Source: Salpingoeca rosetta (taxonomy: Eukaryota > Protista > Choanoflagellata). Taken from it: a stretch of 64,000 nt of DNA. This document shows positions 1-64,000 of this stretch, one piece after another. Made by a program: the position numbers and the translations under genes. Numbering within the stretch: the first letter of the stretch is position 1; the number at the start of each line of letters is the position of its first letter. The stretch is taken from NCBI GenBank assembly GCA_033442325.1, contig JAWQFM010000019.1, positions 598,087 to 662,086 of the forward strand, given 5' to 3'. A model generated the notes under the pieces. That model saw only the letters and a list, made by a program, of their open reading frames with translations. It was not told where the DNA came from and searched no databases.

Positions 1-63
1 TCCAGGGAGTCAACCTGACAGTATGAACAAGAGCAGATTGCGTTGAGCATACATATGCTGGTT

Positions 64-1489
64 TCATTTCATCACGGTTCCCGTGTGCATTTCGTGCATC
101 GCCTGCTCAACGGGTGCCATCATCCCATCGCCCCAAAAGAACACCAGCACTCCCCCTCCCCTCTCATCATAACGGCAGCTGCGCACCTGGAACGCGTGGC
201 GGACGTTGAGGTTGTAGAGCGTCTTCAAGATGGCGCCAAGAACAGGATATGTGTCGTCGTCGCGGACTGGCAGAATGCCGGCGCTGCTGTCGCTGAATGT
301 CAACTCCATCCCTGCACGACAACAAGCCATCGAAGTGAGAAAGGCACGTAGGAAGCGTCCTGATACAACCCATTCACAAACATACACACACGCACACGTA
401 CGTACGTGTGCCGCACATGTTCAAAGCGCGCACACACACACACAACAAAACACACAACATGTCTTGCGGTGTTACCGTTTCGCTCTGGCTTCTCCTGGAA
501 ACCGCGCAGTTTGGTGGCATCAAATTCCTTCTGCACAGTAATCTTCTTTCCAGCAACAACATCCAACACTAAACCGAATCACACATCATGGTCACACGTG
601 AGCACACGTGCGGTTCTTGAGTGGATCACGCGGTCAACTGTCGTCAAGCCAAGTACCCAGCGTCACAGCGCACACGCGTGCACACACACGCATACACCTC
701 TTCACAAACATACAAAATACACAAACATGCACAAACAAACAAACAAACAAGTTACAAACGTCCCCCCCCCCCCCTGACCGAGGATGCGCGTGGAGAGGGC
801 GAGGATGACGCAGAGGTGGTGCTCCCCGCGCTTCGTGTCCTGCTTGAGAATCTCCGACACGTGCGCAACGTACGGGATGTCGCCGTAGTTGTCGCGCAGC
901 ACGGGCGTGCGCTGGATAAAGCCGACGCCTTGTGATTTGAGGGGCGAATAAGGCACCACGGTGCCCTTTGCGTGGATGTGGCGCGGAAGACGCGCGCGCT
1001 CAACGCCTTGCTGGCCTGAGATGGACGTCTCAATGCCACGAAGCGTGCACGACACGAGATCCACAGCACCGCTGGCTGGCTTCACAAAGAGACCCAGCAT
1101 GCCCTTGCCAAAGCCGAGAAGCCCTTTGCCAACACCGCCCTCCTTGCCTTCGCGGACGGGCGTGGTGACGACACCAGACACGCCGGACCTGAGGCCGCGT
1201 GCAAACATGCGCGCGCCGGAGAGGAAGCCACGGCGCGCGCCCGTGGGCTGTGCACGAAGCGTACGCTCTCGCTCCTCCTGGAACTTCTTGTCAAAGGTGA
1301 CCTTTGCCAGGCCACGCCCGGTTGCACCCACCATCTTCGCGCCCATGCCGACACCGCCGCCAACAACACCCGTGCCCAGGTCCTTGACGCCTTTCGTCAC
1401 CTGGTGTTGTCGTTTGGGAAAAGGGACGAATGAGTGGGTGGTTCAAGTACGCGACGCGCACATGCAATCGACGCGGATACAGCACCACG

Positions 1490-1520
<31 letters not shown>

Positions 1521-2994
1521 CCACCCACACACACACCCACACACCCACACACCCACACACCCACACACACACCCACACCCACACCCACACCCACACCCAC
1601 ACCCAACCAAACAAAGATAGAAAGGACTCACAGCAGCGCCAAACTCCTCGGGCCCTGCGAGGACGCTGGAGACGGGATTGAAGAAGAGACTCTTGAAGCC
1701 GCCAGCAACATCGCGCACAACCTGGAGGGGATCACCCAGCATGTCCAGCGAGAGAATGGTGGACACTGCAGCCGTTGGGGTGGTGGTGGGTGCGAGTGAG
1801 TTCGTGCCTGGGCACTTGCAAGCATTCAGGGTGATGCCGCAAGTTGAACCACACACACACACATATCCCCCCCCCCCCACAAACACACAAACACAAACAC
1901 ATGTTCATACATTCACGCAGCCATGAGGTGCGGGCACTCACCGAGACCGATGGAGACGAGCCAGCGGAAGACGTTGTGTTCATATGATTCACCAAGACGA
2001 ATCAGCAGCGCAGTCAGCGAGATGAGCGTGTCCTTCAACTCGAACGAATCTGTGTCGTAAGGATGGCATGTTGAACAAATGTGAGCAGGATGGGGCAGAA
2101 GGAGGTGCGAGCAATGTGATTCAACATGCAAGGCAAAAGACCATGAGCAGAGGGTACAAGCACACACGCACGCACAAACGAAAACAAGCACAAGCACAAG
2201 CACAAGCAGCCACAACCACGCATACAATCACGAACACGCCACACGCTCCCTCAATGACTGCGACGCACTAAGGTTGAACGGGGCACTGTTCACAGCGGGG
2301 ATGGTGATGCCAATGGTCTGGAAGACGGCTGGCAGGTCCTGCGTTGCCGCGTCCGCATTGGTCAGTGTCACACGCACATCGACGGGGCTGATGAAGATGT
2401 GTTTGCAGAACAGCGGCACGGGGCTGGCGGGCGGTGGGTCGTCCGTCAGCTCACCCTCAGGCAGCAGTTCAAGCACAGAGAGGAAGCGTAGCAGCTGCGC
2501 CAGGAACTCGCCGTCAACCTGACATGGCGGGAACAGGGGGTGGGGAGTGTGGAATGGTTTTAAGGGGAAAAGGGTAATGGTGTGGTGGTTCGAGGATGCG
2601 GGTTGCCTTGTGGGACGACAAGGTACACACGCACACGCATGGATACGTAGGTATGTATCCATGGACACAAATTCACAACCAAAGTGCACAAGTACAACCA
2701 AACGTGCACCTAAACTGCACACGCACACACGCACGCACAAAACACAAACGCACAAACATACCTTGAGTTCAAGCGGCAGGAGTTTGGCGCCAAAGTACTC
2801 GATGCTGTCGGCGGCGCGTCCGCTCACATCGCCGAGTTTCTGCACAAAGGAGAGCTCAAATACGTGCATGCGGTTTTCCTCCTCCTTCTGCTCCAGCTGT
2901 CAGAGGCGGAGAGAGCGAGAGCGAGAAGGACATTCATGCAAAGTCAGTCAGTCGAGTGCTCAGGTTCGAACACACTTGTAGACACGCGCACACA

Positions 2995-3025
<31 letters not shown>

Positions 3026-3504
3026 AAAAAAAAAAAACTCACGCGCGCAACAACCACGTAACAAATTCGCATACCTGTGTGCGGCTGTACATGACGACGG
3101 GGTAGAGGGCGTCGTGCTGCTGGAAATCAAGCTGCAGCTTCTGCACAGCTGCCGCCAGTTTCAAACGCTGTGTCGTCTGCGTGAACGACGCGCTGATGTT
3201 GTCGAGCGTAAAGAGCGCAAACTCGGAGGGCCGCTGCTTGGTGCTGTCAATCAGGGAGACGGACAGGCCACCCTCCAACAGCACATTCACGTTCAGCAGC
3301 AATTCCTCGCTCTCCGCATCCGCAGAGAGGCCATACAGCGAACGCAGATGCTTCACGTCATTGGCTGCCGTTGGTTACGTGCGTGTGTGTGTGTGTGCGA
3401 ATGTGTGTGAGCGCATAAGCTTGAGTGTGTGCGAACGCTTGTTTGTGAATGTGTGAAGGGAAGAAGCTGCTCAAACTCTCACCCGAACATTCTCACGCAA
3501 GAAG

Positions 3505-3546
<42 letters not shown>

Positions 3547-4428
3547 CACCAATAACGTAGTGAAGCACGCCGGTTGTCTTGTCTGGAATGACATTGACAA
3601 CAGCAAGCACGTCATCATCGGGTGACTCCTTTGTTCCTTTCTTCTTCTTGTTGCGAAGTTTCATCACGCCCTCCGGCGCAAAGGGAACAGAGACCCAGTC
3701 GCACTCCTCTGTATTCGACGTCGTGTACACCTACAGATGGTTGTGTGTTTGTGTGTGTTTGTGTGTGTGTGTGTGCACGTGTGTGTATTGCGTGTGCGTG
3801 AATGCGTGTGCGCATCACCAATCTTCAGACGCAGGACATCGCACAGAAGAGAACAAGGCCATCACAGCCCGGGTTTCTCAGCGACCTTGAGTTGCAGTTC
3901 GCGTTTGGCGGCGGGGTTTGGATCCTCAAGCGCGTAGTTCATACCGAACGACGGGTTGAGCAGGTACTGGATTTGAATGCGGCAGATGGGGTGGGCAGCG
4001 CGCAGGCGCACACAAAGAGTTGAAGTTGAGCAGATAGCGATATGTAGAGGCAGATCAAACCACAGCTTGTGCATGTGTGCGTGTGCATGTGTGCGCGTGT
4101 GTATGTGTGTGTGTGTGTGCGTGCGTGTGCGTGTCGGAAAACGAGTCATACAGACAAACAGCTACACATGTGCGCGCACGCGCATCACACCTCTGGAGCC
4201 CAGGTGACTTCGGACTGCTTGAATGCAATCTTGCGGTTGGTGTGGTTCTCGATGCGCATGGGCGGGGTTGAGGAGACGGGGCGGAACGTGACAACAAACC
4301 GACCCGCCTTCTTGAAACAGTCTGCCTCAACAGCCGTCAACTCGTCTTCCTGTGGGTGGTGGTGGTAGTGGTGGTGGTGGTGGTCACAGCAGCGAAACCA
4401 TCGTGAACTCAGCGATATTCAGCACACG

Positions 4429-4483
<55 letters not shown>

Positions 4484-7400
4484 GTAACGAGGGACTCACG
4501 TCATTGTGGATTTTGAGGGTGTGCACGACGCGCACATCAACACCGAGTTCCGTGGGCGCAAAGGCGCCACTCCAGCCTGAACGAAAAACAGCAGCGTGTG
4601 TGTGTGGGGGGGGAGGTGAGCTGCCCTACAGATGCGGAGACGTTGACGCTCAACAGCAGAAACACACGCCACATGCACAGAGACACAGACACAGACACAG
4701 ACACACAGACACAGACAAAGACACACAGACAAAGACACACACAAAAACACACACACACACACACACACACACGAGCACACACCTGTAACGCTGCTGAGCG
4801 CGAGTTTCCAGAGGGTTTTGTTCGGAACGTCGGCGTCGTGCCAGGTGAGGCCGGGCGGGATGGTGCGCGTGCGCTGGTCAACGGGGTCATCGGTCGCCTG
4901 CTTCACACGCGTGAGGTGGACAGGCTCGCTCGTGTCGTTCTTAAACGTGAGAATCGGGTCCACAAAGAGGCGCCTGGAGAGCAGGTCCTCATCGGCAAAC
5001 TCCCAGTGGATCATGAGAATCTTGGGGGCGCGCCCGCGCTCCTGCACCTCACCCTTGTCGTCGACGTACAGACACTTGATGAGCGTGTTGCCGGCCACCA
5101 GCTTGGTCACGTCAAAGGGGCGCGAGCGGAAGCCGTCAAACGACACCACCGTCTCGTCCAGCCGCGTGAGGGGCGAGTACAGCCACACGGTGTGCGTGTC
5201 CCCTTCCCCGCTGGACAGCTTGCGCTTGTCGTAATCGCTCTTTGGCTGTGGGCGGCGCGGGATGTACGGCTCCCCAGATGTCGTGCGCGGGCGAACGCTC
5301 AGCTGCAAATCCGTGTTGTTGACAATCTGGAAGGGGCAATACAGGATGGCTGTTTCTGGGCCGTACTCGGCCGGTTCGCGGCGCAGCGTGAGGAAGAGCT
5401 TCAGCATGGTCAGCGCCTGGCTCAACTCCTCTGGCGGCACCCACGTGGTGGTGTACGGCTTCTTCTTTGGGCGGTCAAGGTCAATCATGCACGGCTTGCT
5501 CCAGTACCCCTCGGTGAACTTGGGCGGCGTGTCGCGCACGAGGGTCTCGTGTGTCGGCAGGTTGTCCATGCTGTTGACAATCGCCATTCGCACCGTCAGC
5601 GCCCGCTTGTGCACGAGCGACGTGAACCCTGAAGAAGAACAACAAAAAGAAGAAGAAGAAGGTGGCGTGGGCGAGGGGACAGGAAAAGTTCAGAAGAAGG
5701 GAGTGTCAGTGTGTGAGGGAACAGATAACACAAAGACCGACAACCGCAAGAAGAAGAAGAAGAAGATGATGATGATGAAGAAGAAGAAGAAGAACAAGAA
5801 CAAGAACAAGAAGAAGAACAAGAAGAAGAAGAAGAACAAGAAGAACAAGAACAAGAACAAGAACAAGAACAAGAACAAGAACAACAAGAAGAAGAAGAAC
5901 AACAAGAAGAAGAAGAAGAAGAACAAGAAGAAGAACAAGAAGAACAAGAACAAGATGAAGAAGAACAAGAAGAAGAACAAGAAGAAGAACAAGAACAAGA
6001 ACAAGAACAAGAAGAAGAAGAAGAAGAAGAAGAACAAGAAGAAGAAGAAGAACAAGAACAAGAACAAGAACAAGAAGAAGAAGAAGAACAAGAACAAGAA
6101 CAAGAACAAGAAGAAGAACAAGAAGAAGAAGAAGAACAAGAAGAAGAAGAAGAACAAGAACAAGAACAAGAAGAAGAAGAAGAACAAGAAGAAGAAGAAG
6201 AAGAAGAAGAACAAGAACAAGAAGAAGAAGAACAAGAAGAAGAACAAGAAGAAGAAGAAGAACAAGAACAAGAAGAAGAACAAGAAGAAGAAGAAGAAGA
6301 ACAAGAAGAAGAAGAAGAACAAGAAGAAGAAGAAGAACAACAAGAAGAAGAAGAACAACAAGAAGAAGAAGAAGAAGAACAAGAAGAAGAAGAACAAGAA
6401 CAAGAACAAGAAGAAGAAGAACAAGAAGAAGAAGAAGAACAAGAAGAACAAGAACAAGAAGAACAAGAAGAAGAAGAAGAACAAGAAGAAGAAGCGGGCA
6501 AACGCAGGAGACCTCAAGTGCTGCTAACAGCAGGTCCAACAAAATACAGAACTGAGCACACAGAGCAACGGACAAGCAAGATGGGGTTTGTCCAAAGCAA
6601 ACCACGCAACCAACGTACCACACTTGCCACCGGGCGGAACTGCCACGTATGAATACGGCAGCGCTTCTTCGTTGGCGCAGAGGCCAAACACCACGCACAC
6701 AGGCAGGCTGTTCTTGAAGGACAGCGGCTCAACAATCCGGAAGGAGGACTGCATCTCGCGGCCGGTTGGGCAAAGGGAGCAGACAAAGGGGCGCTGCTCG
6801 TCCTTGCAGACGAGATCGCGCTTTGCCGGGTCACGCGACAGGCGACAGTCCTCCACCATCTCACTCCACGGGTGGCCCTCCTTGAGGCGCACGCGGACCT
6901 GGCCAGGGTCCTTCACCAGCAGACACATGGGCGCGGCAAGCTTGTCGTCCGCCTCCTTCACACCAGGCACCTTGTAGGCAACCTTCTTCGACCTGCTCCG
7001 TGCGCAATCGATTGGAGGGGCGAGGAGAAATGGTTGGTGGTTGGTGGTTGTGGTTGGTGGTTGGTGATTGTGAGGGGGAACAAGTCGTGGTTCGTTTTCA
7101 AGTGAGCAAGCGTGTGAAATAAAGGTGGGTGTGAGTAAGGCGGTTGTGAAAGAACAGTACGAAGCGCAGGCGTACACGCAACCGACATAGGCAGTCGGAT
7201 ATGAAGGCATCACTGCAGTGTGCAAGTTGACAATGCTCCACAACAAGTGAGAACACAATAACAGCCAGACACAATCTACAAAGCCACCATCAGCACACGC
7301 ACTTGAGGGCCGCCGCAGCCTCCTCCGTGCTGTTGGTGAGCAGAATGTCCTTGAACTTTGGATTGTACAGGCGATGCAGCGGGCGCAACTCCACGCGCTC

Positions 7401-10400
7401 TGTTGCTGTTGTTGCTGCTGGAGATGTTTGCGGCGGGTACACGTATCCAGCCAGCCGCAGCCCTTTGGTTTGGAGCTCTGTTGTGCTCATCTCCTCCTTC
7501 AGCGGCTTCTGACCAGGCAGCACCTGTCATGGCGCATGTGCGTGCGTGTGCATATGTGTGCATGCATGCATGCGTGTGTGTGTGTGTTTGTTTGTGTGTG
7601 CGCATGCATGCGTGAGATTGATGAAAAAAAGTTGGGTTGTGCGAGCACCTACATGCTCACGCAGTCACTTGAACCCTCGCAAATACACATACTCGCACAA
7701 TTTCCACCACTCGCAGCAGTCAGCAAAATCTCACCAGCCCTGGTTGGTTGACAAAGCCGTCGTATTCGTGTTCTGTCGGGGAGAGGCGGGTGAGCCAGAG
7801 CGGCACCGTGTTCTCAAGCTGGTGGCGGTACACAAACCCAAGCGTGCAGACTTGCTGCGCATGCAAGTTGCACGAGATGGCCTGCAAGGGGTCGGTCGTG
7901 TACATGTGCTTGTTTGCGGCTGGATCGAAGAAGCGAAGCAGCGGCACAAGCATGTCGTCGGTGGACACGGTGTCCAGTAAACCAAGCGGTGGCGAGTACT
8001 GTTGCTCCGGCACGAGCGAAATGGACAGCTCCTCCGTGTGCGAAAATCCCGGCACGCACACGTCCACAGGGTGCTTGAGCCCGTTCTCCAAGTGCAGCGG
8101 GGAGCGCATAATCACCTCGCGCACGCCATCCTGCACGCGCACGTGTACGACCAAGCGGACGCACCGTCCGGACCCGCTCGACGTTGTCAGCTCGCACGTG
8201 GTCTCGCCAACCTCCGAGATGGCCAGGCCTTGCAGAGGCTGGAACCCGTCGACTTCCAGGCCAATGGCATGCTCGCCGTCACCGGACAGCCGCAGCAGCT
8301 CCAGTGCATACAGCTCTCGCGCCTTCTGCTTCCCTGCTTTGGAGATGCGCTTGTGCGTGGGGCCTCCATCGCGGCTGCTGCTTTGCTCGTCCTCATTGTC
8401 ATCATCAGCACCTTGCCCACGGCCATTGCTGCTGTCTTCCTCGCCAGCATCATCATCATCATCATCATCATCATCACCACCACCATCATCATCATCGGCA
8501 TTCCTGTCACGAGCACGAGATGATGACACGGTGCCACCACGAGCACCAGCATCGGGGGTCGATGCTGCTGGTGCAGTGTTGATGTGCTGGCTGCTGCCGC
8601 GCGGTGTTTGTGGCGTGAGAATCTCAATGGCTGCTGGGTTCACGTCCGCAACCCGGTAACACATGTAACACGCGCGCGTCATGGACAGGTTCTTGTTCAG
8701 GTCTGGGAAGAGCACGATGAAGCCGTTGGGGGCGTTGTTGGTGTAGAAGAAGCGAATCTCCACCACGGGTGGCGCGCCTGGCTCTCGTCGGAAGTGCAGA
8801 TACAGTGCGGCACCCTTGTTGCCCAAGTTCAGGTTCACTCCGGTCGTCTCCCACCCTTCATCTTCAGGCTCGCGCGTGTACCCTGTGTATGTGTGTATGT
8901 GTATGTGGGTGTATGTATGTGTGTGAATGAGAACGAATGGTGCATGTGAAGGAGAACACGAGAAGACAAAGAGGAGGTTCTCTCGCTCGCTCTCACACAT
9001 TTTACTATCACTTATTCGCACCCACCCACACATGCACGCACACACGTGTAAACACCCACACACACCCACACACCCACACACCCACACGTGTACACACACA
9101 TACACACACACACACACACAAACACACATACACACACACACGTGTACACACACACACACACGAACACAAACACAAACACACATACACACACACACACACA
9201 CATACGCACCAATCTTGAGGGCGGTGATGGGTTCGAAGCGCGTGTCGGTGGTGCGCAGGAGGAAGATGTTGTCACCACCGGATTTCTCGTTGAGGTTGAA
9301 TGGCTTGCCGTCATACATGGCATCCCAGTACCTGTGCAGAGCAACACAACGAGAAAAAGCAATACAAGAGTCAGGAGCACGTGCAAGGGCATGTGCAGAG
9401 ATTGAAACAGGGTGGTAGTGACGGAACAACGCCGTTTCCAACACACACGCAAACAAACACACACGCACGCACGCAAACAAACACACACGCACACGCACAC
9501 GCATCTCCTTCTCCCTTGTCCTTCCTACCCCCGCCACACGTACACACTACCCCAAAACAGAAACCGTACACAGGGTTGCTGGCGTCATCATCTGGCGGCC
9601 CCTGCGGCGCGAGGCGTGCGCCCTTGCGAATGATGGACACGAAGAGGTTGGTGATTGGCTTCTCGCCAGTGACCGTCTTGGGCTCGACAGCAGTCCAGCG
9701 ACACGGCGCCCGCTTGATGCACAGCATGGGGTTTTCCTTCTTCTTCTGGCCCGCGCTCAGGTTCTTGCGAATCACGTAGAAGCCAGAGGGGATGGACTCG
9801 TGCTTGGTGCCGTTGTGATAGATGACCGTCATGTCGATGATGGGGGCGCCGTTGCCGCGGAACACGCTCATGAACACGTCCCGCGCACCCGACGCGCCCG
9901 TGTTGAGGTTGGTGGGGATCATGTCGTAGCCGGCAGGGATGGGCTCGTGCACGCCAATCTTGGGCGTGATGCACCCCTTTGTGCCAATGAACGACACCTG
10001 CACATCGGTGATGGGCTGCTGGTCCTGGTTGGAACCGTAGCACAGGTACAGCTTGTGCCCGCTGCCTCCCTCGTTGAGGTTCTTCTCAATCATGCGGTAG
10101 CCAGGCGGTGGGCGCTCGCCCTTGTTTGCGTCGATGATGACAATGTCGGTGATGGCGGAGGTGTGCTGCTGCTGGCCCTTGGCCATGTACCCCATAAACT
10201 GCTGGCGGGCAGAGCCTGTGGACGCGCCTGTGCCCCTGGACTGCCCGTGCATGTCCGACAGCACCTCGCGCTCTGGCGTGAACACCATCAGCTCGCCCGG
10301 CGGCACCACGTGCTTGCGCGCCACGTCTGCGCTGAAGCGCCCAGATGGGGTGAAGGCAAGCGTGCGGTCTGTCAGGTTGATCAGCTTGTGCGTGCCGACG

Positions 10401-10627
10401 CGCCCGCCATGGGCGCCCTTTGTGCTCTTGCCCGTGACGCTGGTGATGCGCATCCACTTTGTGAGGATGTCGGTGACGTGCTGCACGCCCGTGGATGTGA
10501 CAGTCAAATCCAAGCGGTCCTCGGTCTGCAGGTTGATGTTCAACCCGCCCTCTGCTCCCTGGAAGCCAACATACGACACACCAGCACCTGTTGATCAAGA
10601 CGTGTGTGTGCGTGCGTGCGTGCGTGC

Positions 10628-10671
<44 letters not shown>

Positions 10672-13600
10672 TGTAGGGTGTGGGCGGTGAGGGTTATGGT
10701 AACTTAGGAAAATGAGAGATGAATGATAAGGCGATCGGTGTAGCCAGACCTAAAGAGGCACGCCGAAACCGTGTGCACCATACATTTACACAACTACAAC
10801 ACAAACACAAGCACACAAACGCACATCTACGTACACACGCACACACGCACACACGCACACACACACTTACATACAACACAAACACAACACAAACACAACA
10901 CAAGTATACACACACAAACACAGTCACACCTTCTTTGCCGTAGCGGGAGAGAATCTCCCAGCGCCAGTAGCGGCCGGATGCGTTGAACTTTGGTGTCTGC
11001 ACAGGCGCAACCGTGTGTGTCTGCTGGGCGGCAGAGAGGCGACACGCCTCAACCCAGGGGCCGTTCCTGCTGTCAGACGCAAACAGGCGAGAGTCCTTTG
11101 GCTGCAGGTGCGGCTGCCGCACGGGCTGGTACAGGAAGCGCTCAAGCTTGATGCAGCGGCCCATGTCAAAGACAACCACGTGCTTCTTGCGCGGTGCACA
11201 GCGCCAGAACGTGTCCACTGTTGGTGTCAGCAGGTTCCTTGCATCTCCGCCTGTTGCGGGCGCGAGCAGAAAGCCCCAGAAGGAAGTGGTGGGAGGATGT
11301 GTGTGAGTGCAGAGAGGAAACAAGCTGGCTGGCGTTGCAAGGAACAATCGAAACCTGGAAAGGAGGGGGGCGGGATGCAAGACATTGACGCTGAAAATAC
11401 AACGCATTTCACATTCACAAAAGTACACGACGGCGTACCCGTTGGGCCGTGGCTGCGCTTGGTCGAACGAGAAGCACTTTGCTTCTCAATGCTCACGTCC
11501 GAGAGATCAATCTTACCAGAGTCGCCTCGCTCAACCCTGTCGTAAACAAACAGCAAATGTAAGCGCACGCAAATCGTCAGATAGTGGCGCCGGTGCAGAT
11601 TGTGGACATGCTGCTGCGCAGATATCGCCACGCACACACATATACACGCACGTACACGCACACATGCACACGCACACATATACATGTGCACACGCACGTA
11701 CACGCACACATATACATGCACACATGCGCGCACACACACACACACACACACCACCACCACCACCACCACTGACTTGAGGGAGAGGGTGTAGCCTCCAATG
11801 ACTTCGTCGTCACGCGTTTCACGAAGAAGGATGGGCTCCCAGGACGAATGGTGTGGATCCACAGCAGCAATTGCAATTTGCACGTGCGCATCCGCCACAA
11901 TGGCGCGTGACCAGTTGGTCACGGTTCCACTGAGCGACGTCGACACACACAGCAGCGGCGCGCGCAGGCCGCCCTTGGTGTTGATGAGGAGAAGGTTCAC
12001 GCACGGCACGTTTGCCGTCAGCACCTCTTCCGTGACACGCCCGGCCGTCGCCACGCTCACGTCAAGGGACGCCGCCTCCTTTGGCGGCACGTGGCACTGC
12101 GGGGAGAGGCGGAACGGAAGCTGGGTCCACTTGCCCGAATTCGTGGTGCTGGTAAGGCGCTCGTACTCCTCCACCAGCGACGTCGCAAACCGCGTCGCAC
12201 TGCGCACGTCCGCATACGCGAGGTTGATGTTGATGGGGTCGACGTCGAGCGAGATGGCTGTCTTGCCGCCCTGCTGTCGGAAGACGGAGCTCACACAGCA
12301 GGGCGCCACGCAGTCCAGCCGCGTGCTCTGGTCATTTCCTTCCCGCGACACAATCAGGAAATCGCTCACTTGCGCATCCACAAACACGACCTCCTCCGTG
12401 AACATGGCGTGTGCCTGCAGCACAAAGTCAAGGTTGAACTGGCGTGCCCGACGAGCAATGCTCTCCAGCACCACCACAGTTGGATGTTCAATAGTTGCAT
12501 CGACACGGAAGCACTCCACGGGCTGTGGCAGAGGGCGCGGCTCCGCGCCTTCCTGCAGCACGTCCTTGACATACGCCGGGTTGCGTGTGGGGTCGGCGCT
12601 CGCCACAGGCGCAGCGGCAGCAGCGGGGGAGGATGTTGCAGTGCTGGACGTGGTGACTGCTGCTGAGGATGGCTCAAGCTCCAATTGCTGCTGTTGCTGC
12701 TGTTGATCGCGCAACTGCTGTGAGGCTGACGCAGGCCCGCGGCCACTGGTGGTGCTGGTGCTGGTGCTGCTGCTTGAGATGATGAAGAAGCGAAGCAGGC
12801 TCTGACACAGCTCTGGCGATACGTACAGCACAAAGCCGCGGAAGACGCCCTGTGCATCGGAGTCGAGCGATGGTCCCAAGTCCACCTTCTTCACGCCCGG
12901 GAGTTTGAGCGAGCGCACGCGCTTGATGGCGGCTGCGGCCTCGCGGTAATTGTGCATCCAGCCAATCACCACGCGCACCCCTTCGGGCGCGTTCTGCTGC
13001 ACAAACAGCGAGCGAATCTTGCCCGTCTCCTGCAGCGGCGCCCGCAGCCTGTCCACGTCCAGTGTCTCGTCACCAACAACGCGAATGGTCTGGCGCCGGA
13101 AGAACAGCGAGCCCTCCAGCAGCGCGCGTGACATCCCTGGCGGCGTTGTGAGAAACGTGTAACCGTCGTCGTCAGCCCTGCCTTTGCGCGGCAGCGTGTC
13201 GCGGGCTGAGAGAGCAGCAATGGTGACGGACGCAGCAAGCTCGTTCGTTCCCGTTGCGTTCATGGTCACGCGTGCACGCAGGTCCTGCACTGCCAAGTGG
13301 GTCAGCTGGTATTTCTTGTCGCGGCAGTTGTCCACACTCACGCCGTCATCAAGGTACAGCGACGCGCTGATCTCTTGCAAGTGCACGGCCATGAACATGG
13401 CTGCGGCGTGAGGCGCATCAAGCCGCTCCACATCGACTTCCGGTACCGTCACGCTATCAGCTGCAGTCCCAGCACCCACGTCATCACCGCCATTGCCATC
13501 GCCACTCCCGCCCGTCAGCTCGCCACCATCATCGTCGCCGCCACCATCGCCAGCAGCGGCGGCCGTGCTGGACGGTTGCATGAGGGGTGACGCCATGATA

Positions 13601-15822
13601 TTCTCCGCCAGCGTGATGAGCGTGAGGTAGTCTGTCTGTCCGACGGAGACCTGCGTTGCGCCCACGGCCGCGCTGGCCATGACGGCTGCTGCCTCCTGGT
13701 TGAGCTCAAAGGTGAACGGCTCCACCTCCTTCACCAGCACCGTCTCGCTGATGATGTCGTTGTCGGTGAATGTGGCCAGCGCCTGGGCTTCCTCGTACAT
13801 TTCCCGCTCCCCAGCCTGCAGCATCACCTCCACCGTCGTGTCGTCCAGCACTGCGAGCGGGCGCACTTGTGCTGCAAACGCCTTTGTCTTGTTCCGCGCG
13901 TCCACAACCGCACGCGCCAGGTTGAGGCCCGAGATCTTCACCAGCATGTGGTTGTACAGCAGCGCGCTCTTGACGTCACGGCCAAGCAGCTCCGGGTCCT
14001 TGGAAAATTTCGCATTCTGCACACAGGCGGTGACGTTGTTGGTGACGGTGATGCTGCCCAGATCAATGACAACGGCAGTGGTGTCGTATGGCGACAGGGG
14101 CACAACCACGGTCGGCGACGACACAAGAATGTCCACGTGCATGCGCCCGTCTGCTTCTGTATCGTCTTCCACGTCGCCTGCCGCGCTGCTTGTGGCGGTG
14201 GTGCTGCTGCCGCTGCGGTCAGCTGCGTCGTCTGCGTTTGCGGATATGTCCTCGAGGGTCGTGAGGACAGGAGCAATGAACTCCAGTACGCCCGCAATGA
14301 AGTCCGGCAGCACAAAGATACGCAGCGGCGCTGGGATGGATTATGTGTGCGTGTGAGCGTGTGTGAAGATGTGTGTGTGCACATGTGTGTGTTTAAACAT
14401 GTGTGCGTGTGCGTGTGTGTGTTAAGATGTGTGTGTGTGTGTGAGAGTAAATTTACGAGCGCGGCGTGCAAAATAAAGTACATGAATGCGGGTAGGTGTG
14501 TGTAAAAGCACCTACGCATTGAGGAACACACGAGTCACGCGTGTACCTGCTCGCAGGGAGATGCTAAGGGGAACCTGGCCCTGCTTCGGGTCTGCTTCCA
14601 GCAACAGCTGTGTCTGTGTTGAGAGTTAGATAGTGGGAACATTGGAGGTGAAACAGGTTGTCAGATAGACGCTTCATATTGCCTCGGGGCAAACCAACTG
14701 GGGGGGGGGGGGGGTGTTCGACCTACCGATCTTTCGAGCGGTTGTGCATGCAATTTTCGCGCGTTCAAGCGTAGGCACACGTGCACACACACACGTGCAC
14801 ACACACACGCACGCATGCGAACAACACCGCCAACAGAACCAACACCGCCATCGCGAGCCAAACGGGTCCGTTGTACTCACGTCGATGAGAGTGTCGGATG
14901 CAATGACGTCAATGACGTCCCTGTACAGGTAGCCTTCATCATTCACCACGCTGTGGTTTCGCAAGCGTGGCTGGCCAAGCTGCGCCTGAATTGTGGTCTG
15001 CGTGCCGCATTGCACGACGTTTGCGGACAAGTTGTCCACTGAGAGGACAGCTAGGTATGTACGGCCAGTGGCAATGCCAATGTCCAGGCCCGTGCTGTGG
15101 AACGCGATGGCCATATCTGTTGGCCTGACGCGGTCGTCGTCGTCATCATCATCGCCTCCGGCTTGCGGTTGCTGTTGGGTGATGGTGGTGGGCGATGCTG
15201 TGGTGTCACTGCCAGCAGCAGCGGCGGCCCCAGTTGCCTGCGCAGCGCTGAGCTGCGTGGTGCTCCCTTTGCCGTCGTCCCACGCCAGTTCGGCTTGTGC
15301 TGCGGGTGCAGTCATATCTGCGGCGTGGCAGTGAGTGCGTGAGTGCATGCGTGAGTGAGTGCGGGAGTGAGAGAGAGAGAGAGAGAGTGTGTGTGTGTGT
15401 GTGTGCGGGGACATGGGTGTGCAGGTGTGTGAGCTTGTGCGCAAGAATATGTGCATGTGCATGGGGGGGGGTTGTGCTCCGCCGTCTGTGCTGTTGGGCG
15501 CGTCTACAAGCCCGGTTGTGGAAACTGAGGCTGGACACAGAAGGCAAATATGCACTCATGGCTGCACCAACAGCAATGCGTGTGAATATCCCTTCACGCA
15601 CCTGCAATCTTCGTCACCACGCCTTGCACGAGCGGCAACGTCGTCTGTGGAGATTTGCGTGCAGCAACCCAGCAGCACCAGCCGTGACAATGTGAATGAC
15701 GGCAGCGTCAATCGATGGCAACATTGGCAGTTTAAGCTGAGGAAACATACGGCAGGGTATCGAGGAGACAAGCAAGCGAACAGCCCATACCATACACGCA
15801 CGCGTGTACACACACACAAACG

Positions 15823-15863
<41 letters not shown>

Positions 15864-16079
15864 GCTCCAGCGTGTCGGTGTTTGGCGCACCTTGACGAGG
15901 GCGACGGCCGCGTGCTGCTCCAGACTGATGGCGAGGCGCGAAATATCGCCCTGAACTGTCACAAGCTGAGGGGCGGCCAAGGGAAGGTGCATGTGTGTGG
16001 TCAATAGAGATGAATAGTCATGGAAAGAGAAGGGTGTGAGAGAGAAAACAACATGGAGACAGGGCGTGCATGTATGAAA

Positions 16080-16138
<59 letters not shown>

Positions 16139-16825
16139 TTGTGTGCTCTCACAACCGGCGCCATACATGTTTGTAAACGCACAGTAAGTGAGCCGAGTCA
16201 CAAGTGGTCACAGGTAGTCACAGGTGGTCACAGGTGCCCCCCCCCTTCGCCCTCGCACAAGCACGCACCGTGTTGCTGAACGAGGTTTGAAGGTCTGGGT
16301 GTTTTGGATCAACAATGGTGGCGCTGAGCGACACAAAGTTTTTGTTGGTGGACTGGCAGGACGCCATGCGCCGCGCTTCGGACGATGACAGCACATCTGG
16401 TGTTGTGATGGCATCGTCGCGCGTGTACAGCAAACACATCTCCTCCATGCGTCTTGGGTCTGGCCCAGAGAACACGCCCACATCGATACCGGCAAGCGTG
16501 GCCTCCACCACCATGTCGAGCGTGCGTTGGTTCACGTATGCGCTCAGGTCGTACGCTGTGAAGCACAGGTTCTTCTTTCGCCGGCCGTCTGCCAGTGCCT
16601 CGTACAGCTGTACCTCCATCCGAGCAATCTGCACATGCGTTATATGCGTTGTGTGGACGGGTTGCATGTGAGAGCGAGAATTTGTGACGTGTGAGGCTGT
16701 GTTTGCACTCATGGACGCGCATGTATGTTGAAAGCACACGTATGACCAACAAAAAGACAAGACGCAGGCATGTTCTGAACAAAAAGGCACGCACGTTTAC
16801 GTTCAGGCACACGCATGCACGCACG

Positions 16826-16872
<47 letters not shown>

Positions 16873-18843
16873 AAAACAAGCACGCCACGCGCAGTCCACT
16901 GCAAGTGGCATTGCACCTTCAAGTCGGCCTGCAGCAGGCGAATGGCAATATCTGACGGTGGCGGCTTCGGCGTCGCTGCGGGACGGAGTTCGCTCGATGC
17001 ATCCTGGAACTCATCCTCATCATCGTCGTGGTTGTCAGACTTGCTGCTGATGCCAGATGGTGTACGCTTGAGGGTTGGCTTGCGGGACACGGGGGTGGAT
17101 GCAGCGGAGCTTTGGGCCGCTTCGCCTTTCCCGCTGTCCTTCTTCTTCTTCTTGCTTGCCTGCGTGGCGCTGCCGCCGTTGTTGTTATTGCTGTCTGTGC
17201 TTGCAAGGAAGCGCTCAAAGTCATCCTCGACCGACTGCGTGTACCGGTACGCGTCGGCATCAAACGTGCTCGCCTCCGTCCAGACCGCTGCAGAACGTGG
17301 TGGTGACGTGGTGGAAATGTTTGAGGATGATGATGATGATGATTGATGATGACGGTGTTGGTGATGATGGTGGTGATGAGAACGAGGTCGCTTGATGTTA
17401 GGCGAAAGTGCTAAAAGAAGGCCGAGAATATACGAAAAGTGGCACTGTGTGGCAATAAACAAAGTGCACCAGTGCTCATACTCACCAGCTTGCTCCGTAA
17501 GAGCTTGGAGGTCCAAGTCACCTGTTTGTGTTGATGTGAGCAGTAAACCATGAGGGGGAGATGGGGCAAGACAGCGTGTCAGAGTGCATGTGTTGGCATA
17601 AATGGGCGCTGTGTGAACACCAGTGGTATAACAAGGTGTGCACCATTGAGCAACTTAAAAAAGGAACACCAATTGTATGGCTTGGATGACTGTGCTTACC
17701 GATGAAGGTGCTAGCGAGGGAGAGGAGCGAGAGAACTTGCTGGTCCGACACTCTGCAAGGAGAGTGAGATTGCATTGTTGGAATTCGAGTGGCACGTACG
17801 TGTCGATGACAGTTGAATGCAGCAAAGTGTGAGTGCGTGTGTGTGTGCGTGCGTGTGTGTGTCTGTGTGTGTGTGTGTGTCTGTGTGTGTGTGTGTCTCT
17901 GTGTGTGTGTGTGTAATCATATTCGATCACATGCAGGTGCGGCGGCAAGGCTGTCTCACCCGACACGGATGTCATCGATGCGGGCGTTGACGGTGATGAA
18001 GGGCAGCTGCACGTCGTTCTCACGCAAACACCTGCACACCACAGGCAACGACCACAGGGAAGTAGGTGCATGGGTCACGAAGGAAGCAGCGGAAGGATGC
18101 GCTCGACCCTGCATTGAAGAAGACAAAGAATACGCCGAACAACTGCTTGCAAGCAACATACCAGCTTCTTCAATACGCCACACTTCGCTCCCATTTGCAC
18201 GTCACACATGAGGAGACGCACAAAAAACAACCACTCACTTGCCCACGACGGCGTGGATCTTGGTTTCGTCGACAATGTGCCTTGTGCTCGTTTTCTTCGT
18301 CTGCAGCTCGCGCCACTGATCCATGTTGTCCACGAGAAGAACCTGTTGAGGGAACAAGAGGTGGGGAGGGGGTTGATGTGCGTGAGTCAAGGGGGCGGAG
18401 GAGCACGTTGATGGGTGCAGAAGGATGTGACGGCTGCAGAAGAATGAAAGACATGAAAGACACACACGGACACACACAGACAAACATACACACACACACA
18501 CACTCTCTCTCGTGCATGTGAGTGTATGTGAGCGTGGTGGCGCAATTTCTGCTCAGGGCTCGTGGCTTGCGCAACAGCTGTTCGCGGTGCGCACCTTGAT
18601 TTGCTGAAGATCGATGTTGTACCGGTCGTACATGAGTACTTGCAGATCCTTGAGCGAGAGCGTGGTGGTGTCTGTTGGCTCTTGCAGGGAGCTGTGCACG
18701 GCCACTGTACCGAGATCAGCAACTAGCAGCTGTCGTGGGGAAGGATGCAACAACAGCGCAAGCAGGGTGAGAAAGCTTGGTAGCTCACGTAGGCATCGGG
18801 CGAACGAACGCGGACAAGTGCAACACACACACACACATACACG

Positions 18844-18914
<71 letters not shown>

Positions 18915-21900
18915 TTGGTGCATGCTCGACGTCTGTGGGCACGGAGACACTGACGACTGGCGCGCGAATGTTCACGTCAAGTTTCATGTTCTGTTGCAAA
19001 CATGACGGCGCGTGAGATGAAAAGTGGAGTGGTGTTGCAATGAGGAGCACAAGAAGAGCACCGCAGGCAAGTTAAGGGTGAGAAAGACAACACACCAGAC
19101 ACAGATAAACACACACGCGCACACTGCTTCGTGCCTCCGAACCCTTGTCTTTATCGCCTCCTTCGTTCTGTCACCATGGCACACCACATGGCACCACCAC
19201 CACCACCACCACCACCACGACAACGGCGACGATGCCCCACCTTGCGGGTGTTGATGGCGTGCTCGAGACCAGCCCGCATCTGCTGCTGCGCGTGCACAAG
19301 CGATGCGCTGGTGGCGTCAACAATGTCCGCCGTGTTGATCGTCGGCGGCACCTGGAAAAACTCCACAATGCTGCCAGCGGAGGGGTTGGTTGGTGATGTG
19401 AGGGTTGTGTGTGTGTGTGTATGTGGTTGTGTGTGTGTGTGTGTGTGGTTGTGTGTGTGCGTGAGTGTGTGGGTGTGCGTGTGAGTGCGTTGGGCGTAAG
19501 CAATGTAACCTGTAGCTGCCACCTGCAACCACAGTCACGAATGACCCCACTGTGCAACACACACACACACACACACAAGAACACAGAACACATACGCACT
19601 CCCCAAAGCCACCGATCCCACCTCTTGATGGGCCGCGGCTGGAGCTGGATCATGTGCCCCTGCATCACCAGCTTCAGCGCCATGTCAATGTGCGGCTCGT
19701 TTGCCATCGGGATTGGGTTGACATCAAACTGCAGGGAAGTGGCGAGCTGTCCGTCGTCGTCGTCGCCGCCAGCATCACCCATCAACGCCTTGAGCAAGTC
19801 CACCATGCGGTTGGTGACCGGGCAGTGCACCTGCGCAAACGTGCGCGAGAGACTCGCCTTGACGCACAGTCCGTCGCCAACGGGGCGCTGGAGGGCATTT
19901 GCCGTCAGGTCATCGCACTCAAACTGCAGCAGGCAGTCGCCTTTGCTCGTGTCCAGCGACTGGCGGCGAGCGGGTGAAGTGACAGGAGAGGTTATATGGC
20001 GTGTGCAAGAGGGTGAGGTACAGCGAGTGAGGTGTGTTTGTGTGTTTGTGTGTTTGTGTGTTTGTTCATATATGTGTGTGTGTGTGTTTGGCGTGTGTGT
20101 GCGTGTGTGTGCGTGTGTGCGTGTGCGTGCTGGTGGGCGCGATTGCTTCCATCGACACAGAAGAACAGGATGGTACGATCCACACCTTTGCGTCTGCAGA
20201 GTCCCGCAAGAGACGAAGAACGAGGCTTTTGAGCGCAGCGTTCACAATCGCACCCACATAGTCCGCGTCCTAGATATGTGAGTGTGAGTGTGCGGTGTTG
20301 TGTGAGTGTGTGTGTGCGTGTGTGAGAAAGTGAGTGAGTGAGTGAACAAGTATGTCGGCTGCAACCGAGAGTTGACAGCGATATGTAGAACCAAACAACT
20401 GCCTGCATGCAATGCAATCTTACCTTTGGCGTTTCGTAGTCTTCTTCCTTTGCCAGCATCTGCACGAGCTCTTTGCGTGACTCGCTGAGCTCCCGCTGAA
20501 GACGTGCATGCGTATGTGTGCGCGTATGTGTGTGCGATGCGTGTATGAGGGCGTGAGTGTGTGCGTGTCGCGTAAGCGAGAAGAAGGCAATACATGTTCT
20601 ATGCCTGAAAACCTGCAGCCGCACAACCACTCGCAAACACAGCAGCCACCCGCAAACACAGCAGCCACTCGCAAACACAACAAGCACAGGCGCACGAAGC
20701 ACTGTCCAGTTTGCTGCACCTCAATGTCCTCCGATGTCTGAGCGGAGGATGATGACGACGACCAGAACCATGACTTGACCGACTTCATCAGACCGCCACC
20801 AAGCGACCGCTTCGGCACCCGCGACCTGAAACAGGGAGGAGAAGGGGGTGCAGATTCGTAAGGATGTGATGTTATGCATGCAGACATGTGCGGGTGGATG
20901 TGGGTGGGCAATATTGAGGTGTGTTGATGATTGGAGTGAGGTGATGAGTGCATGTAGGAAGGAATACGTGCAAGGAAGCAGTGGAATAAGCGTTGAGAAA
21001 CAGCAGGAATGCGCATGCGTTGTGAGTGCGTGGCAAGACAGGTCACCGGCACGCTCACTTTGCAATCTTGCGGTAGAGGCGAATATCGTTGATGGAGAGG
21101 CGCTCGTCTTCCTCAATTGCCTTTGCCTGCAGGCAAAATCAGCAAGAGCACAATCAGCAAGAGCAAAACAAGGAAGATGCGCATATTTGGTGTGAAGGCC
21201 AGTTTTCACATAAGGTTGACACACATGCATGCAGGCACGGCGTGCCCACTTGTGTATCCACCAGCGCACGCGCATACCCGCTTTGCGTCTGCAGAGCTGG
21301 CCTGTCGCTTGAGCACGCGCGTGAAGAGCTCGACATATTCCAGCCGCAGATCCCTGTGGTGAAGGCGAAATGGAGCGGAGGGGAGGTGAGGTGAATGCGG
21401 AAAAGTCGCACCTTGAGAGAATACGAAAGGACGCGACACAATGGCTCTCAAGAGTGCACACATCACACGTAGTCTCGCACGCACGCATGCACACACACAC
21501 GTAGTCTCTCTCTCTCACACACACACACAAGCTCACACACACAAGCTCACACACATACACACACGCACACACACACGCTCACACACACATGCAACGCACC
21601 TCCTCTGCTTCATCTTGGCCCACGACCACATGTCGCGCCGCCTGCGCCACCGGCGCGTGATGCTCTTGGCAGCAAACGTCCACCACGCGAGGGCGTGTCC
21701 GGAAACCGGAACAGCGGGCCGCAGGCGCTTGTGCTCCTTGCGCTTTTCCGCCAGAGAAAAATGGCTGGCGGAGGACAGGATGTTGAGGAACTGCACGCGG
21801 CGCAGGTCTGCACCGATACATATGTGTGTGTGCGTGCGTGTGTGTGTGTGTGTGTGTGTGTGCATGTGTGTGTGTGTGTGCGTGTCCATGTGCGTGTGTG

Positions 21901-23711
21901 CGTGTGTGTGCATGTGCATGCGTGTGTGTGAGTGCAAAGTGTACAAGTGTGTGTGCCCCTGATGAGGACTTCAATCAAGGCACCGCGTATGAACGACCAA
22001 CACGACGCACCAAGGCCGATGCTGGGCATGGCAAAGTCAAGCTCAAACTGCGGCGGCCGCTTCCCGTCCGGCGTCACGACCTGTACGAGATGGCCGGCGG
22101 AGTTGAGCACATGGACATACATGTGGGCATGTGTGAATGTGTGATGTGTGATGTGTGCACATGCGCCTGACGTGAATGTGTGATGCGTGCGCATGCATAT
22201 GCACACAGTGTGGGCACCAGGAAAGGACAAGACTTGTCGCGCGTGATCAGCACTGCAAGTATGCGCAAAGCGCCACCGCCGCATGTGCGCAATGTTGACC
22301 TTCTTGTTGATGCAGAGCTGTCCGTTGAAGGCGAGCGGGCGCAGGATGTGGTGGTGCTTGTCAAGATTGCTCTGGTCCTGAAACACCTTGTTCATGACTG
22401 GGGCAAGCGCGTTGCGTGTGTGCAAAGGCGATTGTGGTTGTGGTTGTGGGTGTGATTGCGAGTGTGATTGTGTGTGTGTGAGTGTAGGCGGCAGTGTCAT
22501 CGACGTGGATGATGTCTCGAGTGGAGGCTGAAACAGTCAACAGTGCATACTGTGCACAGCCCGGGCACGTGAACACACACCCGCAACCGTGCAATCTCAC
22601 GCACGCCAACAGCCCCACACACACCTGCACGGATGTCGGCAATGCTCTGCTTGGATGTTGAGATGAGGGCATGTGTGTCCGTGTTGCCATCGAGGTAGAT
22701 GGACAAGTTCTTCAACTCAAGCAGCTGCATGAACCATGCGTGCATCACGGCACAGGAAACAAACAAGAGCGGTGTGGTGCTCAGAATGTAAGTTGCTGGT
22801 TCGTGGAGTGGAAATCCACACCTCCATCAAACCATAAACCAGGCGTGAAGGACCGTCACTTTGGGGCTCATCAGTTGGGAGGTTTCACGTGGCTTGACTG
22901 GGGAGAGAAGAGAGGAACAGTCGTGCAGCCAAGACACAGTCTCGCAACCACTGTACATTCACGCGCACACCTCCAACATGAACACATGGTCACATGCACT
23001 CGTGCATGTAGGCACACCTTTCGAGCGACGGTGTGCGAGAGCTCCTTCACAGTTGGGCGCCAGTTCGAATCTGCGGAACAAATGGTGATTTCACCCAATG
23101 TCACGCCACCAGCAAACGGCGACTGCACAGTGTATGTGTGTGTGTGTGTGTAAGTGTGAGTGCGTATGAAGGTGAGGGATGAGCATGAGCAAAGCGCGAT
23201 GACATCATGAAGAGAGCAGGGCCACATGTAGGCATCATTGTACGTACGCAGGGCGTGACGGCGCCAGAGTCCTCGTAGCGGAGATGGATGCGCTTCACCG
23301 TCACCTGCACTCACACACACACACACACATGGACGACGGCAGCGGGAAAACAAACGGTGAGTGGCGATGCATGTGACAATGTGTCAGCAAAGGCAACGCA
23401 AGTGCACACGCACACACACATATATATGCACACACACGCGCACGCGCACGCACACCTGGAGGTTGTTGACGACGCCAAAGACGATCTTGGAGGAGAACAG
23501 GTCGTCGTCTGCGCTGGGAGCCTCGTCCCTATGACGACGTTGGCGGCGGTGGTGGTGGTGGTGGGTGAAGGAATGAAGAAATGCACACACAGATACACAC
23601 ACATACACACACACTCTCTCAGCAAGATTGCTGCGAGTACATTCCATTTTTCGTCTCCCCAAAATCATCCTTCTCTGTCCTCCTCCCAGTCCCCTTTGTG
23701 TGAATATGGGC

Positions 23712-23788
<77 letters not shown>

Positions 23789-23898
23789 TGCGCACTTGTC
23801 GAGGGCGTCGAGCTGGTCCCGGCGCTGCTTCAGCTTTGCTTGTTTCTCCTTCTCTGCATCGTACTGCACACATGACAGCGACGGAGAGGGAATGGACG

Positions 23899-23962
<64 letters not shown>

Positions 23963-24919
23963 TCATTCACGTGGCGGCAGTGCAACGCCTTGTGGTTGAT
24001 CGTGCATTTGCCAGTGCGCACCTTCTGCTCTTCTGTGGGCTCGACGATGAGGGTCACTGCAGAAGAAGAGTGGACACAACACGCTTGTTGAGCAGCGCAC
24101 CACCAACACCGGCACTGCACTGTGTGCGTGCACACAAGAACACAAGCAAGGAAAGGAGCATACAAGCACTCACGCGCACACGCACATATAAGCATGCACA
24201 CACATGTACACACAAACACACACATAAACAAGGACACGAGCATGCATGTACCTTCGTCGAGCGTGACGCGAATTGGTTTGGAAAAGAGGTTCTTCCACGA
24301 CACCTCCAAGTGCAGCAGCCCGACAACACCTGCAGGATTGGCACAATCACATGTGAGGGCAAGCAGGCGAGAGCGACAGCAAGGCGGAGGGTGCTTGGGA
24401 TCAGAGGAGCAGCGCTAGCATGTCCGTGTGAGAGATCGAGAGAAGCGTAGCTGAGCAGAAGGAGCAACGCACCAGCAGTGATGGAGATGGGAAGGCCGAG
24501 CTCCTTCTGCAACACCTCTTTCTTCAGATGCAGGTTGGTCAGCGTCACCTTGCCTGTGATGCGTTTGGATAGAGAGGAGCGAGGATCAGCGAGACAATGA
24601 CGTCATGACAAAGACATGCAGTTTGAGGATGTGGTGGCAAAGGTATGCAGAACAACGAGAATGCGGTGGAAACGGCATGCAGTACAAACAGAATGCGGTG
24701 GAAACGGCATGCAGTATGAGAACGCAGCACATATGAACGCACAAGCACAACCACGATCACACACACACACACACGCACACGCACAAACACAATCACAAAC
24801 ACACGCCCCCCATACAACGCACCTTCCAGCACGGAGATTTTGAGGGCTGCATCGTCGAGGTTTTGGAAGTAAGGGGCCATGAACTTCTTCATGGCCCAGA
24901 AGGCCACATTGGACAGCAT
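64..24919 (-). CDS. VPS13: VPS13-family bridge-like lipid transfer protein, multi-exon, apparently complete
   Basis: The N-terminus is Chorein_N-like ([33 protein letters not shown] / [26 protein letters not shown] / [18 protein letters not shown]; later [15 protein letters not shown] and WWTFAAKSI). VAB/SHR-BD-like repeats follow ([39 protein letters not shown]). The C-terminal region is APT1/ATG_C-like ([26 protein letters not shown]; [43 protein letters not shown]). The last GT-AG exons (~570-476, ~312-64) splice in phase to a TGA at 64-66. Not every internal junction was checked. Confidence 0.93.
5747..6494. repeat. ~750 bp mixed (AAG)/(AAC) trinucleotide array in a VPS13 intron
   Basis: Directly visible in the sequence. 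It produces the spurious poly-K/N, poly-S/C and poly-L/V ORFs. The intron acceptor lies at ~5629. Confidence 0.95.
7300..7950 (-). other. DUF5648-like repeat insertion within the VPS13 VAB region
   Basis: Repeat units read [29 protein letters not shown] and [22 protein letters not shown]. Confidence 0.55.
8655..10155 (-). other. Two tandem MABP-like (MVB12-associated beta-prism) domains within VPS13
   Basis: There are six repeats of the pattern PITD[IV]x[VI]...P.G[YF]....[ND]LN.G....[LF][LM]C[YI], e.g. [60 protein letters not shown] and [27 protein letters not shown]. Confidence 0.8.
10930..11250 (-). other. Discoidin/F5-8 type C (galactose-binding-like) domain exon within VPS13
   Basis: The sequence [13 protein letters not shown]...VVFDMG...[16 protein letters not shown]...[14 protein letters not shown] fits the discoidin/APC10-like pattern. 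Confidence 0.65.
16988..17030 (-). other. FFAT-like VAP-binding motif in VPS13 ([13 protein letters not shown])
   Basis: An acidic tract followed by EFQDA resembles the FFAT consensus EFFDAxE. VPS13A and VPS13C carry an FFAT motif in a comparable N-terminal loop. Confidence 0.65.
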
Positions 24920-25683
24920 GCTGCTGCCACGAGCGGCCCCGCTGTTGCTGTTGCTGTTGCTGTTGTTGTTGTTGCTTGCTGTTGTCTCGTGTCACACAGG
25001 GGAGATGCGACTGGTTGCTGCTCCGAATGCTCCAAGTCTTGTCTGTGGCCGATGTGAAGTAACAGTGTAAACAAACGCAGAGCGGAAAAAATGGATGGAC
25101 GCATTATGAGTGTGGGTGGAGCAATGGCCTGCACCGTCCTTCATGTCATGTCAAGCAAGGCCACAGAGCCACAGCCAAGCAAGGCTGGACAAGGACATAT
25201 CATCATCATCATCATCAATTCGAAGCATCAAGCACAGCAAAGCAGCGACCTTGCTCGCTTGCTGGCTTGCAAGTCGTCGAGTGTTTGCGTGTGTGAAGTG
25301 TGTGTGTGGTGGAAATCCGCGCACTGGTTTGATGGTTGGTCTTGCTTGCTCCTCTCCTTCTTCGTTTTCTTGCAAAGGCAAATTTGACTTTTTCCACAGG
25401 TACACAAAGGCAATTTTTGCCTTTGCCACACACCAAGTTGTTGTGCTTGCACTTTGACGCAACGAATGTGAAGAGCCAGGGTGGTGTCCTTCCTTCCTTC
25501 TCACTCTCTCTTTGTGTCTCTCTGCCACCACCACACACATACCTTGTTGGTGTTGGTGTCTCGCCTGTCATCAGCACACTGCAAAAGGAACCAGCGACGA
25601 ATAAGGAAACACACACACAACGCACCCACCCACAACCACACACACACGCACGCAACGCACCGAGCAACAAAGGCACCGCCATC
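24920..25683. promoter_or_regulatory. Putative bidirectional promoter between VPS13 and NOX
   Basis: The two ATGs are head-to-head, ~765 bp apart. No specific elements were identified. Confidence 0.45.
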
Positions 25684-31351
<5,668 letters not shown>

Positions 31352-31847
31352 CGTCGACCATAGCTGTTGTTGTACCCTTGTTTGTGTTCGTAGTCCGTTG
31401 TCGATTGCGGCAGCTTGTGTTCTTATTCCGTTGCATTGTCCTCTGCCCTTGCGTGCCCCTCACCATCATCATCCTCATCGTCATCATCATCATCATCATC
31501 CCCATCGTCATCTTTGTCTCTTTTCGTCTTCTTCCTTGACACGAAATGACGTGAATGCTCTTTCTCTGCTACCTGATGCATTGCTGCCCCCACGTTTCGA
31601 TTGCTCTCTTGTATTGTGTGTTGCTTTGTTCGGTTCGTTCAGTTCGCGTGTCTGTTTCTGTTGCCAGCGAGCGTCGCAGGCGACACGCTCCGCTGCGCTC
31701 ACGCCATACAGGCAACCACGGCAAAAGAGAAAGTGTGTGTGTGTTGTGTGGTGTGGTGTGATTGGGGGAGACAAACAGAGCACAGCAGGCAGTCACACAA
31801 AATACACAAGCACACACACACACACACACAACACACGCACGCACAAA

Positions 31848-31941
<94 letters not shown>

Positions 31942-31995
31942 ACACACACACACAAGCGCAAAAATACACGCAAACTGAACTCAACAACTGGGGAT

Positions 31996-32284
31996 ATGGC
32001 GGAGGTGCGAGGACAGGCGCTGCTGTGGATCGGCTACTGGCAAGGGTGCAAACGTGAGCGTGTGCGTGTGCGTTGCTTGCTTGCCTAAGTGCATGGGTAG
32101 GTGGATGGTGTGGGGCACGGACCTCATGGTGCAAGCGCTGGTGCTGCTGGGTCTTGGCTGTAGGGTGGCATGTGCACACCTTTCAGGTGGAGGGCGACCA
32201 ACTTGTGATTCGGCCACGAGATGACGAGAGCGCCGGAGAGACACTCACGCTCGACCTCGCCACCTGCGTCATCGAAGGTCTGTC

Positions 32285-32355
<71 letters not shown>

Positions 32356-34669
32356 TGCATGTGTGTGTCTGCATGTGTGTGTGTGTTTGCATGTGTGTGC
32401 GCTGCATGTGTTTGTTTGCATGTGTGTGCGTATGTCTGCATGTGTGTGTGTGTGTGCTTTCATGTCTGCCTGCCTGTCTGTGTGCCTGTCTGCGTGTGTG
32501 TCTGTGTGTATGTGTGTCTGTGTGTCTGTACGGGAGTGTGTTTGCATGTGTGTGCTTTCATGTCTGCCTGTCTGCCTGTGTGCCTGCCTGCCTGTCTGCG
32601 TGCTTCAATTCCTCCCTGTGCGTGCAGCCCTCCATTCCTATCTCTCCTCTTCTGTGCTTGCACATGCACTCACGACAACGCTGCTACTGACGGCCCAGGC
32701 ACGGACGACCTTCGCTTCACCATCAAGTCCGGGGAGCAGACGTACCACTTCCAAGCTGGCTCAGAAGAGTGAGTTGCCGTGCACTTGAGAAAGACCGGTG
32801 CAGCCTGCGTGCGGTGTTGCTTATGTTGGCTGCATTGGCTGTGGCGTTACTATGTCTCCCCGCCCCGCACGTTTGTTGACATGCGTGCATGCGTGTTGTG
32901 GTTAACAGTGAGCGACAACGGCTCGTCGTGAGTCTAAGCAGCGCCAAGATCTTCAGCAAGAGCTGTAAGAGTGCGCATGCGTGTCTGTGTGTGTGTGTGT
33001 GTGTGTCTGTGTAGGTCTGTCTGCGTCTGTCTGTGTCTGTCTGTGTCTGTCTGTCTGTGTGCGTGCGTCTGTCTGCCCCCCTTCCTCCTCTGCATGTGGC
33101 AAAGTGCAGCGTTGTATGCTTTCTCCGTGCATGCGTTCACAAGCCCCCAATCCGTTTGGCTGACCCACACGTCCGTCTGCCACCAGTGATTGATGCCCAG
33201 ACCATGCCGGAGCAGGGCGGTGGCGACGACGAAGCAGCAGAAGAGGAAGAGCAGGATGCCACAGTTGATACGGAGCAGCTGCGTGCCCAAATCAAGGTGG
33301 AGGGAAAGTGTGTGTATGTGTGTGTGTCTGTCTGTCTGTCGTTCTGTGTCTGTGTTTGTGTGTGTATGTGTGTGTGTGTGTGTCTGTGTCTGTGTGTCTG
33401 TGTGTCTGTGTGTGTCTATCTGTCCGCCCCTGTGCCTCTCTGTGTCTGCATGTGTATGACCGTGTCGTTGCCGGCTTCTCTACTCCCCTGGCGCCCATGC
33501 ACACCCCATTCCACTGACACCTTCACCCTCATGCATCTGTTTTTCCCTCCGCAGGGCATCGTCGATAACCTGCAGCGCTACGTCCGAGCCACCGAGCAGA
33601 CTCTCGCAAACTTCAAGTTGCCGGTGTGTGTCTGTGTCTGTGTCTGTGTCTGTGCCTGTGTCTGTGTCTGTGTCTGTGTCTGTGTCTGTGTCTGTGTGTG
33701 TGTGTGTGTGGTATCTGCCCGTCGGCCTCCTCGTCTGTTGCTTCAACCCTCCCCTCGCCCCTCCGCCTCGTTGTCCCCCCCCCCCACACACACACACAAA
33801 CACATTCGCGCGCGCGCCTGCCACCGCTCACCCAGCATAATACACATGCACGTGCCTCATCTCTGCAGGCCAAAGCAGCTGTGAAGGCCTCTGAGCTGCA
33901 CTACAACTTCAACTGCATCATGCAGTCGTGTGAGGATCTCAACAGCGCCCTGGCCGTCGTCTCGGACGTGTCCATTGCCGGTGTCGCCGTGCGCGACGAG
34001 AGGCGCCGCTTCCTCCACCCCACACCACAGAAACACCAACACCAACACCAGCAGCCGCAGCAGCAGCAGCAGCAAGTGGAGGCAGCACACGTGCAAGCAG
34101 CAGCAGCAACAAACGGCCATTCGCAGGTGGTGACGGCTGGGGAAGATTCGCCAGCAGGGAAAGTTGAAGGAGAAGGTGAAGGAGAAGGAAACAATGCAAC
34201 GATGGTGACTGGCGATAACGGCGAGCATGCAGAGGAGTCCCGAGCACCTGACGCCCAGCAGCAAAACACACCAGCAAGCACAGCGATGGCAGAAGACGGG
34301 CAGCCGACACCTGAACACACACAGCAGCAGCAGCACGCCAACGACGATAACAACAACAACAAGGCAACATTTGCAACACTTGCAGAAGAACCCACCGCAC
34401 TGGCGAAAGCAGAAGCAGGCGAGAGCGCAGCAGTCACAACCACCACCTTTGATGCAGATGCACCGGCAACATCGACGACACTCATGCAAGAGAGCAAAGA
34501 GGAGGGAGAAGAGGAGGACGAGGAGGAAGACGACAACGCGACGTTCTTCCGGACCGTTTCTCCGTCATTTTCCCAGTTTGCAAATCACGCGCCTGGCGCT
34601 GGTGCTGTGGACACCCGCACGTTCCTCGACGCCGCCAGGTCCGGGCTGTGCGCTGTGTCCGTGTGTGTG

Positions 34670-34705
<36 letters not shown>

Positions 34706-35175
34706 GTGTGTGTGTGTGTGTGTGTGTGTGTCTGTGTGTCTGTGTGTCTGTGTGTCTGTGTGTCTGTCTGTGTGTCTGTGTGTCTGTGTCTGTGTCTGTG
34801 TCTGTGTCTGTGTCTGTGTGTGTGTGTGTGCCTGTGTCTGTGTGCGTGATGTAGTGGGTGCTTCCTTCCCCGTTTGCTTGCTTGCTTGCTCCTTCATCGT
34901 TCATCGCCCCGCTCGCTCGCTTGCTTGCTCGCTTGCTTGCTTGCTTGTGGCGTCGCAACTCATGTCCACCAACGCATATGCGATCATGTGTGACTGCCGC
35001 CGCCAGGGAGATGCTGCCGCTAATTGCGCAGCTCGGCACGACGATGACGCCCGTAAAGAGCGACATTCTGGGAAACATCAAGAAACTCGAGCGCGCATAT
35101 GAGCAGGATCCACAGGGAAGAGCCACCCTGGACCTTCTCATCCAACACGAGATTGACGCGTAAGCATGCCCTCCC

Positions 35176-35232
<57 letters not shown>

Positions 35233-36314
35233 CGTGTACGTGTGTACGTGTGTGTGTGTGTATGTGTACGTGTGTACGTGTGTGTGTATGTGTACGTGTG
35301 TGTGTGTGTGTCTGTGTAAAAGTGTTTGGGAGATTGCATGTGCATGTTGCGCGGTCCAACTGCTCCGTCGTCACGACTGCGTTTCCTTTTCATGCGCACC
35401 ACGGAACTGTACCGCTTGCCATTGCAGAGGCACGACAACGGCAAAGGATGCTGCTACAGATGCGCTGCTGTGGCTCAGGCGCGCACTGGAGTTTATCGAG
35501 CACTTCCTCCTCATGGTCCGATGAATGCGTGGTCACTTCATCCTGATGTCTTGTTGCATCGCACATCTCACTGCACTTGCAGCAGTTGTCGTGGCTGTGG
35601 GTGGCTGCCCTGTCAACGACGCTCACAGGCTGTTGCTTTGTTCATTGCTTGTGCATGCTGACATGCGTCCTGTTCCCCTGCAGGTCAGCGAGGGCGAGGA
35701 CAACCTGGCCAAGGCCGCCGGACACGCCTATGAGATTTCACTTCGCAAGCATCACAACTGGATGGTGCGTTTGTCTGCGCGCGTGTGTGTTGTGTGTCTG
35801 TCTGCGTTGTGTGTGTGTGTGTGTGTGTGTCTGTGTGTGTGTGTCTGTGTGTCTGCATCTTCCTCTCTGCGATTTCCCCTCTGTGACTTCCTCTCTGCGT
35901 GCTCCTCTGTGTCCGCGTGTCCCCACCATTCGGCCGTATCGCTCCAGCTGCCTGCTGGCCAATCACGCCCCCATTCATTGACAACATGCAATTGTTGCTG
36001 TGCAGATTCGGCAAGTGTTCGGCCTGGCCATGCGCTCCCTTCCCGAATACAGAACGTTCATGGACTTCTTGGGCAGCGCAGAGGATGAGCAGGTGCGACG
36101 GTGAAATGGAGTAAAGACGTAACGTTTAGTGTCGATGCATGTGTGATGCAGGCGAGGGGTAAAGAAGGTGCATGGGAAGGGGAAGAGTGTGCCACGTTCA
36201 CTGCGCACTTGCTCACACACACATATGATCTGCTTGCAGAAACTGCGTGATATGCAAGCGTACGCGCTGGGCGTTCGCAACGCTCGCTTGTCTGTGACTG
36301 TGCCAGAACCCTGA
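31996..36314 (+). CDS. PLEKHA8: PH domain + glycolipid transfer protein (GLTP) domain protein, FAPP2/PLEKHA8-like
   Basis: N-terminal PH exons: [19 protein letters not shown]; [11 protein letters not shown]; [10 protein letters not shown]; [10 protein letters not shown] low-complexity linker follows. GLTP motifs: [62 protein letters not shown]. The last exon [14 protein letters not shown] ends at 36314. Confidence 0.88.
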
Positions 36315-36393
36315 GACTGTTTGCCTCGCTCTCTTCAACCTTTTCGTTTCGCATTTATAGAATTGCTGTGCAAGCTGACGTTTAGTTGGTTGC

Positions 36394-36440
<47 letters not shown>

Positions 36441-37051
36441 TGTGTCTGTGTCTGTGTCTGTGTTTGTGTCTGTGTCTGTGGGGGGGGGGGGGGGTGGCTG
36501 TGGGTGACTGTGGGTGGCTGTGTGTGTGTGTGTGTGCAAGTAGTCCGTGACACGTGGTTCGGTGTTTGTTGAAACCTGTCCACGAAATTTCGTGCGCAGT
36601 CACACCAGCAAGTAAAATGTGACTGTTCTGACACAGTGACACCGATTCGAGCCAGTGTGACACGTTCGCAACCGCTGTCACTGGAGTGACAGGGACGAGA
36701 TGGACATGGATGTGTGTCATGTGCTGCACACTCGCACACACGCACGGCTGAATTGCATCCAGCAAGCCAGCACAGTAACGACAAGTCCTGTTACAGGAGG
36801 ACACATCACACAGTTACACTGAGAGAGGTTGACAACACAGTCACAGTGACACACACCTCCAAACAAGAACAGCAAGACAGCAGGAAGAGTAGAAAAGGAG
36901 TCGGTTGCATGGCACTTCGAGAGGACTTCGTCCACGCCAGACACTTGTGCACATGCAGCTGCGGTCTTAAGCATTCTCCCAGATACCTTGAACCTGACAC
37001 GGCAGCATGCTGGCAGCGTGTAGTGTCTCCAACACACGCGTGGTTGTGGGG

Positions 37052-37825
<774 letters not shown>

Positions 37826-37880
37826 CGTTGCGTCCTTTGACCGGCAGCCATCGTCCTGCTGCCTTTCGCTGCTGCTGCTC

Positions 37881-37962
<82 letters not shown>

Positions 37963-38271
37963 GTGTGCGTGCGTGTGTGTGTGTTGCTGCTTGTTGCAAG
38001 CTGCGTCTTTATTGTTGCTTCGCAAACACATAAACAAGAGTGCACAAGTACTCATCTGTAAAACAGAGCAACATGGTGCTTGCGACAGCGCAACGTTCAC
38101 ATGCAGTGACAACTACATCCCTTGCACAAACGCTGGTGTATCACCCCGCATCACACGCACGCACACACACACACACACATGCGCACACACACATGCGCAC
38201 ACACACATGCACACACACACACACGCACACACACACGCACACACACACACACACACACATACCCCTCAGTC

Positions 38272-41200
38272 CTACTCCTCATCGTCACTGTCGTTGGGGT
38301 GCGTCTCCATGGTTTGCGCTGCACGCACGGCCAAGTCTGTTGGGTCGCCCCTTCGGAGCAGCACGCACTTGTCAAACTTGAAGCCAATCGACTCGAAGCG
38401 CGACACGCTGGAGAGGAAGACGCCCATGCGGTTGTCGGCGTGCTTGGCCCACGCCTTGAGGCTGGACACAATGTCAAGCACAGCGAGCGCATCCATGCCA
38501 AGCATGCACTCGTCCAGCAGCAAGAAGTTGAGCTTGATGCCCAGGCTCTTCTTCAGCAGCTGGCACGACGCCAGCATCACCGCCAGGCGATAGCGCGCGT
38601 ACTCCGACGTGCTGAGCGAACTCACGCCACCGCTCAGCTCCTCGTCGTCCCACTTCAGCACGGGCTCGTGCAGCAGCCGCTCAAGCGCCGTCTCAAGCAT
38701 GATTGAGGAAACATCTTCTTCCCTGCTGTAGTTGCCGCTGCCGTTGCTGTTCTTTGCTGCTGCTGCGCTCGTGGTTACTGCGGCCGACGACCGTGTCACC
38801 GACGATGCTGTCGTTGACGATGCTGTCGTTGACGATGCTGTCGTTGACGATGTTGGTGCTCCATCGCCACAGTCGTCATCCCCATTATCATCATCATCGT
38901 CCTCGTCGTCGTCATCATCATCTTCACCCGTTCCACCATCATCACCTCTTGCACCACCGTCGTCGTCATCACTGCCAAAGTGGACGGTGAGCCGCTGGCA
39001 CCGGTACAGCGCCTGGGCCTTTGCATACTCCTTGGCCACGTCGGGGTCACTCTGCACTTGGAAAAACTTGTCCAGCCAGTACTGCACGTGACCCTTCACG
39101 CTCTCCACCAGCTTGCCTTGCACCAGCAGCTGGAACGCGTTGAGTCGTGCGTCGTCTGCCCTCGATGTCTCAATACTGCGACGCAGTTCCTGCTGTGTAC
39201 TCACCCACCTGCTCTTCTCCTCCTCCGCTGTCTGCATGTCACGCTGCAGTTGCTGCAGCTGTTCCTCTGCTGCGTTCAGCTTGCGCTGTTGCTCCTTGAG
39301 CTGTGGTCGCTTCTTCTCGAGCTCCTTCTGCGCGCGCTCGCTGAGCGCTTTCTGCTGCGCAATGCTGTTGCTCAGTTGTGTATGTTGTTGCCGTTTCTGC
39401 CGCAAGTTTTTGTTGACCTTAGTGAGCTGACCCTCCAGGGCCTTGATCTTCTCCGAGCAGCGTTCGATGGTGGTCTCGCACTCTCGCCTTCGCTCAGCGA
39501 AGACCTGAAGACAGTCGTCTCCGAGCGGTTGCAAGCACGTGGGGCACGTGGGCTGGTCCTTTAGCTTTCCACGCTTGCTGGTGAGGCTTGACTTCTCTCT
39601 CTTTGCAGCAGCTTGTTCGCCACGTTGCTCACGGATATCATCTTTACATGCGTCCTTGTCTTCCTCCAGCCGCTCAATCTCTGCTTCACAGGTCCGCAGC
39701 TTTGCCTCCAGATCTGCAGTTGCAGAGGAGAAGGGCAGCGCAAGGCGTGTGAATGCGGGAGGGGAGTGGCAGCTGGTGAGCAAGCTCGACAAGTTCACGC
39801 ACGTGCACAGATGTATGCACACACGTTCAAGCAACGTCTAGGTATGCGAACATTTGCAGTCACACACACACATTCGACACACTCACACACACACACACAC
39901 ACACATACAAATGCACACGCACACACATACACACACACACGCACGCACATACAGATGCACGCACACACGCACACACACACACACATACAAATGCACACGC
40001 ACGCACATACAAACACAAACACACACACACACCTGTTGTGCCGTGCTGGGCTGAACCTGCGGCTGAAGCCACCTCCCGTTCCAAGGCACGCACCTCCTTT
40101 TTCAGCTCCTCTACCCTGGTTCGAGCAGAGTCGCATGTCTCCTTCGCGTTCTCACAACATGTCTTGGCGTCTTTCAACTTCCTCACTGCAGTCTCCAGCT
40201 GGGCTGCGGCGTTCTTCTCCTCCTTGGCAGCTTCACGCAACTTGTTCTTGACATCTTCGGCTGCAGCATCAAACGCCTTCAAGTCGAGGACGGCAGCAAT
40301 GGCGCTGCGCGCGGGCTTCGCCCCAGCGGCGCTGGAGGCGCGGAAAAAAGCCGCGTCGCTGAACGGCGTCCAAGCACATATGAGGGGCAGCGCCCACTCA
40401 AGGTCCTCGCCACGCCGCAAATTGAACAGCTCACGTGCGATCGCGTCCGTCTTGTTGGATTTGTTGCCTTTGATGATGCGACCACCAATCTCCACTCTGA
40501 GCTGCTGTGGTTGCTGTCGCTGCTGTCGCTTCTGCCGCTGCTTCAGCTTGCGTGTCACCCTAAACTCTTGCCCATCCACCACGCCTTTCAAGCGGACGAA
40601 CGAGTCACCAGCGCTGTTGGGCCGCAGGTTCCCCATATTGCGGTCCTTGCTGTTGCTGATGTGTGGATCGGCCTTCCCTGTCAAGCACCAGATGATGGAG
40701 GTGGCGCACAGGAGCGTCTTGCCAAAGCCATTGCTCTGCAGGCCGCCAAGGTCCGCGCCAATGAAGCCCAGCCCCACGAAGCTCATGGAGAACGTTTGCT
40801 CGTCGAGGAACGGGCCAAACCCTTTCACGGTCAGGAACTCAAACTTGACCTCCTTTGGTGTGGCGGCTGTGCTGCTGCCGCGTGTTGACTGGCTATCGCC
40901 ATCCGGCGCCACCAGCTCATGGATTCTGTTCAGATCTTCAAGGGCCAAGCCAGAGGCTGTTGTACCGCCTGAGAGGGCAGTTGAGGCTGTGGCACTTGAG
41001 GAAGTTGAGGGTGCGGACGCTGAGGGAGGCGTGGAAGTGGTGAGGGCAGCAGAAGGTGCGGCTGCAGCTCTCGTCGCGTCTGAGGACGAAGGACGTAGAC
41101 GTGCGCGCTCGCTTTCCAAGATGTCGCGCGCTGTGGCGACGCCCAGCTGCTGCCCCAAGTTTGCGTTCTGGGGATCCCGAATAACCACGCGGATTCGAGT

Positions 41201-41821
41201 GTCCATCTCCCGGTAGAGCTTGTAGATGGCTGGGTTGTTGTCTGGTGTTGGTTTCTTCCCAAAGAAGAACAAGGTATCTGTTTTCTTGTTCTTGGCCACT
41301 TCGCGCACCTGCTTCCAGTCGACTTTTGTATGTGTTTCGTCGAGCAGAAAGCACCGCGACGTGCCTTCTCTCATGTGCTGCCATGTCGCTATGCTGTGGA
41401 GACGAACGGCAGGCAAGAAAGAAGGCAAGCGGTGCGCGAAAATGTGGGGTGGAGGATGTTAGTGGAGAAGAAGCGGAGGAGGAAATGAGCGGAGGACACA
41501 GGCATGACGCTATGACGCGCTTGCGTTTAAACAAAACGTCGCAGTGAGGAGCAACGAGGCAGCGGGGTGATATTGACTTACCCTGAATCCATGTCTTCAA
41601 TGACGGTCTTGAACATGGCGTCGCTTCCCATGGAGGACGGTGGGACTATGAAGAAGAGGAGAAGGTGTGTGTGTTTGTGTGTGTGTGTGTGAGTTTGTGT
41701 GTGTGTGTGTTTTTTGTGTACGTGGATATGCAAGAGCACGCGGAAGCAGTCAAATCGGTGTGAGACTTGGTGACAGGTGAGGGATGAGATTGGAGGGGGG
41801 TGGCAAACCGCATGCATGCAT

Positions 41822-41891
<70 letters not shown>

Positions 41892-42271
41892 GTTTTGGGA
41901 CGTTTGGAAGCGGGGTTGCCATTGTCACTCTTCATGAGCGCTTGGCGCTGCTGAATCAGCCTGCAAACGATGTGGTCTTGTCCCAGAGCACCAGTGACGC
42001 TCTGTCGCAGAGGCTCCAGGTCGCTCTCCTCGCATAAGTAGGGGAGATTGGCATTGGAGTTGGGTGGGCAACGCGTTTCAAGGAGGTGTATGCATTCATC
42101 TGTTGAGGCGTTTGTTTTCACCTCAACACCGCATCTGACAAGCAGAAGTTTCGCCTCCAAGTCAGTCAGCTGGTGCTGCAGCTCCTCGACGATATCGGCG
42201 TACAAGGACCCTGGTGTCACCGCTAACCCTTCATCCTTTGTTGCCCTTGCGCTTCGCTTTGCTGAGGACAT
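38272..42271 (-). CDS. SbcC/Rad50/phage gp46-like SMC-superfamily ATPase with zinc hook and N-terminal extension (~1074 aa, 4 exons)
   Basis: Exons 42271-41890, 41645-41582, 41393-40057 (alternative donor ~40033) and 39713-38272 splice in phase with GT-AG. Motifs: [12 protein letters not shown], Walker A SNGFGKT, coiled coil, zinc hook CPTC, coiled coil, signature-like LSTSE, Walker B FLLLDE and D-loop-like LGMD. Confidence 0.85.
38800..38852. repeat. 15-bp coding tandem repeat (GACGATGCTGTCGTT)x~3.5, encoding (TTASS)n in the SbcC-like gene
   Basis: Directly visible in the sequence. Confidence 0.85.
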
Positions 42272-42291
42272 CTCCCGCGCCTGCAGTCTCG

Positions 42292-42425
<134 letters not shown>

Positions 42426-42648
42426 GCTGACTTGCAACCTTGCCTCCGCTTGCTTGCTTGCAAGCACAAGTTCCTGCGACAGCGGTTTCGCCAATTGCAG
42501 TGCAGTTTGCAATTGGCAAATCCCAAGAAGAAGCTGCAGAAAGCAAAGCAAACCAGCACCAACGCACCAACCAACCACCTGTCTCACCCCCATCCTTCCT
42601 TAGTTCGTTCCTGCGCATCATCCTCCTCCCCTGTGCGATGCTGCCACA

Positions 42649-45075
42649 ATGGCGTCGCTTGGGGTGCACGAGTGGGCGTGTGTGGCGCAGCAGCTGTTGG
42701 ACGAAGCCCGCCGCTGTACCAGCAGCATGGACAAGCGCAACGTCGTGCGCGCCCTGTTCAACCTCATGCTCACCTCACGCACCTTGTACCACGACCTGGC
42801 CTGGGCCCTGCCAAAGTGGTGCCTCGACGACACGCGCGTGTACAAGGACGTTTCAGCCACGCACTGGCTCGACACCTTCCAGGCTGCTCTTGCGCGCGCG
42901 CTTCCACACGCAGGCCTGCGTGCGGAGGGTATTGCTCAGCGTGACGAGGCAGCGACAACTGTGACAACGACGCAGTGTCAAACCTGTCAAACCAACGACG
43001 GCGACACCACATCATGTACTTGCAGCCGCACGCAGGGCGACGCGTTGAAGCGTTGCACCTCGAGCTCTGTGTGTGGCCGCAGCGATCGCCTCCAAGCTTG
43101 GTTGCAGCAGCGGTTTCTCGTGCACGCTTGGCTTGGCATGACGTGGGAGGCAACCTGCCCATTCCTCTGCGGTGCACGGCAGAGAAACCAGTTCACGCCA
43201 CGCTTCACCCGGGTATTCGCCAGCGTCGCTCGCATTCACTTCCGCAACGCACGCGAGCTGCGCCTGTGGGTGGCTGGCGGGGCTGCCGTACCATCGCCTG
43301 CTGGCGAGCATGCAACCCATGCAGCGGCGCTGCAGAGCTCGGAGCGCACGCGCCCGTGGCAGCATACCACGCCAGGCACATCGTTGCTGTTGCTGCCGGC
43401 GTGGTATTCACTGACCACTGACGATCTTGTGGAGGAGCTGGGCCTTTCACAACAGAATCCTGTTGGAGCAGCGTCAGCGCATTCAACCTTGCCTGCAGAC
43501 ACCACCCGAAACGTGCACGTAGACACTGCCACCACTGCGAGCAGTGCTGCTCCACCAGCCGCCACCGCCACGTCTGATGTCACCCCATCTCCCGATCCCC
43601 GAACGTCGCTTGTCGCGAAGAGGGCGCTGGAGGTGTTGCAGAGGTACAGGGCTGCTCTGGGCGAGAACACAACAGCAACCTGCGCACGCTTGACGATGAG
43701 GGCTCCAGACGACGTGCCACGCCTCTCCTTCCACGACAAGAACCTGAACACGCTACAGCTGACGACGGTCGGCGTCGTTGAGGACATCCACTTTGGTGGT
43801 GCGCCCATCAATGTGCTCGAGTGGACCGTGGCGGAGGCGCAAGCGTGGCTTCCCAGCAGTTTCCGCCACGTTCAAGAGGTCACGATCTCGTGCTTTGGCG
43901 AGTGCATGCTCAACGACGTGGCTGCACTAGAAAATGTGCCACATGTATACCTGCAGCACTTGCCGCGCTTGCAGGATGTGTCCCCGCTGAGAGGCGCGAA
44001 GAAGGTGGTCCTGGAGAGCGTCGGCGTGACGGATGTTGTCGCCTTGCGAGACGTGGAGGACATCACCATCGTCAACTGCGAGCACGTGCAGATGCGGGAT
44101 GTCACGCTCAACGCCAAGCGCGTGCAGCTCACCTTGCTACCGGTGCAAGGCCCAATCCGCCTTCCACATGCCACCGACGTGACCGTTTTCGCCTGCAACA
44201 ACCTGCAGCGTGTCGCGTTTGCAGAGGACATGCACCACCTGTCCCTGAACCGGTGTCGGCGGCTGTCTTTCACCCCGTCCTTCAAGCACGCTAAGCACGT
44301 GGAACTGGGCATTGTCTTTCCCGCAAGCATGCGCAGGGACCTGTACGAGCGTGTGGACCACCTTGTCCTGTTTCACGAGGCCGGCATCTTGCACCCAGCA
44401 CACGTGGACGAGTACAACCTCACGGTTGACATCCGCCACGTGTCCTGCGCGTCCGTCAGCGAGCCGCCGCCTGCGTGCGTCCGGCAGCTGGCACTCAACG
44501 TCGTTGGGACGCAGCCCTTTGATGTGCAGCACCTCGGCTGCGTGCCCGATCTCTGCATCCGTGGCCACCACGACGGCACGGATCTGCAGCACGCTGACGC
44601 CCTGCGTGGCCAGCGCGCCCTGCACCTCACGCGCTGCCGCTTGCCGTCAGGGCACGTGCTCACCGACCACAACATGCTGACCCTGCAGCGCTGCGAAGGG
44701 GAAGCGGTGTGTGTGGACAACATCCGGCACTCCCTGCACGTGCAATGCTCCGGCCTGCGCCTGGACCGCGTCAGCAACGTGCCCAGCATCTGGCTCTCCT
44801 CCATGTCGGCCGTGCACGTGAATGTGATGCAGAACGTGCACACGTGCCACCTCTGGCTGTGCCGCGTGCAGGACTTTGCGCCCTTTGCCACCGTGCAGCG
44901 CGTGCTCTTGGAGGAGTGCCGGTTTGACGAGGACGACGCTACCGGCACCATGCCCGACACCATGGCGTGCCTGCGCATCAACCGCTGCACGACCACAACC
45001 ACGCGGGCAAGCTGGCCAGACCTCACCCTCATCAACACACCCAAGAACCACATCCTCGCAGCGCTGCGTGGCTGA
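42649..45075 (+). CDS. Intronless leucine-rich-repeat protein (808 aa), possible degenerate F-box-like N-terminus
   Basis: An uninterrupted ORF with LRR-like units (LNDVAALENVPHVYLQHLPRLQDVSPLRGAKKVVLESVGVTDVVALRDVEDITIVNC; VQDFAPFATVQRVLLEEC). Confidence 0.8.
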   Translation: MASLGVHEWACVAQQLLDEARRCTSSMDKRNVVRALFNLMLTSRTLYHDLAWALPKWCLDDTRVYKDVSATHWLDTFQAALARALPHAGLRAEGIAQRDEAATTVTTTQCQTCQTNDGDTTSCTCSRTQGDALKRCTSSSVCGRSDRLQAWLQQRFLVHAWLGMTWEATCPFLCGARQRNQFTPRFTRVFASVARIHFRNARELRLWVAGGAAVPSPAGEHATHAAALQSSERTRPWQHTTPGTSLLLLPAWYSLTTDDLVEELGLSQQNPVGAASAHSTLPADTTRNVHVDTATTASSAAPPAATATSDVTPSPDPRTSLVAKRALEVLQRYRAALGENTTATCARLTMRAPDDVPRLSFHDKNLNTLQLTTVGVVEDIHFGGAPINVLEWTVAEAQAWLPSSFRHVQEVTISCFGECMLNDVAALENVPHVYLQHLPRLQDVSPLRGAKKVVLESVGVTDVVALRDVEDITIVNCEHVQMRDVTLNAKRVQLTLLPVQGPIRLPHATDVTVFACNNLQRVAFAEDMHHLSLNRCRRLSFTPSFKHAKHVELGIVFPASMRRDLYERVDHLVLFHEAGILHPAHVDEYNLTVDIRHVSCASVSEPPPACVRQLALNVVGTQPFDVQHLGCVPDLCIRGHHDGTDLQHADALRGQRALHLTRCRLPSGHVLTDHNMLTLQRCEGEAVCVDNIRHSLHVQCSGLRLDRVSNVPSIWLSSMSAVHVNVMQNVHTCHLWLCRVQDFAPFATVQRVLLEECRFDEDDATGTMPDTMACLRINRCTTTTTRASWPDLTLINTPKNHILAALRG

Positions 45076-45138
45076 GGCGGAGTTTCGGGAAGGTTGAGGG
45101 GGGGGGGGTTGTGGATGGGCGAGGAATGTGGTGATGTG

Positions 45139-45195
<57 letters not shown>

Positions 45196-45415
45196 GCGTT
45201 GACGCTTTGTCTGCTCGGTTTTGTTGATGGTTGCATTGATTCAATGTGACACACCGTACGCCAGTGAAACAGACGCAGACGACAACAAATCGCAAGGACA
45301 AAAAAAAAATCGATTGTCCCATATCACTACACGCGTGAAGAAAACAGAACCACTCATCTCAACCGGGTCTCTCAACGACTCTTGTTACCTTCCCCTTTGC
45401 TCATCTTGAGACAAA

Positions 45416-48400
45416 TCACAGGAGAGCAGTGCGCAGCTCTTGAAAGGTTGGTCGGTGCGACGGAACTTGGCTCATGCACTCCAAGGACAACGCCCTGTAC
45501 CATTCAGGCGCCGCTGCGAGTCAAACATGACAATCAAACAAACACATATGAGGTCCTACCACATTCTGCATGTTCTCAGCGTTGTCATGAAACTTGCAAA
45601 TGTCATGACACTGTTGTCTGCACTCACCTAGCGCACTCGTCGTTTCTGACGGGGCCGGATACACGAGCCGTTTGCCATCATTCAGAAGGTCAAGAAGCTT
45701 CGTGAACATCGGCCCACGAAAACCTGGCACCTCCTGTGCAATCAGGTCAGGCACTTTCTGGTTTGCGATTTCCCACATGAGCACACCAAAGCTGAACACG
45801 TCAGCCTTTCGGCCATACACACTGCCAACGAGGACTTCTGGCGCCATATACAGTGGAGTGCCCACCCCAGCCGTCAGTGTGAGACCAAGTGTTTGTGCAC
45901 CCACGTGCTGTGAGTAGGCCATATCAGCCGGTGCCTCTGTGCGTGTTGTCTCTGCACTGAGCCGCTGACGAATGGTGCCAAAGTCCGAAATTTTGGCACG
46001 GAGCTTGCTCGACACAAGCACATTGCCGCTTTTCAGATCTCTGAAGGGCAGACAAACAACATGCACGCAGTTCATCATCAGCAGATTGATAACCAACCGA
46101 GAGGCCCCACCACAAAAGCGCAAAACACGCAATGCATGCAAGTTCACGTGTAAACACAGCCATGTGTACTCAAAGTCGCCAATGACGCTACAGCTCGACC
46201 GTTGCTGAAGGCACACCTGTGCATCTGATCAAGGCTATGGATGAATGCCATGCCACTTGCGATGTCATGGGCGAGGCGTCTCTTCAGCTCCCAGACCGAC
46301 GCCACATCGACGTCTTCTGCTGATGCCGATGATGTGGTCACGACAACCAGTTCGTGCTCTTCCTCCTCGTTCACCAGCGGGGCGGCTTCTGCAAAGTTGT
46401 CATCGCCACCCTCCTCAGACTGAGTCATTTGGTTGGCGTAGTCGGCCAGCAGTTCCTCGAAGTCGCGCTTCAACAAGTCCTTCAAGGAGCCCAGCGGAAC
46501 AAACTCAAGCACCATGAAGGGCGTGTTCTCTGGCGTTTGCCCCGCACCAAAGAAGCGAACCACGTGCTGGTGACGAGTTCGTTGGAGAAATTCGACTTCC
46601 TTTTCAAACTCAGCTTCCATCCCATCATCAAAGAAGTCAACACTCGGTTGCTTCAGCACCTTCACAGCAACGATGATGGAATCCCATTCAGCCTTAAACA
46701 CGACACCATAGGCACCGCTTGCCAGGCGTCGAATGAGGCGAACTTGATCAAATTTGATTTGCCACACAGAACGCAGTGCAATCACCTCTGCCTCTCGTTC
46801 ATCCAGCAGGGCTTGACCAAGATCGCGTTGGCTGCGCAAGTGACGCACACGCCTCCTATAACACAGTCGAGTGAGGTAAAAGATGCACACCGGCAATACG
46901 GCGAAGACAGAGCCCAGTGCAATCCCGAGCACAGGCGATTTCGTGCGGTGGCATTCACCCTTGCTGTGGTGAAACCCGCTTGCGCACGCACAAATGTGGC
47001 TAAAGATGACCTCTGTGGTTGGTAACTCTGCCTGGGAGCGCAAGGCACGCAAACTCTGCAGTTGCAGATTGCAGGCAATTGGAGCATTCTGCATTGCCAG
47101 AATGGGAATCGTGTCCCGAACTGGAATTTCATCGCCGCCAATCGTGGTCAACGCTGTGGAAGACACACCGAGTGTCTCCTGCGTGCCGACGCGAACTGCC
47201 ATCAAGCTACGCAGCTGCCGATTGCCGCTCAGGTCAATCACTGATGCCTGCTCCATGCAGCGACGCAGCATGTCTCTTATCACGAGATCGTCCCGAGCAA
47301 TGGTTCCACTGAGCAAACCTCGAGCGAAAAGGCGACTGCGGCCTTGGGTGGCACACATTTTATCAGAGAGCGGGATGCGTGTGCCGCTGATATCCAGTGT
47401 GTCCACTTTCTGAGCCACAAGTCTTGTCAGGCGCGGGCAGTATGATACATTCAAATACTCAACGTTCGAATCAATATCCACAGATAACATCTGCTCATTC
47501 AGCTCCAAGTGCACAGCTTCAAACGTTCTGCCTGCTGGAAGGGTGACATTGGTGAGGAGTGTTCTGGTGAGAAAGAACTCCTGCACGTTTGATGCCAGGG
47601 ACTCGACAATCGAGTGCAACAAATCACCATCTTCCATACGAGGCCACCCCATGCCAAACGATTGAAGGGTTGCAAGGAGGAATGGAGAAAGATCATCAAC
47701 TTCTAGATTACGCAAATCCAGCGTCGTGAGATGCTGAAAGTTTTCCTGAATCGCGACCTTTTCTTCTTCACTGTTGATGACAGGCGACACGAGCCGCGCT
47801 TGCGACTGTACACTGCCAGCTGCGATCTGCAAGGTCACAAGTTTGGGCTTGTTGACAAAATGTTCAAGACGAACCTCGTGCAGCTCGTGGCCATTAATAC
47901 TGAATGTTTCCACTTCGATAAGATGATGCACGCCCGACAAGTTGCGTATCGGATTGCCATTCATGTAGACAAATGTAAGTTTGCTCAATCGGGAGAGATC
48001 AAGCTGTGTGATGCGATTGTTGGGTGCATGCAGGCGTTTCAGCTCCGCTGCGCTGTGTAAGACCGTCAATGGAAGCATGGGCACATTGTTGTTGGCCAGA
48101 CTGAAGTGTTGAAGTTGTGGAGAGTCGGCCAGCAACGTTTGGGGCAACTGGCTGATTTGATTCTGGTCGAGGTTCAGAACTTGAAGTGCAATGAGGCCGT
48201 CAAAGGTTCCCGAAACAACGGCTGTCAGCGCATTTCCCTGAAGGAAGACTAATTCCAGTTGGGTTAAGCCTTGAAACGTGTTCCTGTGCAGTTGTTCCAG
48301 GAGGTTGTAAGCGAGGTGCAATGCTTTCAACGCGCTCAAGTTTGAAAAAATCTTTGGAGGCAGGGTGGTCAGTCGACAATGATCCAACTGCAACCGCTCC

Positions 48401-49905
48401 AAAACAGATGTGGCGGCGAACAAGTTTTCGGGAAAGGATGCAAGAGGTGTGCGTTGCAGGCTCAATACCTGCAACTGTGTCTGCTTGCTGAGTGTATCGT
48501 CAGGCAAGGTAACCAAAGGATTACCATCCAGCAGGAGTGTGTTCAGGTTGGTGAGGGGCGTCAGCAGTGTGCTTTGGATGCTGGTAAGCTGATTCTGGTC
48601 AAGTTCAAGCACCAGCAGTTGACCCAGAGGCCGAAACGCAGCTGCTTCAATGGAGGTTAGACCGCAGTTTGTCAGATCCAATGTCTTCATGTTTGGGGTT
48701 GCGCCAAATGAGCCCGCTGGCAGCGAAGACAGAGGATTGTCCTCAGCAACGAGCATCTCCAAATTTGGAAGGCGCTTGACGACATTACTCAAGTCCGTTA
48801 AAGCGTTGTCACTCACGTTCAAGGTGTGTAATTGGGCATATGTGCTATCTTCCTCGGGAGCCGTGAAACTGGTGAGCGCACCACGATACAGCGTCAACTC
48901 TGCAAGGGATGTCATGGTTGTAAAGATCAAATCGAGCGGAACCTCTTCCTGTGGAAGGCCTATGACCTCCATGGAATGTACACGATCCCAAATTGGCTGA
49001 TCAAGGAGGCACTGGAACTGAGACATGTCAACACCTTCGCGAATGAGAACGTGGACTGCGTAGTTTCGGATACGCTCGCAGAATTCACCATTCCGGCAGA
49101 ATTGGATGTTTTCATTTGTGCAGGCGGGTGGAAGCAACTGCTCTGGTGGAAAGGTCACTTTCAGCTGAAACTCAACTTGTGGTACATCACATGCAGAGAA
49201 AGCAAGATCTCCTAGTGTGCATTCCACCGTGGACAAACTGTCCATCTCTTCTCGCCGCCGACGATGGCGTGTGTGCAGACTTGGTGTGAGGAGATTATCG
49301 GAATGCCCTTGTGAGGGTGCGTGGGTCATAGTGTCACGATGTTGATATATGTCCTGATCCTCGAGATGAATCCTGCTGTCAGTTTTGTTTGTATCGGTCG
49401 TGTTGGGGAGTGTGACCAACTGGTGGGCGCCAACGTCGCGGTCATTCTGGTGAACCGTGTGTTCCTTCTCACCGCTGCGGTCCTCGAACGTGCTTTGAAA
49501 GACTTGCGATACATCTGTGCCTGGTGGGAGAGTAGAACAAAAGTGATGCAGTGCCGTTCGCAATACCCGAAGGTCATGCACGATGGTGGTTGTGTTGGTT
49601 GCGGGTTCATTCACCTGATGTGACAAAGCGTCTTGGGAGATCCTCGTCAATGAGGTCTTCGCCAGTGCACACAAAGACAAGTGTAGTTCGCAGCCAACGC
49701 GAAGACAAGTGCTTGTGCCTTTCTCTTCAGGTTCGCATAATGATCCTGTGAACAACAGGCTTTCGATGCTTTGATGTGTGTCCGGCGAAGCTGTTCTGTC
49801 ATCACTGCTTGTCAAGGACATTCCCTGGGTGAACTGACACGTCAGTAACCCTGACATCAGCCACAGCAAGAACAGCGGCGACGCTGTTCGCAGAAAGCGC
49901 ACCAT
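45416..49905 (-). CDS. LRR receptor-like kinase (TKL group): signal peptide, LRR ectodomain, Cys/EGF-like segment, TM helix, kinase
   Basis: Signal peptide MVRFLRTASPLFLLWLMSGLL; many LxxLxLxxNxL repeats; CACASGF..GEC; TM VLGIALGSVFAVLPVCIFYL; kinase motifs ASGAYGVV, VAVK, HRDLKSGN (across intron 46041-46216), DFG, GTPLYMAPE and DVFSFG. The last exon 45513-45416 (APEWYRALSLECMSQVPSHRPTF..stop) follows intron 45514-45627. Confidence 0.93.
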
Positions 49906-50580
49906 GGTATGGTGGTCACAGCAGAACTCTGGGAAAGGCTGGTGACAACTCGGGGCCTGTAGACGTTGGTTGTGGCTATGCGGTTGGTGTGGTTGGCCTC
50001 TGTGTTGTGTTTGGTGTGTTGTTGTAGTTGTTGTTTGTTGTAGTTGTTGTGTTGTGTTCTTCTTGGAGGAAATGGAGAATTTCGCCCTGAAAACAGGGAT
50101 CAAATCATTGCAGGTGCAACGTCGAAAATTAGCTACCGTCGTGTTGCACGCAGCTTCTTCGTTTCAGAACATTCCCCAGTTGTCCGGCCGGAAGGCCTTG
50201 TCAAAGGGAGTCACATCACCGAAACATGAAACCACCGTCGCACAACACAATCATCACCTCTCGTCCGCACCACGCTCACGTTCGCTGATGGATGGTCAGT
50301 ATGGGCTTGGTCGTCGTCACGTTTAACTTAAAACGCACGTTGGGTCGCCAGACAAAACCACTGTGAATCATCGCGGACGATGCGCAATGACGAGGAAGCA
50401 AGCAAGGAAGGAAGGAAGGGAGGGAAGGAAGGAAAGGAGGGGGAAGCAGCCAATTACGCAACCATCAGCTGCGAGACCGCCTGAACGTAGAGCACGATCA
50501 ACAGCGCTTCGAACACAGACACACGCACACATACACGAGAGCAGAAGGTGTGGTACATTCGTTGTGGGCGTACGCGCGTG

Positions 50581-53169
<2,589 letters not shown>

Positions 53170-53658
53170 TGTTGCTTGCTTGCTTGCTTGCTTGCTTGTT
53201 GTTGCTTGTTGTTGTGCTTGTTTGGTTGTTGTTGTTGTTGTAGAGGATTATGTGGTGTCGTCACAAAAAATCCAGCCATGTTGTGATGTGCGTGGAGTCG
53301 TTTGACATCTTCTCCACCCTTCTTTGCGCCGCTTTCATGCGCTCGTGTGGATCGGTGTGTTTCTTCACTTCATTCTCGCTATGCAACACGCGAAGGAAAC
53401 AAGTGCAGTCAAACAACAAAGAAGAGGCTAGGCAGGAATGAAGGAAAACCAGTCCGCAACAACAGTAGCATCATCAATCAGCCAACACAGCAACATCAAA
53501 CACACACACACACACGCACACACACAACACGCACGCAAAAGACAGAGAGCCAAAGAGCCAAAGAGCCAAAGAGCCAAAGAGCCACCAAAGAGCCAAAGAG
53601 CCACGGCCATATCACGACACGGCACGGCGACGAACAAACTCTGAGACGCGCGCTCAAC

Positions 53659-63650
<9,992 letters not shown>

Positions 63651-63679
63651 ATCTGCTTCCGGCAGTGGCACGACGCATG

Positions 63680-63748
<69 letters not shown>

Positions 63749-64000
63749 CAACACATTTATACTTTTTTTCACAAATCATCAAATAGTTAGTGACATATTT
63801 GACATTTTTAAATCACCAGAGGGGCTCCCTTATGACGCGTTACAAAAAAAGAAGATCCTGTGGAATTCTATAATATGATGAGATTTTGTGAGATGTGTGT
63901 TTTCTCTCTTTTATTTTCTTTATTATAAAGTGGTGGAAAATAAATATGTATATAGTGACTGAGTAATTGCGACTTCTGGTATTTATTTTTTTTCTTTTGT

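What the first reader, a model, noticed from the sequence alone, without database searches (positions are those of the whole stretch)
38272..42271. Intron-containing bacterial/phage-type SbcC(gp46)-like ATPase that is not eukaryotic RAD50
Seen: four in-phase exons encode Walker A (SNGFGKT), a short coiled coil with a CPTC zinc hook and Walker B (FLLLDE). The C-terminal block is [36 protein letters not shown]. Known: eukaryotic RAD50 starts directly with the ATPase lobe, has much longer coils and carries a CSAGQ signature. SbcC and phage gp46 proteins instead have an LSGGE/FSEGE..R..A..L..LDE pattern and shorter arms. Inference: this is a horizontally acquired SbcC/gp46-like gene, domesticated with host-style CA-repeat introns, and no adjacent Mre11/SbcD partner is present in the window.
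Basis: partly seen in the sequence, partly recalled or inferred. Interest (0 to 1): 0.8.

Follow-up and report, generated by a model that had tools for sequence, protein, structure and literature searches.

The report
Nuclease-less Rad50/SbcC-like ATPase gene, choanoflagellate
This is a real, spliced and transcribed Salpingoeca rosetta gene (PTSG_07399) for a hook-bearing Rad50/SbcC-type ATPase that is not the canonical RAD50: it belongs to a small undescribed offshoot of the virus-associated Mre11-Rad50 fusion proteins that has lost the nuclease and two catalytic ATPase residues.

Summary
Observation confirmed. Four minus-strand exons (42271-41890, 41645-41582, 41393-40033, 39713-38272) with GT..AG introns give a 3249-nt CDS of 1082 aa. 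It is identical to the annotated Salpingoeca rosetta protein PTSG_07399 (XP_004990899.1). One transcript contig joins all four exons at these junctions.

Interpretation largely supported. An exhaustive HMMER search of 1.84 billion representatives found only 40 relatives.
- Group A (14 sequences) includes two other choanoflagellates and has no nuclease.
- Group B is the published non-canonical Mre11/Rad50 fusion family (Mimivirus R555 type; giant viruses, phages, algae).

Group A is monophyletic (99.7/100) and closest to the giant-virus-like fusions. Every member has lost the Q-loop Gln and H-loop His, and the signature reads LSTSE.

"Horizontal acquisition" is plausible but old, since the gene is shared within choanoflagellates, and its direction is unresolved. 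The 330-aa N-terminal region has no recognisable fold, so the scan's Death-fold note on exon 1 is unsupported.

The function is inferred only: an ATP-gated DNA clamp or sensor rather than a resection machine. No eukaryotic RAD50 could be placed in the tree, so RAD50 is excluded only by profile and structure scores.

New variant of a known kind; moderate interest.

The parts
41890..42271 (-). Exon 1 (aa 1-127 plus 1 nt); helical N-terminal region of unknown fold
   Evidence: covered by the spliced contig; no Pfam, NCBIfam, PADLOC or PHROG hit; AF2 helices 20-116, of which only 20-70 are confident; no Foldseek match
41646..41889 (-). Intron 1, 244 nt, GT..AG, holds (CA)33 and a (TG)8 array
41582..41645 (-). 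Exon 2, 64 nt (aa 128-149)
41394..41581 (-). Intron 2, 188 nt, GTAAGT..CAG, no microsatellite
   Evidence: explicit joint 41393|41582 in run X4
40033..41393 (-). Exon 3 (aa 149-603): mid region, S/T/A-rich linker, ATPase N lobe, start of the first coiled-coil arm
40340..40855 (-). ATPase N lobe (aa 329-500), pLDDT about 90
40715..40735 (-). Walker A SNGFGKT (aa 369-375)
   Evidence: invariant N370, G371, G373, K374 in group A
40358..40372 (-). Q-loop position WTPFS (aa 490-494): the Gln of Rad50/SbcC and of the fusion family is Pro here
   Evidence: alignment: group B FHGQH, IWTQR; SbcC LSQGQ; group A WTPFS, WNRFS
39714..40032 (-). Intron 3, 319 nt, GT..AG, imperfect CA repeats
38272..39713 (-). 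Exon 4 (aa 603-1082 plus stop): rest of arm 1, hook, arm 2, acidic insert, ATPase C lobe
39535..39546 (-). CPTC zinc-hook motif (aa 659-662) at the apex between helices 520-653 and 668-820
   Evidence: CxxC conserved in all full-length group A and B members; weak match of the group A profile to the P. furiosus Rad50 hook 1l8d, E 0.018
38704..38958 (-). Asp-rich and Ser/Thr-rich low-complexity insert (aa 855-939), absent from relatives, disordered in the model
   Evidence: excess read depth and cross-mapping at 38805-38939
38320..38712 (-). ATPase C lobe (aa 937-1067), pLDDT about 90
   Evidence: PHROG 77 E 4e-5
38602..38616 (-). Signature motif LSTSE (aa 969-973), 30 aa before Walker B as in groups A and B
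38509..38526 (-). Walker B FLLLDE (aa 999-1004), followed by the D-loop GMD
38404..38420 (-). H-loop position FLSSV (aa 1035-1039): the His of SbcC, gp46 and the viral fusions is Ser here
   Evidence: alignment

Best explanation
PTSG_07399 is an expressed four-exon Salpingoeca rosetta gene.

Shown:
- It encodes a Rad50/SbcC-type ABC ATPase with a split head, two coiled-coil arms of about 134 and 153 residues, and a CxxC zinc hook.
- It is preceded by a 330-aa region of unknown fold.
- It is not canonical RAD50.
- It belongs to a small, so far undescribed, nuclease-less clade ('group A'). The other members come from Choanoeca flexa, Stephanoeca diplocostata and compact intron-free metagenomic contigs.
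- This clade branches with the non-canonical Mre11/Rad50 fusion proteins of the Mimivirus R555 type.

Inferred:
- The protein dimerises through the hook and through ATP-driven head engagement, and clamps DNA as Rad50/SbcC heads do.
- Every group A member has replaced the Q-loop Gln and the H-loop His, altered the signature (LSTSE) and carries no phosphoesterase domain. It therefore probably hydrolyses ATP slowly or not at all and cannot cut DNA itself.
- It would then act as an ATP-gated DNA-end or DNA-structure binder (tether or sensor), with its output passing through the lineage-specific N-terminal region or an unknown partner.
- The clade most likely arose from a viral-type fusion gene by loss of the nuclease. 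It has been in choanoflagellates long enough to gain introns and to be shared by several species.
For: Gene and expression.

Fold:
- AF2 gives pLDDT of about 90 for both lobes and the arms.
- Foldseek agrees.

Family:
- Only 40 hits appeared among 1.84e9 representatives. They split into nuclease-less group A and the Metallophos-fused group B.
- The group A profile hits group B P0027 at 1.4e-46 but hits no Rad50, SbcC or SMC head in the PDB.
- The joint profile ranks E. coli SbcC 1e-34, archaeal Rad50 3e-31, fungal RAD50 1e-22 and human RAD50 4e-19.
- ML trees give group A monophyletic at 99.7/100 and 99.5/100. S. rosetta and C. flexa are sisters at 97.5/100. Group A plus the giant-virus-like fusions separate from the rest at 97.5/80.
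- Group B is viral: its contigs carry Rpb1, MutS and PCNA, heliorhodopsin on a 463-kb contig, or look phage-like. The published description is PMC3175470.

Motif losses.

Remnant of the Mre11 C-terminal linker in some group A members: P0004 scores 15.7 bits against a best shuffle of 8.0.
Against: - No biochemical data exist. 'Slow or no hydrolysis' rests on motif loss alone, and other residues could compensate.
- The linker-remnant signal is absent from the S. rosetta protein itself (hhalign E 0.12).
- The root within the fusion family is unresolved: the support at the relevant node is 9.9/59.
- No eukaryotic RAD50 or SMC5/6 sequence was in the trees.
- A separate Mre11-like partner elsewhere in the genome was not excluded.
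- RNA depth is low and 3'-biased.
Confidence: 0.6

Rival explanations
1. It is an innate-immunity-type sensor. An SMC/Rad50-like module recognises foreign or broken DNA and signals through the N-terminal domain. This would be a eukaryotic counterpart of SMC-based bacterial defence such as Lamassu LmuB.
For: - Non-choanoflagellate group A genes lie next to NACHT and two patatin genes (L003).
- Another lies next to GmrSD, PNP_UDP_1 and GT4-conflict genes (L001, L002).
- PADLOC LmuB models hit at E 1.5e-8, and PbeC/DndD models hit weakly.
- Lamassu LmuB appears among the Foldseek matches.
- The catalytic-motif loss fits a sensor or switch.
Against: - Only two informative neighbourhoods exist; two further contigs hold only ORFans.
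- The LmuB hits cover the coiled coil, not the head.
- The N-terminal region has no Death, TIR or other signalling-domain match by Pfam or by fold.
- In a eukaryote, gene neighbours say little about function.
Confidence: 0.18
2. It is a working DNA-repair or recombination ATPase that pairs with an unlinked Mre11/SbcD-like nuclease encoded elsewhere in the genome. It would then be functionally equivalent to the fusion proteins or to SbcCD.
For: - The head, the hook and the Walker A, Walker B and D-loop motifs are conserved.
- A confidently modelled short helix (aa 300-310, pLDDT about 87) lies just before the N lobe, where the fusion proteins carry the Rad50-binding helices.
Against: - The Q-loop Gln and H-loop His are lost in all 13 group A members.
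- There is no nuclease in the window and no Metallophos domain in any group A member.
Confidence: 0.15
3. It is a highly diverged copy of canonical eukaryotic RAD50 or of another SMC (SMC5/6), not a separate lineage.
For: Foldseek's first hits by E-value are C. thermophilum Rad50, MukB and JetC. This is generic SMC/Rad50 fold similarity.
Against: - The group A profile finds no RAD50 or SMC head in the PDB, yet hits fusion-family P0027 at 1.4e-46.
- The joint profile scores SbcC and archaeal Rad50 far above eukaryotic RAD50.
- The arm length, the N-terminal extension and the signature all differ from RAD50.
- The fusion family lies outside the canonical clades in the published tree (PMC3175470).
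Confidence: 0.03
4. It is a decaying relic of a viral insertion: transcribed, but without function.
For: - ATPase catalytic residues are lost.
- There is a large low-complexity insert at aa 855-939.
- RNA depth is low.
Against: - The 1082-codon frame is intact across three precisely spliced introns.
- The same substitutions are shared by the whole clade, while Walker A, Walker B, the hook and the signature Ser stay conserved.
- Orthologue-like sequences occur in two other choanoflagellates.
Confidence: 0.04

Closest known systems
Mre11/Rad50 (SbcD/SbcC) fusion proteins, Mimivirus R555 type (Yoshida, Claverie, Ogata 2011, PMC3175470)
   Same: - They are the nearest sequence relatives of the ATPase part.
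- They share the N-lobe motifs GFGPF, SNGxGK[ST] and LW.LTG, the CxxC hook, and the 30-aa spacing from signature to Walker B.
- They branch together, apart from E. coli SbcC and T4 gp46, at 99/100.
- They also occur in eukaryotes that keep canonical Mre11/Rad50.
   Different: - There is no N-terminal Mre11 phosphoesterase domain.
- The Q-loop Gln and H-loop His are replaced.
- The signature is LSTSE, not LSGG[QE].
- Walker B is followed by Cys (DEC).
- The N-terminal region is unrelated and lineage-specific.
E. coli SbcC / T4 gp46 (bacterial and phage Rad50 homologues)
   Same: - SbcC is the best PDB match of the joint family profile (1e-34).
- PHROG 77 (SbcC-like, gp46) hits all three parts.
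- They have a short-to-medium coiled coil with a hook.
   Different: - Sequence identity is only about 16% over the head.
- They form the outgroup to groups A and B in the tree.
- SbcC and gp46 work with a separate SbcD or gp47 nuclease encoded nearby, and they keep the Q-loop and H-loop.
Eukaryotic RAD50 (MRN/MRX complex)
   Same: Same superfamily and architecture: a split ABC head, an antiparallel coiled coil and a CxxC zinc hook.
   Different: - By textbook knowledge, RAD50 starts at the ATPase lobe, has arms several times longer and a CSAGQ-type signature.
- Its profile similarity is much weaker (human RAD50 4e-19 against SbcC 1e-34 for the joint profile, and none for the group A profile).
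Lamassu LmuB and other SMC-like defence ATPases (JetC, PbeC/DndD)
   Same: - SMC/Rad50-like head with a short coiled coil.
- No intrinsic nuclease.
- Weak PADLOC hits and Foldseek matches.
- Some group A relatives have defence-type neighbours.
   Different: - The hits cover mainly the coiled coil.
- No LmuA-like effector or kleisin partner was seen.
- The zinc hook and head motifs tie it to the Rad50/SbcC fusion family instead.

Membership tests
Rad50/SbcC-type ABC ATPases | Split ABC head fold (N lobe and C lobe) joined by an antiparallel coiled coil | tested here: met
   [not shown]
Rad50/SbcC-type ABC ATPases | Walker A, Walker B (hhhhDE), D-loop and signature Ser | tested here: met
   SNGFGKT, FLLLDE, GMD and LSTSE with the Ser kept.
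Rad50/SbcC-type ABC ATPases | CxxC zinc hook at the coiled-coil apex | tested here: met
   CPTC at aa 659-662 lies between helices 520-653 and 668-820. It is conserved family-wide. Zinc binding itself was not tested.
Rad50/SbcC-type ABC ATPases | Q-loop Gln and H-loop His needed for ATP hydrolysis | tested here: not met
   WTPFS and FLSSV stand at the aligned positions. No Gln or His stands there in any group A member.
Rad50/SbcC-type ABC ATPases | Curated profile match (Pfam AAA_23 / SbcC_Walker_B / Rad50_zn_hook) | tested here: inconclusive
   AAA_23 scores 21.2 bits, E 4.8e-4, below the gathering cut-off of 27. There are no SbcC_Walker_B or hook hits. PHROG 77 is significant.
Rad50/SbcC-type ABC ATPases | Partner Mre11/SbcD nuclease | tested here: inconclusive
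   None in the 64-kb window. The rest of the genome was not searchable here.
Canonical eukaryotic RAD50 | Groups with eukaryotic RAD50 in sequence comparisons or phylogeny | tested here: not met
   The profile rankings disfavour it, as does the nearest-relative chain through the fusion family. No RAD50 sequence was available for the trees, so this rests on profile and structure scores only.
Canonical eukaryotic RAD50 | ATPase lobe at the N terminus, long arms, CSAGQ-type signature | tested here: not met
   It has a 330-aa N-terminal extension, arms of 134 and 153 residues and an LSTSE signature. The RAD50 features themselves are from general knowledge.
Mre11/Rad50 fusion proteins (R555 type) | Rad50-like part specifically related to the fusion family | tested here: met
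   E 1.4e-46 to P0027. Trees. Shared motifs and spacing.
Mre11/Rad50 fusion proteins (R555 type) | N-terminal Mre11/SbcD phosphoesterase domain (DxH, GDxxH, GNHD, GHxH) | tested here: not met
   No GNHD motif and no Metallophos hit in P0001 or any group A member. This makes it a derived sister clade, not a member in the strict sense.
Lamassu LmuB | LmuB profile match over the head and an adjacent LmuA effector | tested here: not met
   The PADLOC LmuB hits (best 1.5e-8) cover the coiled coil only. No effector gene is adjacent.
Death-fold domains (DD/DED/CARD/PYD) at the N terminus | Profile match or six-helix bundle fold | tested here: inconclusive
   No Pfam hit at E<=1. The AF2 model has mean pLDDT 54, with helices 20-116 of which only 20-70 are confident. 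Foldseek found no match. The model is too weak to exclude the fold.

The most novel reading that the evidence does not exclude
Choanoflagellates domesticated a giant-virus Mre11-Rad50 fusion gene, discarded its nuclease and its hydrolysis residues, and attached a new N-terminal output domain. The result would be a eukaryotic SMC/Rad50-type sensor of foreign or broken DNA, analogous to bacterial Lamassu-like systems. Its relatives on compact contigs sit beside NACHT, patatin and GmrSD genes.
Probability: 0.15. Interest if true: 0.8.

Novelty: new variant of a known kind. Interest (0 to 1): 0.5.

Why it matters
Non-canonical Mre11-Rad50 fusions were described in 2011 as sporadic, probably virus-spread genes of unknown role. 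This gene shows that the lineage has a nuclease-less branch with degenerate catalytic residues. The branch is fixed and intron-bearing in the closest living relatives of animals.

That gives a tractable organism, since S. rosetta can be genetically manipulated. It can be used to ask what a Rad50-type clamp does once it has lost both cutting and, probably, hydrolysis. It can also test whether virus-derived SMC-like proteins were recruited for sensing DNA in early holozoans.

If the gene is only a slow-evolving repair accessory, the finding is a modest addition to the Rad50/SbcC family tree.

Tried and rejected
- Family scans of the exon products with Pfam and NCBIfam gave only coiled-coil noise.
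- A word-index search with exon 3 found nothing, because the annotated 1082-aa protein lies outside the length window. The same search with the group A profile returned three proteins, because coiled-coil words saturated the candidate list.
- phmmer of single lobes against the PDB gave nothing for the N lobe and only generic ABC transporters for the C lobe.
- The ESM Atlas gave Rad50/SbcC AAA_23 clusters at 0.87, a lead only, for exon 3, and nothing for the N-terminal 255 aa.
- Scans for more group A loci found none: IMG/VR with the profile and with P0016, P0011 and P0033, and JGI metagenome contigs twice.
- I tested whether the S. rosetta mid region (aa 150-250) is a remnant of the Mre11 C-terminal linker. 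hhalign was not significant, and the group B linker HMM does not hit P0001, although it hits P0004, P0021 and P0006 above shuffles. I kept this only as a family-level hint.
- The Death-fold reading of exon 1 has no profile or fold support.
- I considered the LSGG at aa 962-965 as the signature. I rejected it because the family-wide spacing of 30 aa to Walker B identifies LSTSE at 969-973.
- I searched the literature for the locus tag and for choanoflagellate Rad50-like immune proteins and found nothing.
- Two papers that mention S. rosetta together with RAD50 do not state its RAD50/MRE11 complement.
Full report
**Observation.** The region 38272-42271 holds a minus-strand gene. Reading the sequence and joining four exons gives a CDS of 3249 nt and 1082 codons with one terminal stop.
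- The exons are 42271-41890, 41645-41582, 41393-40033 and 39713-38272.
- The three introns (244, 188 and 319 nt) are all GT..AG.
- Introns 1 and 3 carry CA/GT microsatellites and intron 2 does not. Such arrays are a property of this genome: there are 90 perfect arrays of 8 or more units in the 64-kb window.

**Identity and transcription.** The spliced product is identical, residue for residue, to protein P0001 returned by the exhaustive protein search.
- P0001 is Salpingoeca rosetta PTSG_07399 / XP_004990899.1. UniRef auto-names it 'Rad50/SbcC-type AAA domain-containing protein'. The gene model is therefore already public.
- In run X4 a 2743-nt contig lies on all four exons and skips the three introns.
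- Intron 2 is skipped with an explicit joint at 41393|41582. Introns 1 and 3 are consistent with the predicted junctions once the 2-3 ambiguous letters beside the masked repeats are counted.
- Run X1 carries the unspliced genomic form.
- Raw RNA reads (X17, X18) are few, 3'-biased and oriented as expected for a minus-strand RNA.
- The depth spike at 38805-38939 comes from cross-mapping on the Asp-rich low-complexity stretch.

**What the protein is.** Curated profiles barely see it.
- Pfam and NCBIfam give only coiled-coil noise on the exon products.
- On the full protein AAA_23 reaches 21.2 bits, below its cut-off of 27.
- PHROG 77 ('SbcC-like subunit of palindrome specific endonuclease', the gp46 family) matches the N lobe (7e-9), the coil (8e-13) and the C lobe (4e-5) in order.
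- AlphaFold2 with a 41-sequence alignment models the head lobes (aa 329-500 and 937-1067) and two long helices (520-653 and 668-820) with pLDDT of about 85-96. The CPTC motif sits at the turn between the helices.
- Foldseek returns Rad50, MukB, JetC, Smc, LmuB and SbcC.
- The fold is therefore Rad50/SbcC-type.

**Relatives.** I ran the exhaustive HMMER search because the word search and the family scans left the protein open. Among 1.84 billion representatives it found only 40 proteins at E<=1e-3. They fall into two groups.
- Group A has 14 sequences, with P0001 among them.
- Group A shares SNGFGKT, WCLTG, a CxxC hook, the signature LS[TFG]SE[YWF] and Walker B followed by Cys. It has no nuclease domain.
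- Group A includes Choanoeca flexa (P0003) and Stephanoeca diplocostata (P0006) transcripts.
- Group B carries an N-terminal Mre11/SbcD phosphoesterase (DLH, GDFWH, GNHD, GHYH; Pfam Metallophos in 18 members). This is fused to the ATPase (SNGSGKT, LSGGQW, LDEP).
- Group B is the family described by Yoshida, Claverie and Ogata (2011, PMC3175470). It covers Mimivirus R555, a moss-diatom-prasinophyte group, Dictyostelium, plasmids and a phage. The authors placed it outside the canonical eukaryotic, archaeal and bacterial clades, in organisms that keep canonical Mre11/Rad50.
- Contexts fit this picture. One group B gene sits on a contig with RNA polymerase Rpb1, MutS and PCNA. Another sits on a 463-kb contig with heliorhodopsin and a potassium channel. 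A third sits on a phage-like contig. One member is from Mesostigma viride.

**Placement.**
- The group A profile hits group B P0027 at 1.4e-46. It finds no Rad50, SbcC or SMC head in the PDB.
- The joint A+B profile ranks E. coli SbcC (1e-34), M. jannaschii Rad50 (3e-31), T. maritima Rad50 (1e-27), C. thermophilum RAD50 (1e-22) and human RAD50 (4e-19).
- I built a maximum-likelihood tree of the concatenated lobes under Q.pfam+I+G4, with E. coli SbcC, T4 gp46 (sequences) and a bacterial SbcC-like protein as outgroups.
- That tree gives group A monophyletic (99.7/100), S. rosetta sister to C. flexa (97.5/100), and A+B apart from the outgroups (99/100). The root among the group B subclades is unresolved.
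- An N-lobe tree with all group A members again gives group A monophyletic (99.5/100). It joins group A to the giant-virus-like fusions at 97.5/80.
- The N-lobe tree also puts the three choanoflagellate sequences, with two metagenomic ones, in one subclade with 73-87 support.
- I had no tool-given eukaryotic RAD50 sequence. The exclusion of RAD50 therefore rests on profile and structure scores and on the published tree, not on my own tree.

**Distinctive features of group A (alignment).**
- At the Q-loop, SbcC has SQGQ and the fusions have GQH or W[TSN]Q. Group A has WTPFS or WNRFS, with no Gln.
- At the H-loop, SbcC, gp46 and the viral fusions have SH. Group A has SS, AT, AS or AA.
- The signature Gly-Gly is replaced (LSTSE), but the Ser is kept.
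- Walker A, the Walker B Asp-Glu and the D-loop are kept.
- The spacing from signature to Walker B is 30 aa in both groups. This identifies LSTSE, not the nearby LSGG at 962-965, as the signature.

**N-terminal third.**
- Residues 1-330 have no family match, no Atlas lead and no fold match. Both models have low confidence there.
- A Death-fold, as proposed in a sister note of this scan, is neither supported nor excluded.
- In some group A members the segment just before the N lobe matches the post-nuclease linker and Rad50-binding segment of the fusion proteins above all shuffles. P0004 scores 15.7 bits against a best shuffle of 8.0, and P0021 and P0006 score 10-12 bits.
- This hints that group A arose from a fusion by loss of the nuclease. 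The S. rosetta protein itself gives no such signal.

**Surroundings.**
- No Mre11/SbcD-like ORF lies in the window.
- The flanking ORFs have no family match.
- The upstream neighbour starts 378 bp away on the other strand, across a (GT)64 array.
- Non-choanoflagellate group A genes are uninterrupted ORFs on compact contigs with coding density 0.76-0.90. They lack Shine-Dalgarno-like motifs and have A-rich start contexts.
- Two of these contigs carry conflict-type neighbours. One has GmrSD, PNP_UDP_1 and GT4-conflict. The other has NACHT flanked by two patatins.
- Two further contigs hold only ORFans. This is too little for a claim of association.

**Mechanism (inferred).**
- By analogy with Rad50/SbcC, the protein should dimerise at the zinc hook and, on ATP binding, at the heads, and should clamp DNA.
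- It lacks a nuclease, the Q-loop Gln and the H-loop His. It is therefore more likely a slow-cycling ATP-gated DNA binder (tether or sensor) than a resection enzyme.
- Its output would pass through the N-terminal region or an unknown partner.
- An immune-sensor role is the most interesting reading that the data allow, but it has thin support.

**Novelty and verdict.**
- The gene model and a generic Rad50/SbcC label are public. No paper mentions the locus.
- The new elements are the recognition of a nuclease-less, catalytically degenerate clade next to the Mre11-Rad50 fusion family, its presence in three choanoflagellates, and its probable viral affinity.
Two changes are needed. The source lineage is the viral-type fusion family rather than bacterial SbcC or phage gp46 directly. 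The acquisition, if any, is old and of unknown direction.

Noticed in passing
window 42295-42422: A perfect (TG)64 microsatellite fills a third of the 378-bp divergent intergenic region between this gene's ATG (42271) and the + strand ORF that starts at 42649. That ORF is 808 aa and has no Pfam match.
   Followed up: partly
window 37007-37825 (+) and 37099-37341: The ORF just downstream holds an uninterrupted run of about 40 Asp codons, which reads as poly-Met, poly-Ser or poly-His in other frames. Its only Pfam hit is a weak acidic-tract match to Nop14.
   Followed up: partly
window 38805-38939: Read depth is 10-100 times higher than in the rest of the gene. There are many loose ends and apparent variants at 38886, 38901 and 38902. 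These are reads from other Asp-rich (GAT/GAC) genes cross-mapping on the acidic insert, not real variation.
   Followed up: partly
L003:4162-15825: A group A relative (P0011, 1404 aa, with a 620-aa N-terminal region of unknown fold) is flanked by two patatin-like genes. It lies 3 kb from a NACHT gene on a compact intron-free contig.
   Followed up: partly
L001:891-10031 and L002: Another group A relative (P0016) lies between PNP_UDP_1 and GmrSD-type genes and a GT4-conflict glycosyltransferase. A 40-bp gap separates it from a divergently oriented ORF.
   Followed up: no
proteins P0012, P0014, P0018, P0024, P0027, P0029, P0038 (algal-type fusion proteins): This subclade of Mre11-Rad50 fusions has Gln instead of His at the H-loop position (ILQDLAAEELE). 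It also has long N-terminal extensions that look like targeting sequences.
   Followed up: no
L009:14415-15353: The giant-virus contig that carries an R555-type fusion gene also encodes a patatin-like protein 1.5 kb downstream, together with Rpb1, a MutS fragment and PCNA.
   Followed up: no

Follow-up and report, generated by a model that had tools for sequence, protein, structure and literature searches.

The question raised by this locus is whether a unicellular relative of animals carries an adaptor domain of the death fold built into an SMC-like ATPase. The death-fold adaptors (DD, DED, CARD and PYD) are, to our knowledge, treated as an animal innovation, and a DED-like family invisible to Pfam would bear on that view. 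A survey of 21 choanoflagellates found none with a Death or CARD domain (Richter et al. 2018; PMC6040629). In the window, meaning the whole stretch of 64,000 nucleotides of Salpingoeca rosetta DNA analysed here, an earlier sequence-only reading had placed a candidate fusion of this kind in the first exon of a minus-strand gene, and its interpretation is on the whole supported. It had named two outcomes that would speak against it, a predicted structure other than a death fold and an exon 1 from another transcript; both were checked, and neither was obtained. The ~100-residue all-helical domain of that exon is named DL here. The same species has further copies of it on sensor and effector proteins of immune type, and its predicted structure resembles the death effector domains.

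The gene is PTSG_07399 (XP_004990899.1; S. rosetta; 1,082 aa), with exon 1 at 42271..41890 of the window on the minus strand. A four-exon model translates into the database protein letter for letter, and all exon junctions are GT..AG and in phase. The parts of the gene are as follows.

41890..42271, minus strand: exon 1, 382 nt, with its ATG at 42271 and a GT donor after 41890
41921..42214, minus strand: DL domain (aa 20-117), a predicted DED-like death fold, from the AlphaFold2 model, fold searches and alignment
41894..41905, minus strand: KRPK basic patch (aa 123-126, within ASKRPKT), read from the sequence
41646..41889, minus strand: intron 1, 244 nt, GT..AG, absent from the contig of run X4
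41582..41645, minus strand: exon 2, 64 nt, present in the X4 contig
41394..41581, minus strand: intron 2, 188 nt, GTAAGT..CAG, with the joint 41393|41582 found in the contig
40033..41393, minus strand: exon 3, encoding the middle region, the linker, the N-terminal head half of the ATPase and the first part of the coiled coil
aa ~137-252, minus strand: middle alpha/beta region, beginning in exon 2 and lying mostly in exon 3
aa ~253-333, minus strand: Ser/Thr/Ala-rich linker, exon 3
40735..40715, minus strand: Walker A, aa 369-375, with GFGKT at aa 371-375, exon 3
39714..40032, minus strand: intron 3, 319 nt, GT..AG, GT-rich, taken from the gene model beyond the junctions covered by aligned reads
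38272..39713, minus strand: exon 4, encoding the coiled coil, a low-complexity insert and the C-terminal head half, and ending with the stop codon at 38272
39546..39535, minus strand: zinc-hook motif CPTC, aa 659-662, exon 4, within the stretch that aligns with the central part of phrog_77
aa ~846-950, minus strand: acidic and Ser/Thr low-complexity insert, exon 4
38637..38626, minus strand: signature LSGG, aa 962-965, exon 4
38523..38509, minus strand: Walker B LLLDE, exon 4, with LLLDE...D including the D-loop at aa 1000-1008

Exon 1 encodes 127 amino acids (aa 1-127) and the first base of codon 128. Its extent, the helical stretches and the SKRPK that had been read from it are all as first described. 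The KRPK patch fits the minimal K-K/R-x-K/R nuclear-localisation pattern and is a putative NLS. In-phase splicing to the ATPase exons had also been claimed; the phase holds, but the connection runs through the 64-nt exon 2 and is not direct. In run X4, one contig of 2,743 nt aligns to 42285..41900, 41647..41582 and 41393..40100 at consecutive positions of the record, so introns 1 and 2 have both been removed from it. Intron 1 opens with a (GT)n run, which is (CA)n on the plus strand. The joint between exons 1 and 2 is missing from the listed junctions because it abuts this (CA)n repeat, and the coordinates of the X4 record fit 41890|41645 exactly. Exon 1 lies between long dinucleotide repeats, one of them at 42295-42400. 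The raw RNA-seq runs X17-X19 hold 2-3 reads each, exclusively on exon 3, and expression of the gene in these runs is therefore very low.

The remainder of the protein is an SbcC-like zinc-hook ATPase, as had been proposed. The whole protein matches the SbcC-like profile phrog_77 at E 4.8e-26. The matching parts are co-linear, at aa 331-439 (N-head), 531-770 (hook region) and 966-1026 (C-head), and follow one another as expected, with scores of 2e-8, 8e-11 and 3e-5. Pfam AAA_23 is reached at E 4.8e-4 with 21.2 bits, below its cut-off of 27. An ABC-type alignment of the C-lobe covers the Walker B and D-loop. A split head with Walker A, signature and Walker B/D-loop motifs, a co-linear profile match over both head halves and the coiled coil, and a CxxC at the coiled-coil apex are what characterises the SbcC/Rad50 type. 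All are present in this protein, its CxxC being a putative zinc hook. In a single weak alignment to an ABC ATPase (E 0.009), the column of the H-loop histidine is occupied by Val/Ser of VFLSSVS. It appears that this histidine is missing, so that ATP hydrolysis may be poor. The middle region (aa 128-262) has no match in Pfam, the PDB or the Atlas, and its single-sequence AlphaFold2 model (pLDDT 48.9) is too poor for a fold search. An SbcD/Mre11 partner nuclease was not noticed among the window's genes next to PTSG_07399.

The death fold is an antiparallel six-helix bundle of about 80-100 amino acids with Greek-key topology, and judged by its predicted structure DL forms a bundle of that size. 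The AlphaFold2 model of residues 20-117, built from a 10-sequence alignment, is confident (pLDDT 81.8, with core blocks at 90-93). DSSP places its helices at aa 20-34, 37-46, 57-66, 86-95 and 101-117. Foldseek against the PDB ranks the DED of PEA-15 first and second, with a probability of 0.99 and a TM by target of 0.64 at an E-value of 0.15 that is not significant. When the model was compared by VIA-align with 48,161 PDB representatives, ranks 1-9 were all DEDs, among them PEA-15, caspase-8, vFLIP and FADD, at Z 8.8-7.2, in a range (below about 8-13) where the aligner cautions that a score may reflect a common helical arrangement. The rmsd of these nine is 2.6-2.9 A over 79-85 residues, ranks 5 and 7 excepted. 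Death, pyrin and CARD domains follow them. All of the top 25 rows, and 38 of the top 50, are death-fold domains, their alignments through rank 25 spanning 79-87 residues at 2.6-3.9 A. Rescoring of the Foldseek matches gives Z 8.7-8.2 for DEDs, and unrelated chains go down to about Z 3. A shape search of the ESM Atlas returned TPR-like rows only, with TM below 0.5, and was uninformative.

The sequence-only reading had expected a six-helix death fold of DED type. Death-fold neighbours do fill the top 25, but DSSP finds five helices where the canonical fold has six, the helix-3 position (aa 47-56) being a loop, as is also the case in some pyrin domains. A long conserved loop, CPP...PYL..SDL.PL, lies between helices 4 and 5 and forms part of the family signature CPP...PYL..(D/E)SDL.PL...LG..H. 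The DEDs are the nearest solved structures; the profiles do not reach them. None of the 10 DL copies matches Pfam even at E<=10, DED (PF01335), Death, CARD and PYRIN included, and a PDB profile search with the family profile gave no death-fold match. In DEDs, RxDL opens the last helix and contributes to the charge triad. This motif is absent from the DL alignment, where most copies have LGxxH(I/L) before the last helix; the position of its Arg is taken by a near-invariant Gly, G97, an equivalence drawn from helix boundaries and not from a residue-level structural alignment. By its predicted structure DL is a member of the death-fold superfamily, closest in shape to DEDs. Since it has neither a Pfam match nor the RxDL motif, it is read as a new death-fold family and not as Pfam DED.

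An exhaustive phmmer search of 1.84 billion proteins returned seven S. rosetta proteins. The paralogous copies score E 3e-8 to 3e-4 against that database, and the DL sequence is therefore beyond chance. In total there are 12 copies in 9 genes, all of S. rosetta; none was found outside the species in the exhaustive search, and DL is, to judge from these sequences, a lineage-restricted family. One further phmmer match, the retroelement protein P0006 in which a stretch is repeated (E 5e-5), was rejected as spurious, having no match to the family profile. Word-index searches with the whole protein, with the DL alignment against proteins of 70-222 aa and with the C-terminal copy of P0002 returned the query or nothing. 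These searches missed known paralogues and are therefore uninformative on absence elsewhere.

A search of the proteome for partner proteins had been suggested, and it places DL on Roc-COR, NACHT-type, TIR and PNP-nucleosidase proteins. The partner domains by Pfam are LRR-Roc, Roc-COR, TIR_2 (28.3 bits, an isolated region), NPHP3_N and PNP_UDP_1. Four Roc-COR proteins carry DL, two of them with TIR; the copies on the Roc-COR-TIR proteins are C-terminal, and DL follows Roc-COR in PTSG_05954, PTSG_06832 and PTSG_09165. One NACHT-type STAND NTPase, PTSG_12916, has DL before its NPHP3_N/NACHT-type domain. On sensor and switch proteins DL thus stands at the protein ends. Three PNP-nucleosidase effector genes encode it, single or in tandem, ahead of the PNP_UDP-type domain, and all three directly adjoin a Roc-COR-DL sensor gene. 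PTSG_05954 (LRR-Roc-COR-DL) and PTSG_05953 (DL-DL-PNP) lie head-to-head, divergent and about 500 bp apart; PTSG_06832 is head-to-head with a DL...PNP gene split by Ty3; the third pair is in tandem, hidden within PTSG_02681. No DL-bearing effector adjoins PTSG_07399. A common intron phase, which would be a sign of exon shuffling, is not seen, the DL exon ending in phase 1 in PTSG_07399, 0 in PTSG_12916 and 2 in PTSG_05953.

The distribution of DL on sensors (Roc-COR, NACHT-type and SbcC-like) and on PNP_UDP effectors of neighbouring genes is compatible with a homotypic adaptor. The best explanation, and probably the right one, is that DL is a death-fold homotypic adaptor which connects shared effectors with an SMC-like ATPase that may sense DNA. 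Death-fold domains and the effector-associated adaptor domains of bacteria are known to work in this way, and DL would most likely do likewise, as a homotypic interaction module. From the analogy with SbcC, Rad50 and LmuB, we infer that the ATPase dimer would engage DNA ends or hairpins as its ligand. Closure of the ATP-bound heads would then bring the two N-terminal DL domains together, and the paired domains could nucleate the recruitment of DL-bearing effectors such as the DL-DL-PNP nucleosidase PTSG_05953. A bolder version, which we hold to be unlikely in its full extent, is a pre-animal death-fold network in S. rosetta in which the SbcC/Rad50-like zinc-hook ATPase, as a sensor of DNA ends or hairpins, would polymerise DL when activated and so recruit DL-DL-PNP nucleosidase effectors and possibly ROCO-TIR proteins.

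The most serious alternative is a private helical bundle: DL would have converged on the shape of the death fold, with no DED, DD, CARD or PYD ancestry, and might still serve the S. rosetta sensor and effector proteins as a homotypic adaptor. Sequence and profile searches that link DL to no death-fold family, the lack of the hallmark RxDL, the helix 3 missing from the model, the confinement to one species and Z scores of 8-9, which by the aligner's note are within chance reach of helical bundles, all speak for it. We nonetheless think it improbable, as the best 25 of 48,161 representatives are without exception death-fold domains, which match DL along its whole length at about 2.6 A, with unrelated chains falling to about Z 3. 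Moreover, Roc-COR, NACHT-type, TIR and PNPase domains are the usual companions of death-like adaptors, in animals as in bacteria (PMC8195603).

Instead of a signalling adaptor, DL could also be a helical module of HeH/SAP- or HTH-like type that binds DNA or has a regulatory role at the N terminus of a DNA-repair ATPase of the nucleus, with a shared role in binding nucleic acids or partners elsewhere. The KRPK patch directly after DL and the kinship of the protein with the DNA-repair enzymes SbcC and Rad50 would suit this reading. The nearest clusters in the Atlas feature search are HeH and SAP (scores 0.76-0.82), a rice SAP domain stands at Foldseek rank 19, and the DL profile matches a homeodomain at E 0.77. 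However, all of these matches are below the noise of the tools: in a third of cases a shuffled protein scores 0.8 in the Atlas search, and the SAP domain scores Z 3.8 against Z 8.7 for DEDs. The HeH/SAP lead was dropped on these grounds. Such a module would also leave unexplained the tandem DL copies before nucleosidase domains and the C-terminal copies on Roc-COR-TIR proteins, and we give it a low probability.

Two further readings have little to sustain them. Exon 1 might be part of another transcript, which the sequence-only reading had named as a possible flaw, or an annotation artefact, the ATPase starting downstream. The very thin raw reads on exon 3 alone and the repeats on both flanks of exon 1 leave some room for this, but a single intron-free contig joins exons 1, 2 and 3, the in-phase GT..AG junctions give exactly the database protein, and the exon 1 domain has conserved paralogues, which makes it very improbable indeed. 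An L7Ae/Gadd45-like alpha/beta domain, prompted by a single-sequence phmmer match of aa 27-86 (LPYLCEE included) to an archaeal L7Ae in the PDB at E 0.03, is refuted to the point of near-impossibility by the loss of that match with the family profile, an all-helical confident model and the absence of the fold from every fold search.

Returning to DL as a death-fold adaptor, its place on immune-type sensor and effector proteins hints at signalling wiring of the death-fold style outside animals. Through this family, NTPases of the Roc-COR, NACHT-type and SbcC-like kinds are connected with nucleosidase and TIR effectors, and this in the unicellular organisms most closely related to animals. If the network outlined above is real, the adaptor logic of apoptosis and innate immunity would either be older than animals or have been assembled independently, in parallel, in their sister group. 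S. rosetta is genetically manipulable, and the idea is directly testable.

Among known domains, the DEDs (PEA-15, caspase-8/cFLIP DED2, FADD and the viral FLIP MC159) are the solved structures nearest to the DL model, over 80-85 of about 90 residues, and like DL they occur singly and in tandem. DL differs from them in its want of a Pfam DED match, in LGxxH instead of RxDL, in the loop at helix 3 and in the long loop between helices 4 and 5, and no caspase partner is seen with it. DAPK1 carries a death domain at its C terminus, after Roc-COR, and the NLRs of animals combine an N-terminal death-fold domain with NACHT. The DL paralogues, after Roc-COR or before a NACHT-type NTPase, take the same positions as the death-fold domains of DAPK1-type ROCO proteins and NLRs, whereas the effectors in S. 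rosetta are PNP_UDP nucleosidase and TIR, not kinases or caspases.

In bacteria, homotypic adaptors common to sensors and effectors have been termed the "EAD principle", and the effectors of NTPase-centred conflict systems include PNPase and TIR (PMC8195603; Kaur et al. 2020/2021). In those systems, bacterial death-like domains and EADs place a small helical adaptor in a sensor NTPase gene and in a neighbouring effector gene, as do the ROCO-DL and DL-PNP pairs. The S. rosetta genes, by contrast, are eukaryotic and intron-containing, with no detected sequence similarity to bacterial families, and an SbcC-like ATPase such as PTSG_07399 is not among the cores named in the part of PMC8195603 drawn on here.

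The LmuB protein of Lamassu is described as an SMC-like sensor of DNA ends that activates its effector by oligomerisation (PMC12663957). It is a short zinc-hook coiled-coil ABC ATPase with probably impaired ATP hydrolysis (PMC10586767; PMC12663957), and PTSG_07399 likewise has a CxxC hook and apparently lacks the H-loop histidine. PADLOC profiles of LmuB match PTSG_07399 at E 8.6e-9 (the best) to 0.09, weakly and in coiled-coil stretches only, whereas phrog_77 fits better. Equivalents of LmuA and LmuC are not found, and operon-type partners are not applicable to a eukaryote; coupling to an effector would run through the fused death-fold domain. In human cytosolic DNA sensing, Rad50, a zinc-hook ATPase, works with the CARD adaptor CARD9 in innate immunity (Roth et al. 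2014, as cited in PMC10586767). On that account, a Rad50-family ATPase is coupled to a death-fold adaptor there as in PTSG_07399, but the human adaptor is separate and binds in trans to a bona fide Rad50, whereas DL sits in cis, as a fused part of a divergent SbcC-like paralogue. The ATPase member adds a possible nucleic-acid sensor to the DL network and a concrete parallel to both systems. Should the network prove true, Lamassu of bacteria would have its counterpart in a eukaryote, and Rad50-CARD9 signalling a forerunner fused in cis.

A spliced gene, PTSG_07399 (protein P0001, XP_004990899.1), joins a helical domain, predicted to resemble a death effector domain (DED), to an SbcC-like ATPase. 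The domain, referred to here as DL, occupies aa 20-117 and is encoded by exon 1. The gene is read from the minus strand through four exons, and all of its introns are GT..AG:

42271..41890, minus strand: exon 1, ATG at 42271, 382 nt, GT donor after 41890
41645..41582, minus strand: exon 2, 64 nt
41393..40033, minus strand: exon 3, a large exon
39713..38272, minus strand: exon 4

These exons translate without a single mismatch to the 1,082-aa P0001, listed in the protein collection as “hypothetical protein PTSG_07399” of the choanoflagellate S. rosetta, in keeping with the unicellular holozoan of the sequence-only reading, and named “Rad50/SbcC-type AAA domain-containing protein” in UniRef. Four transcript runs were aligned to 40100-42285. 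A 2,743-nt contig from the transcript contig run X4 matches 42285..41900, 41647..41582 and 41393..40100 at consecutive positions of its record. The joint between exons 3 and 2 (41393|41582) is explicitly listed, while the joint between exons 1 and 2 touches a repeat; there, eight unplaced letters and an ambiguous “AG” fit 41890 joined to 41645 exactly. As the contig lacks the introns, it derives from spliced RNA, and exon 1 is therefore not on a transcript separate from the ATPase, which would have refuted the sequence-only reading. That reading had also described an in-phase splice from exon 1 to the ATPase exons. The phase is correct, while the join is not direct, as the 64-nt exon 2 intervenes. 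Each of the three raw RNA-seq runs (X17-X19) contributed only 2-3 reads, none of them outside exon 3, and expression of the gene is very weak under the conditions of those runs.

Long (CA)n/(GT)n microsatellites (41807-41889, 42290-42424 and 39880-40030) take up much of the gene's introns and its 5′ flank. One of them directly abuts the exon 1 donor, and dinucleotide repeats lie on both flanks of this exon. Head-to-head with exon 1 is an uninterrupted ORF of 808 aa (42649-45075, plus strand), whose ATG lies about 380 bp from that of exon 1; this ORF contains no DL and no Pfam family at E<=0.1. A further large ORF of 1,319 aa (46144-50103, minus strand) resembles choanoflagellate receptor kinases by eye: it appears to encode leucine-rich repeats, a transmembrane segment and the beginning of a protein kinase domain.

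C-terminal to DL, the protein carries in order a KRPK patch, an alpha/beta region, a Ser/Thr/Ala-rich linker and the SbcC-like ATPase. The alpha/beta region (aa 137-252, about 115 residues; 41084-41619, minus strand) has the predicted order H-E-H-E-H-E-H-H. No relatives of it were found in Pfam, the PDB or the Atlas, and its single-sequence AlphaFold2 model is poor (pLDDT 48.9). The ATPase is matched by phrog_77, the “SbcC-like subunit of palindrome specific endonuclease”, at E 4.8e-26. This match is co-linear, running through the N-terminal half of the head, then the coiled coil that surrounds a CPTC hook motif, and then the C-terminal half of the head. Together with the spliced contig, it bears out the earlier proposal of a fusion to an SbcC-like ATPase. 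The Pfam AAA_23 match falls under its threshold, and the LmuB, DndD and PbeC profiles make contact mostly in the coiled coil. The head has a Walker A motif, an LSGG signature and a Walker B/D-loop. In one weak alignment the H-loop histidine is seemingly replaced (VFLSSVS, aa ~1020-1035; 38400-38470, minus strand), and judging from its motifs the ATPase may bind ATP with slow hydrolysis.

Exon 1 has no match in Pfam, NCBIfam or PADLOC. With phmmer, 1.84 billion cluster representatives were searched exhaustively; eight proteins came back at E <= 1e-3, seven of them from S. rosetta. The remaining one, P0006, comes from a retroelement, has no match to the family profile and was rejected as a member. 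Three word-index protein searches returned only their queries and missed the known paralogues; these three are given no weight as to absence elsewhere. The paralogues, with domains assigned by Pfam, are as follows:

P0002, PTSG_05954: LRR-Roc-COR, DL at the C-terminus
P0004, PTSG_06832: Roc-COR, DL at the C-terminus
P0008, PTSG_09165: Roc-COR-TIR_2, DL at the C-terminus
P0003, PTSG_12916: DL, then an NPHP3_N (NACHT-type) NTPase
P0005, PTSG_05953: two DL copies, then a PNP_UDP_1-like domain
P0007, PTSG_02681: Roc-COR, TIR-homologous region, three DL copies, PNP_UDP_1

DL is thus common to several NTPase “switch” proteins and nucleosidase effectors, and the suggested search of the proteome for partners with the same domain was productive. 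The TIR-type region of P0007 was recognized by its homology with the P0008 TIR (E 3e-24). Ten copies can be aligned over about 100 residues, with the signature L..I...L..L...E...LA..CG ... CPP....PYLS..SDL.PL...V...LG..H...LI..WQ. The near-invariant positions L35, L64, P69, L88, L96 and G97 are all retained in PTSG_07399. Copies at an N-terminus or in tandem each have an exon to themselves; the intron phases of these exons differ, which leaves no simple signature of exon shuffling.

Sensor and effector genes are also paired in the genome. About 500 bp separates PTSG_05954 (LRR-Roc-COR-DL, minus strand) from its divergently transcribed neighbour PTSG_05953 (DL-DL-PNP, plus strand) at locus L001 (4150-12262), a layout that suggests a shared promoter region. 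A family-profile scan of five paralogue loci revealed a twelfth copy (locus L005, 9107..8802, minus strand), which opens a gene head-to-head with PTSG_06832. The PNP_UDP part of this gene lies 7 kb beyond DL (L005, 1017-2006, minus strand) and is 49% identical to residues 262-582 of PTSG_05953. Between them lies a Ty3-type retroelement of about 6 kb, and in the public gene model (1,431 aa) the DL exon is merged with the retroelement polyprotein. PTSG_02681 (1,593-aa model; locus L003, 13094-13921) probably represents two tandem genes that annotation has fused, one Roc-COR-TIR-DL and the other DL-DL-PNP. It is read in this way because the frame of copy 1 stops 24 codons past the annotated donor, and the open frame of copy 2 has its own Met followed by an intact, normal first-helix start, which the annotated splice removes. 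On this two-gene reading, the genome holds three sensor/effector pairs, each with a ROCO-DL beside a DL-(DL)-PNP, and three “solo” DL sensors: a Roc-COR-TIR protein, a NACHT-type protein and PTSG_07399. The family profile found no further DL copy in the 64-kb window.

The fold of DL was predicted by AlphaFold2 from the ten-copy alignment, with a mean pLDDT of 81.8 and blocks of 87-93 over residues 21-110. Helices span residues 20-34, 37-46, 57-66, 86-95 and 101-117. Foldseek against the PDB placed the PEA-15 DED at ranks 1 and 2 (probability 0.99, TM by target 0.64), with an E-value of 0.15 that is not significant. A second search, independent of Foldseek and covering 48,161 PDB representatives, gave DEDs at all of ranks 1-9. 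PEA-15 aligned with a Z of 8.8 (2.6 Å over 85/90 residues), followed by the caspase-8 DED (8.6 and 8.4), vFLIP MC159 (8.4) and the FADD DED (7.2), though with this aligner generic helical bundles can reach a Z of 8-13. Below the DEDs are death domains (FADD, RIPK1, NF-kB p105), pyrin domains (AIM2, NLRP6) and CARDs (CED-4, Apaf-1), such that death folds make up the best 25 of 25 and 38 of the best 50 among all representatives. The superfamily presumably accounts for a fraction of a percent of this library. When the candidates from Foldseek were re-scored, DEDs reached Z 8.7-8.2 and unrelated chains about 3. A death fold is favored because one rare superfamily tops the list and aligns end to end, not because of the Z score itself. 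An Atlas shape search with the model was uninformative. A marginal single-sequence PDB match of exon 1 to L7Ae (E 0.03) was rejected, as it was gone with the family profile and is at odds with the all-helical model; a HeH/SAP relationship from an Atlas feature search scored at noise level.

The by-eye assignment of a six-helix death effector domain stands in part. A death fold is predicted by the model and supported by both searches, while six helices apply only loosely: DSSP assigns five, and a loop takes the place of canonical helix 3 (aa 47-56). The connection between helices 4 and 5 (aa 67-85, conserved CPP...PYL..SDL.P) is unusually long. The DED-like shape is retained in the prediction; membership of the DED family is not. 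Even at E <= 10, the Pfam families DED, Death, CARD and PYRIN have no match in any of the ten copies, and a sequence search of the PDB with the family profile gave no chain with a death fold. DEDs are marked by an RxDL motif where their last helix begins. DL has LGxxH there instead, and a near-invariant Gly takes the place of the Arg. Because of these blank comparisons and the replaced motif, DL is placed outside the DEDs, as a putative new family with a predicted death fold. The literature searches yielded nothing on PTSG_07399 or on a death fold in choanoflagellates. The reading as a whole, namely a real exon, a death-fold-like domain family and a fusion to an SbcC-like ATPase, is held with high confidence.

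Death-fold adaptors in animals couple sensors to effectors through homotypic contacts. DL may be a homotypic contact module of this kind, and the SbcC-like ATPase would add another class of sensor that bears it. In PTSG_07399, nucleic-acid-dependent engagement of the heads would bring together the two N-terminal DLs of a hook-linked dimer, and the paired DLs could then nucleate effector recruitment. This adaptor-to-effector mechanism is argued by analogy and is a tentative proposal, given slightly less than even credence. The “EAD principle” (PMC8195603) describes the same adaptor role in conflict systems of bacteria, whose typical effectors include PNPase and TIR. One analog is SbcC/Rad50 and Lamassu LmuB, sensors of DNA ends that activate an effector through oligomerization (PMC12663957, PMC10586767). 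Human Rad50-CARD9 (reference 97 in PMC10586767) offers a second analog. Slow ATP hydrolysis has likewise been proposed for LmuB, to which the apparent replacement of the H-loop histidine in PTSG_07399 would be the parallel.
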